A stretch of DNA of 64,000 nucleotides from Thermoanaerobaculia bacterium (GCA_963719225.1 CAVRAY010000002.1:320001-384000); one strand, 5' to 3'; positions 1-64,000 are shown, counted from the stretch's first letter. The notes: a model not told the origin generated them from the sequence alone. Made by a program: numbers and translations.

Positions 1-688
1 ACGAGCCGCGCGAGCTCCGCCTTCGGGTCGTCCAGGAGCACGATCGCGGCGGCGCACGCCTCGGCGAGGTTGTGCGGCGCGATCTTCGTCGCCATGCCCA
101 CGGCGATGCCCTCGGAGCCGTTCACGAGGAGGTTCGGGAACTTCAGGGGCAGGACGGTGGGCTCCTGCAGCGAGCCGTCGTAGTTCAGCGTCCAGTCGAC
201 GGTCTCCTTGTCGATGTCCTCGCCGAGCATCTCTTCGGCGAGGCGCGTGAGCCGGATCTCGGTGTAGCGCATGGCCGCCGCCGAGTCCCCGTCCACCGAC
301 CCGAAGTTGCCCTGGCCGTCCACGAGCGGCTCGGACATGGAAAAGTCCTGGGCCATCCGGACGATCGTGTCGTAGATCGCGGCGTCGCCGTGCGGATGGT
401 ACTTGCCCATGATGTCGCCGACGAGCCGCGCCGACTTCTTGTAGGGGCGGTTGTGGCGATTCGCCTGCTCCCACATCCCGAAGAGCACGCGGCGGTGGAC
501 GGGCTTGAGGCCGTCGCGCACGTCGGGCAGCGCGCGCCCGACGATGACGGACATCGCGTAATCGAGATAGCTCCGCCGGATCTCCTCCTCGATGGAGACG
601 GGGATCTTCTCCCCCCCGCCCCGCCCCCCCCGCCTACCACCCCGGGCGGGGCGGGGGGCGCCGGGGGCTTCGAGGCGTCGTCAGTCAC
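1..688 (-). CDS. gyrA: DNA gyrase subunit A, 5' part (runs off window); 1-nt frameshift in G-tract ~611-631
   Basis: Frame from 611 downward reads [41 protein letters not shown]...GKYHPHGD...AAAMRYTE. The nearest plausible start (GTG 688) is out of frame by one base. Confidence 0.95.
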
Positions 689-721
689 GCGAGAACCTCG
701 AATGTGCCATCGACAAACAAC

Positions 722-4380
<3,659 letters not shown>

Positions 4381-4388
4381 GCGGCCGA

Positions 4389-5513
4389 CTACATCCTCAT
4401 CGGCATCACGACGTAGAGGTAGCTTCGGATACCCCCCAGGGGTTCCGCCGGGCGGCCCTGGCACTGCGCCTGCTCGTCCTTCACGAAGAGGTGAACGTCC
4501 TTCGTCTCGGCCGCTTCGAGGAATTGCTCGAGGTAGCGCGCGTTGAGACGGAGGGTGACCGGCGCGTGGTCGTATGCGATGGCGATTTCCTGGGATCCGT
4601 CGCCGACTTCCTGGCTCTCGGACGAGACGACGAGGGCGTCCTTCTGGAAGGCGACGCTCACCGCCTTCATCCGGTCACCCGAAAGAAGGGCGATTCTCCG
4701 GACCGCTCCGAGCAGCTCCTCGCGGGGCGCGACGGCTTTCTTGTCGTTCTCCTTGCTGATGACCTTCTCGTAGTCCGGGAAGCGTCGCTCGTCGAGCTTC
4801 GAAAAAAGTCTCCGGCTTCCGACGGAAAAGCCGATGTGGTTGGTGCCCCGAACGATCGTGACGGACGCGTCGTCGCCTGCGTCGAGCTTGCCGAGCTCGT
4901 CCAGGATCTTCTTCGAGACGAGGACCGGCTCGAACCCGGCCTCGGCCTGCGCCCCCTCGACCTCCACGAGGGCCAGCCGATGGCCGTCCGTCGCGACCAT
5001 CTCGACGATTCCGCCCTTCGTCTTGAGAAGAGCCCCCTGGAGCTGGAGCCTCATCTCCTCGGTGGACACGGCGAACCGTACTTTGTCGACCATCCGGCGC
5101 AGCGCACCGAAGGTGAGGGTGAGCGTCGGTCCTCCGGCGGGCTCCGGCCGGGTCGGGTAATCGCCCGCGGGAAGGCCGTTCAGCCGGATCCTGAGCTTCG
5201 GCTCCTTGCACTCGAGGGAGACATGGTTGTTCTCGAGCACCTTGAGTTTTATTTCCGCGTTCGGCGGCAGCTCGCGGACCACGTCGTAGAGGCGCCGCGC
5301 CGGTGCCGTGACCGACCCGCTGCTCTTCAACGCCACGGGAGTGATCTCGGACACGAGCGTCGTATCGAGGTCCGTGGCCGTGAGCGTGAGCGTCTCGCCC
5401 TTGGCCTCGAGCAGGACGTTCGTGAGGATCTGATGCGTCGTCCGCTTCTCGACGACTCCCTGAATCAGGCTCAGTTCTCGGGCCAGGGTCGAGGCCGGAA
5501 GTGTCAGCTCCAC
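4389..5513 (-). CDS. dnaN: DNA polymerase III beta clamp
   Basis: ATDLD, VATDGHRLA, FPDYEKVI, C-terminal VVMPMR. Confidence 0.98.
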   Translation of the reverse strand: MELTLPASTLARELSLIQGVVEKRTTHQILTNVLLEAKGETLTLTATDLDTTLVSEITPVALKSSGSVTAPARRLYDVVRELPPNAEIKLKVLENNHVSLECKEPKLRIRLNGLPAGDYPTRPEPAGGPTLTLTFGALRRMVDKVRFAVSTEEMRLQLQGALLKTKGGIVEMVATDGHRLALVEVEGAQAEAGFEPVLVSKKILDELGKLDAGDDASVTIVRGTNHIGFSVGSRRLFSKLDERRFPDYEKVISKENDKKAVAPREELLGAVRRIALLSGDRMKAVSVAFQKDALVVSSESQEVGDGSQEIAIAYDHAPVTLRLNARYLEQFLEAAETKDVHLFVKDEQAQCQGRPAEPLGGIRSYLYVVMPMRM

Positions 5514-5757
5514 GACGTCTCCTTAGATCCTGAATCCTATCATTTACAGGTTCTCAAAAGTAGCAGAAGACGTAGGCAGGTCCAAAAAGTGCATTGTCCA
5601 TTAAGTTATTATATTTCAATGATTTATAGTGCCATATTACCTGTGAATCTCTCGATGTCCCTTTGTGTAAAGTGGGTCGCCTCAATCGCCTTCTCGGGAC
5701 TTCTCCGCCGCTCTCCGGCGCGACGGGAGTGGACAGAGGAAAAATGAGTGGAAAAGC
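5514..5757. promoter_or_regulatory. putative oriC (dnaA-dnaN intergenic region)
   Basis: AT-rich tract in a GC-rich genome; degenerate DnaA boxes (TGTGAATCT, TGTGTAAAG, AGTGGAAAA); DnaA-trio-like AGTAGCAGAAGACGTAGGC ~5559-5577; IHF-like TTTCAATGATTTA. Confidence 0.8.
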
Positions 5758-7071
5758 TCAGCGAAACTGCGCCAGGAAGCCCGCGAGAAGGCGGTCCAGC
5801 TCGGGATCTTCCTCGCGAAGCGCCGCGATCTTCCGGATGGCGTGAAGCGCCGTCGTGTGGTGCTTGTCGGAAAACAGGCGGCCGATCTCGGGCAGGGAGA
5901 GCCCTGTGGTTTCCTTCAGGACGTACATCGTCACCTGTCGCGCAAACACGATCGGGCCACGCTTCGTCCGGGCACGGAGCTCGGCGGGCTTGAGGCCGTA
6001 ATGGGCGCCGACGAGCTTCAGGATGTCGGCGGGCGTCGTCGCGTGTTCTTCCGCGCGGAAGACGTCGCGCAGCGCTTCCCGGGCGAGGTCGAGAGAGATC
6101 GCCTCCCCCTTCAGGGACGCGAAGGCCACGACCCGGTTGAAATATCCCTCCAGCTCGCGGATGGAGGACTTGATCTTGCCGGCGAGAAAGAAGGCGACGT
6201 CGTCCTCGAGGACGACCTGGTTCGCCTCCGCCTTCTGCCTGAGGATCGCGACTTTCGTCTCGAAGTCGGGAAGCTGGATGTCCACGATGAGGCCGCCCTC
6301 GAACCGGCTCTTCAGGCGATCCGTCAGCCCTGGGATCTCGCGCGGGGGAACGTCGGAGGAGAAGACGATCTGGTTACCTTCGTCGTAGAGCGCGTTGAAC
6401 GTGTGAAAGAGCTCGTTTTCGGAGGCCTCTTTCCCGACCACGAACTGGACGTCGTCGAGGAGGAGGATGTCGGCGGCCCGAAAGCGCTGCCTGAGGCTCT
6501 CCATCTTGTTGAACCTCACGCCGAGCACGACCTCGTTCACGAAGTTTTCCGACGTCAGGTAGATGACCTTTTCACCCGGCCTGCGGGAAAGGCGGCGGTG
6601 TCCGATCGCCTGCATGAGGTGGGTCTTGCCCAGGCCCGTTCCTCCGCAGATGAAAAGAGGGTTGTACTGCCGGGACGTCTGGTCCGCCACGCGCAGGGCC
6701 GCGGCATGAGCCAGGCGGTTCGACTCGCCGGTCACGAAGTGCTCGAACGTGTACGCGGGGTTCAGGCCGCCCGCCCGGCGGCGGGGCTCGGCGGGAACCT
6801 TCTGGGGATTGACCGCGGACCGGTACTCGCCGTCCGCCCCGAACCGGATTTCCCGGGTGCCGGCGCCCGCGAGCCGGGCCGCTTCGGCGATCTGCACGGC
6901 GTAGGCCTCGGGGATGTAGTCCACGAAAAGCGGGGTGCGCACCTGGACGAAGATGGCCTCGGGCGACTCGGACTTTTGCCTCGAGTCGCGGAACCACGAG
7001 TCGAACTCGCGCTCGTCAACGCGGGTTTTCAGGTGCTCGAGGATCTTGGCCCAGGTCGTCTGCTTTTCCAC
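5758..7071 (-). CDS. dnaA: chromosomal replication initiator DnaA
   Basis: [50 protein letters not shown]; GGAG upstream of GTG 7071. Confidence 0.98.
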
Positions 7072-7094
7072 AGGATCTCCACCGCTGTGCAAAA
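7064..7094. promoter_or_regulatory. two DnaA boxes at the dnaA start
   Basis: TTTTCCACA 7064-7072 and TGTGCAAAA 7086-7094 both match TTWTNCACA. Confidence 0.7.
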
Positions 7095-7155
7095 CGGGTT
7101 TTTGCGGGGGAGGCGGATGGTATCAGCGCGCATCCGGCGGGAAAAGACCATTCGG

Positions 7156-7184
7156 TTGACAGGACCGAGAGAAGCCCCGAGAAT
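7156..7184 (+). promoter_or_regulatory. sigma70-like promoter for rpmH
   Basis: TTGACA-17 nt-GAGAAT. Confidence 0.6.
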
Positions 7185-7214
7185 CCGCATCCCCGTCGGA
7201 GGGTTTCAAGCATC

Positions 7215-7358
7215 ATGGCCAAGAGCAAACGCACGTTCCAGCCCAACAACCGTCACCGGAACAGGACCCATGGGTTCCTCGTCCGGATGAGGACCAAGTC
7301 GGGCAGGGCCGTCCTCGCCCGCCGTCGGGCGAAAGGGCGCAAGCGCCTCTCCGCCTGA
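7215..7358 (+). CDS. rpmH: 50S ribosomal protein L34 (not in ORF track)
   Basis: Hand translation [47 protein letters not shown]. Confidence 0.97.
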
Positions 7359-7427
7359 GCGGAGGAGGCAACCGGGAATCCACGTCTCGTCTCAGCGAAG
7401 AGGCGGACGCGGCGTCCGGCCGGAGCC

Positions 7428-7820
7428 ATGCACGCACGGGCCAGCCTCGCCTCCCCCCGCCCGAAGGGCGAAGCGTTTCCGCGGTCGAGCCGTATCGGAG
7501 CGCGACGCGATTTTCGCGCCGCCTATGAGGGTGGCGTCAAGCACCCTGGCCGACTCGTCGTCGTGTTCGCAAGGCCCCGGGTCCAGGGGGGTCTCCGGCT
7601 CGGCCTCACGGCGACGCGCAAGGCGGGCGGCGCGGTCGTTCGAAACCGCGCCCGGCGCCGCGTCCGCGAGATCTTTCGACTCTGGGCGGCGACGGCGAAG
7701 GGCGCCGACGTGGATCTCGTCGTGAACATCTCGGAGCGGGCGGCACGCGCCTCCTACGCGGCCCTCTCCGCGGAAGTGACGGCGCTCTTTTCACGCGCCG
7801 CCCCGGAAGCTCGAAAATGA
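7428..7820 (+). CDS. rnpA: RNase P protein component
   Basis: [25 protein letters not shown]; synteny. Confidence 0.95.
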
Positions 7821-8047
7821 CGGCGCTCTCGATCTCGCCGTCCCGCGCCCTCGCGGGGATTTTTGGTGCCTACAAGCGCTTCGTGTCGCCGCTGCTCCCG
7901 CCCGCGTGCCGGTTCGTTCCCACGTGTTCGGAGTACGCGCGCGAGGCGGTGACGCGCTACGGCGTCTTACGGGGTCTCGCCCTGGCCGTACGGCGCCTCG
8001 CCCGCTGCCACCCGTTCCATGCGGGTGGTCCCGATCCGGTTCCCTGA
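7817..8047 (+). CDS. yidD: membrane protein insertion efficiency factor YidD
   Basis: [24 protein letters not shown]. Confidence 0.96.
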
Positions 8048-8062
8048 AACAGAGGAGATCTC

Positions 8063-9778
8063 TTGGAAACGAAGCGCCTCGTTCTCGCTTTTGCGCTCTC
8101 GGCCGCCGTGCTGATCGGCTGGACGATTCTGTTTCCTCCGCCCAAGCCGAGCGCGCCCGCCGCCCGGCCGGTGGTGACCGCGCCGGCGACAGCACCGACG
8201 ACCCCCTCGGCGGCCGCGGTAGCCGCGACGACGGGGGCCGCAGTTCCCTCGACGCGGAGCGCCTCGCCCCCTTCGCCGCCGGCGGTTCGCGAGAAGGTGG
8301 CACCCGTGGCAGCGGCCGCCGAGGAGCCGGTCGAGGTGCGCAGCCCGCTCTACACGGCACGCCTGTCGAACGAGGGCGGCGCCCTGAAGTCTTTCATCCT
8401 GACGCATCATCGCGACGGCGCCGGAAAGGCGCTCGATCTCGTGCGGCAGGGGCCGCCGTTCCCGGGAGTGACCCTCACGCTCGATCCGGCCGACCCGTTT
8501 CTCGAACGGGCCCGGAAAGCGTATTTCACCGTCGAGAGAGAGAGCGGCAACGGCGTGACCTCGGTGCGCTTCCGATACCGCGAGGCGAGCGGAGAAGGGC
8601 TCGTCCGCTCGTACGTGTTCCGGGATTCCTACGTCGTCGCCGTGAAGGTCGAGCGCGAGGGCGCGGCCGGCGCTCCGGTCGGGCTCGTCCTCGGGCCCGG
8701 AATCGGCAATCCGTCTCCCGAGGAGCTTTCGAGCCGCTATTCCAAACCGGGGGAGACCGTGACGCTTTCCGCGGCGGGCTCCGTGGACCGAAAGGCGAAA
8801 GACTCGCTCAAGGAGCCCCTGCCGAAAGGAGCGGGGCTGGTCGCCGCGGGCATCGAGGACAACTACTTTCTCACGGCCTTTCTCCCGTCCGCCGCCGCGG
8901 CCGTGACCCTGCGGCCGGTGACGCTCGCCGCGCCGGCCGTGCCCGAAGGCAAGCCCGCGGCCGCTGGCAAGCCCGCCGCCGCGGAAGCGGAGAGCGAGGT
9001 CGTTCTGTCCGCGCCGAACGCGCTCGCGACGGACGTCTTCCTGGGCCCGAAGGAGCTGGACGTCCTCGAGAAGACGCGCCCCGGCATGGACCGCCTCATC
9101 GACTACGGCTGGTACGCGATCGTCGTGAAGCCGCTCCTGTGGGGTCTCAAGGCGATCCAGAAGGTCGTCGGAAACTGGGGCGTCGCCATCCTCGTCATCA
9201 CGGTCATCATCAAGATCCTCCTCTATCCCCTCACGCACAAACAGCTCGTCTCGATGAAGAAGATGAGCGTCCTGCAGCCGAAGGTCGAGACGATTCGCGC
9301 GAAGTGGGCGGGGAAGATCAAGCAGGACGCAGGGGCGCGGACGAAGATGAACGAGGAGATGATGGCCCTCTACAAGCAGGAGGGCGTCAACCCCGCCGGG
9401 GGCTGCCTGCCGCTTCTCCTGCAGATGCCTATCCTCATCGCGTTCTACAACCTGCTCGCGCACTCGATCGAGCTGCGTCACGCCCCGTTCATGCTGTGGA
9501 TCACGGACCTCTCGGCGAAGGATCCCTACTACGTCACGCCCATCCTCATGACGGCGACGATGTGGATCCAGCAGCAGATGACGCCCGCGGGCGGCGATCC
9601 CACGATGCGGAAGGTCCAGAACATCATGCCGCTCGTCATGGGTTTCCTCTTCAAGGACGTCCCCTCGGGTCTCGTTCTCTACTGGCTCATGCAGAACATC
9701 CTCACGATCGGGCAGCAGATGCTCCTGAACCGATTCACCGACCTCGGCCCGGCCTCGATGAAGCCGAAGGCACCCTGA
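8063..9778 (+). CDS. yidC: membrane protein insertase YidC
   Basis: IDYGW, NWGVAI, GGCLPLLLQMPI, DLSAKDPYY, GLVLYW. Confidence 0.97.
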   Translation: METKRLVLAFALSAAVLIGWTILFPPPKPSAPAARPVVTAPATAPTTPSAAAVAATTGAAVPSTRSASPPSPPAVREKVAPVAAAAEEPVEVRSPLYTARLSNEGGALKSFILTHHRDGAGKALDLVRQGPPFPGVTLTLDPADPFLERARKAYFTVERESGNGVTSVRFRYREASGEGLVRSYVFRDSYVVAVKVEREGAAGAPVGLVLGPGIGNPSPEELSSRYSKPGETVTLSAAGSVDRKAKDSLKEPLPKGAGLVAAGIEDNYFLTAFLPSAAAAVTLRPVTLAAPAVPEGKPAAAGKPAAAEAESEVVLSAPNALATDVFLGPKELDVLEKTRPGMDRLIDYGWYAIVVKPLLWGLKAIQKVVGNWGVAILVITVIIKILLYPLTHKQLVSMKKMSVLQPKVETIRAKWAGKIKQDAGARTKMNEEMMALYKQEGVNPAGGCLPLLLQMPILIAFYNLLAHSIELRHAPFMLWITDLSAKDPYYVTPILMTATMWIQQQMTPAGGDPTMRKVQNIMPLVMGFLFKDVPSGLVLYWLMQNILTIGQQMLLNRFTDLGPASMKPKAP

Positions 9779-9803
9779 CGCGCGCGCGTCGGAGAAAAGG
9801 TCC

Positions 9804-11273
9804 ATGGCGCCCCTCGTGGCCGACCCGGACCGCGGAGGAGACGTCCTCGTCGCCGCCGCGACTCCTCCCGGCGTCTCGGCGCTCGCGGTCGTCCGGCTGA
9901 CGGGTCCCCGGGGCCGGACGCTTGCGGTCGCGCGACGGCTCGCGCCGGGCCTGGCGGAAACGCCGCGGCCGCGCGAAGCGACGTTGCACGGTTTCGTGGG
10001 CGAGGACGGCCGCCTCCTGGATCGCGGCCTCGTGCTCTTTTTTCCGGCGCCGCGCTCGGTCACGGGCGAGGAGGTCGTGGAGCTGTTCTGCCACGGTTCG
10101 CCGGCGATCCTCGCGGGGCTGCTGGCGGCGGCGCGCGGGGCGGGGGCGAGGCCGGCCGCGCGCGGCGAGTTCACGCGGCGCGCCCTCGCGAACGGCAAGC
10201 TCGATCTCGCCGAAGCCGAAGGGCTCGCGGCGCTCGCACGGGCGGAGAGCCTGGGGACGGCGCGCCGGGCGCTCTCGCTCGCGGAAGGAGAGCTGTCGCG
10301 GCGCGTCTCCCGGGCGCGCGAGAGGATTCTGGACGTCCTCTCGGGGCTCGAGGCCGCGCTGGATTTCGCGGAGGACGTTCCCGAGGAGGACCTGAGAACG
10401 GCCGCGGAGGCGCTCGAGGCTGTCGCGTCGGACTGTGACGCGCTCGTCGCGGCCGCCGCGCGCGGAGGAGCGCGTGACCGCAGGAAGCTGGTTGCGATTC
10501 TCGGGCGGCCGAACGCGGGGAAGTCGACGCTCTTCAACGCTCTCGTCGGGCGCGACCGCGCCATCGTCACGGCCGTGCCGGGCACGACACGGGACGCGAT
10601 CTCGGAGACCTGCGAGCTCTCGGGCGAGACGGTGACGCTCCTCGACACGGCGGGACTCCGCTCGACCGAGGACGAAGTCGAGAAGATCGGCGTCGCGGTC
10701 GCGGAGCGGGCGGGAGAGAAGGCAGACCTCGTCCTGTATGTGGTCGACGCGATTCGTGGAATGTCCGAAGAGGACGAAGATTTTCTTAGAAGGGGAAGAG
10801 GGGAAGGGATGCTCCTCGTGAAGACGAAGGCCGATCTCGTGCGGCAAGGGCCGTCGCCCTCAGGCGTGAGAGGCGCCGGCGCGCAACCGGCTGCAGTTGC
10901 TGCGCCGCCCCGGCCCGTATTTCCTTTCAAAGAAAATCTTTCTTTCTCTTCCTCTTCTTCTTCCTTCGGGCTCCTCGTCTCCGCCGTCACAGGCGCAGGG
11001 ATCGACGCGCTGCGTGCCGCGATCGCCGCGCACCTCGGGCTCGTCGAGGCGGACGGCGACCTCCTCGTCCTCGAACGTCACCGCGAGTCCCTCTCGTCCG
11101 CGGCGTCTTCGCTGCGCGAGGCGGCGGCCCTCGCGCGGGAGGCGGGGGGCGCGCCGGAGCTCGTCGCGGTCCGCGTGCGCGAGGCGCTTTCGGCACTGGG
11201 GACGATCACCGGAGAGACGGCCACGGAAGAGCTCCTCGACCGGATCTTCGCGACCTTCTGCGTGGGCAAGTAG
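9804..11273 (+). CDS. mnmE: tRNA modification GTPase MnmE
   Basis: GRPNAGKSTL, GTTRD, DTAG, C-terminal FCVGK. Confidence 0.96.
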   Translation: MAPLVADPDRGGDVLVAAATPPGVSALAVVRLTGPRGRTLAVARRLAPGLAETPRPREATLHGFVGEDGRLLDRGLVLFFPAPRSVTGEEVVELFCHGSPAILAGLLAAARGAGARPAARGEFTRRALANGKLDLAEAEGLAALARAESLGTARRALSLAEGELSRRVSRARERILDVLSGLEAALDFAEDVPEEDLRTAAEALEAVASDCDALVAAAARGGARDRRKLVAILGRPNAGKSTLFNALVGRDRAIVTAVPGTTRDAISETCELSGETVTLLDTAGLRSTEDEVEKIGVAVAERAGEKADLVLYVVDAIRGMSEEDEDFLRRGRGEGMLLVKTKADLVRQGPSPSGVRGAGAQPAAVAAPPRPVFPFKENLSFSSSSSSFGLLVSAVTGAGIDALRAAIAAHLGLVEADGDLLVLERHRESLSSAASSLREAAALAREAGGAPELVAVRVREALSALGTITGETATEELLDRIFATFCVGK

Positions 11274-11283
11274 AGTGGCGGGG

Positions 11284-13191
11284 ATGGAGTCGCGGTGGGA
11301 CGTCGTGGTGGTCGGAGGGGGCCATGCGGGCTGCGAGGCCGCGCTCGCCTCCGCGCGCCTCGGAAGAAAGACGCTTCTCCTCACGCGCGAGCGCGCGACC
11401 ATCGGACGCATGAGCTGCAATCCGGCGGTCGGAGGCCTCGCGAAAGGACAGGTCGTCCGCGAGATCGACGCCCTCGGGGGCGCGATGGGACTCGTCGCGG
11501 ATCGGACGGCCATCCAGTTCAAGGTCCTCAATGCCTCGCGCGGAACCGCCGTGCGCGGCCTGCGCTGCCAGTCCGACAAGGCGCTCTACGCCGCCGAGAT
11601 GGCGCGGGTTCTCGACGGAGCGCCGAACCTCTCCGTGGGGGAGGGCACGGTCGCGGGCTTCCGGGTGCGCGGCGGGCGCCTCGCCGGCCTGACCCTCGAG
11701 GACGGCGCGTCTCTCGCGTGCCGCGCGGCGGTCGTGACGACCGGGACGTTTCTGCGCGGACTCATCCACGTGGGCGACGTCGCGCGGGAAGCCGGCCGCT
11801 GGAACGAGCCGCCGGCGCGGTCGCTGTCCGATGCGCTCCGCGCGCTCGGGCTTCGTCTCGGGCGGATGAAGACCGGCACTCCGCCGCGGGTTCGCGCCGG
11901 GACCGTGGACGTCGCGAAGATGACGCGCGCCCCGGGCGACGCCCGGCCGATCGCCTTTTCGTTCCGGTCGCGGCGCGAGATCTTCCCCCGGCAGAGGCAG
12001 GTCGATTGCTGGCTCACGCACACCGACGAGGCCGTCCACGACCTCATCCGGAAAAGCCTTCCGCTCTCCCCGCTCTACTCCGGCCGGATCGTCGGCCGCG
12101 GGCCACGCTATTGCCCTTCCATCGAGGACAAGGTCGTGCGCTTTTCGGACAAGCCCCGCCACCAGATCTTCGTCGAGCCGGAAGGGCTCTCGACGAACTG
12201 GCTCTATCTCAACGGCCTTTCCATGTCTCTGCCGGAGGAAATCCAGAAATCAATCGTAAGAATGATTTCCGGCCTCGAGCGGGCCGAGTTCCTCAGGCCG
12301 GCCTATGCCGTCGAATACGACATGGTTTTCCCGGAGCAGCTGGACGTCTCTCTCGAGACGCGCGCCCTTCCGGGCCTCTTCCTCGCGGGGCAGATCAACG
12401 GCACGTCCGGATACGAGGAAGCCGCGGGCCAGGGGCTCGTCGGGGGCGCAAATGCCGCCCGCACGGCGGGCGGCGAGGCCCCGCTCCGGCTCGGAAGGCA
12501 CGAAGCCTACATCGGCGTGATGCTGGACGACCTGGTCACGCTCGGCCTCGAGGAGCCGTACCGGCTCCTGACGTCACGGGCGGAGTACCGCCTCCTCCTC
12601 GGCGCCGACACGGCGTACGCGCGCCTCACGGAGACGGCGCTCGCGCACGGGCTCGTGACGGAGGAAGACGCGGGGCCCGTCCTCGAGGCCGAAGCCCGGA
12701 TCGCGCGCGCACGCGCGAGCCTGGGCGCCGCGCGCGTCCGTCCGGATCGCGCCACGAAGGAGCGCCTCGAGAAGCGGGGCGTCGACCTGAGCGAGGAGAC
12801 GACGCTCGGGGGCCTTCTCCGCCGGCCGCAGGCCGACCTCGACGTGCTTCGGGAGATCTTCTCGGAGATCCTCGAACGGGAAACCGTCGCCGACCTCGAC
12901 GCCCTCCAGGCAGAGGAGCGGGAACGAATCGTCTCGGACTTCCGCTACGAAGGCTTCGTCTCGCGCGAGCGCGAGGCCGTCGCCCGCGTGGCGCGCGCCC
13001 TCGAACGCGTCTTTCCCGCCGAATTCGTCTACCGGGGGATTCCCGGCCTGTCGAGAGAGGCGGTCGAGAAGCTGGAGAGGCATCGGCCCCGCACGCTCGG
13101 CCAGGCCTCGCGGCTGCCGGGCGTCACGTCGGCCGCCGTGACCGTGCTCCTCGCCCGTCTCCTTTCCTCGGGGCGCGGAGTCGCGGCGTGA
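11284..13191 (+). CDS. mnmG: tRNA modification enzyme MnmG/GidA
   Basis: GGGHAGCEAA, MSCNPAVGG, GPRYCPSIEDK, AGQINGTSGYEEAA, SRAEYRL. Confidence 0.97.
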   Translation: MESRWDVVVVGGGHAGCEAALASARLGRKTLLLTRERATIGRMSCNPAVGGLAKGQVVREIDALGGAMGLVADRTAIQFKVLNASRGTAVRGLRCQSDKALYAAEMARVLDGAPNLSVGEGTVAGFRVRGGRLAGLTLEDGASLACRAAVVTTGTFLRGLIHVGDVAREAGRWNEPPARSLSDALRALGLRLGRMKTGTPPRVRAGTVDVAKMTRAPGDARPIAFSFRSRREIFPRQRQVDCWLTHTDEAVHDLIRKSLPLSPLYSGRIVGRGPRYCPSIEDKVVRFSDKPRHQIFVEPEGLSTNWLYLNGLSMSLPEEIQKSIVRMISGLERAEFLRPAYAVEYDMVFPEQLDVSLETRALPGLFLAGQINGTSGYEEAAGQGLVGGANAARTAGGEAPLRLGRHEAYIGVMLDDLVTLGLEEPYRLLTSRAEYRLLLGADTAYARLTETALAHGLVTEEDAGPVLEAEARIARARASLGAARVRPDRATKERLEKRGVDLSEETTLGGLLRRPQADLDVLREIFSEILERETVADLDALQAEERERIVSDFRYEGFVSREREAVARVARALERVFPAEFVYRGIPGLSREAVEKLERHRPRTLGQASRLPGVTSAAVTVLLARLLSSGRGVAA

Positions 13192-13838
13192 CCCTCGAGC
13201 AGAAAGTCCGGCGAATCGCCGCGGGCCTTCCCGAAGAGGAGCGCGTCCGGGTCCTCTCCGAGGCCGGCCGGCTCGCGAGTTACCTTTCGTTCCTCCTCGA
13301 GAAAAACGCGGTCATGAACCTCGTCTCGGCTCGTTCCGCGGAAGGCGACGTCCTCGCGGGCACGCATCTTTTCGATTCTCTTCTCGGCCTCGCGCTGCTG
13401 CAACGCCCCCGGGGCCGATCGATGAAGCTTCTCGATCTCGGCTCGGGCGGCGGCTTCCCCGCCATTCCGCTCCTCGTCACGCGCCCGGACCTCGAGGGGA
13501 CGCTCGTGGAAGCCTCCTCCAAGAAAGCGGCGTACCTCGAAGAGGCGCTGGAGCGCCTCGCATTGACCGGCCATGTCGTGAACGCCAGATTCCCCGACTC
13601 TTTTCCTGTGGCCGAGAATCCGCGTTACGAGGTGCTGACAACGCGCGCCGTAGCCTCGGCAGGAAAGCTCGTGCGCGCGGCGCAGCCCCTGCTCACCCCG
13701 GGCGCGAGGGCTCTCCTCTGGACGAGCGAGCCGCTCGCGGCCGAGGCAGTGCGGGCGAGCGGCGCGGCCCGCTCGGCCTTCCACCGCGCGCCTGCCGCGG
13801 AACGCCGCGGCCTCCTTTTTCTCGAGTGTTTCACGTGA
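13188..13838 (+). CDS. rsmG: 16S rRNA m7G527 methyltransferase
   Basis: MNLVS, HLFDSL, LDLGSGGGFPAIPL, TTRAVA; gidA-gidB-parA order. Confidence 0.92.
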   Translation: MTLEQKVRRIAAGLPEEERVRVLSEAGRLASYLSFLLEKNAVMNLVSARSAEGDVLAGTHLFDSLLGLALLQRPRGRSMKLLDLGSGGGFPAIPLLVTRPDLEGTLVEASSKKAAYLEEALERLALTGHVVNARFPDSFPVAENPRYEVLTTRAVASAGKLVRAAQPLLTPGARALLWTSEPLAAEAVRASGAARSAFHRAPAAERRGLLFLECFT

Positions 13839-14641
13839 AACACTCGCCGCACTCGGCCCGTGTCCTCGCCGTCGCGAACCAGAAGGGCGGCGTCGGGAAG
13901 ACGACGACGGCCATCAGTCTCGCGGCCTGCCTCGCGGTCCTCGAGCGCGAGGTCCTCCTCGTGGACTTCGATCCGCAGGGGAACGCGACCTCCGGCCTCG
14001 GCGTCGAGAAATCCGCGCTGGTGCACACCTCGTACGACTGGCTGGGCGGAGGCGCGACGTTCGAGGAGATCGCGCGCGGGACCGACCTGCCGCACCTGAC
14101 GCTCGCGCCGGCGAACCGGCATCTCGTGGGCGCCGAAGTGGAGCTCGTCCACGAGGAGCGCCGCGAGAAGCGCCTCGCCGAGAAGATCGACCCGCTTCGC
14201 GAGCGATTCGAGTACATCCTGATCGACTGCCCGCCGTCCCTGTCCCTCCTGACGGTGAATGCGCTCGTCGCGGCGGACGGGGTCCTCGTGCCGATCCAGT
14301 GCGAGTACTTCGCGCTGGAGGGCGTGTCCGAGCTCCTCGCGACGATCGAGCGCGTGAAGGAGAGCCTGAACCCGCCGCTCTCGATCGCGGGGGTCGTCGC
14401 GACGATGTGGGATGAAAGGACGAACCTCTCGCGGCAGGTCCTCGAGGAGATCCGGAGGCATTTCGGCGCCGCCGTCTTCGACCACGTCGTCCCGCGAAGC
14501 GTGCGCCTCGGCGAGGCGCCGTCGCACGGAAAGCCGATTCTCCTTTACGACGTCAAGTCGAAGGGCGCGGAGGCTTATCTCGGGATCGCGCGCGAGCTCC
14601 TGCGGCGGGACGGCCGCGGAGCCTCCGCGGCCGGCTGCTAG
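13826..14641 (+). CDS. parA: chromosome partitioning ATPase ParA/Soj
   Basis: NQKGGVGKTTT, DFDPQGNAT, IDCPPSL, QCEYFALEG, EAPSHG; start may be GTG 13835. Confidence 0.96.
   Translation: MFHVKHSPHSARVLAVANQKGGVGKTTTAISLAACLAVLEREVLLVDFDPQGNATSGLGVEKSALVHTSYDWLGGGATFEEIARGTDLPHLTLAPANRHLVGAEVELVHEERREKRLAEKIDPLRERFEYILIDCPPSLSLLTVNALVAADGVLVPIQCEYFALEGVSELLATIERVKESLNPPLSIAGVVATMWDERTNLSRQVLEEIRRHFGAAVFDHVVPRSVRLGEAPSHGKPILLYDVKSKGAEAYLGIARELLRRDGRGASAAGC
13827..13842. promoter_or_regulatory. parS centromere-like site
   Basis: Perfect 16-bp palindrome TGTTTCACGTGAAACA. Confidence 0.95.
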
Positions 14642-14651
14642 GATCGCCGGG

Positions 14652-15515
14652 GTGATCGCTTCCCGAAAACCGGCGCTCGGCAAGGGCCTCTCGGCCCTCA
14701 TCCCTTCGGCGCGTGCGGACGCGCCGGCCCCGGCCGTGAGGGCCGTCGCGATCGATCTCCTGGACGCGAACCGCCGTCAGCCGCGCCGCCGCTTCGACGA
14801 CGCCGGCCTCGAGGAGCTCTCGCGATCCATCAAGAGAACCGGGATCCTCCAGCCCGTCCTCGTCACGAAGGAGGGGGCGCGGTTCCGGATCCTGGCGGGC
14901 GAGCGCCGCGTCCGCGCCGCGCGGCTCGCGGGCCTTTCCGAGGTGCCCGTGGTCGTGCGCGAGGGCGTCACGGACCGCGATCACCTCCTGCTCGCGCTCG
15001 TCGAGAACGTGCAGCGCCGGGACCTCACGCCTCTCGAGGAGGCGGAGGCGTACCGCCACCTCAAGGACGACTTCTCGCTGACGCAGGAGGACGTCGCCGA
15101 GCGCGTCGGCAAGGACCGTGCGACGGTGGCGAACGCCCTCCGGCTGCTCAAGCTCCCCGCGGCTGTGCGCGCCGCTCTGGAGGAAGGAGCTCTTTCGGCG
15201 AGCCACGCCCGCGCGCTCCTCGCGCTGCCGTCCGCGGCGGATCAGGAGCTGCTCGCGAAGGAGGTCGTGCGCCGCGGGCTGTCCGTTCGCGCGACCGAGG
15301 GGCGAGCGGCGGCGCTTCAGAAGGGGAGTGTGAAGAAAAGGCGATCCCGCGTGGTGGACGCCGATACGCGGGACGCCGAACTGCGCCTCGCACGCGTCCT
15401 CGGGACGCGCGTCGAGATCCGAAGGAAGAAGCGCGGAGGCGAGGTCCGGATCCGCTTCTTCTCCGAAGAGGAGCTGATCGGGCTCTACGAGCGTCTCCTG
15501 GGAGGCCGCAAGTAA
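14652..15515 (+). CDS. parB: chromosome partitioning protein ParB
   Basis: ALGKGLSALI, QPRRRF, AGERRVRA, ENVQRRDL, HTH VGKDRATVANALRLL. Confidence 0.96.
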   Translation: MIASRKPALGKGLSALIPSARADAPAPAVRAVAIDLLDANRRQPRRRFDDAGLEELSRSIKRTGILQPVLVTKEGARFRILAGERRVRAARLAGLSEVPVVVREGVTDRDHLLLALVENVQRRDLTPLEEAEAYRHLKDDFSLTQEDVAERVGKDRATVANALRLLKLPAAVRAALEEGALSASHARALLALPSAADQELLAKEVVRRGLSVRATEGRAAALQKGSVKKRRSRVVDADTRDAELRLARVLGTRVEIRRKKRGGEVRIRFFSEEELIGLYERLLGGRK

Positions 15516-15895
15516 TGAGCGCAAGAAAAGGCGGCGGCTCGCTGAACGGTTTCCTCGACCGCGGCGCGCGGCTGGAGGGAACTCTTTCGTTCGACGACGT
15601 CTTTCGCATCGACGGACAGTTCAAGGGCACGATCACGTCGGACGCGGAGCTCATCGTCGGGGAGGGCGGCGTCGTCGAAGGCGAGATTCGCGTGGGACGC
15701 CTCGCGGTCTCCGGCACCATCAAGGGGAGCGTGCACGCCAAAGAGCGCGTCGAGCTGCACGCCGGCGCCCGCGTCTTCGCCGACATCAAGACCCCGACGC
15801 TCGTCGTGGAAGAGGGCGCTGTGATCCAGGGCCCCGTGGAAAGCGGCCCGCCGAGGCCCGAAGAGCCAGCAACGCGGGCAACGCCTACAACCTAA
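15515..15895 (+). CDS. bactofilin (polymer-forming cytoskeletal protein)
   Basis: Beta-helix repeats (RIDGQFKGTI, VGEGGVVEGEI, LVVEEGAVIQG). Confidence 0.9.
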   Translation: MSARKGGGSLNGFLDRGARLEGTLSFDDVFRIDGQFKGTITSDAELIVGEGGVVEGEIRVGRLAVSGTIKGSVHAKERVELHAGARVFADIKTPTLVVEEGAVIQGPVESGPPRPEEPATRATPTT

Positions 15896-16018
15896 ACCTC
15901 TCTTTTATAGTTATTTGCAAAATTTACCCTTAATATGATAATTGTTGTTTCGGATGTTCTTCGAATGTCCGGTGTCAAGGGTCGAAGACCGCTCTGCGGC
16001 GCGCTTCGCGCGCGCACT

Positions 16019-16054
16019 CCGGGGGCTTACCTTCGGGCGCCCCCGGACCCCCGC
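16019..16054. repeat. REP-like GC hairpin, copy 1
   Basis: CCGGGGGCTTACCTTCGGGCGCCCCCGGACCCCCGC, near-identical to 24739-24777. Confidence 0.75.
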
Positions 16055-16293
16055 GTCCAATCAGGCAGAACGCGATGCATGCGCAGCCGCCGAACATGAG
16101 CAAGAAAAGCCCTCCTCATCTGCAGGCCCGAGAAGAGGAGTGAAATCGGGGCGCAACCGCAGGTACGCCCGCTCTCGTTTGACCGCGCGCCGCGCGCTGT
16201 GAGATAACGCCGCGGCCTGCGCAGTTCCGGATCCACGGCGTCGTAGAGTGGTTCGACGTCCGGCTTCGGGCCGGTGCACGCGACGCCGAGCAC

Positions 16294-16722
16294 ATGCAGT
16301 TACCCGATCTCTCGCTGCTTCTCGTGATGGCGATCTTCTGGGCGACGTACGCCGTCCTGAGGGTCTTCATCCTCAAGCCCCTCGGCGGGATCCTGGAAGG
16401 GCGCGAGCGCGCAATCCAGGAGTCGACCGCGGCGCTTTCCGGGATGCTCGAGAAGGAAAAGGAGACGCTGGCGGGAATCGACGAGCGGCTCACGCAGGCG
16501 CGGCGGGAGGCGCTGGCGGCCCGGCAGGCCGCGCGGGGCGAAGCGAACGCCAAGCGCCAGGAGATCCTCGAGGCCGCGCGCGAAAAGGCCCGCCGGGCGG
16601 CTCTGGAAGCCCAGGCCGGGCTCGAAAAGGACGTCTCTGCCGCCCGGTCGGAGCTCGCCAGGAACGCCCGCGCCACAGCCGTGGAGATCGCGTCGCGGGC
16701 GCTCGGCCGGAGGATCGCATGA
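16294..16722 (+). CDS. ATP synthase Fo subunit b'
   Basis: N-terminal TM helix plus coiled coil, LKPLGGILEGRE; precedes atpF. Confidence 0.88.
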   Translation: MQLPDLSLLLVMAIFWATYAVLRVFILKPLGGILEGRERAIQESTAALSGMLEKEKETLAGIDERLTQARREALAARQAARGEANAKRQEILEAAREKARRAALEAQAGLEKDVSAARSELARNARATAVEIASRALGRRIA

Positions 16723-17279
16723 CGCTCGGAATCGCGATCCGGTTCCTCGAGGAAGGGCATGAGGCGGCTCGCGGCTTTCTCGGTATCCCGACCCTCGTGT
16801 GGCAGATTCTCAACCTCGGCCTGTTCCTCGGGCTGCTTTGGTACTTCCTGCGCAAGCCGGCGGCCGACTTCTTCGGAAACCGGAAGGCCGAGCTCGCAAA
16901 GGCGCTCGCGAAGGCCGACGAGGATCGCCGGCGAGCCGAGCAGCTCTCGAAGGAGCTCGAGGCCCGCCTCGCGAGCATCGAGACGGAGCTCCGGAACCTC
17001 AGGGAGGCCGCCCGGCGCGACGCGGAAGCCGAGCACGCCGCGCTGCTCGAAAAGAGCCGTGCGGACGCCGATCAGATCCTGACGAGGACGCGTGCCGATC
17101 TCGAAAACCGCGTCCGGGCCGCGCGTGCCGAGCTGACGGCTTTCGCCGGCGACCTCTCCGTCGACCTCGCGCGCGAGCTTCTCCAGAAGAACGTCACGGC
17201 CGAGGACGAAAAGAGGCTGCTCCACGAGGGCATCGCGCACCTGACGGGCGCGGCCCAGGGCGGAGGCAGAACGGGATGA
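16719..17279 (+). CDS. atpF: ATP synthase Fo subunit b
   Basis: WQILNLGLFLGLLWYFLRKP followed by coiled coil. Confidence 0.92.
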   Translation: MTLGIAIRFLEEGHEAARGFLGIPTLVWQILNLGLFLGLLWYFLRKPAADFFGNRKAELAKALAKADEDRRRAEQLSKELEARLASIETELRNLREAARRDAEAEHAALLEKSRADADQILTRTRADLENRVRAARAELTAFAGDLSVDLARELLQKNVTAEDEKRLLHEGIAHLTGAAQGGGRTG

Positions 17280-17815
17280 GCGCCCGCGTCACGCGCCCGT
17301 ACGTCGACGCGTTCTTCGCCGTGGCGAAGGATCCGGCCGCGGAGCTCGCGGCTCTCGAGGCGTTCCGACACGCCTACGACTCGAGCCCCGAGCTCGGAAA
17401 GGTCCTTTCGAATCCCGGACTCGAGCGCGAGAAACGCGAGGAGATCCTGGGCGCGGTGGCCGCGCGCGTCGGGGTCCCCGAGATCGCGGGCCGTCTCCTC
17501 GTGATCCTCCTTCGCAACGGCCGGCTTCACTCGCTTCATGAGCTTCTCGCCGCTTTTCGGGCGCGGCTCGACAAGGACACTCAGGCCGTCGAGGCCCGCA
17601 TCGTCACGGCGAAACCGGCCGACGCCGCCGTGCTCGAGGCCCTTCGCGCGCTCGTCGCCGACCGGACGAAGCGGAGCGTCCGCATCGTGACCAAGGTCGA
17701 CCCCTCTCTTCTCGGCGGATTCGTCGTCTCGGTGGGAAGCGCGCGGCTCGACGCCTCCCTCGAGAGGCGGCTCGAAAAAGCCCGCGCCGCCCTGCACGCC
17801 CTCGCCCCGGCCTGA
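17276..17815 (+). CDS. atpH: ATP synthase F1 delta
   Basis: [24 protein letters not shown]. Confidence 0.93.
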
Positions 17816-17838
17816 CACCACGGAGAAAGAAGCACCAC

Positions 17839-19374
17839 ATGGCGGAAATCAGCGCTCAGGAAATCACCCAGCTCATCAAGGCCCAGCTCGCCGGCATCAC
17901 GCAGGGCGTGGACGTCGACGAGGTCGGAACGGTCGTGTCCGTCGGCGACGGCATCGCGCTCGCCTACGGCCTCGAGAAGGTCATGGCGGGCGAGCTCCTC
18001 GAGTTCCCGAACGGGGTCTACGGCCTCGCGCTGAACCTCGAGGAAGGCCACGTCGGCTGCGTGCTCATGGGCGAGACGAGCCTCATCAAGGAAGGCGACA
18101 CCGTCAAGCGCACGAAACGCATCATCTCGGTGCCCGTCGGCGAGGCGCTCGTGGGCCGCGTCGTGAATCCGCTCGGGCAGCCGATCGACGGCAAGGGCCC
18201 GGTCGCCTCGAAGGAGTTCTACCCGGTCGAGCGGCTCGCGCCCGGCGTCGTCGACCGCATGCCGGTCAAGGAGCCGATGCAGACGGGGCTCAAGGCCATC
18301 GACTCGATGATTCCGATCGGCCGCGGGCAGCGCGAGCTGATCATCGGAGACCGCCAGACGGGGAAGACCGCCATCGCGCTCGACACGATCATCAACCAGA
18401 AGGGCAACGGCGTCATCTGCGTGTACGTCGCGATCGGCCAGAAGAACTCCACGATCGCCCAGGTCGTCCAGACGCTCGAGAAGTACGGGGCCATGGAGCA
18501 CACGATCGTCGTCGCCGCCGCGGCCTCCGACCCGGCGCCGCTCCAGTACATCTCGGCGTACGCCGGCTGCGCGATGGGCGAGTACTTCATGTACAACGGC
18601 AAGCACGCGCTCGTCATCTACGACGACCTCTCGAAACAGGCGGCGTCCTATCGCGAGATCTCGCTTCTCCTGCGCCGCCCGCCGGGTCGCGAGGCGTATC
18701 CCGGAGACGTCTTCTACCTGCACAGCCGTCTCCTCGAGCGTGCGTCGAAGCTGAACAAGGAGAAGGGCGGCGGGTCGCTGACGGCGCTGCCGATCATCGA
18801 GACGCAGGCGGGCGACGTCTCGGCCTACATCCCGACGAACGTCATTTCGATCACGGACGGCCAGATCTTCCTCGAGTCCGATCTCTTCTTCTCCGGGCAG
18901 CGTCCGGCCGTGAACGTCGGCATCTCCGTGTCGCGCGTCGGCGGGTCCGCGCAGATCCGGGTCATGCGCGCGATCGCGGGCACGCTGCGCCTCGACCTCG
19001 CGCAGTACCGCGAGCTCGCGGCGTTCGCGCAGTTCGGCTCCGACCTCGACAAGACGACGCAGGCGCAGCTCAACCGCGGGCGACGGCTCGTCGAGATCCT
19101 CAAGCAGAACCAGTACGTCCCGATGGACGTCGCGCTCCAGATCGCCTCCGTCTTCGCCGGCACTAAGGGCTTCCTCGACGATCTTCGTGTCGAGGCGGTC
19201 CTGCCCTTCGAGACGGCGCTCCACGAATATCTGGGAACGCAGCACGCGCCGCTCCTCAAGGAGATCCGGGAGGCCGGGAAGCTCACGAAGGAGATCGAGA
19301 CGGCGCTCTCGTCGGCGATGGGAGAGGCAAAAAGGGTCTACCTGTCCTCGCGACCCGAGGCGAAGCAGGCCTAG
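17839..19374 (+). CDS. atpA: ATP synthase F1 alpha
   Basis: [23 protein letters not shown]. Confidence 0.99.
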
Positions 19375-19394
19375 GGCAGCGCGGCGATCCGAAG

Positions 19395-20273
19395 ATGGCG
19401 AACCTCATCGACATCCGGCGGCGGATCCGGAGCGTGAAGAACACGCAGCAGATCACGAAGGCCGTGAAGATGGTCGCCGCGTCGAAGCTGCGAAGGTCGC
19501 AGGATCGCGCCATCGCGTCGCGGCCCTACGCGACGACGCTCGAGGCGATCCTGCGTTCGGTCGCGTCGCGCATCCCGCCCAAGGAGGACGGGGCGCCGCT
19601 CCATCCGCTCCTCGCGACGCGCGAGGAGAAGAACGTCGTCCTGCTCGTCGTGAGCGGCGACAAGGGCCTCGCCGGCGGGTTCAACACGAACGTGAACCGG
19701 GCCGTCGGAGCGTTCCTGCGCGAAGCGAAAGGGCGCGGCGTCGAGAACGTGCGCCTCGTGACGCTCGGCAAGAAGGCGAACGACTTCTGGCGGCGCCGGC
19801 CGGTGGAGATCCTCGAGGCGCGGACGGGGCTCGCCGGGGTCGGCGCCGGGCCCGCCGCGGAGATCGCCAGGTCCCTCGCGGCGCGGTTCGTCTCGGGCGA
19901 GGCCGACGCCGTCTACGTCGTCTCGAACGAGTTCCGGAGCGCCATCTCGCAGGTCGTGAGGACGAAGAAGCTCCTTCCGATCGGGCTCGAGAGCGCCGCG
20001 GCCGCGCCCGCCGGGGTGGACTACCTCTACGAGCCGTCGCCCGAGGAGATCCTCGGGATCCTCCTGCCGCGCTTCCTCGAGTTCCAGATGTACCGGGTGG
20101 TCCTCGAGTCGCAGGCGGCGTTTTTCGCGGCGCAGATGACGGCGATGGACAGCGCCTCCAAGAACGCGGGCGACATGATCGATTCCCTGACGCTCATCTA
20201 CAACCGCGCGCGCCAGGCGCGCATCACGAAAGAGCTCATCGAGATCGTCTCGGGCGCGGCCGCGCTCGGGTGA
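19395..20273 (+). CDS. atpG: ATP synthase F1 gamma
   Basis: QQITKAVKMVAASK, NRARQARITKELIEI. Confidence 0.98.
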   Translation: MANLIDIRRRIRSVKNTQQITKAVKMVAASKLRRSQDRAIASRPYATTLEAILRSVASRIPPKEDGAPLHPLLATREEKNVVLLVVSGDKGLAGGFNTNVNRAVGAFLREAKGRGVENVRLVTLGKKANDFWRRRPVEILEARTGLAGVGAGPAAEIARSLAARFVSGEADAVYVVSNEFRSAISQVVRTKKLLPIGLESAAAAPAGVDYLYEPSPEEILGILLPRFLEFQMYRVVLESQAAFFAAQMTAMDSASKNAGDMIDSLTLIYNRARQARITKELIEIVSGAAALG

Positions 20274-20284
20274 ATCAGGGGTAA

Positions 20285-21727
<1,443 letters not shown>

Positions 21728-21729
21728 CG

Positions 21730-22137
21730 TTGGAGGGGAAGCTCACGCTGACGGTCGTGACGCCGGAGCGCGCGCTGCTCCAGGACGTATCGTGCGACGA
21801 GGTCACACTGCCGGCGTGGCGCGGCGAGCTCGGCGTCCTGCCCGGGCACACGCCGCTCATCGCGCTGCTCGGAATCGGGGTCGTCGGATATCGCGACGGA
21901 GGCCGGCGCCAGACACTCGCCGTCCGCGGGGGATTCGTGGAGATCGCGGGCGACGCGGTGCGCATTCTCGCGGACGAGGCGGCGGCGCCGGAAGGCATCG
22001 ACGCGGCGAAGGCGTCTCAGGACAAGGCGGACGCGGAGAATCGGCGCGCGCATGCGGCGGGGGACGAGGAGCTGGACGCCGCGAACGCGGACGCCCGCTT
22101 CGCGGAAGCGCGCCTCTCGGTGCTCCGGCCGGCCTGA
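21730..22137 (+). CDS. atpC: ATP synthase F1 epsilon
   Basis: VVTPER, GELGVLPGHTPL, GGFVEI; TTG start. Confidence 0.95.
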   Translation: MEGKLTLTVVTPERALLQDVSCDEVTLPAWRGELGVLPGHTPLIALLGIGVVGYRDGGRRQTLAVRGGFVEIAGDAVRILADEAAAPEGIDAAKASQDKADAENRRAHAAGDEELDAANADARFAEARLSVLRPA

Positions 22138-22174
22138 GTCGGAAGAGAGCGAAAGGCGCAGCCGACGACGTCTC

Positions 22175-22294
22175 CATGGGGAGCCGCAAACCCCGGCACG
22201 GGGCTTGCGACAGTGGGAGGCAGGGCCCGGTGAGCGCCGAAAGGGCGCGCCGGGTGAAACGAACACCTCCTGCCTCCTACCAGGGCTCCGCATG
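22175..22294 (+). ncRNA. unclassified structured RNA / riboswitch-like element
   Basis: Nested stems found by eye in a non-coding gap; no family signature recognised. Confidence 0.45.
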
Positions 22295-22311
22295 ACGGAG
22301 CCCTCTTTTTT
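22282..22311 (+). terminator. intrinsic terminator after atp operon
   Basis: AGGGCTCCG-CATGA-CGGAGCCCT followed by CTTTTTT. Confidence 0.85.
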
Positions 22312-22352
22312 CCCCCTATCATCGGTCCCCGGATGAACGCGAGAGAGCCGGC

Positions 22353-23144
22353 ATGATGCTCGAGCGCGATCCCTGGTACTCCCAGTGGTTCGGGGAGGAG
22401 TACCTCGCGCTCTATCCCGAGCGCGACGACCGCGAGGCGCGCCAGAAGGCGACGTTCGCCCGCGAGCTCCTCGCGCCGTTCGCGCGCATCGGCCGCATGC
22501 GCTTTCTGGATCTGGCCTGCGGGACGGGACGGCACGCCGTCGCGCTTCACGAGGGACTCGGCGGGGTCGTCGGACTCGACCTCAAGGGGCGCCTCCTGTC
22601 GCAGGCCCGAAAGAGGAGGGAGGGGCCGGGACGCCCGCTCTTTCTGCGCGCCGACATGCGGCAGCTTCCCTTCCGCGCGGGAACGTTCGGCGCGGCCGTG
22701 AACTTCTTCACGTCGTTCGGCTCCTTCGAGGATCCCGCAGAGGACGCACGTTTCGTGCGCGAGGTGGCGCGGGTCCTGGCGCCCGGGGGCGCATTTCTCT
22801 CGGACGTCTTCAATGCCGAGCGCGTCGTCTCGACTCTGGTCGTGCGCGAGGTGAAGACCGTGGCGGGCGAGCGCGTGAGCATCCGCCGACGGTACGATCC
22901 CTCGAGCAGGCGCGTGGAGAAGGAGATCGAGATGGGCTCGGGCGAAAAAAAGCGCCTCTTTTCGGAACGCGCCCGGGCCTACACGGAGTACGAGCTCCGG
23001 GGCTTTCACCGCGCGGCCTCTCTCACGGTGCGCGCGGCCTACGGCAACTTCGACGGATCGCCGTTCGACCGGCGGAAGTCGCCGCGCCTGATTCTTCTCG
23101 CCGTGAAGGGCGCGGCGAAGGCCCGCGCCGAGAGTGAGCGGTGA
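22353..23144 (+). CDS. class I SAM-dependent methyltransferase, candidate bacillithiol N-methyltransferase (NmbA-like)
   Basis: LDLACGTGRH, ADMR, FFTSFG, LAPGG; stop overlaps bshC start. Confidence 0.85.
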   Translation: MMLERDPWYSQWFGEEYLALYPERDDREARQKATFARELLAPFARIGRMRFLDLACGTGRHAVALHEGLGGVVGLDLKGRLLSQARKRREGPGRPLFLRADMRQLPFRAGTFGAAVNFFTSFGSFEDPAEDARFVREVARVLAPGGAFLSDVFNAERVVSTLVVREVKTVAGERVSIRRRYDPSSRRVEKEIEMGSGEKKRLFSERARAYTEYELRGFHRAASLTVRAAYGNFDGSPFDRRKSPRLILLAVKGAAKARAESER

Positions 23145-24709
23145 CGACGATTCCGCTCGCGCGCCTTCCGGGGATCCCCGCCCTCGCGCGCGGCCTCGCG
23201 ACGGGTACGCCGGACGTTTCGGCGTTTCTCCCGGACCGGCCGGAGCTCGAGACGATCGTGGAGAGAGCCCGCGCGGTCCTCGCCGCGTTCCAGCCGCGGG
23301 TCGTGGCGCGCGATACCGAGCCGAGACTCGCGGCGCTCGCGTGTGGCGAAGCTTCCGCGGTGTTCGCGGGGCAGCAGGCGGGTCTCTTCGGCGGTCCGCT
23401 CCTCACTCTCGTGAAGGCGCTCGCCGCGGAAAAGCTCGCCGCCCACGTCGAGGGCGCGGGGACCGCCGCCCGGCCCGCCTTCTGGTGCGCATCCGAGGAC
23501 CACGACCTCGTGGAGGTCACGCGCCTCGTCCTGCCCGGTCCGGACGGCACGGTGGATGTCGGCCCCGACGCCTCCTCCCTCACGGAAAACAAATCGCCCG
23601 TCGGAACGCTCCCGGTCGGTGTCGAAACCGGGGCACTCGTCGCGAAAGCCGTGGCTTCTCTCGCCGTTCCGCCGGACGGAGAGGCGCTCGCCGCGCTGAC
23701 GGCCGCGCACGCGGGGAGGACTTTCTTCGAGGCTTTCTCGGTGACGCTCGGATGGCTCCTCGGCGGAACGGTCCCGATCGTCGACGCGGCCGACCCCGCC
23801 GACAAACCGGCCCTCGTGCCGCTCGCCTGTCGACTCGTGCGTGAGAGGGCCGCGGTCAAGAAGCTCCTGAAGGAGCGCGACGAGGCTCTCGAGGCCGCGG
23901 GCCATCCGCTTCAGGTCACGTCCGACCCCGCGGCCCTGCCGCTCTTCGCGCGCGTCGGGCGCGAGCGGCTTCTGCTTCTCGAGACGGGCTCGAAGATTTC
24001 TCTCAAGGGAGGCGAGGAGTCGTACGAAGCCGAGGAAGTCGTCGAGCGCTTTGAGAGCGGCGCCTGGCTGCCTTCCTTCTCGGCGCTCACGCGGCCGCTC
24101 GCCGCCTCCGTTCTTTTCCCCGTTGCCGCGACGGTCCTGGGTCCGGCCGAGATCGCGTACTGGGCCCAGGCCTGGCCCCTCTTCTCGTGGGCTGGAATCG
24201 TCCCGCCCGTGACGGTTCCGCGACCCATGGTGGCGCTGGTGCCGGCCGCGACGGCGCGCGTTCTCTCGAAGCTCGGTCTGTCTCTCGAGGACGTCCTCGC
24301 GGGCGAAGAGGCGATGCTCCGCAAGAAGGGTGCGGGAGAGGCGCAGCCGCTGCTGGAACGTCTCACGGCGATCCGGGAGAATGCGATCCGCGCGATCGAC
24401 GCCGAAGAGCCGGCGCTCCGTGCGATCGACTCCTCCCTTCAGAAGGCGGTCCGGACGACGCGCGAAAAGACGAGCTTCGCTCTCGAGAAGCTCGTCGAAA
24501 AGACCGCAGCGGCGGCGGGACGCGCGGACGAGCGGACGGCGGCGCAGGTGAAGAGGCTCGCGGAGGAGATTCTGCCGGGCGGCGTCCTCGCCGAGCGGGC
24601 GTACTCGGTGCTGCCCTACGTCCTCAAGTTCGGCCGCGAGGCGGTCGTGGGGGCGCTCCGCCGGGAGCTCCGCTGGAACGAGCCGGGTCTCCAGGTGATT
24701 CCGCTGTGA
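23141..24709 (+). CDS. bshC: bacillithiol cysteine-adding enzyme BshC
   Basis: GQQAGLFGGPL, FWCASEDHD, SALTRPL, GPAEIAYW, LAER. Confidence 0.92.
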   Translation: MTTIPLARLPGIPALARGLATGTPDVSAFLPDRPELETIVERARAVLAAFQPRVVARDTEPRLAALACGEASAVFAGQQAGLFGGPLLTLVKALAAEKLAAHVEGAGTAARPAFWCASEDHDLVEVTRLVLPGPDGTVDVGPDASSLTENKSPVGTLPVGVETGALVAKAVASLAVPPDGEALAALTAAHAGRTFFEAFSVTLGWLLGGTVPIVDAADPADKPALVPLACRLVRERAAVKKLLKERDEALEAAGHPLQVTSDPAALPLFARVGRERLLLLETGSKISLKGGEESYEAEEVVERFESGAWLPSFSALTRPLAASVLFPVAATVLGPAEIAYWAQAWPLFSWAGIVPPVTVPRPMVALVPAATARVLSKLGLSLEDVLAGEEAMLRKKGAGEAQPLLERLTAIRENAIRAIDAEEPALRAIDSSLQKAVRTTREKTSFALEKLVEKTAAAAGRADERTAAQVKRLAEEILPGGVLAERAYSVLPYVLKFGREAVVGALRRELRWNEPGLQVIPL

Positions 24710-24738
24710 AGGTCACACCCGTCGACGTCCTCGGCTCG

Positions 24739-24777
24739 CCGGGGGGCTTGCCTTCGGGCGCCCCCCGGGCCCCCCGC
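24739..24777. repeat. REP-like GC hairpin, copy 2
   Basis: CCGGGGGGCTTGCCTTCGGGCGCCCCCCGGGCCCCCCGC. Confidence 0.75.
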
Positions 24778-24797
24778 CGAAGAGGCTGGAGGAAGAC

Positions 24798-25535
24798 GTG
24801 AACATTCAGGAAGTCGACGTCCTCGCCTTCTCGCCGCATCCCGACGATGTCGAGCTCGGGTGCGGCGGAACGCTCGCGTCCCTTTCGGCCCGCGGGCTGA
24901 GCTTCGGAATCGTGGACCTCACGCGCGGCGAGATGGGTACGCGCGGGACGGCGGACGTCCGGGCCGCGGAGGCCGCCGAGGCCGCGCGGATCCTCGGGGC
25001 GCGCTTCCGCGAGACGCTCGACCTCGGGGACGGCGGCCTCAGGACGGACCGCGCGGCCGAGCTCCGGGTCGTCGAGGCCGTCCGCCGGGCGCGGCCGCGC
25101 GTCGTCCTTGCGCCGCTTCCCACGGATCGCCATCCGGATCACGCGCGCGCGGGCCGCCTCGTCCCGGAGGCGGCCTGGTACGCGGGCCTCGGGAAGCTCG
25201 AGGCCGGCCTCCCGCCGCACCGCCCCGACCAGGTCCTGTTCTATGCGACGTACGTTCTCGTGATGCCGACGTTTCTGGTGGACGTTTCGCCCACGTTCGC
25301 GACGAAATTGGCCGCCGTTCGCGCGTATCGCAGCCAGTTCCACGACCCGAACTCCGGCGAGCCGGAGACGTATGTCTCTTCGAAGGGCTTCTTCGACGGG
25401 ATCGAGGCGCGCGCGCGGGCGCTCGGGAGGATTGCGAACGTGGACTACGCGGAAGGCTTCGTCTCGAACGCGCCCCCGACGCTCGCGGACCCTGTCGCCG
25501 CGTTTCGCGGGTACGAGGGCGGGAGGAGAACGTGA
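24798..25535 (+). CDS. bshB1: bacillithiol deacetylase BshB1
   Basis: HPDDVELGCGG, DLTRGEMGTRG, HPDH, YRSQF, YAEGF. Confidence 0.93.
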   Translation: MNIQEVDVLAFSPHPDDVELGCGGTLASLSARGLSFGIVDLTRGEMGTRGTADVRAAEAAEAARILGARFRETLDLGDGGLRTDRAAELRVVEAVRRARPRVVLAPLPTDRHPDHARAGRLVPEAAWYAGLGKLEAGLPPHRPDQVLFYATYVLVMPTFLVDVSPTFATKLAAVRAYRSQFHDPNSGEPETYVSSKGFFDGIEARARALGRIANVDYAEGFVSNAPPTLADPVAAFRGYEGGRRT

Positions 25536-26653
25536 AGATCGGCATCACGTGCTATCCCACGTTCGGCGGCTCCGGCGTCGTCGCGACGGAGCTCGGGCAC
25601 GAGCTTGCGCGGCGCGGGCACGACGTGCACTTCCTCAGCTACGCGTTGCCGTCGCGCCTGAACGTCTTCGCAGACCGCGTGACGTACCACGAGGTCTCGG
25701 TGCCCTCGTACCCGCTCTTCCAGTACGCGCCATACGACCTCGCGCTGGCAACGCGGCTGGTCGACGTCGCTCTTCACGAGGGGCTCGACCTCGTCCATGC
25801 CCACTACGCCCTGCCGCACGCGATCTCGGCTCATCTCGCGCGCGAGATGCTCGCCCCGCGTCGGCTCGGCCTCGTGACGACCCTGCACGGCACGGACGTG
25901 ACGATCGTCGGGCAGGACCGGTCGTATCTGCCGATCACGCGTTTCGGCATCGAGAAGTCCGACGTCGTCACCGCCGTTTCCGAGCATCTCCGGAAAGTCA
26001 CGATCGAGGTCTTCCAGCCGAAGAAGGAGATCGAGGTCGTGCCGAACTTCATCGACCCCGATCGCTGGACTCCGGAATCGTCGAAGCTGGCGTGCCGCTT
26101 CGTGCCCGCCGGACGAAAGGTCCTCCTGCACGTTTCGAATTTCCGGCCGGTGAAGCGCGTTCTGGACGTCGTCGAGATCTTCGATCGCCTGCGGCAACGC
26201 GTCCCGGCGACGCTCGTCATGATCGGCGACGGCCCCGATCGCCCGGCCGCCGAGGCGCTCTGCCGCGAGAAGGGCATCGCGTCCTCCGTCTCGTTCCTCG
26301 GGAACATGCCCGCGCTCGAGGCCGTGATGCCTGCCGCGGACCTCTACCTCCTGCCGACCAACTCGGAGTCCTTCGGGCTCTCGGCCCTCGAGGCGCAGGC
26401 CTGCGGGGTCCCCGTCCTCGGATATGCCGTGGGCGGTCTGCCCGAAGTCATCGTGCACGGCGAGACCGGCTTTCTTCGCGAGGTGGGCGACATCGGGGGC
26501 CTCGCCGAGGACGGCGCGAACCTCCTGCAGGACGACACGCGCTACGCGGCGATGTCCCGCGCCTCCCGCGAACGGGCGATCCGCCTCTTCGACGCCCACA
26601 CGATGGTGTCGCGCTATCTCGCGCTGTACGAGAGGGTCCTCGCGGCAGCCTGA
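25532..26653 (+). CDS. bshA: N-acetyl-alpha-D-glucosaminyl L-malate synthase BshA
   Basis: KIGITCYPTFGGSGVVATELG, HAHYALPH, TTLHGTD, HVSNFRPVKR, ESFGLSALEA. Confidence 0.96.
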   Translation: MKIGITCYPTFGGSGVVATELGHELARRGHDVHFLSYALPSRLNVFADRVTYHEVSVPSYPLFQYAPYDLALATRLVDVALHEGLDLVHAHYALPHAISAHLAREMLAPRRLGLVTTLHGTDVTIVGQDRSYLPITRFGIEKSDVVTAVSEHLRKVTIEVFQPKKEIEVVPNFIDPDRWTPESSKLACRFVPAGRKVLLHVSNFRPVKRVLDVVEIFDRLRQRVPATLVMIGDGPDRPAAEALCREKGIASSVSFLGNMPALEAVMPAADLYLLPTNSESFGLSALEAQACGVPVLGYAVGGLPEVIVHGETGFLREVGDIGGLAEDGANLLQDDTRYAAMSRASRERAIRLFDAHTMVSRYLALYERVLAAA

Positions 26654-27609
26654 CGAGAGGTGGCCGCGCAGCGTGCGAGCTCTTTTCCCGTGACGCCCCA
26701 CGACGCGGCGCGGCGGTACTCCCCGGCGAGCGTCGTTCCGAAAAGGCCGGGATCGTCCGTCGAGAGCGACACCCGCATTCCGGCGAGAAGCATCCGGCGG
26801 AGCGGGTGCTCCCGGCCGCGCGAAACGGCGCCTGTCCTCAGGTTCGACGTCGGGCAGACGTCGCATACGATGCCTCCCTTCACGAGCTCCTTCACGAGGC
26901 CCGGGTCCTCGACCGCCCGGATGCCGTGCGCGATCCGCACGGGCTGAAGGAAGCGCAAGGCGTCCGCGACCGACTCCGGCCCCGCCCATTCGCCCGCGTG
27001 CACGACGGGGAAGAGACCCGCTCTCCGCCCTCGCCGATACACGTCCCGGAAGTCGCGCGCGGGGCAGGCCGTCTCGTCCCCGCCGAGGCCGAAGCCCACG
27101 ACACGCGCCCATGGCCTCTCGGCGTGCAGATCGAGGACGCGTGCGGCAGACTCCGGTCCCCAGTGCCGCACGAGATCGAGGAGGATCCGAATGCGGCCGC
27201 GGCCTTTTTCTTCGTGCTCGAGAAAGACGGTCTCCAGCGCGGCTTCGACGGCGAACCAGTCCAGGCCGAGCTTCTCCACGACGGCCGGCGAGACCGTGAC
27301 CTCGGCCCACCGGACGTTCTCCCGGACGAGGCGCGACACCAGCCCCCGCGCGACGAGCGCGTAGTCCGCCGGGCTTCGAAGCAGCCGGCAGACGTCGCGG
27401 TAAAAGTCGAAGAAGGCCTCCTTCGATAAGAGGGTGCGCCGCCGCGCGCGAACGGACGCGAGATCGGGGAAGATGGGATCCGAAGAGCGGGACGAGAGGC
27501 CGACGAGATCGGCCGCCCGGGCGGCTCCCTCGAGGTGCAGGTGAAGCTCCACTTTCGGCGCTGGGACGAATCGGCGGAGGAAGGCGAGGGCGTCTCGTCC
27601 GGGAATCAC
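26614..27609 (-). CDS. add: adenosine deaminase-family protein
   Basis: PKVELHLHLEG, GLGGDE, HAGE, RIAHG, CPTSN, TDDP. Confidence 0.88.
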   Translation of the reverse strand: MIPGRDALAFLRRFVPAPKVELHLHLEGAARAADLVGLSSRSSDPIFPDLASVRARRRTLLSKEAFFDFYRDVCRLLRSPADYALVARGLVSRLVRENVRWAEVTVSPAVVEKLGLDWFAVEAALETVFLEHEEKGRGRIRILLDLVRHWGPESAARVLDLHAERPWARVVGFGLGGDETACPARDFRDVYRRGRRAGLFPVVHAGEWAGPESVADALRFLQPVRIAHGIRAVEDPGLVKELVKGGIVCDVCPTSNLRTGAVSRGREHPLRRMLLAGMRVSLSTDDPGLFGTTLAGEYRRAASWGVTGKELARCAATSRQAAARTLSYSAR

Positions 27610-28068
27610 GCGCGCACATCGTACGAGAGGCCGTTCGAAACCGGGCCGGTCCCCCTCGGCACGCCCCCGAAAGACAGGCTCTGGATACGCGCCGCGGCGT
27701 TCGGCGTGGACTTGATCCTCGTGGCGGGCCTCCCGCTTCTCCTCGCGTCGGTGATCGTCTTCTGCGTCCACGCGTCCTCGCCAGAAGCGCCGGCAGGCCT
27801 CGACGACGGCTACCGGGCGGCCCAGGTGCTGGCGCTCGGCCTCTTCCTCTTCCGCGATGCCGTCGGCGGTAGCCCCGGCAAGAAGCTGTTCGGGTTGCGC
27901 CTCATCCTTCCGGGCGGGGAAAGGGCTGGCGGCCTCCAATCCGTCCTCAGAAACCTTCCCCTTCTCGTTCCCGGGTGGAATCTCGTTGAGCTGGCGTCAC
28001 TTCTGCGTCGCCGGGACGGGCGGCGGCCCGGCGACCGGCTGGCGAGGACGCTGCTCGTCGAAACCTGA
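27535..28068 (+). CDS. RDD family membrane protein (start uncertain)
   Basis: RAAAFGVD, SPGKKLFGLR, LRN, GDRLART. Confidence 0.8.
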   Translation: MQVKLHFRRWDESAEEGEGVSSGNHARTSYERPFETGPVPLGTPPKDRLWIRAAAFGVDLILVAGLPLLLASVIVFCVHASSPEAPAGLDDGYRAAQVLALGLFLFRDAVGGSPGKKLFGLRLILPGGERAGGLQSVLRNLPLLVPGWNLVELASLLRRRDGRRPGDRLARTLLVET

Positions 28069-28126
28069 AGAGCGCCGGGCGAAACTTTCGACCCGGCACC
28101 GCCGTTCTTTAGGGTGGGAGCACCGA

Positions 28127-28951
28127 ATGTCCGAGAATCGATCCAACATCCCCGCGAGGAGGACCCGGCTCTTCCCGGCCCTTTGCGCCCTGGGCATCCT
28201 CCTCGCTCCGGGCCTCAGGGCCGAGGACGCGACCCAGGAGCGGTTCGAGAAGAAGTACGACCTCGCGGGCATCCGCAAAGTCAGGATCCAGAACGTGAAC
28301 GGTCCGATCCAGATCGAGTCGGGGGGCGACCAGCTCCACGTCGTGGCGGTCAAGAAAGTGAAGTCGGCATCCGACTCCGATCTCCTCAAGGACACCGAGA
28401 TCCGGGTGACGAAGTCCGGAAGCCTGATCGAGGTGGAGTCGATCCTCCCGAAGCGCGGGGGGTTCTTCCAGTGGTCGTTCTTCGGACGCGCCAGCGCGGC
28501 GGACGTCTCGTACCAGATCACGCTGCCCGCCGCGCTCGCGCTCGAAGCCGAGACGGTGAACGGCCGTCTCGCGGCCACGAACCGCGCGGGCGACCTCGTC
28601 CTGTCGACGGTCAACGGCGGAGTCCGCGTGGACGGCCACGACGGGCCGCTGAAGGTGAACACCGTCAACGGCTCGGTCGAGGTCTCGTTCGCCGGCCCGA
28701 TGCGCCAGGCGAGCCTCGAAACCGTCAACGGCTCGGTCACCGTCACGTGTGCGCGCGAGTCGTCCATTCGCTGCACGCTCCAGACGACGAATGGGCGCAT
28801 CCAGTCGCAGTTTCCGGAAGTCACGGTCGAGGGCAAGTGGGGCCCGAAAGAGGCTCGCGGCGCGATCAACGGCGGCCGGGAAAGCCTCGCGGTCGAGACC
28901 GTGAACGGAGACGTGCGCCTCTTCGTGGCCGACGCGGCGGTGAAGAAGTAG
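28127..28951 (+). CDS. secreted DUF4097 beta-strand-repeat protein
   Basis: Signal peptide plus repeated TVNG motifs. Confidence 0.88.
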   Translation: MSENRSNIPARRTRLFPALCALGILLAPGLRAEDATQERFEKKYDLAGIRKVRIQNVNGPIQIESGGDQLHVVAVKKVKSASDSDLLKDTEIRVTKSGSLIEVESILPKRGGFFQWSFFGRASAADVSYQITLPAALALEAETVNGRLAATNRAGDLVLSTVNGGVRVDGHDGPLKVNTVNGSVEVSFAGPMRQASLETVNGSVTVTCARESSIRCTLQTTNGRIQSQFPEVTVEGKWGPKEARGAINGGRESLAVETVNGDVRLFVADAAVKK

Positions 28952-28982
28952 CCGCCTGCGGCTCCCCTCGGGCGAAAAGAAG

Positions 28983-29067
<85 letters not shown>

Positions 29068-29102
29068 ACGGTGCCGCGAGGGACGGGGATTCTAACCGAA
29101 AA

Positions 29103-29474
29103 CTATTTCGTGGCAGGAGGCACGGGAGCCGGGACCGAAGGCGCCGTGCCCGCCGGAGGGGCCGGAACGCCGGCCGAGGCGGGCGCCGGGACGGCGGCCT
29201 TGGCCGGGGCGGAGGCCTTCGCCTTCGCGAGGACCGACGACCTCGGCCGGGCCTGGATCAGCGAGATCACGACCGCGAGGATGGAGAACGCGACGAACGA
29301 CCAGGTCGTGATCTTCTCGAGGAGCGTCGTGGCGCCGCGCGCGCCGAAAGTCGTCTGGGAAGAGGATGCGCCGAAGGCGGCCGACACGTCGGCCCCCTTT
29401 CCCTGCTGGAGAAGGACGACGAGGATCAAAAAGACGCAGACGATGACGTAAATGGGCACGAGGACGTAGATCAT
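29103..29474 (-). CDS. secG: preprotein translocase SecG
   Basis: VLLQQGKGAD..AFG, two TM helices; tpiA-secG-tRNALeu order. Confidence 0.95.
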   Translation of the reverse strand: MIYVLVPIYVIVCVFLILVVLLQQGKGADVSAAFGASSSQTTFGARGATTLLEKITTWSFVAFSILAVVISLIQARPRSSVLAKAKASAPAKAAVPAPASAGVPAPPAGTAPSVPAPVPPATK

Positions 29475-29539
29475 TTCGGTGATGCTCCGGACCCCCGGGG
29501 ACGGGCCCGGGGGGCCGGAGATGATAGCGGAATCTCCGG

Positions 29540-30304
29540 TCAGACGCTCGGCGCGGCCGCGGCGGCAAGGAGCAAGGCGGTGTCGGAGGCCGAAAGGGAG
29601 GCGCCCCCGACGAGGCCGCCGTCCACCTCGACTTTCGCGAAGAGTCCCCGTGCGGTCCCGGGCGAAACGGAGCCTCCGTAGAGAATCCGCGTCGTCCGGG
29701 CGGCCGGCTCGCCGAAGCGGGCGGCAAGCTCTCCGCGGAGGTGTGCATGGGCGGCGGCGGCCGTTTCAGGCGTCGCGGCAAGTCCCGTCCCGATGGCCCA
29801 GACGGGCTCGTAGGCGAGCGCGAGACCGGGAGGAGGCGCGGCGAACGCGTCGAGCGCCGCGAGCTGGGCCCGAAGGACGTCCTGGGTGCGCCCTTCCTCA
29901 CGTTCTCTTCGCGTCTCTCCGACACAGTAGAGCGGGGCGAGCCCTTCCTCCGAAAGCCTGGCCATCTTGCGCGCGAAGTCCGCCTCGCGCTCTCCCCTGA
30001 GGAGGCGCCTTTCGCTGTGGCCCACGAGCACGAGCGAAACGCCGGCGTCCTTCAGCATCGCGGCGGAGACCTCTCCCGTGAACGCGCCCTCACGCTCGAG
30101 GTACACGTCCTGGGCCGCGAGCGCGATGCCGGTTCCGAGGAGGGCCTCGCGAACCCGATCGAGCGCCGGGAACGAGGGGGCGATCGCGACGTCGACGTCG
30201 GCAGGTCGCGCGAGAGCGGCGATCGCGCGCGCCAGCAGCGCGGCGGCCGACGGCGTGCGCGTCATCTTCCAGTTCGCGACGAAAAGGCGCCGGCGCTCCC
30301 TCAC
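29540..30304 (-). CDS. tpiA: triosephosphate isomerase
   Basis: [33 protein letters not shown]. Confidence 0.97.
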
Positions 30305-31491
30305 CGCAGGGCTTCCACTCCGGGCAGCGCCATGCCGGCGACGAGATCGAGCGAGGCTCCCCCTCCCGTCGACACGTGCGACATCCGGGCGGAGAGGCCC
30401 GCCTCCTTCACGGCTTCGACGCTTTCGCCGCCGCCCACGACCGTGAACGCCGAGGATTCAGCGAGGATCTTCGCGACGGCGAGGGTGCCCTGCTCGAACG
30501 GCGTCGTCTCGAAGACGCCCATCGGCCCGTTCCAGAAGATGGTTTTCGCGTCCTTCGTCATGCGGCCGAACATCTCGACGGTCTTTTCCCCGATGTCGAA
30601 AGCGGCGGCGTTTTCGGGGATCGCGTTCATGGCTACGGTCTTCGCCTCGGCGGCTCTTTCGAGGGAGGGCGCCACGACGAAGTCGGAGGGGAGGACGAGC
30701 GAGACTCCGCGCTCCTTGCAGCGGTCGAGAATCTGCCGTGCCACCGGGACGCCCTCCTTCTCGAGGAGCGAGCGGCCCACGGGGAGGGAGAGCGCCGCGA
30801 TGAAATGGTTCGCCATGCCCCCTCCCACGAGGAGGACGTCGGCCTTCTCGACGAGCGTCTTCAGTGCGGCGAGCTTGCCGAGGATCTTCGCGCCGCCGAG
30901 GATCGCCGCGAACGGCCGCTCGATCGAGGTCACGACCTTCGCGAGCGCCTTCAGCTCCCTCTCCATGAGGAGGCCGATGCCGCGCCTGTCCTGCGAAAAG
31001 AGCGCCGCCATGCCGGCCGTCGAGGCGTGTGCGCGGTGGGCCGTGCCGAACGCGTCGTTGACGTAGACGTCGGCGAGAGACGCGAGCTGCCTGCAGAATC
31101 CCGGGTCGTTGGCTTCCTCGCCGGCGTGAAAGCGCAGATTCTCGAGAAGGACGGCCCCGCCGGGCGCGATCCCCGAGACCGCTTTCTCCGCCTCCTCACC
31201 GATGCAATCGTCGGCGAACGCGACGGGGGCGCCGAGCCGCGCCTCCAGAGCGCGTGCCACGGGAGCGAGCGAGTACTTCGGATCGCGCGCCCCCTTGGCC
31301 TTGCCGAGGTGGGAGGCGAGGACGAGGCGGGCTCCCCGCTCGCGGGCGAGGTGGAGCGTGGGCAGTGCCTCGACCACGCGCGTGTCGTCGCGCACGACGC
31401 CGTCCTTGAGCGGCACGTTGAAGTCGACGCGCACGAAGACTCTCTTCCCTTCGAGATCGAGATCGCGGATCGAGCGCGGAAGGTCGGCCAT
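30301..31491 (-). CDS. pgk: phosphoglycerate kinase
   Basis: [43 protein letters not shown]. Confidence 0.98.
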
Positions 31492-31555
31492 GGCGTTCTC
31501 CTGTCGGAAAGTCGCGCGCGCGATCTTATGCGCGGGGACCTCTATAGTCTCGTCG

Positions 31556-32653
31556 ATGACTCTGGCAGCCGGGCCCGGAACGCGGGTGACGCCCTACACG
31601 TACGCGGCCGGGCGGTTGCGCCTTCTCGACCAGCGCCGCCTGCCGCACGAGGAGGCCTTTCTCGACTGCGAGAGCGCGGCCCAGACGGCCGAAGCCATTC
31701 GCAGCCTCGCCGTGCGAGGAGCCCCTCTGATCGGAGTCGCCGCCGCTTACGGACTCTGCGCCGAGGCGCGCCGGGTGGCGGCGCGCGTGCCCGACGACCT
31801 CGACGTGGCGCTCCAGCTCGGCGGCGAGAGACTCGTCGCGGCGCGACCCACCGCCGTGAACCTGGCGTGGGCCGTCGGCCGGATGCGCGCCGTCGTCGAA
31901 ACCTCCGCAGGGCGTCACCCCGGCGAGAGGATCCTTCTCCTCGAAGAGGAGGCGAACCGGATCGCCGAGGAGGACCGCCTCGCGTGCCTCGCGATCGGCC
32001 GCCTCGGCGCCGCGTGGCTTCAAGGCCGGTGGGCGGGCGCCTCCGGCGTTCCGGCGGTCCTGACGCACTGCAACGCGGGCGCGCTCGCGACGGCGGGCAT
32101 CGGCACCGCGCTGGGCATCGTGCGGGTGCTGGCGGCCGAAGGCCCAATCGCGATCCTCGCGGACGAGACCCGCCCGTTCCTGCAGGGTGCGCGCCTCACG
32201 GCGTGGGAGCTCAAGCACGACGGGCTCGACGTGACGCTCCTCCCCGACGTCGCGGCCGCCTCGCTGATCGCCCGCGGCCGCGTGCAGGGCGTCGTGGTGG
32301 GCGCCGACCGTATCGCCGCGAACGGTGACGTCGCCAACAAGGTCGGCACGTACGGCCTCGCGCTCGCGTGCCGGGCGCACGGCGTTCCGTTCGTCGTCGC
32401 GGCTCCGACGACGACGATCGATTCGGCGACGGCGGACGGCGCGTCGATTCCGATCGAGGAGCGCGCGTCCCGCGAAGTGGTCTCGCTGCCGCTCCCGGGT
32501 GGAGGCTCGGTGCCCCTCGCGCCCGACGGCGTGCCGGCGCTCTATCCCGCGTTCGACGTCACACCCGCGGCTCTCGTCGACGCGATCGTGACGGAGCGGG
32601 GAGTGTCGGAGCCGCCGCACGCAGATGCGCTTCGACGATTCCTCTCCCGATGA
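31556..32653 (+). CDS. mtnA: S-methyl-5-thioribose-1-phosphate isomerase
   Basis: [41 protein letters not shown]. Confidence 0.96.
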
Positions 32654-33732
32654 AGCCGAACGGGACGCTCGTTCTCGGCCTCGAGACGTCGTGTGACGAG
32701 ACGGCCGTCGCGCTGGTGGACGGCGTGGGCGCCGCACGCGCGTCCCTGGTGTCGTCGCAGGAGGAGGCGCATCGCCGGTTCGGCGGCGTCGTGCCCGAGA
32801 TCGCCGCACGCGCGCACCTTCAGAACCTGCCTCCCCTTCTCGACGCGGCGCTTGCCGAGGCCGGCGCGAGCCTTCGGGACGTGACGGCCGTCGCGGCGAC
32901 GGCCGGCCCCGGGCTCGTGGGCGCGCTGCTCGTCGGCCTGTCGGAAGGAAAAGGCCTCGCGCTCGGGCTCTCGGTGCCGTTCATCCCCGTGAACCACATC
33001 GAGGGGCACGCGCTGTCGCCGTTTCTGGACGGCGCGGCGGGGCCGGCCGTTCCGGTGCCGGAGACGTTCGCCGCGCTCGTGGTCTCGGGCGGCCACACGC
33101 ACGTTTTCTGGTTCGAGGCGGGCGAGATCAAGCGCCTCGCGCGGACACGCGACGACGCGGCCGGCGAGGCTTTCGACAAGGTCGCGAAGATGGCAGGCTT
33201 CGGCTATCCGGGCGGCCCCGCCGTGGACCGCCTCGCGCGGCGCGGCCGCGCGGCACGCCCTTTTCCCCTTCCGCACTTCAAGGACGGCTCGCCGGACTTC
33301 AGCTTCTCGGGCCTGAAGACCGCCGCGCGCGAGCGGCTTCTCGAGCTGGGCCGAGCCCCCGCGGCCGGATTCCCGGGCGACCCGTCGCTCCTGGAGGAGG
33401 AGGCCCCGCAGGGCCTCTGCGATCTGATGGCCGACGTGGAAGAGGCGATCGTCGCGCAGCTCCTGAACCGCCTCTCGCGCCTCCACGACGCCGGGCGCTT
33501 CGGAGTCCTCTCGATCTCGGGCGGAGTCGCGGCGAACACGCTCGTGAGGCAGCGCATTCCGGCGTGGGGTGAGACGCGCGGTGTCGACGTCCGGCTCGCC
33601 CCGCGAACGCTTACGGGGGACAATGCCGTGATGATCGCGTTCGCCGCCCTGAGACGCCTCGAGAGCGGGCGCCTCGGCGAGGGGCTCGCGGCCGTCGCCC
33701 GCTCCCGCTGGCCTCTCGAGACCATGTCCTAA
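32650..33732 (+). CDS. tsaD: t6A threonylcarbamoyltransferase TsaD
   Basis: ETSCDET, GGVVPE, HIEGH, VSGGHT, GEAFDK, FSFSGLKT, DNAVMIA. Confidence 0.97.
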   Translation: MKPNGTLVLGLETSCDETAVALVDGVGAARASLVSSQEEAHRRFGGVVPEIAARAHLQNLPPLLDAALAEAGASLRDVTAVAATAGPGLVGALLVGLSEGKGLALGLSVPFIPVNHIEGHALSPFLDGAAGPAVPVPETFAALVVSGGHTHVFWFEAGEIKRLARTRDDAAGEAFDKVAKMAGFGYPGGPAVDRLARRGRAARPFPLPHFKDGSPDFSFSGLKTAARERLLELGRAPAAGFPGDPSLLEEEAPQGLCDLMADVEEAIVAQLLNRLSRLHDAGRFGVLSISGGVAANTLVRQRIPAWGETRGVDVRLAPRTLTGDNAVMIAFAALRRLESGRLGEGLAAVARSRWPLETMS

Positions 33733-33784
33733 GAGCAGGGCCACTGGCCCAAGGATCCAACCGGGCTACCGGGCGATAGTCCCC

Positions 33785-36727
33785 TCAATGCCGCTTTTTG
33801 ACGGGTGTTCCCGGGCCAGGGCTCGCGGCCGCGTGGTGGACAGTCGCGGTGAGGTGATCCGCTAACAGGATGATCGCGTCGAAAGGCTCCAGGGTGAGGT
33901 TGCCGGTCACGGCTTGTCCGTTGTTGACGTCCGGAGCCTGGGTGCCTTTGATTCTCCGAACCCCCGTGCGATTGAAGGTCCCCGCCAGGTCGGCGGCCGA
34001 GAACGCGTGCGCCTGCGTGAGAGGATTCACCAGGACGAACCCGTTCTCGAAATCCCGCCGCCACGGGCCGACACCGCCACGATAGACGCGCACGTTGTCG
34101 ATGGCGACCTTGCCGCCGCCGGAGGTGACCGCGAAACGGATCGTCCATGGCACATTTTCCGAGACGAGAAGGGGGATATGTGCTGTCCCTGAGTCACCCG
34201 CGACGATTCCGGGGGCGGTGAAGCTGTCGAGCGAATGGCCATTGCCGAAAGCGTCAACCCGAAGACTCCCGTCAAGGGTCTCCAGGATGCGCCAGTCGAA
34301 GGTAAGGAGATACGAGTTCGACGCGAGGAGTCGAACCGCAGCCGGGTCGGTGTTGGCGCTGACGGAGGCTTGTTTCGAATGATCGGGATTGCTCACGACA
34401 AGGCTCCCGCTACCGGTGATCACTTCGCTGGCGGTGCGCGAAGCCGACGCCGCACCCGGCGGATTGGATGTGAAGGTGACCGGAAGGGAACCACTCTCGA
34501 AATCCTCTTGAAACACCAACACACCCGGCTCCGTCAGTTCCCGGGCGTCAGATAGCGATTGTCCGAGGTAGCCCTTCTTTGTCCTGTCCTTCACCGCGGC
34601 TCCACTGGAATCTACCGAGTATTCGTCAAACCACAGTGGTGCGCTCAATGAGCCGTGCAGGTCGTACCAGTAGAACCCATTGTTCAGCAACGTCGTGCCC
34701 ATTGTGAATCGGTGATTCTGAATATCGCTGCTCGTCGGAGCACTGTAGCCGCCGCCCGGGGCTGTTGCATAAGGCCCGCAGCCCTCCAGCAGGTTGATTC
34801 GCGGAACGCGGGCGATCGCCTCCATTGTCCGATAGACGTCCAGCGCCATCCTCCAGCCCGCCGGCGACAGATTCGGCAAGTAGGATCCATTCCAGCTGTA
34901 ATTCGCGCACTCGACCGAGAAGCCGTTTACATACGGCGCCAGACTCAGCTCCGGTGGGGAGCCGATGACGAGCTGCAAATCGCCGTTCCTGCTCCGCAAC
35001 TGCTGGAGCATGCCGACCGCCGCGCTTCTGGCGAGGTCGCTGACGGCCGCGGGAGTCTCGTCGCGCAGGCCGTTCCGGTTGTAGTCGACGTCGAAAAGCG
35101 CCGGATCATACCGATCGAGGATGTGAGGGTTAATCCGTCCGAAGAGGTTATCGAAGTAGAGACCGTCCCATAGCCCGGATGGAAAGAGCTCTTCGTTCAG
35201 CCAGTCGAGCAGGTAGGTGTTGTAGGTGTTGCCGTTCACCGTTGGGCAGAACGCCGAGGTATTCATCATTCTGATGAACGGATAGTCCTGCTCCGGAACG
35301 TAAGCCCCCTTCGAGTCTCTCAGATACCAGTCGTCCGCGATGCCCTGCAGAAACTGAAACGTGATATCGACGTCGCTGTCCGTGGGGGGCGGCAAAGTGG
35401 TGGCCTGCTCCTCCGCAACCCGATAGGGCAGGATCACGACGTTCTCGTTCAGCCGTCTCAGACGTCTGACCGAATCCGGGTACCGCGTCTGGGTCACGGG
35501 CTCAAGACCGATAATCACATCGGCGAAGGCGAGCGTGCTCTCGACCTCCTCGACGGAAACGCGAAAGGCCGGTCCCTCGGCTAGGCCGCCCGCCTGAGCC
35601 TGCCAGAGGCTTGTTCCCAACTGGTATTTTCCAAGACGCGGATACGGTAACCCATCCAGCTTGGCCCAGGGTGCGGGCGGCACGCCTGTTGGAATGACCG
35701 ACTTCTGAAGAATCGTGATGCCATCAATCAGCACCACCGAATCGGCCGTGGCGGAGACATTCAAGACATATGAGCTCGCCGCCGCCGTCTCGGCGCCTGC
35801 CGAGAAAGTTCCACTTTCGGCCGCATTCTTCAGAAGGGGCGCTAGGCTAACCGACGAGTGCTGGTCCGTGGTGCCGGCCGGTTGAAGCCAGAGGTAAAGG
35901 ACATTTTCGCCGCCACCCCGAGCGATGATGCGGTACTGAAACTCGACGATGTACGTCGTGCTCGTTGAAAGCGCCACTACGGTGGGTCTGGTGGCAGCGG
36001 TCCCGAACGCGCTCAGCCGAAGTGACGCCCTCCCCGCAATCACCGGTGCCGGATCCGTGACCACAGACGCGCCATTGAGCAACTGAATGCCGGGACCGAC
36101 AGTCGGGGCTAGCCGTTCCGCGTTTTCCGAGGCCACGATCTGCCCGGTGGCGGCAGCGGTGATTTGAATGTCGTCGATGGCAATCGCGCCCGTGCCCACC
36201 ACGTTCCACCGCGCTTCGTAGTCGCTGTACGGCCCCAACGTGTTTGTGAGAGTCGCCGAGCCCTCGGCGCCGGCCGGCCCCGTGATTGTCACAGACGGTA
36301 GAAAGTTCCCTGCGGCACCCGCGGTCGGCGAGAAGAAGAGGATTTCGAAGCCGCGATCCGGGGCCGTGACGATTCGATAGCGGAATGTCACCCGGTATGT
36401 CTGGTTGGATACAAACGCGACGGTGCTCGGGAGCGTGCGGAGGTACGGAGTGAACGAGCCCGTTGCGGAATAGGTGCCCTTGATGGAATGAGTCCCGGCG
36501 ATCACTTCGGCCGGGGTTGAGGTGATCGTACCGGCGCGGTCCAAAACGAAGCCCGCGGAAAGCGCCGGAGCGACCGTCTCGACGTCATCGAAATACACCT
36601 GTTTGTACTCCGCCTGGTACCGCACGGGCTGAGCTTCCGTTGGAAGGGCGCGTGAAAGAGCGAGCAGAGAGAGTTCTGCGAAGAGCCTCAGCCGGCTGGC
36701 CGCGTTGGACTTTGTCCGGCCGATCAC
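33785..36727 (-). CDS. large secreted protein: putative glycoside-hydrolase-like barrel with three CBM-like repeats
   Basis: Signal peptide; WYLRDSKG, WDGLYFDN, WFDEY, WRRDFENG resemble GHL15-type putative hydrolases; atypical base composition. Confidence 0.7.
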   Translation of the reverse strand: MIGRTKSNAASRLRLFAELSLLALSRALPTEAQPVRYQAEYKQVYFDDVETVAPALSAGFVLDRAGTITSTPAEVIAGTHSIKGTYSATGSFTPYLRTLPSTVAFVSNQTYRVTFRYRIVTAPDRGFEILFFSPTAGAAGNFLPSVTITGPAGAEGSATLTNTLGPYSDYEARWNVVGTGAIAIDDIQITAAATGQIVASENAERLAPTVGPGIQLLNGASVVTDPAPVIAGRASLRLSAFGTAATRPTVVALSTSTTYIVEFQYRIIARGGGENVLYLWLQPAGTTDQHSSVSLAPLLKNAAESGTFSAGAETAAASSYVLNVSATADSVVLIDGITILQKSVIPTGVPPAPWAKLDGLPYPRLGKYQLGTSLWQAQAGGLAEGPAFRVSVEEVESTLAFADVIIGLEPVTQTRYPDSVRRLRRLNENVVILPYRVAEEQATTLPPPTDSDVDITFQFLQGIADDWYLRDSKGAYVPEQDYPFIRMMNTSAFCPTVNGNTYNTYLLDWLNEELFPSGLWDGLYFDNLFGRINPHILDRYDPALFDVDYNRNGLRDETPAAVSDLARSAAVGMLQQLRSRNGDLQLVIGSPPELSLAPYVNGFSVECANYSWNGSYLPNLSPAGWRMALDVYRTMEAIARVPRINLLEGCGPYATAPGGGYSAPTSSDIQNHRFTMGTTLLNNGFYWYDLHGSLSAPLWFDEYSVDSSGAAVKDRTKKGYLGQSLSDARELTEPGVLVFQEDFESGSLPVTFTSNPPGAASASRTASEVITGSGSLVVSNPDHSKQASVSANTDPAAVRLLASNSYLLTFDWRILETLDGSLRVDAFGNGHSLDSFTAPGIVAGDSGTAHIPLLVSENVPWTIRFAVTSGGGKVAIDNVRVYRGGVGPWRRDFENGFVLVNPLTQAHAFSAADLAGTFNRTGVRRIKGTQAPDVNNGQAVTGNLTLEPFDAIILLADHLTATVHHAAASPGPGTPVKKRH

Positions 36728-36824
36728 TGTGGAAACCTCAGCCTCGACATCATATCGTCCCGCGAGGGCCCCCGCGCTCCTCCGTGCGTTCCCGTAAGAT
36801 CAGCGGTCCGCTCGTGCGGCTCCG

Positions 36825-38624
36825 ATGAACGACGCCTCCCACATCCGCAATTTCTCGATCGTCGCCCACATCGACCACGGGAAGACGACGCTGTCCGACC
36901 GGATCCTCGAGATCACGGGCGCCCTGACCGCGCGCGAGATGACGGAGCAGGTCCTCGACGACAACCCGATCGAGAAGGAGCGCGGCATCACGATCAAGGC
37001 GCGCTCGGTCACGCTGAAATACAGGGCCGAGGACGGGACGGACTACGTCCTGAACCTCATCGACACGCCCGGGCACGTGGACTTCACGTACGAGGTCTCA
37101 CGCTCGCTCGCCGCGTGCGAGGCGGCCGTCCTCGTCGTGGACGCGACGCAGGGGGTCGAAGCGCAGACGCTCGCGAACGCCTACCTCGCGATCCACAACG
37201 ACCTCACGATCGTCCCGTGCATCAACAAAGTCGACCTGCCGTCCGCCGTCCCCGAGATGGCGCGCGAGCAGATCGAGGAGATCATCGGGATTCCCGCGCG
37301 GCATGCGGTGCTGACGTCGGGCAAGGTCGGAACGGGCGTGCGCGATCTGCTCGAGGAGATCGTTCACCTGGTGCCCCCTCCGACGGGAGATCCTCTGGCC
37401 CCGCTCAAGGCGTTGCTCTTCGACTCGTGGTTCGACCTCTACCGCGGCGTCACCTGCCTCGTGCGCGTCCGCGAGGGCACTTTGAAGCCGGGCATGAGGA
37501 TCCGCATGATGGGCACGGGTTTCGGAGGGGAGGTCCAGGAGGTCGGGATCTTCAACCCGAAGCAGCAGGTCGTGCCGGAGCTTTCCGTGGGCGAAGTCGG
37601 CTACGTCATCGCGGGCATCAAGGACCTCCACGCCGCGAAGATCGGGGACACCGTGACGGACGCCGAGCGGCCGACCGCCGAGGCTCTTCCCGGTTTCCTG
37701 GACGTCAAGCCGATGGTGTTCGCGTCGATCTTTCCGACGGAGACCGACGCCTACGAGGACCTGAGGGACGCGATGGAGAAGCTCCGCCTCAACGACGCAT
37801 CCTTCTCCTTCGAGCCCGAGTCCTCGACGGCTCTGGGCTTCGGCTTTCGCTGCGGCTACCTCGGCCTCCTCCACATGGAGATCGTCCAGGAGCGCCTCGA
37901 GCGCGAGTTCAACCTCTCGCTCATCACGACGGCACCCTCGGTGCCCTACAGGGTGACGACGACGCGCGGGCAGGAGCTCGAGATCTCGAATCCGGTGAAG
38001 CTTCCCGAGGTCCAGCTCATCGACGAGATCCGGGAGCCCTACATCCTCGCGACCATCATCACGAAGGACGAGTATCTCGGCGGAATCCTCGCCCTCGCCG
38101 AGGAAAGGCGTGGCACGCAGGTCTCGCTCGGATACGCGGGCACGCAGCGCGCCGTCCTCAAGTACGAGCTACCCCTGAACGAGGTCATTCTCGACTTCTA
38201 CGACAAGCTCAAGTCGCTCTCGAGGGGCTACGCCTCCTTCGATTACCAGCTCATCGATTACCGGCCCGGGGACCTCGTGAAGCTCGACATCCTCATCAAC
38301 GGCGAGCCCGTCGACGCGCTCGCCTTCATCGTTCACCGGAGCAAGGCGCCGGCGAAGGGCCGCGCGCTCGTCGACAAGATGAAGGAGATGATTCCGCAGC
38401 AGATGTTCGAGGTCGTGATCCAGGCGGCGATCGGGTCGAAGATCCTCGCGCGCTCGACGGTGAAGGCGCTGCGCAAGAACGTGCTCGCGAAATGCTACGG
38501 CGGCGACATCACGCGCAAGAAAAAGCTGCTCGAGAAGCAGAAGGAAGGCAAGCGGCGCATGAAGAAGGTCGGCCGCGTCGAGTTGCCCCAGGAAGCCTTC
38601 CTCGCGGTCCTCAAGGTCGAATGA
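36825..38624 (+). CDS. lepA: elongation factor 4
   Basis: [37 protein letters not shown]. Confidence 0.99.
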
Positions 38625-39304
38625 CGAATCCCGCGAGGCGATTCACCGAGACCGTCGAGGCCGTCCTCGTCGCCGCCGCGCTCGCCCTCGTGTTCAAGGG
38701 TTTCGTCTTCCAGATCTTCCACGTGCCGAGCTCTTCGATGGAGGACACGGTCCTCACGGGCGACTATGTGCTCGTGAACAAGTTCGCGTACGGACCGCAT
38801 CGGGGGTTTTGGGCCCGCGTTCTGCCGTACCGGGACCTCGCGCGGGGCGACGTCGTCGTCTTCCGGTATCCGCCCGATCCCGGCCGGGACCTGATCAAGC
38901 GGACGGTCGCGGTGGCGGGCGACCGGATCGAAGTCGCGGGGAAGGCGCTGCGGGTGAACGGGTTGGAACGCGTCGAGCCCTACGCCGTGCATCGGGACGC
39001 GACCACCTATGGCGAGGGGGCGCCGCCTTCCCTCCTCCGGCGCGACCGATTCGGGCCGCTCGACGTCGCCTCCGGGCATTTCTTCGCGATGGGCGACAAC
39101 CGCGACGAGTCCCAGGATTCGCGCTTCTGGGGGCCGGTCCCGTACGCGCACCTCGAGGGGCGCGCCGTCTCGGTCCTCTGGTCCGTCCGCGAAGGACCTC
39201 GCGCTTTCACGGGCCGCGGAGCCGCGTTACGCCGTTTCCTCGATACCGCGCTAAACTTTTTATCCCGGACACGCTGGAAGAGAAGCTTCCACGCCATTCA
39301 CTAG
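38621..39304 (+). CDS. lepB: signal peptidase I
   Basis: [28 protein letters not shown]. Confidence 0.95.
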
Positions 39305-39338
39305 TGCGCGGCCGCGCCCGCGCCGGAAGGAGAACACG

Positions 39339-39707
39339 ATGCGGAGAACCGCCACGGGCAGCCGGCGAGGGGAAGGGGCCCTCGGGCTCATCGTCGGGCT
39401 AGGCGTTCTGTTCGTCGTCGTCGTCGCCCTCGTGCGCATCCTTCCATTGCACATTCACGGAAACGAGGTTCTCGACTCGATGAACGAAGCGGCCAACTTC
39501 GGCGGATTGAAAGGCCCCGACAAGCTGAAGATGGACATCTACCTGAAGGCGCAGGATGCGAAAGTGCCTCTGAAGCTCGACGCGATTCGCATCGATCGCA
39601 GCGGCCAGTACATCACCATCTCGGCCCAGTACGAGCAGACGGCGGACATCTTCGGGTACAAGTACGTGTACAAGTTCGACAAGAAGGTGGAGAAGCCGGT
39701 CTTCTGA
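39339..39707 (+). CDS. DUF4845-like pilin-like membrane protein
   Basis: RG followed by hydrophobic helix; position after lepB. Confidence 0.65.
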   Translation: MRRTATGSRRGEGALGLIVGLGVLFVVVVALVRILPLHIHGNEVLDSMNEAANFGGLKGPDKLKMDIYLKAQDAKVPLKLDAIRIDRSGQYITISAQYEQTADIFGYKYVYKFDKKVEKPVF

Positions 39708-39727
39708 TCCTGCTTCAGTCTTGCCGT

Positions 39728-40135
39728 ATGTCTCCCCGCGACGAGGACACGCCGCCGCTCACCGAGGTCCGGCTCGATGTCTGGCTGGACGTTTCATGCC
39801 TCTTTCCAACCCGCTCCCGGGCCGCGGCCGCGTGCGCTGGGGGCAAGGTCGATCTGAACGGTCGCGCAGCCGCCGCGCACAAGCTCGTTCGCGCCGGCGA
39901 CCGGCTGAAGATCACGTTCCCGCGCGGCCACCGGACGTTTCTCGTCAAGGGGCTCCTGGAAAGGCACGTTCCGAGGGCGGCGGCACGGGCGCTTTACGAC
40001 GAGACGACGCCCCCGCTGCCGCCCGAGGTCCTCGAAGCCCGCCGTCTCGAGCGCCTCTTGGCGCCCCGTGAGTCGGGCGGCTCGCGCCCGACGAAGAAGG
40101 AACGTCGCCAGCGCGAGAGGGCGCGCGGGTGGTGA
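39728..40135 (+). CDS. S4-domain RNA-binding protein (Hsp15/HslR-like)
   Basis: RLDVWL, TRSRA, LYDET, RPTKKERR. Confidence 0.92.
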   Translation: MSPRDEDTPPLTEVRLDVWLDVSCLFPTRSRAAAACAGGKVDLNGRAAAAHKLVRAGDRLKITFPRGHRTFLVKGLLERHVPRAAARALYDETTPPLPPEVLEARRLERLLAPRESGGSRPTKKERRQRERARGW

Positions 40136-41115
40136 GGCGGCGCGCACGCCCGAGGCTCTACGAGGTTCTCCTTCTCGCCGACGTCGTCGTCGTCATCCTT
40201 CTTCTGAGGACGCGCGCCCGAATCAACCTCGACGTCGTCCGGACGCTTCTCGACTTGCGCCCGTTCGTCGCGTTCCTGGCACTCGTCCTCCTTGGATGCA
40301 TCCTCCTCCGCGCTCTCCTCGCGGCGCGCCGGGGATGGCGGCGCGGACTCGCGCGTCTCCGTGCGATGTTGAAGCTCCGGTCCCTCGGCGACCTCGTCCG
40401 CTTTCTGGCGGCGGTGGCGCTCACCTCGTATGCCTACAGCTGGCTGAAGGTCGCGGTTCCCCTGCTCCGTCCCGACGTTCTCTACGATCCGGATTTGTTC
40501 CGCGTGGAGACCGCGCTCCACTTCGGGGTCAACCCCGGGCGCCTCTTTCAGGGACTCTTGCCGTATCCGGTGCTCTGGCGGGCCCTCGACGCGACCTACG
40601 GAACTTTCATTTTCACGGTGATCGCGGGTCTCGGATGGTTCGGCGCGACGCTCTCGATGCGGGATCGCGCGCGCTTTGCAGCGGGCTTCGCGTTCCTCTG
40701 GATCTCGGGATCGTGGTTCTATCTCGCCGTCCCTTCTCTCGGCCCGTGTTACGTCCTCAAGGACGACTACACCGAGATCCGCGCGTCGATGCCGTCGCAG
40801 TCGGCGACGATGGACCTCCTGTTCGCCCACTACGGGCGCGTGCGCGCCTTCCACCGGCGGCCCGAGGGGTCGGATCTCGCCCCATACCTCGGGGTCGCCG
40901 CGATGCCGTCCCTGCACGTCGGCGCCCAGGCGTTTCTCATGCTCTTCGCTCGCCGGCGTTCGCGCGCCGTCTTCCTCATCTTCGCCGTCCTGACCGCGGT
41001 CACCTTCTTCACGGCCGTCGTGAGCGGCTGGCATTACGCGATCGACGGCTATGTCGCTCTCGTCCTGGCGTGGGTCGCATTCGCAGCCGGGAATCGGAGC
41101 GTCCCTTCCGCGTAA
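40132..41115 (+). CDS. PAP2-superfamily (Aur1/IPC-synthase-like) membrane protein
   Basis: Multiple TM helices, PSLGP, AAMPSLHV, GWHYAIDG. Confidence 0.85.
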   Translation: MRRRARPRLYEVLLLADVVVVILLLRTRARINLDVVRTLLDLRPFVAFLALVLLGCILLRALLAARRGWRRGLARLRAMLKLRSLGDLVRFLAAVALTSYAYSWLKVAVPLLRPDVLYDPDLFRVETALHFGVNPGRLFQGLLPYPVLWRALDATYGTFIFTVIAGLGWFGATLSMRDRARFAAGFAFLWISGSWFYLAVPSLGPCYVLKDDYTEIRASMPSQSATMDLLFAHYGRVRAFHRRPEGSDLAPYLGVAAMPSLHVGAQAFLMLFARRRSRAVFLIFAVLTAVTFFTAVVSGWHYAIDGYVALVLAWVAFAAGNRSVPSA

Positions 41116-41125
41116 CATCCCCGCG

Positions 41126-42343
41126 ATGCGGGTTCTCCTCTTCACGGGCAAGGGCGGCGTCGGCAAGACGACCGTCGCCGCGGCGACGGGCCTGACGCTC
41201 GCGGCGCGCGGCCTCAAGACGCTCGTGATGTCGGTGGACGCCGCGCACTCCCTCGCGGACGCCTTCGACCGCGACGTCGCGCTCACGGATCACGCCCACG
41301 GAGCGGCCGTTGCCGTGGCCGACAACCTGTGGATCCAGGAGGTCGACGTCACCGAGGAGATCGGCCGCCACTGGAAGGACATTTCCGGCTACATCACGAC
41401 GCTCCTCGCCGTCACCGGCGTCGAGGAGGTTCTCGCCGAGGAGCTTGCGATCTTCCCGGGCATGGAGGAGGTCTCGGCGCTGCTCTACGTGAACCAGTAC
41501 GCGCGCGAGAAGGCCTTCGACGTCCTGATCCTCGACTGCGCTCCCACGGGCGAGTCGCTGCGGTTCGTGTCGCTTCCGCCCACCCTCGAGTGGTACATGA
41601 AGAAGCTCTTCCGGCTCGAGCGCTCGCTCCTCAAGGTCGCGAGGCCGGTCGCGAAGAAGGTGAGCGACCTGCCGCTCCCGCCGGACCGGTATTTCGCGAA
41701 CGTGCAGTCTCTCGCGCAGAAGCTCGAGGGCGTCGATGCTCTCCTCAAGGATCCCGGAACGACGACCGTGCGGCTCGTGACGAACGCCGAGAAGATCGTC
41801 ATCAAGGAGACGCAGCGGGCCTTCATGTATTTCGGCCTCTACGGCTTCACGGTCGATGCCGTGATCGTGAACCGCCTCCTGCCGGAGGGCGTCCTGGACC
41901 CCTTCTTCTCCAAGTGGAGGAAGACCCAGGGCGTCTTCCTCGAGGAGGCGCGGAGCTATTTCGATCCGGTTCCGGTGTTCACGCTGCCGCTCCGCGACGA
42001 TCAGGTCCTCGGCTCGGCGGCCCTCCTCGAGCTCGGAAAAGAGCTGTGGGGCGAGAAGGACCCCGCCGCCGCCTTCCGCTCGGATCCCCCGTATCGCTAC
42101 GCGAAGCGGAACGGAAGATACGTGCTCACGCTCGACCTTCCGTTCGTCGACCGGAGCGAAGTGGACCTCGCCATGGCGTCCGGAGACCTCGTCGTGCGCA
42201 TCGGCAACGTCCGCCATCACATCCCCGTTCCGCGGATGCTCGCGGGCCTCTCGCCCTCCGGGGCGAAGGTCGAGGACGGCAAGCTCACGGTGCGCTTCGA
42301 AAAGGCTCTCGGCACGAGGGAGGATGCGAGGAGTTTTTCCTAG
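41126..42343 (+). CDS. ArsA/Get3-family ATPase with C-terminal HSP20-like domain (Get3d-like)
   Basis: GKGGVGKTT, DAAHSLAD, PGMEE, DCAPTGE; tail LTLDLPF...LVVRIG...AKVEDGKLTVRF. Confidence 0.92.
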   Translation: MRVLLFTGKGGVGKTTVAAATGLTLAARGLKTLVMSVDAAHSLADAFDRDVALTDHAHGAAVAVADNLWIQEVDVTEEIGRHWKDISGYITTLLAVTGVEEVLAEELAIFPGMEEVSALLYVNQYAREKAFDVLILDCAPTGESLRFVSLPPTLEWYMKKLFRLERSLLKVARPVAKKVSDLPLPPDRYFANVQSLAQKLEGVDALLKDPGTTTVRLVTNAEKIVIKETQRAFMYFGLYGFTVDAVIVNRLLPEGVLDPFFSKWRKTQGVFLEEARSYFDPVPVFTLPLRDDQVLGSAALLELGKELWGEKDPAAAFRSDPPYRYAKRNGRYVLTLDLPFVDRSEVDLAMASGDLVVRIGNVRHHIPVPRMLAGLSPSGAKVEDGKLTVRFEKALGTREDARSFS

Positions 42344-42362
42344 AAGGGAAAGTGAGGGCGGC

Positions 42363-42770
42363 ATGCCTGACGAATCCGATTCTGAGCGCACCGACGCGGC
42401 CACGAGACCCCGCCGCCGCGCACGCCGCAAGCCGGCCGGGCGGAAGCCCCTTCCGTCCTCTTTCGAAGAAAGATTCGGACCCGGACCAGCCGAAGGGCCG
42501 GAGCGAGCCGCGAAAGAGAGAGGCGGCCCGATCCCCGGACTCGCCTGCGCGGGAGAGGGCTGCATCTTCAAGCCCGCCGCGGACCTGGTCGGACGATTCT
42601 CGCTCCGTCTCTCGCGCGGGCACGCCGGCACGCTCTCTCGCGCCGCGACCTCCGGCATCGAATTCATGAAGGCGCTGCGCGACTTCCTCGACGAGGAGAT
42701 CGCGCTCGCCGAGCGCGCCGCCCGGGGCGGCGCGAAGCGCTCGCACTTCGAGAAGATCGAAGTCGAATGA
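42363..42770 (+). CDS. small hypothetical protein, probable ArsA partner (DUF5304-like)
   Basis: GAGGG SD; Cys pair, helical core, C-terminal KIEVE; overlaps next gene (ATGA). Confidence 0.7.
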   Translation: MPDESDSERTDAATRPRRRARRKPAGRKPLPSSFEERFGPGPAEGPERAAKERGGPIPGLACAGEGCIFKPAADLVGRFSLRLSRGHAGTLSRAATSGIEFMKALRDFLDEEIALAERAARGGAKRSHFEKIEVE

Positions 42771-43177
42771 TGCGGACCACCGGGATCCGGCTTCTCGTGT
42801 GTCTTTCGGCCGCGGCTCTCGGCTTCTTTCTCGGGGGTTGTCCTTCCAAGGACGACATGACCGGACCGAACGGACAGGCGAGCCCGACCCCGACGTCCAC
42901 GACCACCCCTCCCGTCTCCGTCTCGCCGCCGGGAACTCCGCCCTTCTCGACGCCGACTCCGACCGTGGTCTTCACCGGAACGCCGCCCACCGCGACGCCG
43001 ACGTCCGGGCTCGGATCGACGCCCGCGACGTTCACACCCACGGTTGCTCCGCCGACGCCGACGCCGGCCGGAACACCGACGGTGACGCCCGTACCGCCGA
43101 GCCCCACGGCGACGCCCTTTGCCGGCACGCCGACTGCGACCCCGTTCGGCGGCATTCCGACGCCGACTCCGGGCTGA
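42767..43177 (+). CDS. Thr/Pro-rich lipoprotein
   Basis: Lipobox FLGG-C, then low-complexity TP repeats. Confidence 0.78.
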   Translation: MMRTTGIRLLVCLSAAALGFFLGGCPSKDDMTGPNGQASPTPTSTTTPPVSVSPPGTPPFSTPTPTVVFTGTPPTATPTSGLGSTPATFTPTVAPPTPTPAGTPTVTPVPPSPTATPFAGTPTATPFGGIPTPTPG

Positions 43178-43206
43178 GAGGTCCTTCCTCGAGCGGTGAA
43201 GGGGGC

Positions 43207-43236
43207 AAGGGGGAAACACGACCGTGTTTCCCCCTT
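43207..43236. terminator. perfect hairpin between convergent genes
   Basis: AAGGGGGAAACACG-AC-CGTGTTTCCCCCTT. Confidence 0.6.
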
Positions 43237-43248
43237 CGCTCGCAGCTG

Positions 43249-44016
43249 CTAGCGCGCCTTACTCTGGCGCGTGCGAAGCACGCGGCGCGCTAGCGTGATC
43301 TCCCCGACGATCGCGCGCGCGGCCGCCGCGGGGTCTTTCGCGCCGGTGATCGGGCGCCCGACGACGAGAAGGTCCGCACCCGCGCGGACCGATTCCGAAG
43401 GCGTGGCGATACGGCGTTGATCGCCCGGAGCCGTGGCCTGGGGCCTCACGCCGGGCACGACGAGGAAGAAGTCCTCCCCACACGCCGCGCGGATCTCTCC
43501 GACCTCCTCGGCCGAGCAGACGACGCCGTCCAGGCCCGATTCTCTCGCGAGCGTCGCGAGTCGAAGCGCGGACGCGCGCGGTGAGCCTTCGAGACCGACG
43601 GCCCTGACCGCTGCCGCGTCGAGAGACGTGAGGATCGTCACGGCGACCAGCTTCGGCACCGGGAAGGCCCCTTTCGCGGCGGCATCGCGGGCCCCCTCGC
43701 CGAAGGCCTTCATCATCTCCGTCCCGCCGAGGGCATGGCAGTTCACGAGGGAGGCGCCTGTCCTCGCGGCGGCGGCGGCCGCCCGGGACACGGTGTTCGG
43801 GATGTCGTGGAGCTTGAGGTCGAGGAAGACCGGAGCGCCGAGAGCGACGACCTCCCGAACGATCCGGGGTCCTTCCGAGACGAAAGCCTGAAGGCCCAGC
43901 TTCAGGAAGCCGACCTCGGGAGCGAGCTTCTTCGCGACCGCGAGGATCTCGTCGCGGGCGTCCAGGTCCAGCGCGACGGCGAGAGACGCCCGGGCGTCGG
44001 GCATCCGGGTCGTCAT
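43249..44016 (-). CDS. pyrF: orotidine-5'-phosphate decarboxylase
   Basis: [35 protein letters not shown]. Confidence 0.97.
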
Positions 44017-44957
44017 GCGAACGCGTGGTCCTGGCGCGGGCGCGTCCGGAGCGTGCCGACGAGGTCGGACACGCGCGCGACGCGGTGCCGTTCGCACCAG
44101 AGCGCGAGCTCCCCGACGAGCCGGCCCGCGAGCGAGGGGTCGCGGAAGTTCGCGGTTCCGATCTGGACCGCATTCGCGCCCGCCACGAGGAACTCGACGA
44201 CGTTCTCGACCGTCTCGATCCCGCCCATCCCGAAAATCGGGATCTTGGGAAGGGCCGTTCTGACCTCCCACACCATGCGCAACGCGATCGGCCGGATCGC
44301 CGGGCCCGAGAGACCGCCAGTCGTGAACCCGATCTTCGGCTCGCGGCGTTCCAGGTCGATCGCGAGCCCGACGACGGTATTGATGAGGGAAAGCGCATCG
44401 GCCCCCGCATCCACGGCCGCCCGGGCGGACGCGACGATGTCGGTCACGTTCGGCGAGAGCTTCACGACGAGCGGATGGCGCGTCGCGGAACGGACCCTCT
44501 TCACGAGGGCGGCGAGCGCCTCGGGATTGTTCCCGAAGATCATGCCGCCCCGCACGACGTTCGGACATGAGACATTCACCTCGATCGCCGCCACGCGCCG
44601 CTCGTTGCCGATGCGCTCCACGACCGCGACGTAGTCCTCCTCGGTGTCGCCCCACACGTTCGCGATCACGGTCGCGCCGAGGCGTGCGAGCTCGGGGAGC
44701 TTTTCGGTGAGAAACGCGTCGATCCCCACGTTCTGCAGCCCGATCGCGTTCAGCATTCCGGCATCCGTCTCGCAGATCCTCGGGGGCGGGTTGCCGAGGC
44801 ATTCCCTCCGCGAGAGCCCCTTCACGGAAATCGCGCCGAGCGACGCGAGGTCGAGATAGTCGGTGAACTCGAGGCCGTAGCCGAACGTGCCGGACGCCGT
44901 CGCGATCGGATTCTTGAGGCGCAGCCGGCCGAAGGCCGTGGAGAGATCGACGGTCAT
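44013..44957 (-). CDS. pyrD: dihydroorotate dehydrogenase class 1B, catalytic subunit
   Basis: [32 protein letters not shown]. Confidence 0.96.
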
Positions 44958-44961
44958 GGGT

Positions 44962-45768
44962 TCACAGTCGCGTCCAATCGATCGCGGTGGGAGGTACGCA
45001 GGGGCCTTCCTTGCAGATCGTCGCGAAGCGGCCATCCGCCATCGGGACCACGCAGCCCAGGCAGACGCCGAAACCGCAGGCCATCTCGGATTCCATCGCG
45101 AACGAAGCCTCGAGGTTGGTCTCGTCGAGAAGCCGCGCGAGGGCGCGGAACATGGGCACGGGGCCGCAGGCATAGACGCGGCGATAACGCGCGCCCCCCT
45201 GGAGTGCGTGGTGGAGCAGCTCGGTCACACGCCCCTTCCGTCCGAGCGACCCGTCGTCCGTGGCGTAGCGGCAGCGGTGAGGCCCCAGGAAACGCTCGAA
45301 GTCGCCGCGTTTCAGGACGTCGTTTTCGTTCCGGCCGCCGTAGAAGAGATCCGCCCCGATACCCTGCGCCGCGAGTGTCCGCGCGAGAAGCACGAGGGGG
45401 GCGAGACCGATCCCGCCGGCGACGAGCGCGACGCGGTCCGCGGGCTGAAGGTCGTCGATCGGGAAAGGCACCCCCAGGGGACCGAGGACGGGAAGCGGCG
45501 TCCCTTCGGCGAAACGCGCGAGCGCGGCCGTTCCGACTCCCGCGATCTTGACGACGAACTCCATCGCGGGCACGCCCGCGAGCTTCGTGACGTCGGCGAT
45601 GGAGAACGCGCGCCGGAGGTACGGGCGCAGGCCCTCGCCGGCCTGGATCATGGCGAAATGACCCGGTTGCGTCCGCGCGCCGATCGAGCCGGCCGAGAGG
45701 AACAGGGAATAGTGCTGGTCGTCGTAGTGGATCGTCTTGAGGACGCGGAGCGATTCGTTGACGGGCAT
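44962..45768 (-). CDS. pyrK: dihydroorotate dehydrogenase electron transfer subunit
   Basis: RRAFSI, GPLG, AGGIGLAP, CGP, MACGFGVCLGC...C.EGP. Confidence 0.95.
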   Translation of the reverse strand: MPVNESLRVLKTIHYDDQHYSLFLSAGSIGARTQPGHFAMIQAGEGLRPYLRRAFSIADVTKLAGVPAMEFVVKIAGVGTAALARFAEGTPLPVLGPLGVPFPIDDLQPADRVALVAGGIGLAPLVLLARTLAAQGIGADLFYGGRNENDVLKRGDFERFLGPHRCRYATDDGSLGRKGRVTELLHHALQGGARYRRVYACGPVPMFRALARLLDETNLEASFAMESEMACGFGVCLGCVVPMADGRFATICKEGPCVPPTAIDWTRL

Positions 45769-45801
45769 CAGGAAGGAGGCGAGACTCGCCGGGCGCGGAT
45801 T

Positions 45802-47466
45802 ATGAGCGAGGGACGACCGGTGTACCACCTCCCTCTCGCGGGTGCGCTCGCGGGCCTCGCAGCGGGCGATCTCCTGCTGGGCCTCAATCCGGAGCTTTCG
45901 GACGCTCTCTCGGCGGCGCGACTCCTTCTCGTCGCCGCCTCGAGCGGGGCCTGTCTCGCCTTGCCGGTCCTTCTCCTGCCGCGCGCGCGGCGTTCCTCTC
46001 GCGCCGGCGCGGCCTGGAGCGCGGGCGCCCTCGCGGTGTTCGGCGTCTTCGTCGAGTTCCAAAGGCAGGCGCTCCACGACTTCGTGCCCGCGGGAGGTCG
46101 GCGCGTCCTCGTCGCGACGGCGGTGGCGGCCTTCCTCTCCGCCGGCGCTCTCGCCGCGGGCGCCAGGAGCGGCGGGGGGACCGCACGAACCCTTTCGATC
46201 CCGATCGTCCTCTTCCTCCTGCCGCCCCTCGCGCTCCGGCATGCCCCGGAACGGCGGTCCGAGGTCACGCCCCCGGACACGCTGCGCGTCCCGCGGCGGA
46301 ATCTTCTCGTCGTCGGGCTCGAGGGCGCCTCCTGGGGTCTCCTCACGACCTACGCCTCCGAGGGTGCCATGCCGGTCGTCGCGCGGCTCCTGCGCGAAGG
46401 CGCCGCAGGGCCGCTCGCGGCGCTCGCTCCGTACGATCGTGCCGCGCTCTGGACGACGGCGGCGACCGGCAAGAAGCCGCTGAAGCATGGTGTCGTCTCC
46501 TCGCGACGCTGGAGGACTCCCGCGGGCTCCCTTCGGCTCCTGCCCGTTCTGCCCGGATCTCCGGTTCCCGGAGGCGAACGGTCGGGCATCGATGCTTCGG
46601 CCGGCCGCCGCAGCCTGACGTTCTGGGAGATCCTCGCGTCTCGTGGTCACGAGGCGGCCGTTCTCGACTGGCCTGCGTCGTCTCCGGCGCGCGAGGGCCT
46701 CGTCCTGTGGGCGAGCGACGCCTTTTTCGACGGCGACGCAAGCGCCGCTGCCGCGCGTCCTCCGAAAGCCGCCCAGCGGGCCCGACTTTTCCGCGTGGCG
46801 CCCAGCGGGCTCGATCGACCGCTCGCTCGGTCGCTCGTGCCGCGGGGCGTCGAGGGAGACGAGGCCCGGCTCGATCCGCTGCGCGGGGCGGCGCGCGACC
46901 TGTCGGTGGCCGGGGCCGCTCTCGCCGCGCTGCCGCAGGGCCCGCTCAACGTTTCGGCGCTCGTCCTTTCCGGTCTCGCCGAGGCGGGGGCGCTCTCGGG
47001 CGCCGCGGAGAACGCCCGCTACTGGGGATTCTCCTTTCCGGAAAAGGAAGCCGAAGCCAGAGCCGCGGCGCTGCGCGCCTATTACCGTTTTCTCGACGAC
47101 CTTCTCGGGGAGATTCTCGAGCGCGAAGGGAAGGAGCGCACCATCTGCCTCTTCGCTCCCGTGGGATGGGGGCCGCCGCCCACGCTCGAGGCGATCTCGC
47201 TCTTCCTGCGCGGGCAGCGGCCCGCGGCGAGCCCCGACGCCGCGCGGGACGGCTTCGTCCTTTTCGCGGGAGCCGGCGTCCGGTCGGGCGTGCGTCTCAC
47301 GTCCGCGACCGTCCTCGATCTCGCGCCGACTCTGCTCGTCCTCGCCGGGGAGCCCCTCGCCCGCGACATGGACGGGCGCGTCCTCGCCGAGGTCTTCGAC
47401 GAGCGTTTCACGGAGTCGGAGAGCGTTCCGATCGTGGCGACGTTCGAGGAGTCGGGGCCGCAGTGA
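45802..47466 (+). CDS. membrane-anchored alkaline-phosphatase/NPP-superfamily protein with degenerate active site
   Basis: N-terminal TM helices; VVGLEGASW, WTTAATG...HGV, DLAPTLL...MDGRVL. Confidence 0.8.
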   Translation: MSEGRPVYHLPLAGALAGLAAGDLLLGLNPELSDALSAARLLLVAASSGACLALPVLLLPRARRSSRAGAAWSAGALAVFGVFVEFQRQALHDFVPAGGRRVLVATAVAAFLSAGALAAGARSGGGTARTLSIPIVLFLLPPLALRHAPERRSEVTPPDTLRVPRRNLLVVGLEGASWGLLTTYASEGAMPVVARLLREGAAGPLAALAPYDRAALWTTAATGKKPLKHGVVSSRRWRTPAGSLRLLPVLPGSPVPGGERSGIDASAGRRSLTFWEILASRGHEAAVLDWPASSPAREGLVLWASDAFFDGDASAAAARPPKAAQRARLFRVAPSGLDRPLARSLVPRGVEGDEARLDPLRGAARDLSVAGAALAALPQGPLNVSALVLSGLAEAGALSGAAENARYWGFSFPEKEAEARAAALRAYYRFLDDLLGEILEREGKERTICLFAPVGWGPPPTLEAISLFLRGQRPAASPDAARDGFVLFAGAGVRSGVRLTSATVLDLAPTLLVLAGEPLARDMDGRVLAEVFDERFTESESVPIVATFEESGPQ

Positions 47467-49319
47467 ACGACGCGGAAAAAAGAACGCGCGCCGTCATCCT
47501 CATCGTTCTCGCCGCCCTCGGCGTCTTCCTGCGCGTCGTCAAGGCGGGGGACTGGCCCCGAGGGCCATGGATCGACGAGCTCTACTTCGTGCGCGCCGCG
47601 CGCCTTGCGGTCGTCGCGGATTCTTGGTCCCTCTTCGGCACGACGCCGATGCAGCCTACGGACTTTCTCTTCTCGAACGGCTGGCGGTACTACCCGACCA
47701 ACCTCTTTCTGCTTCCCCTCGCGGCCGCCGACCGGCTTGCCGGCGGGGGCATGGCCTCCGTCCGCCTCATCGCGCTCGGTTCCGGCGTCCTCTTGTTCCT
47801 CGCGTCACTCGCGCTCGCGAGAGAGGCCGCGAGCGAGAGGCCGCGCGCGTTCCTGCCGGCGGCCGTCCTCCTCGCGACGTCGCTCTGGATGCTGACGCAG
47901 GCGAGGTGGGCGAGCGACGTCGTCCTCACGTCGGCGGTCGTGACGGCGGCGGGGGCGGCAGGTCTGAGAGCGTGGAGGCGCTCCTCTCCGGCGTGGGCGA
48001 TCACGTCGGGAGCCCTGTTCGGCCTCGGGGCGGCGGGCTATCCTTCGGCGCGACTCTCCCTCGTGCTGCCGGCGGCTCTCTTGGTCGTCGCCTGGGTCAA
48101 GGGCCATCGCGTCGTCCGCCGCCTGGCGCTCGTCGCACTTCTCGCGGAAATCGCCATCATCGCGCCCCTGGCAGTCACGTACGCGCGGCACCCTGAGCGC
48201 TTGACGGCGCACGTGAGGGATCTCTCGATCCTTTCCCGTCCCCCGGGGGAAGCGCAGCGGGCGTTTTTCGCGAACGTGCGCGACTACGCGGCGCTCTTCT
48301 TCGTGCGCGGGGACGTCCTTCCCCGACACGGCGATCCCGACCGGCCGGTCGTCCTCGCGGGCGTGGGCGCTCTCCTCGTCCTCGGGGCCGCGGCCGGCGT
48401 GTCACGTCACGGCGTCGAGCGGCTCTGCCTCCTCCCGATCGCGGTCTTTCTCGCGGGCGGTCTCCTCGCGCGCGACACGGAAAGCGCGAACGCGAGCCGG
48501 ATCTCGCTCGCGTCTCCCTTCGTCCTCACGCTCGCGGCGCTCGGAGCCGCCGCTCTCGTGGAGACGCTCCCGCCGCGCGACCGGCGGGCGGGGACGGCAG
48601 CCGTTCTGGGCCTCGTCGGCGTGACGGCCCTGCTCGACGTGACGGGTTTCGTCCGCTGGGTCACGGGGGCGCATGTCGAGAACAGCTTCGGCGTCTCGGA
48701 GCGGCGCCTCGCCGAGGCGATCGAAATCGAACGGCACCGCTCTCCAGCCGAGGTCCTCGTACACCCGGTCCGTGCCGCGCGGAACGTGTACTTCGTCGAC
48801 GTTCTTCTCGGCCGCCCGGGCGACGGCGGGAGCCATGCCGTTGGGATTGGAACGGCGGGCATCGAGACGGCCTGGACCCGCGTCCCTCAAGCGGACGTTC
48901 TCTTCGCGGCGGACGGAGCTCCCGAGGTCCGAGGGACGATGGCGAGCCTGGGAGCAACGCTCGTCGCCCACGCGAGTCCCGGGGAAGGCGGGTTGCCGTG
49001 GGTGCTCTATCGGATTCCACGCGAGGCCGCTCTGCGCGCGGCCGAGCGGGCTCTCCGCGACGCGGTCCCGATGCCCGCCGCGGGAGGAAACTTTTTCGCT
49101 CCCGAAGACGGCCTCTACGTGCTCGCGACACAAGGCGGAATGCAGGTTGCGCTCGACGGGCGCGTGCTTCTCCATGGGAACGCCGGGGGACACGTCGTTC
49201 TGCGTCTCGCGAAGGGATGGCATCTTCTCGTCGCCGACCGGCGGCGACCCGCGGCGGGCCTCCGTGTCGTGGCGCCGAGCGGGTTCGCACTGCCGATGGA
49301 AGAGCTGGATCCGCCGTAA
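47463..49319 (+). CDS. GT-C (GT39/PMT/ArnT-like) glycosyltransferase with C-terminal soluble domain
   Basis: R..A.D.P.G.WIDE motif after the first TM, many TM helices, YPSAR; GTGA overlap with upstream gene. Confidence 0.78.
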   Translation: MNDAEKRTRAVILIVLAALGVFLRVVKAGDWPRGPWIDELYFVRAARLAVVADSWSLFGTTPMQPTDFLFSNGWRYYPTNLFLLPLAAADRLAGGGMASVRLIALGSGVLLFLASLALAREAASERPRAFLPAAVLLATSLWMLTQARWASDVVLTSAVVTAAGAAGLRAWRRSSPAWAITSGALFGLGAAGYPSARLSLVLPAALLVVAWVKGHRVVRRLALVALLAEIAIIAPLAVTYARHPERLTAHVRDLSILSRPPGEAQRAFFANVRDYAALFFVRGDVLPRHGDPDRPVVLAGVGALLVLGAAAGVSRHGVERLCLLPIAVFLAGGLLARDTESANASRISLASPFVLTLAALGAAALVETLPPRDRRAGTAAVLGLVGVTALLDVTGFVRWVTGAHVENSFGVSERRLAEAIEIERHRSPAEVLVHPVRAARNVYFVDVLLGRPGDGGSHAVGIGTAGIETAWTRVPQADVLFAADGAPEVRGTMASLGATLVAHASPGEGGLPWVLYRIPREAALRAAERALRDAVPMPAAGGNFFAPEDGLYVLATQGGMQVALDGRVLLHGNAGGHVVLRLAKGWHLLVADRRRPAAGLRVVAPSGFALPMEELDPP

Positions 49320-49323
49320 GGAA

Positions 49324-50253
49324 TCAGACCGCCAGGGCCAGGGCGAGCGCCTCGTGGAACGCGGCGGGCGTCTCGAGCGGCCCATCATGTCCCGCGCCCG
49401 GGAGGACGACGAGTCGCGGCTCCCGCATCCGCGCGGCGGCCGCGCGGGCGATCCCGAGCGGAAAAAGCGTCTCCCTCTCTCCCCAGATCAGAGTCGTTCC
49501 TGCCGGCAGCTCACCGAGGTGCTCGTAGAGGCCGTCGGCCTCGCTCAGTCTCGCGACCGTGGCGGCTGCGGCTCCGCCGCCGTAGTTTCGGCCGAAAGCA
49601 TCGAGAACGAAGCCCAGAGAGGGTGCGGGCTTCCGGAAGAAGAGGAGATCGAAGATGCGGCGGGCCCCCGCGCGGTCCAGGGGCAGGACGCGTGCGCGCT
49701 CGGCGTCGACGTCGGAGGGAATCGAGAGACCACCCGCGTCCACGAGGACGAGGTGGCCCGTCTTCCGAGGAAATTTCAGCGCGTACCACCCCGCCGTCCA
49801 GCCGCCGAGGGAGTGACCGACGAGATCGAATTTCTCGAGCGCCAGCGCGCGCGCGAGAGAATCGAGCGCCTCGAGGCGGCCCGCGAGCCCGTAGCCCGCC
49901 GCGTCCCGCGGCGGGTCGCTCCGGCCCGATCCCGGCCCGTCCGGCAGAATCACGGTGCGGCCGCGCCGGGCGAGAAAGCGCGCCGCATCCGCCCAGTACG
50001 TCGCATCGGCGCCGAGGCCGTGGAGCAAGACGACCGGCCGCTCGGCCGAAAGCGGCCCGAGGACGAACGCCGACAGAGTCGTTCCATCGTCGGCCGCGAA
50101 CACCTCGCGCCTGGCGCCGGCGAAAGCCAGCCGCGTCTCCTGGATCGAGCGGTAGACGGGCAGCGGATCCACCGCGACGGCCCCGAAGAGAAAACAGAAC
50201 GAAAATGCTATTGCACCCAGGACGGCAAGGCGAAGCGACCGCCGCGAACTCAT
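49324..50253 (-). CDS. alpha/beta hydrolase
   Basis: LLHGLG, PGSGRS, GHSLGG, IWGE, GH. Confidence 0.92.
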   Translation of the reverse strand: MSSRRSLRLAVLGAIAFSFCFLFGAVAVDPLPVYRSIQETRLAFAGARREVFAADDGTTLSAFVLGPLSAERPVVLLHGLGADATYWADAARFLARRGRTVILPDGPGSGRSDPPRDAAGYGLAGRLEALDSLARALALEKFDLVGHSLGGWTAGWYALKFPRKTGHLVLVDAGGLSIPSDVDAERARVLPLDRAGARRIFDLLFFRKPAPSLGFVLDAFGRNYGGGAAAATVARLSEADGLYEHLGELPAGTTLIWGERETLFPLGIARAAAARMREPRLVVLPGAGHDGPLETPAAFHEALALALAV

Positions 50254-50261
50254 CTAAGAAA

Positions 50262-50286
50262 TCTTCTCTTCTCTTCTCTTCTCTTC
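50262..50286. repeat. (TCTTC)5 microsatellite
   Basis: Five perfect copies between the E1 stop and the hydrolase ATG. Confidence 0.9.
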
Positions 50287-52422
50287 CTAGTACGCGACGA
50301 GGTCGCGGAGCGCCGCGAGGATGTCCGCGCTCTGCGGGAGCGTGGCGTCCTCGAGCTGCGGCGCGTAACCGCAGAACACGTCCTTTGCGGCGACGCGGCG
50401 CACGGGGGCGTCGAGCCAGGCGAAGAGCTCGTCGGCGGCGCGCGCGGCGATCTCGGCGCCGAAGCCGTGCGTCTGCCAGTCCTCGTGCACGACGAGGAGC
50501 CGGTTCGTCCGCTTCACGCTTTCCGCGATGGCCGCGAAGTCGTAGGGCGCGAGGGAGCGCAAGTCGAGGATCTCCGCCTCCTTGCCGTCCTCCTCCGAGA
50601 GCCGGGCCGCCGCGACCGCGCTCCGGAAGACCGTGGCGCCGTACGTGACGACCGTGACGTCCGACCCGGGCCTCACGGTCTTCGCCTTGCCGAACGGGAT
50701 CATGAAATCCGGACCCGGATAGCGTCCCTTGTTGTGCGTCTGGCGATAGAGGTGCTTGTGCTCGAGGAAGAGCACGGGATCGTCGCAGCGGATCGCGGTC
50801 CTCAGGAGGCCGTTCGCGTCGAGGGCGTTCGACGGCATCACGACGCGGAGGCCCGGGATGTGCGTGAAGGTCACTTCTCCCGACTGCGAGTGGTATGGCC
50901 CGCCGCCGGTGAGGTATCCGCCGATCGCCACCCGGATGACGACACCGGCGCGGAACGCTCCGCCCGAGCGCCAGCGGGTCGTGGCGAGCTCGTCGCGGAT
51001 CTCGAGCATCGCGGGCCAGATGTAGTCGAAGAACTGGATCTCGACGACGGGCTTCAGCCCGCGGGCGGCCCATCCGATCGCGCGTCCGACGATGCCCGCC
51101 TCGGCGAGCGGGGAATTGAAGACACGCGCCGCCCCGAATTCCTTCTGGAGGCCGGCCGTCACCTTGAAGACGCCGCCCTTGCCCTTGCACTCGTCGAGGA
51201 CGTCGGCGCGGGTCGCGTCGGCCACGTCCTCGCCCCACATCGCGATGCGTCGGTCGCGCGCCATCTCGTCGCGAAGGGCGGCATTGACGAGGTCCACCAT
51301 CGTCGTCGGCTCTCCCGTGAAGGCGGGCGCGTCTTCCGTGTCGAAGGCTTTGGATGTCGGGTCCACGTCGGGCGAATAGATGTTGGCGTAAACCGCGTCC
51401 GCCGCGGGCTGGGCCCGCCCGGCGGCCTCGTCCGCCGCGGCGTTCACCTCGGCGGCAACGTCCTCGCGCAGCTTCGCGAGGTCCTCGGCCGTGGCGAGCC
51501 CCGCCTGCTCCAGAAAGGCCGCGAAGAGCTCCAGCGGGTCGCGTTCGTGGTCCTTCTTTCGCTCGGCCTCGGGACGATAGAGCTTCTCGTCGTCGGAGAG
51601 GGAATGCGAGTAGGGGCGGATGACGTGCGCATGGACGAGAGACGGCCCCTTCCGATCGCGCGCGTACGCGAACGCGTAACGCATGGCGTCGTAGGAGGCC
51701 AGAAAATCGCACCCGTCCGTCTCGGCGACGAAGAGGCCCGGATACGACCGCACGAGCTTCGAGATGGAGCCGCCGGGCGTCTGCACCTCGACCGGCACCG
51801 AGATCGCGTAGCCGTTGTCCTCCACGACGAAGACGACGGGGAGCTTCAGGGTGCATGCCGAGTTCAGCGCCTCCCAGAACTCGCCTTCCGAGGTGGAGCC
51901 CTCTCCGATCGTGATGACGACGACTTCGTCCGAAGCCGCGTGCGCGATCGCGCCGGCGAGGGTTGTGGCCTCCTCGCGCTGGAGATATCGGCCGGCCTCC
52001 GCCGCGCCGACCCCCGGCAGGCATTCGGTGCTCGTGGGCGACGAGGTCGTGAAGATACGCAACGGGGCCGCGCCCCAGTGAGAAGGCATCTGCCGCCCCG
52101 CGGAGGCCGGGTCGTCCGCCGCGCCGAACGCCTGCAGGAACATGTCCCGAGGCGTCACGCCCAGGCCGAGGCAGAGCGCGCGGTCGCGGTAGTACGGGAA
52201 GAGCCAGTCCGAGCCTTTCCGCATGTGAAGCGCGATCGCCGTCTGGATCGCTTCGTGCCCGGCGCCGCTGATCTGGAAGAAGATCCTGTTCTGGCGCTTG
52301 AGCTGGATCTCCTTGTCGTCGATCCGGCGGGAGGTGACCATGTTCCGGTACACCCGGATGAGTTCGTCGCGCGAAAGCCCCTCGTAGGAGTCCGCTTTCG
52401 GCGGCGCGATTTCCGTCGCCAT
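50287..52422 (-). CDS. 2-oxoacid dehydrogenase E1, fused alpha/beta (branched-chain-like)
   Basis: [44 protein letters not shown]. Confidence 0.95.
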
Positions 52423-52464
52423 CGAGAGGAGATTACCGGAAAAAGCCGCGCCCGAGACGCCGCG

Positions 52465-53475
52465 CTATGCCGCGGGGTGCGCTTCGGGCTCGGGGGCGTC
52501 CGGGGTCCCGGAGGGGGCAGGCACGTGCCAGTCCGAGTGCGGCGCGCGGTTCTCGATGATCCAGCCCTTGAGGAGATCGCGATACGTGCGCGCCGGAATG
52601 CCTTCCTCCCTGAAAAAAGGCTCGAGCGCGTCGCTCAGGCCGGGCAGGCGGTAGAAGGGCACCGCGGGGAAGTAATGGTGCTCGAGGTGCAGGTGCGACC
52701 AGAGATAGACGAACTCCCAGAACGGCGAGCGCGCCATCCGGGTACCCCATTTCGCGGGCTCCTGGGGCACGATGTCGTAGTGCTGCCCGAGCCGGTTGAG
52801 CGCGAACGCGGGCGGGAAGACGAAGAACACCGGCACGGCATAGAGCCACAGGAGGCGCGAGGGCCCGCCGAAAAAGCCGATCGCCGAGGCGGCCAGGAGG
52901 TGCAGGCCGACGGCCGCGAGGCGCTCGCCGCGAATCCGCCGCCGGAGCGTTTCGGGATACGTGGCGGTCTCCTTTCCGGCGGCCCTGAAATAGATCGGGA
53001 AGAGCGCCGGGGTCGCGTAGAGAATCTTGAGCCACCGCGCGTTTTTCTTCGGCGAGAGGTGTGCGCGCTTCGGGTCCTCCGTCGTCGAGCCGAGCTCGGC
53101 GTGGTGGTCGAGGTGCCAGCGCGTGAACTGCGCGGGGGAGATGCCGGAGGGAAGGGCATAGGCGAGGCCGAGGAGGCGATAGGCGCGCGGCCGGTCGCCG
53201 TCGAAGACGGCCTTGTGGACGACCTCGTGAAGGAGGACGGTTCCGTCGAAGATGACGAAGCCGAGGACGAGCGCGCACGGCACGCGCACGAAGAGGCTCT
53301 CGAAGTGCCAGGAGAGCGCGAACGCGGCGGCGAAGAAGGCGAGCTGGCGGAAGGCGACCGCGAAGTGCCGCGCGGGGCTCTTCTGATGGAGCGTCTTCAG
53401 GACGTCGTGAGACACGGCGGCCGTGAGCCGTTTCCGAAGGTCCCCGATCGCGTGGTGGAAGTACCCGGACTTCAT
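52465..53475 (-). CDS. membrane fatty-acid desaturase-family protein
   Basis: His boxes HEVVH, HLDHH, HLEHH. Confidence 0.9.
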   Translation of the reverse strand: MKSGYFHHAIGDLRKRLTAAVSHDVLKTLHQKSPARHFAVAFRQLAFFAAAFALSWHFESLFVRVPCALVLGFVIFDGTVLLHEVVHKAVFDGDRPRAYRLLGLAYALPSGISPAQFTRWHLDHHAELGSTTEDPKRAHLSPKKNARWLKILYATPALFPIYFRAAGKETATYPETLRRRIRGERLAAVGLHLLAASAIGFFGGPSRLLWLYAVPVFFVFPPAFALNRLGQHYDIVPQEPAKWGTRMARSPFWEFVYLWSHLHLEHHYFPAVPFYRLPGLSDALEPFFREEGIPARTYRDLLKGWIIENRAPHSDWHVPAPSGTPDAPEPEAHPAA

Positions 53476-53509
53476 CCCGGGAAGAGATTACGCCGGATTC
53501 ACCCGCCGG

Positions 53510-53538
53510 TTGCAGCAGTGTGTATTGGTGTGTATGCT
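53510..53538 (+). promoter_or_regulatory. hicAB promoter with candidate operator
   Basis: TTGCAG-17 nt-TATGCT; direct repeat GTGTGTAT at 53518-53525 and 53528-53535. Confidence 0.7.
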
Positions 53539-53546
53539 CGGCCCTC

Positions 53547-53735
53547 GTGGACAGCCGCGTCGTCATCAGGAAGATCGAGGCGGCCGGTTGGAAGCATGTG
53601 AGGACGAGCGGGAGTCACTGGCATTTCAAACAGCCTTCCCGGCCCGGCATCGTGACCGTGCCGCATCCAAAAAGGGATCTACCGAAAGGCACGCTCAGGA
53701 GCATCGGGAAACAGAGCGGCGTCGATCTGAGCTGA
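53547..53735 (+). CDS. hicA: HicA toxin
   Basis: GW..VRTSGSHWHFK...VTVPHPKRDLPKGTLRSI. Confidence 0.95.
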   Translation: MDSRVVIRKIEAAGWKHVRTSGSHWHFKQPSRPGIVTVPHPKRDLPKGTLRSIGKQSGVDLS

Positions 53736-53744
53736 GAGGCGAAC

Positions 53745-54245
53745 ATGGCAGCGTATGTGGCACTCATCCGTAAGGAGCCGCGCAGCGACTACGGCGTGGA
53801 CTTTCCCGACTTTCCCGGATGCGTCAGCGCCGGTCGGACGCTCGACGAGGCCGTCGCGATGGCGCACGAGGCTCTCGCGGGGCACGTGGCCATGATGGTC
53901 GAGGAGGGCGAAAAGCTCCCGGCGCCGTCCCGCCTCGAGACGATCCTGAGAGATCCGCACAACAAGGGCGCGGTGCCGTTCCTCGTCTCCGTCCCCAACG
54001 GTGCGTCGAAGGCCGTTCGCGTGAACGTCACGATCCCGGGAGCCATTCTGGAGGCGATCGATGCGCGGGCCGAGGCACTCGGCGAAACGCGCTCAGGGCT
54101 CTTGACTCACGCAGCGATGTCTTTACTCAGGACGGCCGGCCCGAGGGCCAACGAGCGGACGGTCGACGTGGAGACCGCACTGAAAGCATCTCTCGAAGCT
54201 CGCGGGGGGCGGCGAAAGGAACGAAAGCTCCGGCGCGCTTCGTAG
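53745..54245 (+). CDS. hicB: HicB antitoxin (RHH) with C-terminal extension
   Basis: YGVDFPDFPGCVSAG.TLDEA, RVNVTIP...ID...TRSG. Confidence 0.95.
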   Translation: MAAYVALIRKEPRSDYGVDFPDFPGCVSAGRTLDEAVAMAHEALAGHVAMMVEEGEKLPAPSRLETILRDPHNKGAVPFLVSVPNGASKAVRVNVTIPGAILEAIDARAEALGETRSGLLTHAAMSLLRTAGPRANERTVDVETALKASLEARGGRRKERKLRRAS

Positions 54246-54281
54246 GCCATCCCCGACACTTATTTCTCTTCGTTCCGAGCT

Positions 54282-55262
54282 TCAGGGCGCAGAGAGAGAC
54301 GTGGGAGGCGCCTCCGCGGGCGGAGCGTCGGCGTCGCCCCCGACCTCCTCCGCGACGAGATACAGAGGCCGACCCTTCACCTCGTCGTAGATCCGGCCGA
54401 GGTACTCCCCGAGGACGCCGATGACCGTGAGCTGGACTCCGCCGAGGAGGAGGACGAAGACCATGAGCGTCGTCCATCCAGGCACGTTGATCTTGAGGAT
54501 CCAGAGCGCGAGGACGACGAGGATGTAGAGGAACGCGAACGCCGACACGAGGAACCCGAGCCACGTCGCGAGCTGGAGCGGCACGTGGCTGAAGGACGTG
54601 AGCCCGTCGAGCGCGAAGCGCAGCATCTTGCGCAGCGGGAACTTCGTCTCACCGCGCGTGCGCGCGGGCCGCACGTACGGAACGCCCACCTGGCGGAAGC
54701 CGACCCACGCCGTCATGCCGCGGATGAAGCGGTGCCGCTCGCGCAGGCGCCGGAACGCCGCGACGGCGCGCGGCCCCATGAGCCGGAAATCCCCGACGTC
54801 CACCGGGATCTCCACGTTCGTCCAGCGCTCGAGGAGCCGGTAGAAGAGGTGGGCCGTCCAGAGCTTGAACGCGCTCTCGCCCTCACGCTTCGTCCGCTGC
54901 GCGTACACGACCTCGTAGCCTTCGTCGATCTTCAGCAGCATCTCGGAGAGGAGCTCCGGCGGGTCCTGGAGGTCCGCATCCATGACGGCCACGATCCGGC
55001 CGCGGGCCGCGTCGACGCCCGCGGTGAGCGCCATCTGGTGGCCGAAGTTGCGCGAGAAGCGCAAGGCGCGGAGGCGCGGGTCCCTCCGGGCGAACGCCGC
55101 CATCTTCTCGAAAGACGCGTCCACGCTGCCGTCGTCCACGTACACGACCTCCCAGGTTCGGCCCGTCGCGTCGAGGGCGCGCGTGAGGCGTTCGTTCAGC
55201 TCGTCGAGGTTGTCGGCCTCGTTGAAGACGGGCAGTGCGACGGAGATCTCGGGCCTGGTCAC
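54282..55262 (-). CDS. GT2 polyprenol-phosphate glycosyltransferase (GtrB-like)
   Basis: PVFNE, DDGS, SRNFGHQ, MDADLQDPPE, GDFRL, two C-terminal TMs, GEYLGRIY. Confidence 0.94.
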   Translation of the reverse strand: MTRPEISVALPVFNEADNLDELNERLTRALDATGRTWEVVYVDDGSVDASFEKMAAFARRDPRLRALRFSRNFGHQMALTAGVDAARGRIVAVMDADLQDPPELLSEMLLKIDEGYEVVYAQRTKREGESAFKLWTAHLFYRLLERWTNVEIPVDVGDFRLMGPRAVAAFRRLRERHRFIRGMTAWVGFRQVGVPYVRPARTRGETKFPLRKMLRFALDGLTSFSHVPLQLATWLGFLVSAFAFLYILVVLALWILKINVPGWTTLMVFVLLLGGVQLTVIGVLGEYLGRIYDEVKGRPLYLVAEEVGGDADAPPAEAPPTSLSAP

Positions 55263-56974
55263 GTTGTGCCCCCGGGCGGAGCCGCTGCCGGCACGGGGGC
55301 CGGCGGCGGGGAAGGCGGAGGTACCGCCTCGGTCCGGCGGAAGACGGTTACCCATACCGCCCCGATCGGGTTGTTGCCGTCGGCCCGTTCCCAGGTCTCG
55401 AGGGTGAAGACGTAGAGAAGGAGCTGGCTGAGGTTCGGCCGGAGCGGCAAGAGGGAGGTGTCGGGAATCCACCAGGCCCGGAACGGCACGCGGTCGCGCT
55501 TGTAGGCAGGCCCGAGGACGGCGGCTTGCTTGTCGGCGTCGGTCTCGTCGCACAGGACGATCGGCGGGTGGAGCTCTCCCGTGGGCGCCTGCCAGTTCAC
55601 GGGCGCGTTGCGCACGTACCAGCTCATCGGCCAGCCCGCCTCGCCCGAGATGATGGCGGCCGGCGTCTCGCCGCGCTTTGCCGACGCGAGGATCTCGTCC
55701 ACGAGGCCCAGCATCTCGGGACAAGTCTGAACCTGGATCGTGGATTCGGCCTTCCGCGAATTCGGCGTGAGGACGGGGTAGACGAAGGAGAACGTCACCG
55801 CACAGAGAAGCGACGCGGCCGCCACGGCCGCGCCGGCGAACCGCCAGCGCGCGCTCTTCTCGGCGAGGAGCGCCCACGCGGCGCCGGCGAGCGGGATGAA
55901 CGGAAGCACCTGATGGACGATGAGCCAGCCCGCCTTCTCGCCGAGCCAGGCGTACATCACGATCGACGAGAGGCCCCATCCCGCGAGGAACCGCTCGGCC
56001 GCCGTGAAGCGCGACCAGCGCGTGGCGATGAGAAACAGCGCCGGCAGGATGATCGCGAACTCGTATTGCACGAGGCGCGGCAGGTAGAACGTCCTCGGGC
56101 CGCCGACGCGTTCCATCTTGTGCTGTCCCCACCAGTAGGAGATCGCCTCGAAAACCGGATTGCCCGACTCGGGATGGACGAGGAAGACCGTGTAGAGGAC
56201 TTCGGACACGCAGAAGAAGAGGAGGAGGGCCCCGAGGAGAGGCACGGCGTGCGCTTCGAGGAAGTCGATGAGGCGGCGCAGCCGGTTGAAGACGTCGGGG
56301 CCGCGCTCCGGCTCCATCCAGGCGGCCGCCACGGACGGCACCATGAGCGCGAGGAGGACGTAGAAGTTCTCCTTCGAGGCGAACGCGACGGACGCCCACA
56401 GAGCCGCGATCGAGAGGTCGCGGAGGCGTCCCTTCTGCAGATACTGGTCCAGCCACAGGAAGAGGCCCGCCGTCCCGAGGAGGCTCCAGACGTCGTCGCG
56501 GCAAAAGCGGGTGTAGTAGAGGAGGTTCGGCGAGAAGGCCGCGAGCGCGCCGGCGGCGAACGCCGTCGCTCGGCCGAAGCGGCTCCTCAGGAGAAGCGCC
56601 ATCGCCGAGAGGGCGATGCCGGCGAGGGCGGCCGGAAGGCGCCCCGTGAAGTCGGACGTCCCGTCCCACCCCTTCGCGGCCGGGATGCCGAAGAGAACGC
56701 CCGCGACGTTTCCGACGACGGAAGCGGCCTTGAACGCGATCGCGACGGCGTAGTACTGGACGGGCCCGTGGTAGACGGGGTCGTACTTGTACGTCCCGTC
56801 CCTGAGGAGGTGGATCGCAGCCCAGGCATGGATGGACTCGTCGTGGTGGTAGGCGTGGCTCCCGAGCTGAACGAGATGGAGGAAGGCCGAGAGCGCGAGG
56901 AGCGCGATCCAGGCCTTTTTTTCGAAAGCCGAGAAGGACGTCTCGGAAAGCGACGGAGGCGAGGCGGCGCTCAT
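55259..56974 (-). CDS. TIGR03663/Agl23-like GT-C membrane protein
   Basis: HHDESIH, YKYDPVYHGP, RFCRDD, KEN, YWWGQH..R.GGP, WPMSWY. Confidence 0.85.
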   Translation of the reverse strand: MSAASPPSLSETSFSAFEKKAWIALLALSAFLHLVQLGSHAYHHDESIHAWAAIHLLRDGTYKYDPVYHGPVQYYAVAIAFKAASVVGNVAGVLFGIPAAKGWDGTSDFTGRLPAALAGIALSAMALLLRSRFGRATAFAAGALAAFSPNLLYYTRFCRDDVWSLLGTAGLFLWLDQYLQKGRLRDLSIAALWASVAFASKENFYVLLALMVPSVAAAWMEPERGPDVFNRLRRLIDFLEAHAVPLLGALLLFFCVSEVLYTVFLVHPESGNPVFEAISYWWGQHKMERVGGPRTFYLPRLVQYEFAIILPALFLIATRWSRFTAAERFLAGWGLSSIVMYAWLGEKAGWLIVHQVLPFIPLAGAAWALLAEKSARWRFAGAAVAAASLLCAVTFSFVYPVLTPNSRKAESTIQVQTCPEMLGLVDEILASAKRGETPAAIISGEAGWPMSWYVRNAPVNWQAPTGELHPPIVLCDETDADKQAAVLGPAYKRDRVPFRAWWIPDTSLLPLRPNLSQLLLYVFTLETWERADGNNPIGAVWVTVFRRTEAVPPPSPPPAPVPAAAPPGGTT

Positions 56975-59073
56975 TTCAAGATCTCGTAAATCGCGGAGTC
57001 GCCGCTCGCGAAAACGCGCCGGAAGTTCGCGCGCATCGGGAACGCGTTCGGGCCGAAGTCGCGCTTCTCGAGCGCGCCGATGAAGACGTAGCGGACGTCG
57101 TACTCGTGCAGGAGCTTGAAGACCCGTCCGGATTCCTCGGAGGTGTAGATCAGCTTCAGATCGCTCTTGCGGGCCGAGGTTTCGGCGACCGAGCCGGGCC
57201 CGCGCCAGAGGCCCTCGTGATTCTCCCATCCGAGGACGGTCGGAAGTCCCGAGGCGGCGCCGATGCGCCCGTAGTCGCTGTACGCGTTGCCGGTCGCTTC
57301 TGCGAGCACGGCGCCCTCCACGGCGTGCGCGCGCAGCCAGAGGACGCCCTCGCGGTCTGCCGGAGCTTCCCGGGCCATCCAGCGCAGGCCGTCGAGGCCG
57401 TCCAGCGGTCCCCTCCAGGTGGCGCGGGTCACGATCGCCGAGAGCGGATGCGCGAGAGCGGCGGCAAGCGCCGCGAGAACGGCGACGCGGATGAAGACGC
57501 GCGCGTGACGTGACGCGAGCGCGAGCGGGAGGAGAAGCGCGCCGCCCAGGGCGAGGAGCGGCCAGGCCCCCATGAAACACTTGAAGACCGTGTTCATGCG
57601 CCGCAAGGACTCCCCGTAGGAATCGGAGACGAGGACGACGTCGGGCACGGCCGCGAGGACCGCGCCCGCCGCCGCCAGGAGGAGGCCGGCCCTCAGCGCT
57701 CCGGCGGGCCGCTCCGCTTCCGCCGGCGCCCTCTCACGAAGGAGGAGCCAGGCGACACCGGCCGCGAACCCGGCCGCCAGCGACAGGACGGGCTTCTTCG
57801 TGAAGACGACGAGCGCGAGAGCGAGCGCGGGAAACGCGCACGCCGCGACGAGCGCCCGGTCGGCGCGCGTCTGGCTTCGCACGAGAGCGATCCCCAGAGC
57901 GAGCGCCGGAATCACGGCGAGGCCGCCGAAGTGGAGAAAGGCGTCGGCGGCTCCCGTTCCCTCCTTCCACCACGAAAGGCCGCCGAAGGCGGGACGCGGG
58001 GAGAGCGCGAACGGCAGGAGGAAGAGTCCCGCGGGAATGAGCGTGGCGAGACTCCGGATCAATGCGGGCTTGAAATCGCGCTCGGCGAGGTTTCCGGCGC
58101 CCAGGATGAGGAGGCAGGCGGGAAGGTCCCAGGGGTTCGCCGAGACGACGGCCGCGAGGAGGAGGCCGTCGAGCACCGTTCCCGAGACGCGCGCGATCCG
58201 GCCCGATAGGCCGAGGAGCGCCACGAGAAACGGGAACGTGACGGCGTGGGGATGGAGGTCCCCGAGCCGGAACGTGAAGAGCGGCCACTCGGTGATCGTG
58301 CGGGGGTTGACGGAGTCCCAGTCGACGCGCCGCGAAGATATCCACCAATCGAGCTCGGCGAAAGGCTTTCCCGAAAGGACCTGCCGGGCCCCGTCGAAGG
58401 TCCCGCCGAGCACCATGAGCAGACCGCCGAAGGCCGCGAGGAGGGTGCCCCCGCGCCGCGCGCGGATCGCGCCAAAAGCCGCGAGCGCCGCGAGGGCCGG
58501 CAGGAGCGCGGCGACGACGTTGTAGGCGTACTCCGACGGCACGCGGGCCACGCGCGCGGGGAGCGCGAAGAGGTACGTCCCGAAGTGATAGTAGGGAAAA
58601 CGCTGACCGGAGAGCCATGGGTCGGCGAAGGGCAGCCGCGGAGTCCTCATGAGGCCCGACAGGACAGCGAAGTCCATGGGCTTCTCGGTCTGGCGGATCT
58701 CGGCGATCGGCGAGCGGATCCACATGAAGAAGAGGAAGACTCCGAAAAAAAGAGCGAGGGGTACGAGGCGCGCCCAGCTCCGTGGCACGACGCCGGGAAG
58801 GTCGGCGAGGCCCCAGAGAAGGCCGCCGATGAGGGCCAAAAGCGCGAGCGGGAGCGCCAGCCGGGCGATCGGGACGTAGAAGAACGACGCCAGCAGCCAG
58901 CCGGGCGTGGCCGCGAGAACGAGACCTACGGGAAGTGCGAAGGAGAGGGCGGCATCCGCGCGGGAATCCGGGTCGGCCTCGTCACCGCGGAAGAGACGGG
59001 CGAGCACGGCGGCGCCCGACGCACCCGCCAGGAGGAGGACGAAGGCGAAGAGAAGCGCCGTCGGCACCGTCAC
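56971..59073 (-). CDS. DUF2298 (Chlor_Arch_YYY-like) GT-C membrane protein
   Basis: EKPMDF, DPWLSG..YYHFG, ITEWP.F..GDLHPH, NPWD, RMNTVFK, PTVLGWENHE. Confidence 0.88.
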   Translation of the reverse strand: MTVPTALLFAFVLLLAGASGAAVLARLFRGDEADPDSRADAALSFALPVGLVLAATPGWLLASFFYVPIARLALPLALLALIGGLLWGLADLPGVVPRSWARLVPLALFFGVFLFFMWIRSPIAEIRQTEKPMDFAVLSGLMRTPRLPFADPWLSGQRFPYYHFGTYLFALPARVARVPSEYAYNVVAALLPALAALAAFGAIRARRGGTLLAAFGGLLMVLGGTFDGARQVLSGKPFAELDWWISSRRVDWDSVNPRTITEWPLFTFRLGDLHPHAVTFPFLVALLGLSGRIARVSGTVLDGLLLAAVVSANPWDLPACLLILGAGNLAERDFKPALIRSLATLIPAGLFLLPFALSPRPAFGGLSWWKEGTGAADAFLHFGGLAVIPALALGIALVRSQTRADRALVAACAFPALALALVVFTKKPVLSLAAGFAAGVAWLLLRERAPAEAERPAGALRAGLLLAAAGAVLAAVPDVVLVSDSYGESLRRMNTVFKCFMGAWPLLALGGALLLPLALASRHARVFIRVAVLAALAAALAHPLSAIVTRATWRGPLDGLDGLRWMAREAPADREGVLWLRAHAVEGAVLAEATGNAYSDYGRIGAASGLPTVLGWENHEGLWRGPGSVAETSARKSDLKLIYTSEESGRVFKLLHEYDVRYVFIGALEKRDFGPNAFPMRANFRRVFASGDSAIYEILK

Positions 59074-59129
59074 GGAACGGTTTCAAGGTAGCACAACGCC
59101 CGTCCGCGCCCCGGCTTACACTGGACTCG

Positions 59130-60446
59130 ATGGTGGCCGATTCGCCCCGGGTGGCCGTGATCGGCGGCGGCCTCGCCGGCCTCGTCGCGGCGGATCGCCT
59201 GCTCGGGGCCGGCGTGGCCGTCACGGTCTTCGAGAAATATCCCGAGGCCGGCGGCCTCGTGGGCATCGTGACCGTGGGCGGAACGCCTCTCGAAAGGTAC
59301 TACCACCACCTCTTCACGAGCGACGTCGACTACGTCTCGTTCGCAAAGGAGTTCGGCCTCGACCAGGATCTCCTCTGGCTGAAATCGCGCATGGGCTTCC
59401 TCTCGGGAGGGAAGCTCTACGACTTCGGGACGCCGGCGTCGCTCCTGAAGTTCAGGCCGCTCGGAGTGGTCGGAAGGCTCCAGTTCGTCCTCTCGACGCT
59501 GAAGCTTCGTCAGAGCTCCGACTGGAAGCGGCTCGAGGGCGAGACGGCGATGGGCTGGATGCGGAAGAACGGCTATGGCCGCGCGCTCGACGTCGTGTGG
59601 GGACCGCTCCTCCGCCAGAAGTACGGCCGCCGCGCGGAGGACGTCGGGCTGGTGTGGCTCTGGGGAAAGATCTTCCTGCGCACGCGCTCGCGCGACGAGA
59701 GTGGTCTCGGCGAGCGCCTCGGCTATCTGAAGGGCTCCTTCGGACGCGGCGTCGCGGCCGTCCTCCAGCGCGTGAGGGAGCGCGGCGGCGACGTGCGCAC
59801 GTCGCGTCCGGTCCGGATCGTGAAGCGCTCGGCCGGGGGCTTCGACGTGACGTTCGCGGGCGGCACGGAGTCGTTCGACCTCGTCCTTTCGACCGTCGCG
59901 ATCCCCGAGCTCCTGAGGCTCGCGCCGGAGCTGCCCGAGGAGACCCGCAAGCGGTGGAACGCGATCTCGTACTGCCACGCCCTGTGCCCGATCCTCGAGC
60001 TCGACCGTTCCCTCTCGCCTTACTACTGGCTCAACGTGGGGGACGAGGCAATGCCGTTCGGCGGCGTCATCGAGCACACGAACTTCCTGTCACCTTCGGA
60101 CTACGGCGGACGGCACGTCGTGTACCTCTCCAACTACGTCCTGCCGGACGACCCGAAGTGGAAGAAGCGCGACGAGGAGCTGTGGGCCGAATACCTCCCC
60201 GCGCTGAGGGTCGTGAATCCCGCGTTCGACGAGAGCTGGATCCTCGCGAAGCAGATCGGGCGCGCCGAATACGCGCAGCCCATCATCGTGCCGAATTACT
60301 CGAAGCTCCTTCCGCCGCTCGAGACGCCCATCCCCGGCCTCTGGTCCGCGTGCATGGCGCAGACCTACCCGGAGGACCGCGGCCAGAATTACGCGATCCG
60401 CATCGGGCGCGAGGCGGCGGATGCGATCCTGAAGACGTTCCGCTGA
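59130..60446 (+). CDS. FAD-dependent oxidoreductase (amine oxidase/PPO-like)
   Basis: GGGLAGL, E...AGG, ERYYHHLF, YAQP, YPEDRG. Confidence 0.9.
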   Translation: MVADSPRVAVIGGGLAGLVAADRLLGAGVAVTVFEKYPEAGGLVGIVTVGGTPLERYYHHLFTSDVDYVSFAKEFGLDQDLLWLKSRMGFLSGGKLYDFGTPASLLKFRPLGVVGRLQFVLSTLKLRQSSDWKRLEGETAMGWMRKNGYGRALDVVWGPLLRQKYGRRAEDVGLVWLWGKIFLRTRSRDESGLGERLGYLKGSFGRGVAAVLQRVRERGGDVRTSRPVRIVKRSAGGFDVTFAGGTESFDLVLSTVAIPELLRLAPELPEETRKRWNAISYCHALCPILELDRSLSPYYWLNVGDEAMPFGGVIEHTNFLSPSDYGGRHVVYLSNYVLPDDPKWKKRDEELWAEYLPALRVVNPAFDESWILAKQIGRAEYAQPIIVPNYSKLLPPLETPIPGLWSACMAQTYPEDRGQNYAIRIGREAADAILKTFR

Positions 60447-60449
60447 GCT

Positions 60450-61547
60450 TCACTCCTCGGTGAGGAGAGGAAGCTGCGGATCGGGAGGCGCCGCGGCGAG
60501 CACCTCGTCGGCCGTCATGAGGCCGTGGACGCCGACGCCGAGAAGCCGCACGGGGCGCGCCGCGGCCTCGGTGCGGTCCAGCAGGGCGGCGGCCCGCGCC
60601 GCGAGCTCGTCGGCGTCGCGCGTCGGCCGGCGCGTCTCGCTCCTCGTGACGGTCGTGAAGTCCCCGTAGCGCACCTTGAGGACGACCGTCCGCGCATAGA
60701 GGCCCCGCTTCGCGAGCCACACGGCGTCGTGGCGCGCCATGGCCTCGACTTCCTCCTTCATCACCTCGATTTCCGTGAGGTCCTCGGCGTACGTGTCTTC
60801 CGTGCTGCAGGACTTCGCCTTCTGGTCGGGCACGACACGGCGGTCGTCGTCTCCGTACGCGAGGCGGACGAGGGAGTCCGCCCAGCTTCCCACGGCGCGT
60901 TTGAGCGCATCCACGGGCACGCGCCTGACGTCGACGAGTCGCGCGCAACCGAGCGCGAGGAGCTTTTCCGCCGTCTTCGGCCCGACTCCCCAGAGCGCCT
61001 CGACCGGCAGCTTTTCGAGGAAGCGCTCGACGCGCTCCGGCGCGATCACCGTGAGCCCGTCGGGCTTCTTCCAGCCGGAGGCGATCTTCGCGAGGAACTT
61101 GTTCGGCGCGACGCCGGCCGAAACGGTGAGAGACGTCGCGTCGTAGACGCTCGCCTTGAGGCGCCGCGCCACGTTCACGCCGAGCGGCTCGTCCCAGGCG
61201 TTCTCGGTCACGTCGAGGTACGCCTCGTCGAGAGAGAGCGGCTCGACGAGCGGCGTGACGGCCCGGTAGAGGTCGAAGATCTGCCGCGAGACGGCGGAGT
61301 AGCGCCGGAAGTCGGGACGCACGATGGCGAGCGCCGGGCAGAGGCGGACGGCCCGCGCCATCGGCATGGCCGAGCGGACGCCGAACGTGCGGGCTTCGTA
61401 GCTCGCGGCGGCGACGACCCCGCGCCCTTTCGGGTCGCCGCCCACGGCGACCGGCCTGCCGCGCAGGGAAGGATCGTCGCGCTGCTCGACGGACGCGTAG
61501 AACGCGTCCATGTCGAGGTGGAGGATGCGGCGCGCAGGCGAAGGCAC
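60450..61547 (-). CDS. dinB: DNA polymerase IV
   Basis: HLDMDAFYASVE, SYEAR, SLDEAYLD, NKFLAK, RLLGV. Confidence 0.97.
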   Translation of the reverse strand: MPSPARRILHLDMDAFYASVEQRDDPSLRGRPVAVGGDPKGRGVVAAASYEARTFGVRSAMPMARAVRLCPALAIVRPDFRRYSAVSRQIFDLYRAVTPLVEPLSLDEAYLDVTENAWDEPLGVNVARRLKASVYDATSLTVSAGVAPNKFLAKIASGWKKPDGLTVIAPERVERFLEKLPVEALWGVGPKTAEKLLALGCARLVDVRRVPVDALKRAVGSWADSLVRLAYGDDDRRVVPDQKAKSCSTEDTYAEDLTEIEVMKEEVEAMARHDAVWLAKRGLYARTVVLKVRYGDFTTVTRSETRRPTRDADELAARAAALLDRTEAAARPVRLLGVGVHGLMTADEVLAAAPPDPQLPLLTEE

Positions 61548-61550
61548 GTG

Positions 61551-63437
61551 TTACCGCGAGGAGACGAGCTCCCCGGCCGGCACGTCGCGCGCAATCGCCT
61601 CCTTCGAACCGTCCGGCTTCCGGAAGAGACCGGACACGAGATCGGTCTCGAGCCAGGCGTACCTTCCGTCCAGGAGCCGGCGCGCGGCGGCGTATTTCGC
61701 GACGTCGTCGTTCGAGGAGATTGCGCCGAAGCGCGCCGCGATCTTCCGGCGGGCGCCCCGGCAGAACAGGTCGGCGAGCTCGGCCGCCGACGCGGCGTCC
61801 TTCGCGCCCGCGCGGCGCAGCTGGTGCGCCCGCGAGATCGCCGCGGTCATGGCGAAGAGCTCGGCCCCGACGTCGACCGCGCGGAAGAGGATCGCCTGTC
61901 GCTTCTCGAGCTTCGGCCCGTTCGCGGCCATGAGGTGGAAGATCGTGCGGGCGAGCTTCCGCGAAGTCCGGTCGAGGAAGCGGACGTGCGTCGCGAGCGG
62001 GCCGTAGGCGCCGAAGCGCGGCCAGCGTCCCCAGCCGAGCCAGCGGGAGGGATACCAGCCCGCGTAAAACGCGGCGATCTTCGGGAGCGCTTTGACCTTC
62101 TCGCCCGCCGTCGCTTTCGGATCGGCGAGGGCGCCCGCGACCCGAAGGTGCGTGTCGAGAGCCTCCCGCGCGATGAAAAGCCGCATGATCTCGGACGAAC
62201 CCTCGAAGATGAGGTTGATGCGCGCGTCGCGGAGCATGCGCTCGACCGGGATCGGCGCCTCTCCGCGGTTTCGGAGCGAGTCGGCCGTCTCGTAGCCGCG
62301 CCCGCCCCGGATCTGGAGAGTCCGGTCCACGATCGTCCAGCTCTCTTCCGAGTTCCACATCTTCGCGACGGCCGCCTCGAGGCGGAGGTCCCGGTCGTGC
62401 GAATCGGCCATGGCCGCGCTCATCTCAGCCACGGCGTCCATCGCGAACGTCGTCGCGGCCATCTCCGCGAGGAGCTGCGCGATCGCGTCGTGCCGCCCGA
62501 TCGGCTGGCCCCACTGCACGCGCTCTCCGGCCCATGCGCGCGAGAATTCGAGACATCGCTTGGCCATGCCGACGGAGGAGGCGGGAATCGTGAGACGGCC
62601 CGTGTTGAGCGTCACGAGCGCGAGCTTCAGGCCGCGTCCCTCTCTCCAGAGGATGTTCTCCTTCGGCACCTTCACGTTCGTGAAACGCACGACGCCGTTC
62701 TCGATGGCCTTGAGGCCCATGAAGTGGCAGCGCGTCACGACCTTGACGCCCGGGAAGTCCTTCTCGACGACGAAGGCCGAGATCTTCTTCGTGTCCGGGT
62801 GGCGCGCCATCACGACGAAGAGCTCGGCGATCGTGCCGTTCGTCGTCCAGAGCTTGTCGCCGTTCAGAATGTAATCGCCCTCGGGGGTGCGCGTCGCCGT
62901 CGTCGAGAGGTTCGCCGGGTCCGAGCCCACCTGCGGCTCCGTGAGCGCGAACGCCGAGACCGCGCCCTTCGCGAGGCGCGGCAGCCACTTTCTCTTCTGC
63001 TCCTCGGTTCCGAAGAGCCGGAGCGGCTGCGGGACGCCGATGGACTGGTGCGCCGACAGGAGCGCGATCAGGTTGCCATCCACGCTCGAGACGAGCTTGA
63101 TGATCGTCCCGTACTCGTGCTGTGAGAAGCCGAGGCCGCCGTATTCCGTCTCGATCTTCATCCCGAACGCGCCGAGCGCGGCCAGGCCGTCGAGAACGCT
63201 CTGCGGGATCTTGCCGTCGCGATCGATCGCGTCGCCGTCGACCTCGTCGCGGAGGAACCGTTCCATCCTCTCGTAGAAGACCCGGAACTCGGGCCGCTCC
63301 TCGCGGGGCGGAAAGTCGGGCACGAGGTCGAGGCGGAGGCTCCCGAGGAAGAGCTCCTTCAGGAAGCCCGGCTTCTCCCACGTGGTCTCACGCGCGTCCT
63401 CGGCGACCTGGCGGGCTTCGCGTTCGCTGACGGGCAT
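61551..63437 (-). CDS. acyl-CoA dehydrogenase (ACAD9/VLCAD-like)
   Basis: [40 protein letters not shown]. Confidence 0.95.
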
Positions 63438-63446
63438 GGCGGAACT

Positions 63447-64000
63447 CTACGCCAGGCGTCGCGAGCGGCCGAGGAGCGCCGTGACGAGGATCGCCGCGGC
63501 GAGCGCGGGGAGCGTTCCTCCCACGGGCGCGGCGAGGAAATACGCCGCCACGCCGGCGATCCAGCCGCACATGCCCGCGAGGGCGAAACCGCCGTGCCGC
63601 GTCGCCGCGCCGGCGGGAACGTAGAGGTCCTGGACCTCCGGCCGCCGCCCCAGCAGGAAGAAATGCGCGAGGAGGACGCCCCCCACCGGGACGAGGAGGG
63701 CGCCGAGAAGGAGCATGAAATCCGCGTAACCCCTGAGCCAGCCGGGAAGGAGCGACAACGCGGCTCCGATGAGGCCGATCGCCCAGACGGAGGCGCGGTC
63801 GCGAGCTCCCGGAAAGAGGCTCTTCCACGCGAGGGCGGACATGTAGATGTTGACGAAGTTCGTCGTGAGCGTCGCGACGGCGAGAAGGAGCGCTCCGACC
63901 CCGCTGAGGCCGACGGCCTGGAGCATGGCCCCCGGGTCGGTGGAACCCGCGGCCCGCGCGCACGCGAGCCCGAGCGGCATGAACCAGAGGCTCGTGACGG
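63447..64000 (-). CDS. NCS1/cytosine-permease-family transporter, 3' part (runs off window)
   Basis: TLTTNFVNIY, FMLLLGALLVPVGGVLLAHFF, multiple TM helices. Confidence 0.8.
   Translation of the reverse strand, partial: VTSLWFMPLGLACARAAGSTDPGAMLQAVGLSGVGALLLAVATLTTNFVNIYMSALAWKSLFPGARDRASVWAIGLIGAALSLLPGWLRGYADFMLLLGALLVPVGGVLLAHFFLLGRRPEVQDLYVPAGAATRHGGFALAGMCGWIAGVAAYFLAAPVGGTLPALAAAILVTALLGRSRRLA

Follow-up and report, generated by a model that had tools for sequence, protein, structure and literature searches.

A probable, conserved small RNA gene with a predicted sigma-54 promoter between atpC and the bacillithiol operon of a Thermoanaerobaculia bacterium

In the genome of a Thermoanaerobaculia bacterium (hereafter G000), a stretch of DNA ending in an intrinsic terminator separates atpC from a bacillithiol operon, and the question is what this stretch encodes. 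We analysed it within a window of 64,000 nucleotides, which designates here the whole stretch of DNA under analysis, and compared it with 28 sister genomes of the same genus. The original prediction, made from the sequence of the window, had described a riboswitch-like RNA with a terminator/antiterminator switch that would gate read-through into the methyltransferase-bshC-bshB1-bshA operon, or alternatively a stand-alone small RNA (sRNA). It had placed this RNA between atpC and the bacillithiol operon, and profile matches indeed identified the flanking genes as such (Table 1), atpC being the last gene in the order atpA-atpG-atpD-atpC. The reading that we consider rather likely is that positions 22194-22311 correspond to a conserved sRNA gene with a predicted sigma-54 promoter, whose CU-rich tract would pair in trans with the Shine-Dalgarno regions of mRNAs; the stand-alone sRNA put forward as the second possibility thus fits the data.

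Table 1. Features of the atpC-bacillithiol locus and pairwise sequence identity of its segments (positions counted from the first nucleotide of the window).
Feature	Position	Strand	Pairwise identity	Remarks
atpC (F1 epsilon subunit)	21730-22137	+		TIGR01216, 93.1 bits (cut-off 67.25)
atpC stop to P1			48.0%	
Small hairpin P1, CTCC-ATGG-GGAG	22172-22183	+	81.0%	RNAalifold; one compensatory U-A among 16 sequences
Predicted sigma-54 promoter (15-mer), CGGCACGGGGCTTGC	22194-22208	+	92.6%	GG 22195-22196 at -25/-24; GC 22207-22208 at -13/-12
Spacer -11 to -1, GACAGTGGGAG	22209-22219	+	52.6%	Freely variable; holds most of GTGGGAGGCAGG
Predicted sRNA, ~92 nt	22220-22311	+		Start predicted from the promoter (+/- 2 nt); ends in the U-run
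5' end and hairpin	22220-22254		87.4%	
5' hairpin P3, CCCGG-TGA-GCGCC-GAAAG-GGCGC-G-CCGGG	22226-22254	+		Fold and RNAalifold
Linker			46.5%	
CU-rich tract, ACACCTCCTGCCTCCTACC	22263-22281	+	94.6%	Nearly invariant, highest identity of all segments; two CCUCC; predicted seed
Intrinsic terminator	22282-22311	+	87.8%	Stem-loop 22282-22304
U-run	22306-22311	+	91.7%	
CCTATCATC	22315-22323	+		Just 5' of the methyltransferase gene, outside the sRNA
Downstream operon	22353-26641	+		SAM methyltransferase, bshC, bshB1, bshA
SAM methyltransferase	22353-23144	+		Weak NCBIfam matches only
bshC	23141-24709	+		BshC, 244.5 bits, below the cut-off of 265.8; sole family match
bshB1	24798-25535	+		BshB1, 268.4 bits (cut-off 182.5)
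bshA	25535-26641	+		BshA, 509.4 bits (cut-off 273.7)

All the elements of the predicted fold were recovered in the sequence, at the expected positions or within one base of them. The two arms of the proposed antiterminator, CATGGGGAGCC (22175-22185) and GGCTCCGCATG (22284-22294), pair at 10 of 11 positions, as claimed. The terminator hairpin (22282-22304) has 9 pairs, 7 of them G-C, with a loop of 5 followed by CTTTTTT; the hairpin CGCAAACCCCG-GCA-CGGGGCTTGCG is located at 22185-22209 and the GAAA hairpin at 22226-22254. The 12-bp stem can also be drawn in the window, with GTGGGAGGCAGG (22213-22224, one base later than implied) facing CCTGCCTCCTAC (22269-22280), but it is not kept above shuffles, since 70.1% of its cells are paired across copies against 70.4% after shuffling, with 0 compensatory changes. 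Its 3' strand is almost invariant; its 5' strand varies freely, as would be expected of the spacer between the predicted promoter and start, in which most of it lies, and no compensatory change links this spacer to the CU tract. At -97.6 kcal/mol, the + strand of 22138-22315 folds better than any of 200 dinucleotide shuffles, whose mean is -74.2 (z -5.04). The - strand folds about equally well (z -4.37), so that the fold alone cannot assign the strand, which is given by the conserved U-run. With the 16 copies described below, RNAalifold retained four local hairpins and the terminator. Covariation was weak, with a compensatory change in 2 of the 35 RNAalifold pairs, because these copies are close relatives.

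A search of the whole window against 4227 Rfam families with cmscan gave 0 matches at gathering score, in agreement with the original prediction, which had recognised none of the SRP, 6S, SAM-I, cobalamin, glycine, FMN, NiCo and c-di-GMP signatures. When 22050-22420 was searched at a permissive E-value, we obtained four sub-threshold matches, the best at 17.8 bits for a gathering score of 70; the matches to asX2 and Atu_C8, which are due to the terminator and score well under threshold, were rejected. No aptamer-like conserved core with covariation was found in the element among the 16 copies. A small ORF within the RNA was also rejected, its start and frame differing between copies in the alignment, as judged by eye.

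Blastn detected the stretch once in its own genome and in 15 of 60 relatives, where its identity is 80-87%; these 15 all belong to the same genus. We built a covariance model, R1, from an alignment of 16 copies (A2). It scored 151-170 bits in 16 genomes of the genus, namely G000 and 15 of the 28 others, with 156.8 bits for the copy in the window. A pattern scan of metagenome contigs yielded 97 stretches, including 11 R1 matches at E <= 1e-4; ten of these are new close copies and the eleventh has the very sequence of a genome copy, and together they bring little new variation. An atpC-linked copy was also present in one genome of another genus, G065. At the order level, six weak matches of R1 in family f2 were rejected, as they align only at the terminator or at the GAAA hairpin; one of them is in G037, which is counted, as is G042, only among the genomes without a convincing match. 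Two genomes contain two diverged copies each with the same flanking genes, G005 (contigs C159 and C665) and G006 (C7 and C19); these doubled copies are probably due to mixed strains rather than to duplication (contamination 5-7%).

The genomic context of the module is conserved. The RNA follows atpD-atpC in all copies and is always followed by bshC, with or without the methyltransferase gene in between: the order atpD-atpC-RNA-methyltransferase-bshC was recovered in 13 genomes, and the methyltransferase gene is missing in G009, G026, G027 and G065, where the RNA directly precedes bshC. In genomes devoid of the RNA (5 of 5 examined), the atpC stop is followed after ~25-35 nt by CCGCCTATCATC, then by the methyltransferase gene, and the gap between atpC and the bsh operon is about 55 nt. 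The comparison with these RNA-less sisters thus defines the RNA as a presence/absence module of ~150 nt located between two operons, and the occurrence of the same operon in RNA-less genomes indicates that the bacillithiol operon exists independently of the RNA. The motif CCGCCTATCATC is the counterpart of CCTATCATC, which is retained 3' of the terminator in 8 of the 16 copies; in G065, the counterpart CCCCTATGATGG sits before bshC. CCTATCATC may serve the bacillithiol operon as a -10 element, a promoter or an operator; a sigma-70 scan of 21500-23000 found no promoter-like site. The SAM methyltransferase gene may itself be an orthologue of a gene whose methyltransferase is reported to produce N-methyl-bacillithiol from bacillithiol, in a paper that also mentions Acidobacteria (PMC6282198).

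The original prediction had overlooked that one of its hairpins, CCCCG-GCA-CGGGG-CTTGCG, holds a sigma-54 promoter signature, so that the predicted transcript would start only near 22220. The signature NGGCA[CT]G-N4-TTGC was recovered throughout, in 16 of 16 genome copies, 11 of 11 metagenome copies and G065. The 15-mer starts with T in one of the genome copies and in 4 of the metagenome copies; in 12 of the 16 genome copies, C (G in one copy) takes the place of this T, which is the usual base. The spacing between GG and GC equals that of tGG(-24)cac-N5-TGC(-12), the motif given for ChIP-defined RpoN sites in PMC3439928, which also tabulates bound promoters starting with CGGCAC. With C 22208 at -12, the start is predicted at about 22220, where conservation indeed resumes, and the segment identities follow a pattern of promoter, variable spacer, hairpin, seed and terminator (Table 1).

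The genome encodes rpoN (403.7 bits for a cut-off of 277.35) and gave 28 strong and 4 weak matches to Sigma54_activat (PF00158); none of the activator genes found with this profile lies inside the window. The pattern TGGCA[CT]G-N4-NTGC has 17 matches in G000, of which about 10 sit 16-45 nt before a ribosome site and a start codon and one is the promoter of the sibling sRNA described below. As the reversed pattern used as a control gave 30 matches, the number alone proves nothing and it is the positions that carry weight. Among the 96 strict terminators of G000, 11 have a CU tract just upstream, and the two of these with a 15-mer within 260 nt are exactly the two sRNA loci. The 15-mer begins 57 nt 3' of the atpC stop and there is no terminator in between, so that transcripts of the atp operon would also stop at the terminator 22282-22311; transcription of atpC probably continues into the RNA gene, both transcripts sharing the one terminator. 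With its RNA gene after atpC and its shared terminator, the locus resembles a 3'-UTR-embedded sRNA with its own promoter.

The predicted fold of the ~92-nt RNA comprises a 5' hairpin, an open linker with the CU tract, and the terminator, whose stem is invariant and whose loop is variable. Within the CU tract, ACACCUCCUGCCUCCUACC, lies CACCUCCU, which forms the core of the 3' end of the 16S rRNA of its own genome (GGATCACCTCCTTTCT, at C1:905528); the tract is largely unpaired in this fold, CCUG at about 22269-22272 pairing with the 5' end. Hfq is encoded in the genome (63 bits for a cut-off of 61.7). In G065, the order is promoter, a 5' hairpin of different sequence at the place of P3, ACCUCCUCUCCUCCUACC and terminator; P1 is absent and the atpC stop is 8 nt before the promoter, from which it follows that the hairpins located 5' of the promoter in the window are dispensable. 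P1 lies upstream of the predicted promoter and hence outside the predicted sRNA, overlaps the 5' arm of the antiterminator (22175-22185) and may have a role in atp read-through. Its loop tends to resemble, in the same sense, that of the terminator (A2 columns 13-16 and 127-130, by eye; 22176-22179 and 22290-22293 in the window), with CATG/CATG in G000, CACG/CACG in G025 and GCGC/GCGC in several copies; because loops such as CATG and GCGC are palindromic, this same-sense resemblance mimics complementarity. A stretch of 17 nt identical in sense to the seed (CGAACACCTCCTGCCTC) is present near C1 3223250, at the start of a minus-strand gene, within codons 7-12 of a coding sequence whose start is signal-peptide-like; it may be fortuitous or point to a binding partner in common.

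A shorter, family-wide RNA of ~50 nt with the same promoter signature is a paralogue of the window RNA. In six sister genomes, weaker R1 matches pointed to a second locus, flanked 5' by an adjacent RNase G/E-like gene and 3' by an MFS-like gene, and the corresponding sibling copy of G000 is at C1:63530-63652 on the minus strand. A second model, R2, built from an alignment of seven sibling copies (A3), had matches in 9 of the 10 genera of the family (59 of 63 genomes) and cross-matched the atpC-linked copies, the window being recovered at E 7e-4. We inspected 64 R2 matches and extracted by regular expression 51 sequences with the full motif; five further siblings, which have the variant GACGCAC or lie outside the search range, were recognised by eye, for a total of 55 of 63 genomes. 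In the siblings, TGGCA[CT][GA]-N4-NTGC is separated by 12-14 nt from G(C/A)CGCA[CT], which is followed by a CU-rich tract and then by a terminator with its U-run. The variable stretch following the motif in the 51 sequences (12 nt in 18, 13 nt in 27 and 14 nt in 6) ends at the invariant GCGCA[CT], where a sigma-54 transcript would start. The sibling seeds differ in detail, with the CCUCC/CUCCU core always kept.

The position of the sibling gene varies between genera. It follows the RNase gene in g1, g2, g3, g4 and g5, is convergent with this gene (rng) in g7 (G034) and comes after a different gene in g18 and g9; the siblings precede the MFS-like gene or other genes. Terminator and pattern scans of G000 gave no sibling gene beyond the two already mentioned, cmscan of six sibling loci against Rfam gave no match at the RNA, and R2 produced a single weak match (G180, E 2.5e-4, excluded from the counts) in 134 genomes of the class outside the family. 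A pairing between the promoter block (motif A) and the CU tract, proposed by RNAalifold on A3, was rejected, as GTGCG:CGCAC is lost in g2; in this genus GCGCAC is unchanged but CTGCA occupies the -12 region. The RNase and MFS genes are adjacent in the sister genomes and about 4 kb apart in G000, where the sibling terminator is directly followed (from about C1 63530 downwards, minus strand) by DNA extremely rich in A+C and poor in G and T, over more than 500 nt, in a genome of 68% G+C. In G066, a TPP riboswitch (RF00059, L053 2287-2381, + strand; 62.4 bits for a gathering score of 54.3) is located about 700 nt from the sibling sRNA.

Judging by other bacterial sRNAs, a seed of this kind would pair with GGAGG-type ribosome-binding sites and block initiation. 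In the reading that we favour, the locus would function as follows: sigma-54, together with an enhancer-binding activator, would switch on the promoter at 22194-22208; the transcript would start near 22220 and end at the terminator 22282-22311; its CU tract (22263-22281) would then pair in trans with the Shine-Dalgarno regions of mRNAs, and this pairing would occlude their ribosome-binding sites and repress the initiation of translation. We compared the seed with its reversed sequence on 3448 start regions, a crude list. The mean energy was -19.1 kcal/mol for the seed and -18.3 for the reversed seed, and -24 kcal/mol or lower was reached at 534 versus 366 sites, a slight shift that gives no clear sign of targets. 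For the sibling seed, the same crude start regions gave -16.7 versus -17.6, i.e., a worse value than the reversed seed. The best "target" start was miscalled, being located inside a phosphorylase gene. A more ambitious scenario, which we find doubtful, is that the family possesses two sigma-54 sRNAs with seeds copying the 16S 3' end and that the window copy acts as a global "anti-SD mimic" switch. If so, one enhancer-binding sensor would throttle the translation of many Shine-Dalgarno-led mRNAs, and the position between atp and bacillithiol genes would tie this switch to energy and thiol-redox genes.

Several other readings of the locus can be weighed against the trans-acting sRNA. The riboswitch or attenuator of the original prediction, in which 22175-22185 would pair with 22284-22294, prevent termination and let atp transcripts read through into the methyltransferase-bsh operon, now appears very improbable. 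The element does always precede (methyltransferase-)bshC, the antiterminator forms 10 of its 11 pairs in the window and 7-11 across the 16 copies, and two of its pairs change on both sides, in G000 only. However, the paired cells amount to 78.4% against 77.9% in column shuffles, 133 of 500 of which do as well, and 36 of 500 contain as many double changes; moreover, the 5' arm forms a local hairpin and G065 is without such an arm. In these alignments, both the antiterminator and the 12-bp stem look more like features of the G000 genome than of the conserved element. The gating of the bsh operon is further weakened by the sibling copies, which precede unrelated genes, by the operon kept in the five RNA-less genomes examined, and by the lack of an aptamer-like core with covariation and of any Rfam match; the supposed linkage to the methyltransferase does not hold in the four genomes that keep the RNA and lack this gene. 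It seems equally far-fetched that the conserved element acts at the DNA level, as a set of protein-binding sites plus a shared terminator transcribed into a functionless RNA. The conservation is admittedly mostly in primary sequence, with little covariation, but G065 and the siblings retain the same succession of hairpin and terminator in another sequence, and the conserved U-run gives the element a strand.

The element could also lack a promoter of its own and simply be the structured 3' UTR of the atp operon with its terminator, the 15-mer being part of an RNA hairpin and any sRNA arising by processing of the atp mRNA. We consider this unlikely, although it would account for the short distance to the atpC stop (at most 57 nt, without intervening terminator), for the 81% conservation of P1 despite its position 5' of the predicted start, and for the fact that most siblings also sit directly 3' of a gene; in addition, the letters of the 15-mer can pair as CCCCG-GCA-YGGGG, with one compensatory change. 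Siblings from other genera nevertheless keep the GG and GC and their spacing without being able to form the same hairpin, the 11 nt after the 15-mer are the least conserved, and conservation is back after 12-14 nt in the 51 siblings. The convergent orientation of the sibling with rng in the genus of G034, and its location after a different gene in two genera, imply that the sibling does not depend on one upstream transcript. A sigma-54-driven RNA that titrates a CU-binding protein, or that pairs with a single partner outside start regions, would agree with the absence of enriched complementarity at the predicted start regions, and the 17-nt seed-identical stretch among the early codons of a gene for a secreted protein would fit a competition for a common partner. 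We nonetheless judge this quite improbable, as two CCUCC units are few for a sponge, the sibling seeds always keep the CCUCC/CUCCU core matching the anti-Shine-Dalgarno, and the negative target scan is weak because the list of gene starts was crude.

The trans-acting sRNA that we favour can be compared with several known systems. The RNAs Qrr1-5 of Vibrio depend on sigma-54 and LuxO, and NrsZ of Pseudomonas aeruginosa on sigma-54 and NtrC. The window RNA shares with them a GG(-24)/GC(-12) promoter (here predicted), an intrinsic terminator and sibling copies in one genome, and an enhancer-binding activator and Hfq would be expected to assist it as well. In contrast to these RNAs, whose families are in Rfam, it gave no cmscan match; it also belongs to a different phylum, has no activator gene beside its locus, and has a CU-rich seed resembling an anti-Shine-Dalgarno. 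In Firmicutes, RsaE/RoxS and the streptococcal csRNAs have C-rich or CU-rich seeds that cover ribosome-binding sites. The likeness with the window RNA lies in the pyrimidine-rich, unpaired seed complementary to a GGAGG-type Shine-Dalgarno, whereas promoters and folds differ and none of these families was matched in Rfam. In enterobacteria, MicL and DapZ are 3'-UTR sRNAs with their own promoter, of the sigma-E or sigma-70 type. The window RNA likewise has its own promoter (again predicted) at or after the end of the upstream gene and a terminator common with the mRNA of this gene, but the promoter is of the predicted sigma-54 type and there is no homology. Similar in position are flaX of Vibrio cholerae, reported as an RpoN-dependent small RNA located 3' of a flagellin gene (PMC3439928), and GlnZ, reported to derive from the glnA 3' UTR (PMC9731577): they too are sigma-54-linked small RNAs directly after a protein gene, with a common 3' end. 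GlnZ is cut from an mRNA made by sigma-54, whereas the promoter signature of the window follows the stop of a housekeeping operon, and the sequence of the window RNA is unrelated to both.

A sigma-54-dependent sRNA with a seed resembling a ribosome site is thus not new as a kind. The window RNA is a new, uncatalogued family of this known kind, whose start, regulator and targets are putative. Our full-text literature search yielded no publication that deals with small RNAs in Thermoanaerobaculia or with sigma-54 sRNAs in Acidobacteria, a phylum (Acidobacteriota) abundant in soils and sediments. The locus provides a concrete RNA family for an Rfam-style model, with clear boundaries, a predicted sigma factor and two paralogous types, and its presence/absence polymorphism could be used to find the regulator. 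The analysis also removes what was probably a false lead, as we found no evidence of a riboswitch at the bacillithiol operon here.

Among named relatives, whose taxon labels were taken from record titles, the RNA was recovered only in records titled as Thermoanaerobaculia, Acidobacteriota or "Holophagales" MAGs, with 12 R2 matches among the 100 loci searched and one more recognised by eye. Most of the 119 pattern loci of the named collection were rejected as chance occurrences or as sigma-54 promoters before protein genes beginning with ATGCGCAC (Myxococcota). Two further records, L133 and L219 (titled Latescibacterota and Gemmatimonas), contain nearly identical loci with CTGGCACGCAAGTTGC, GCGCAC and a CCCTCCTT tract, which may correspond to another sigma-54-driven small RNA.
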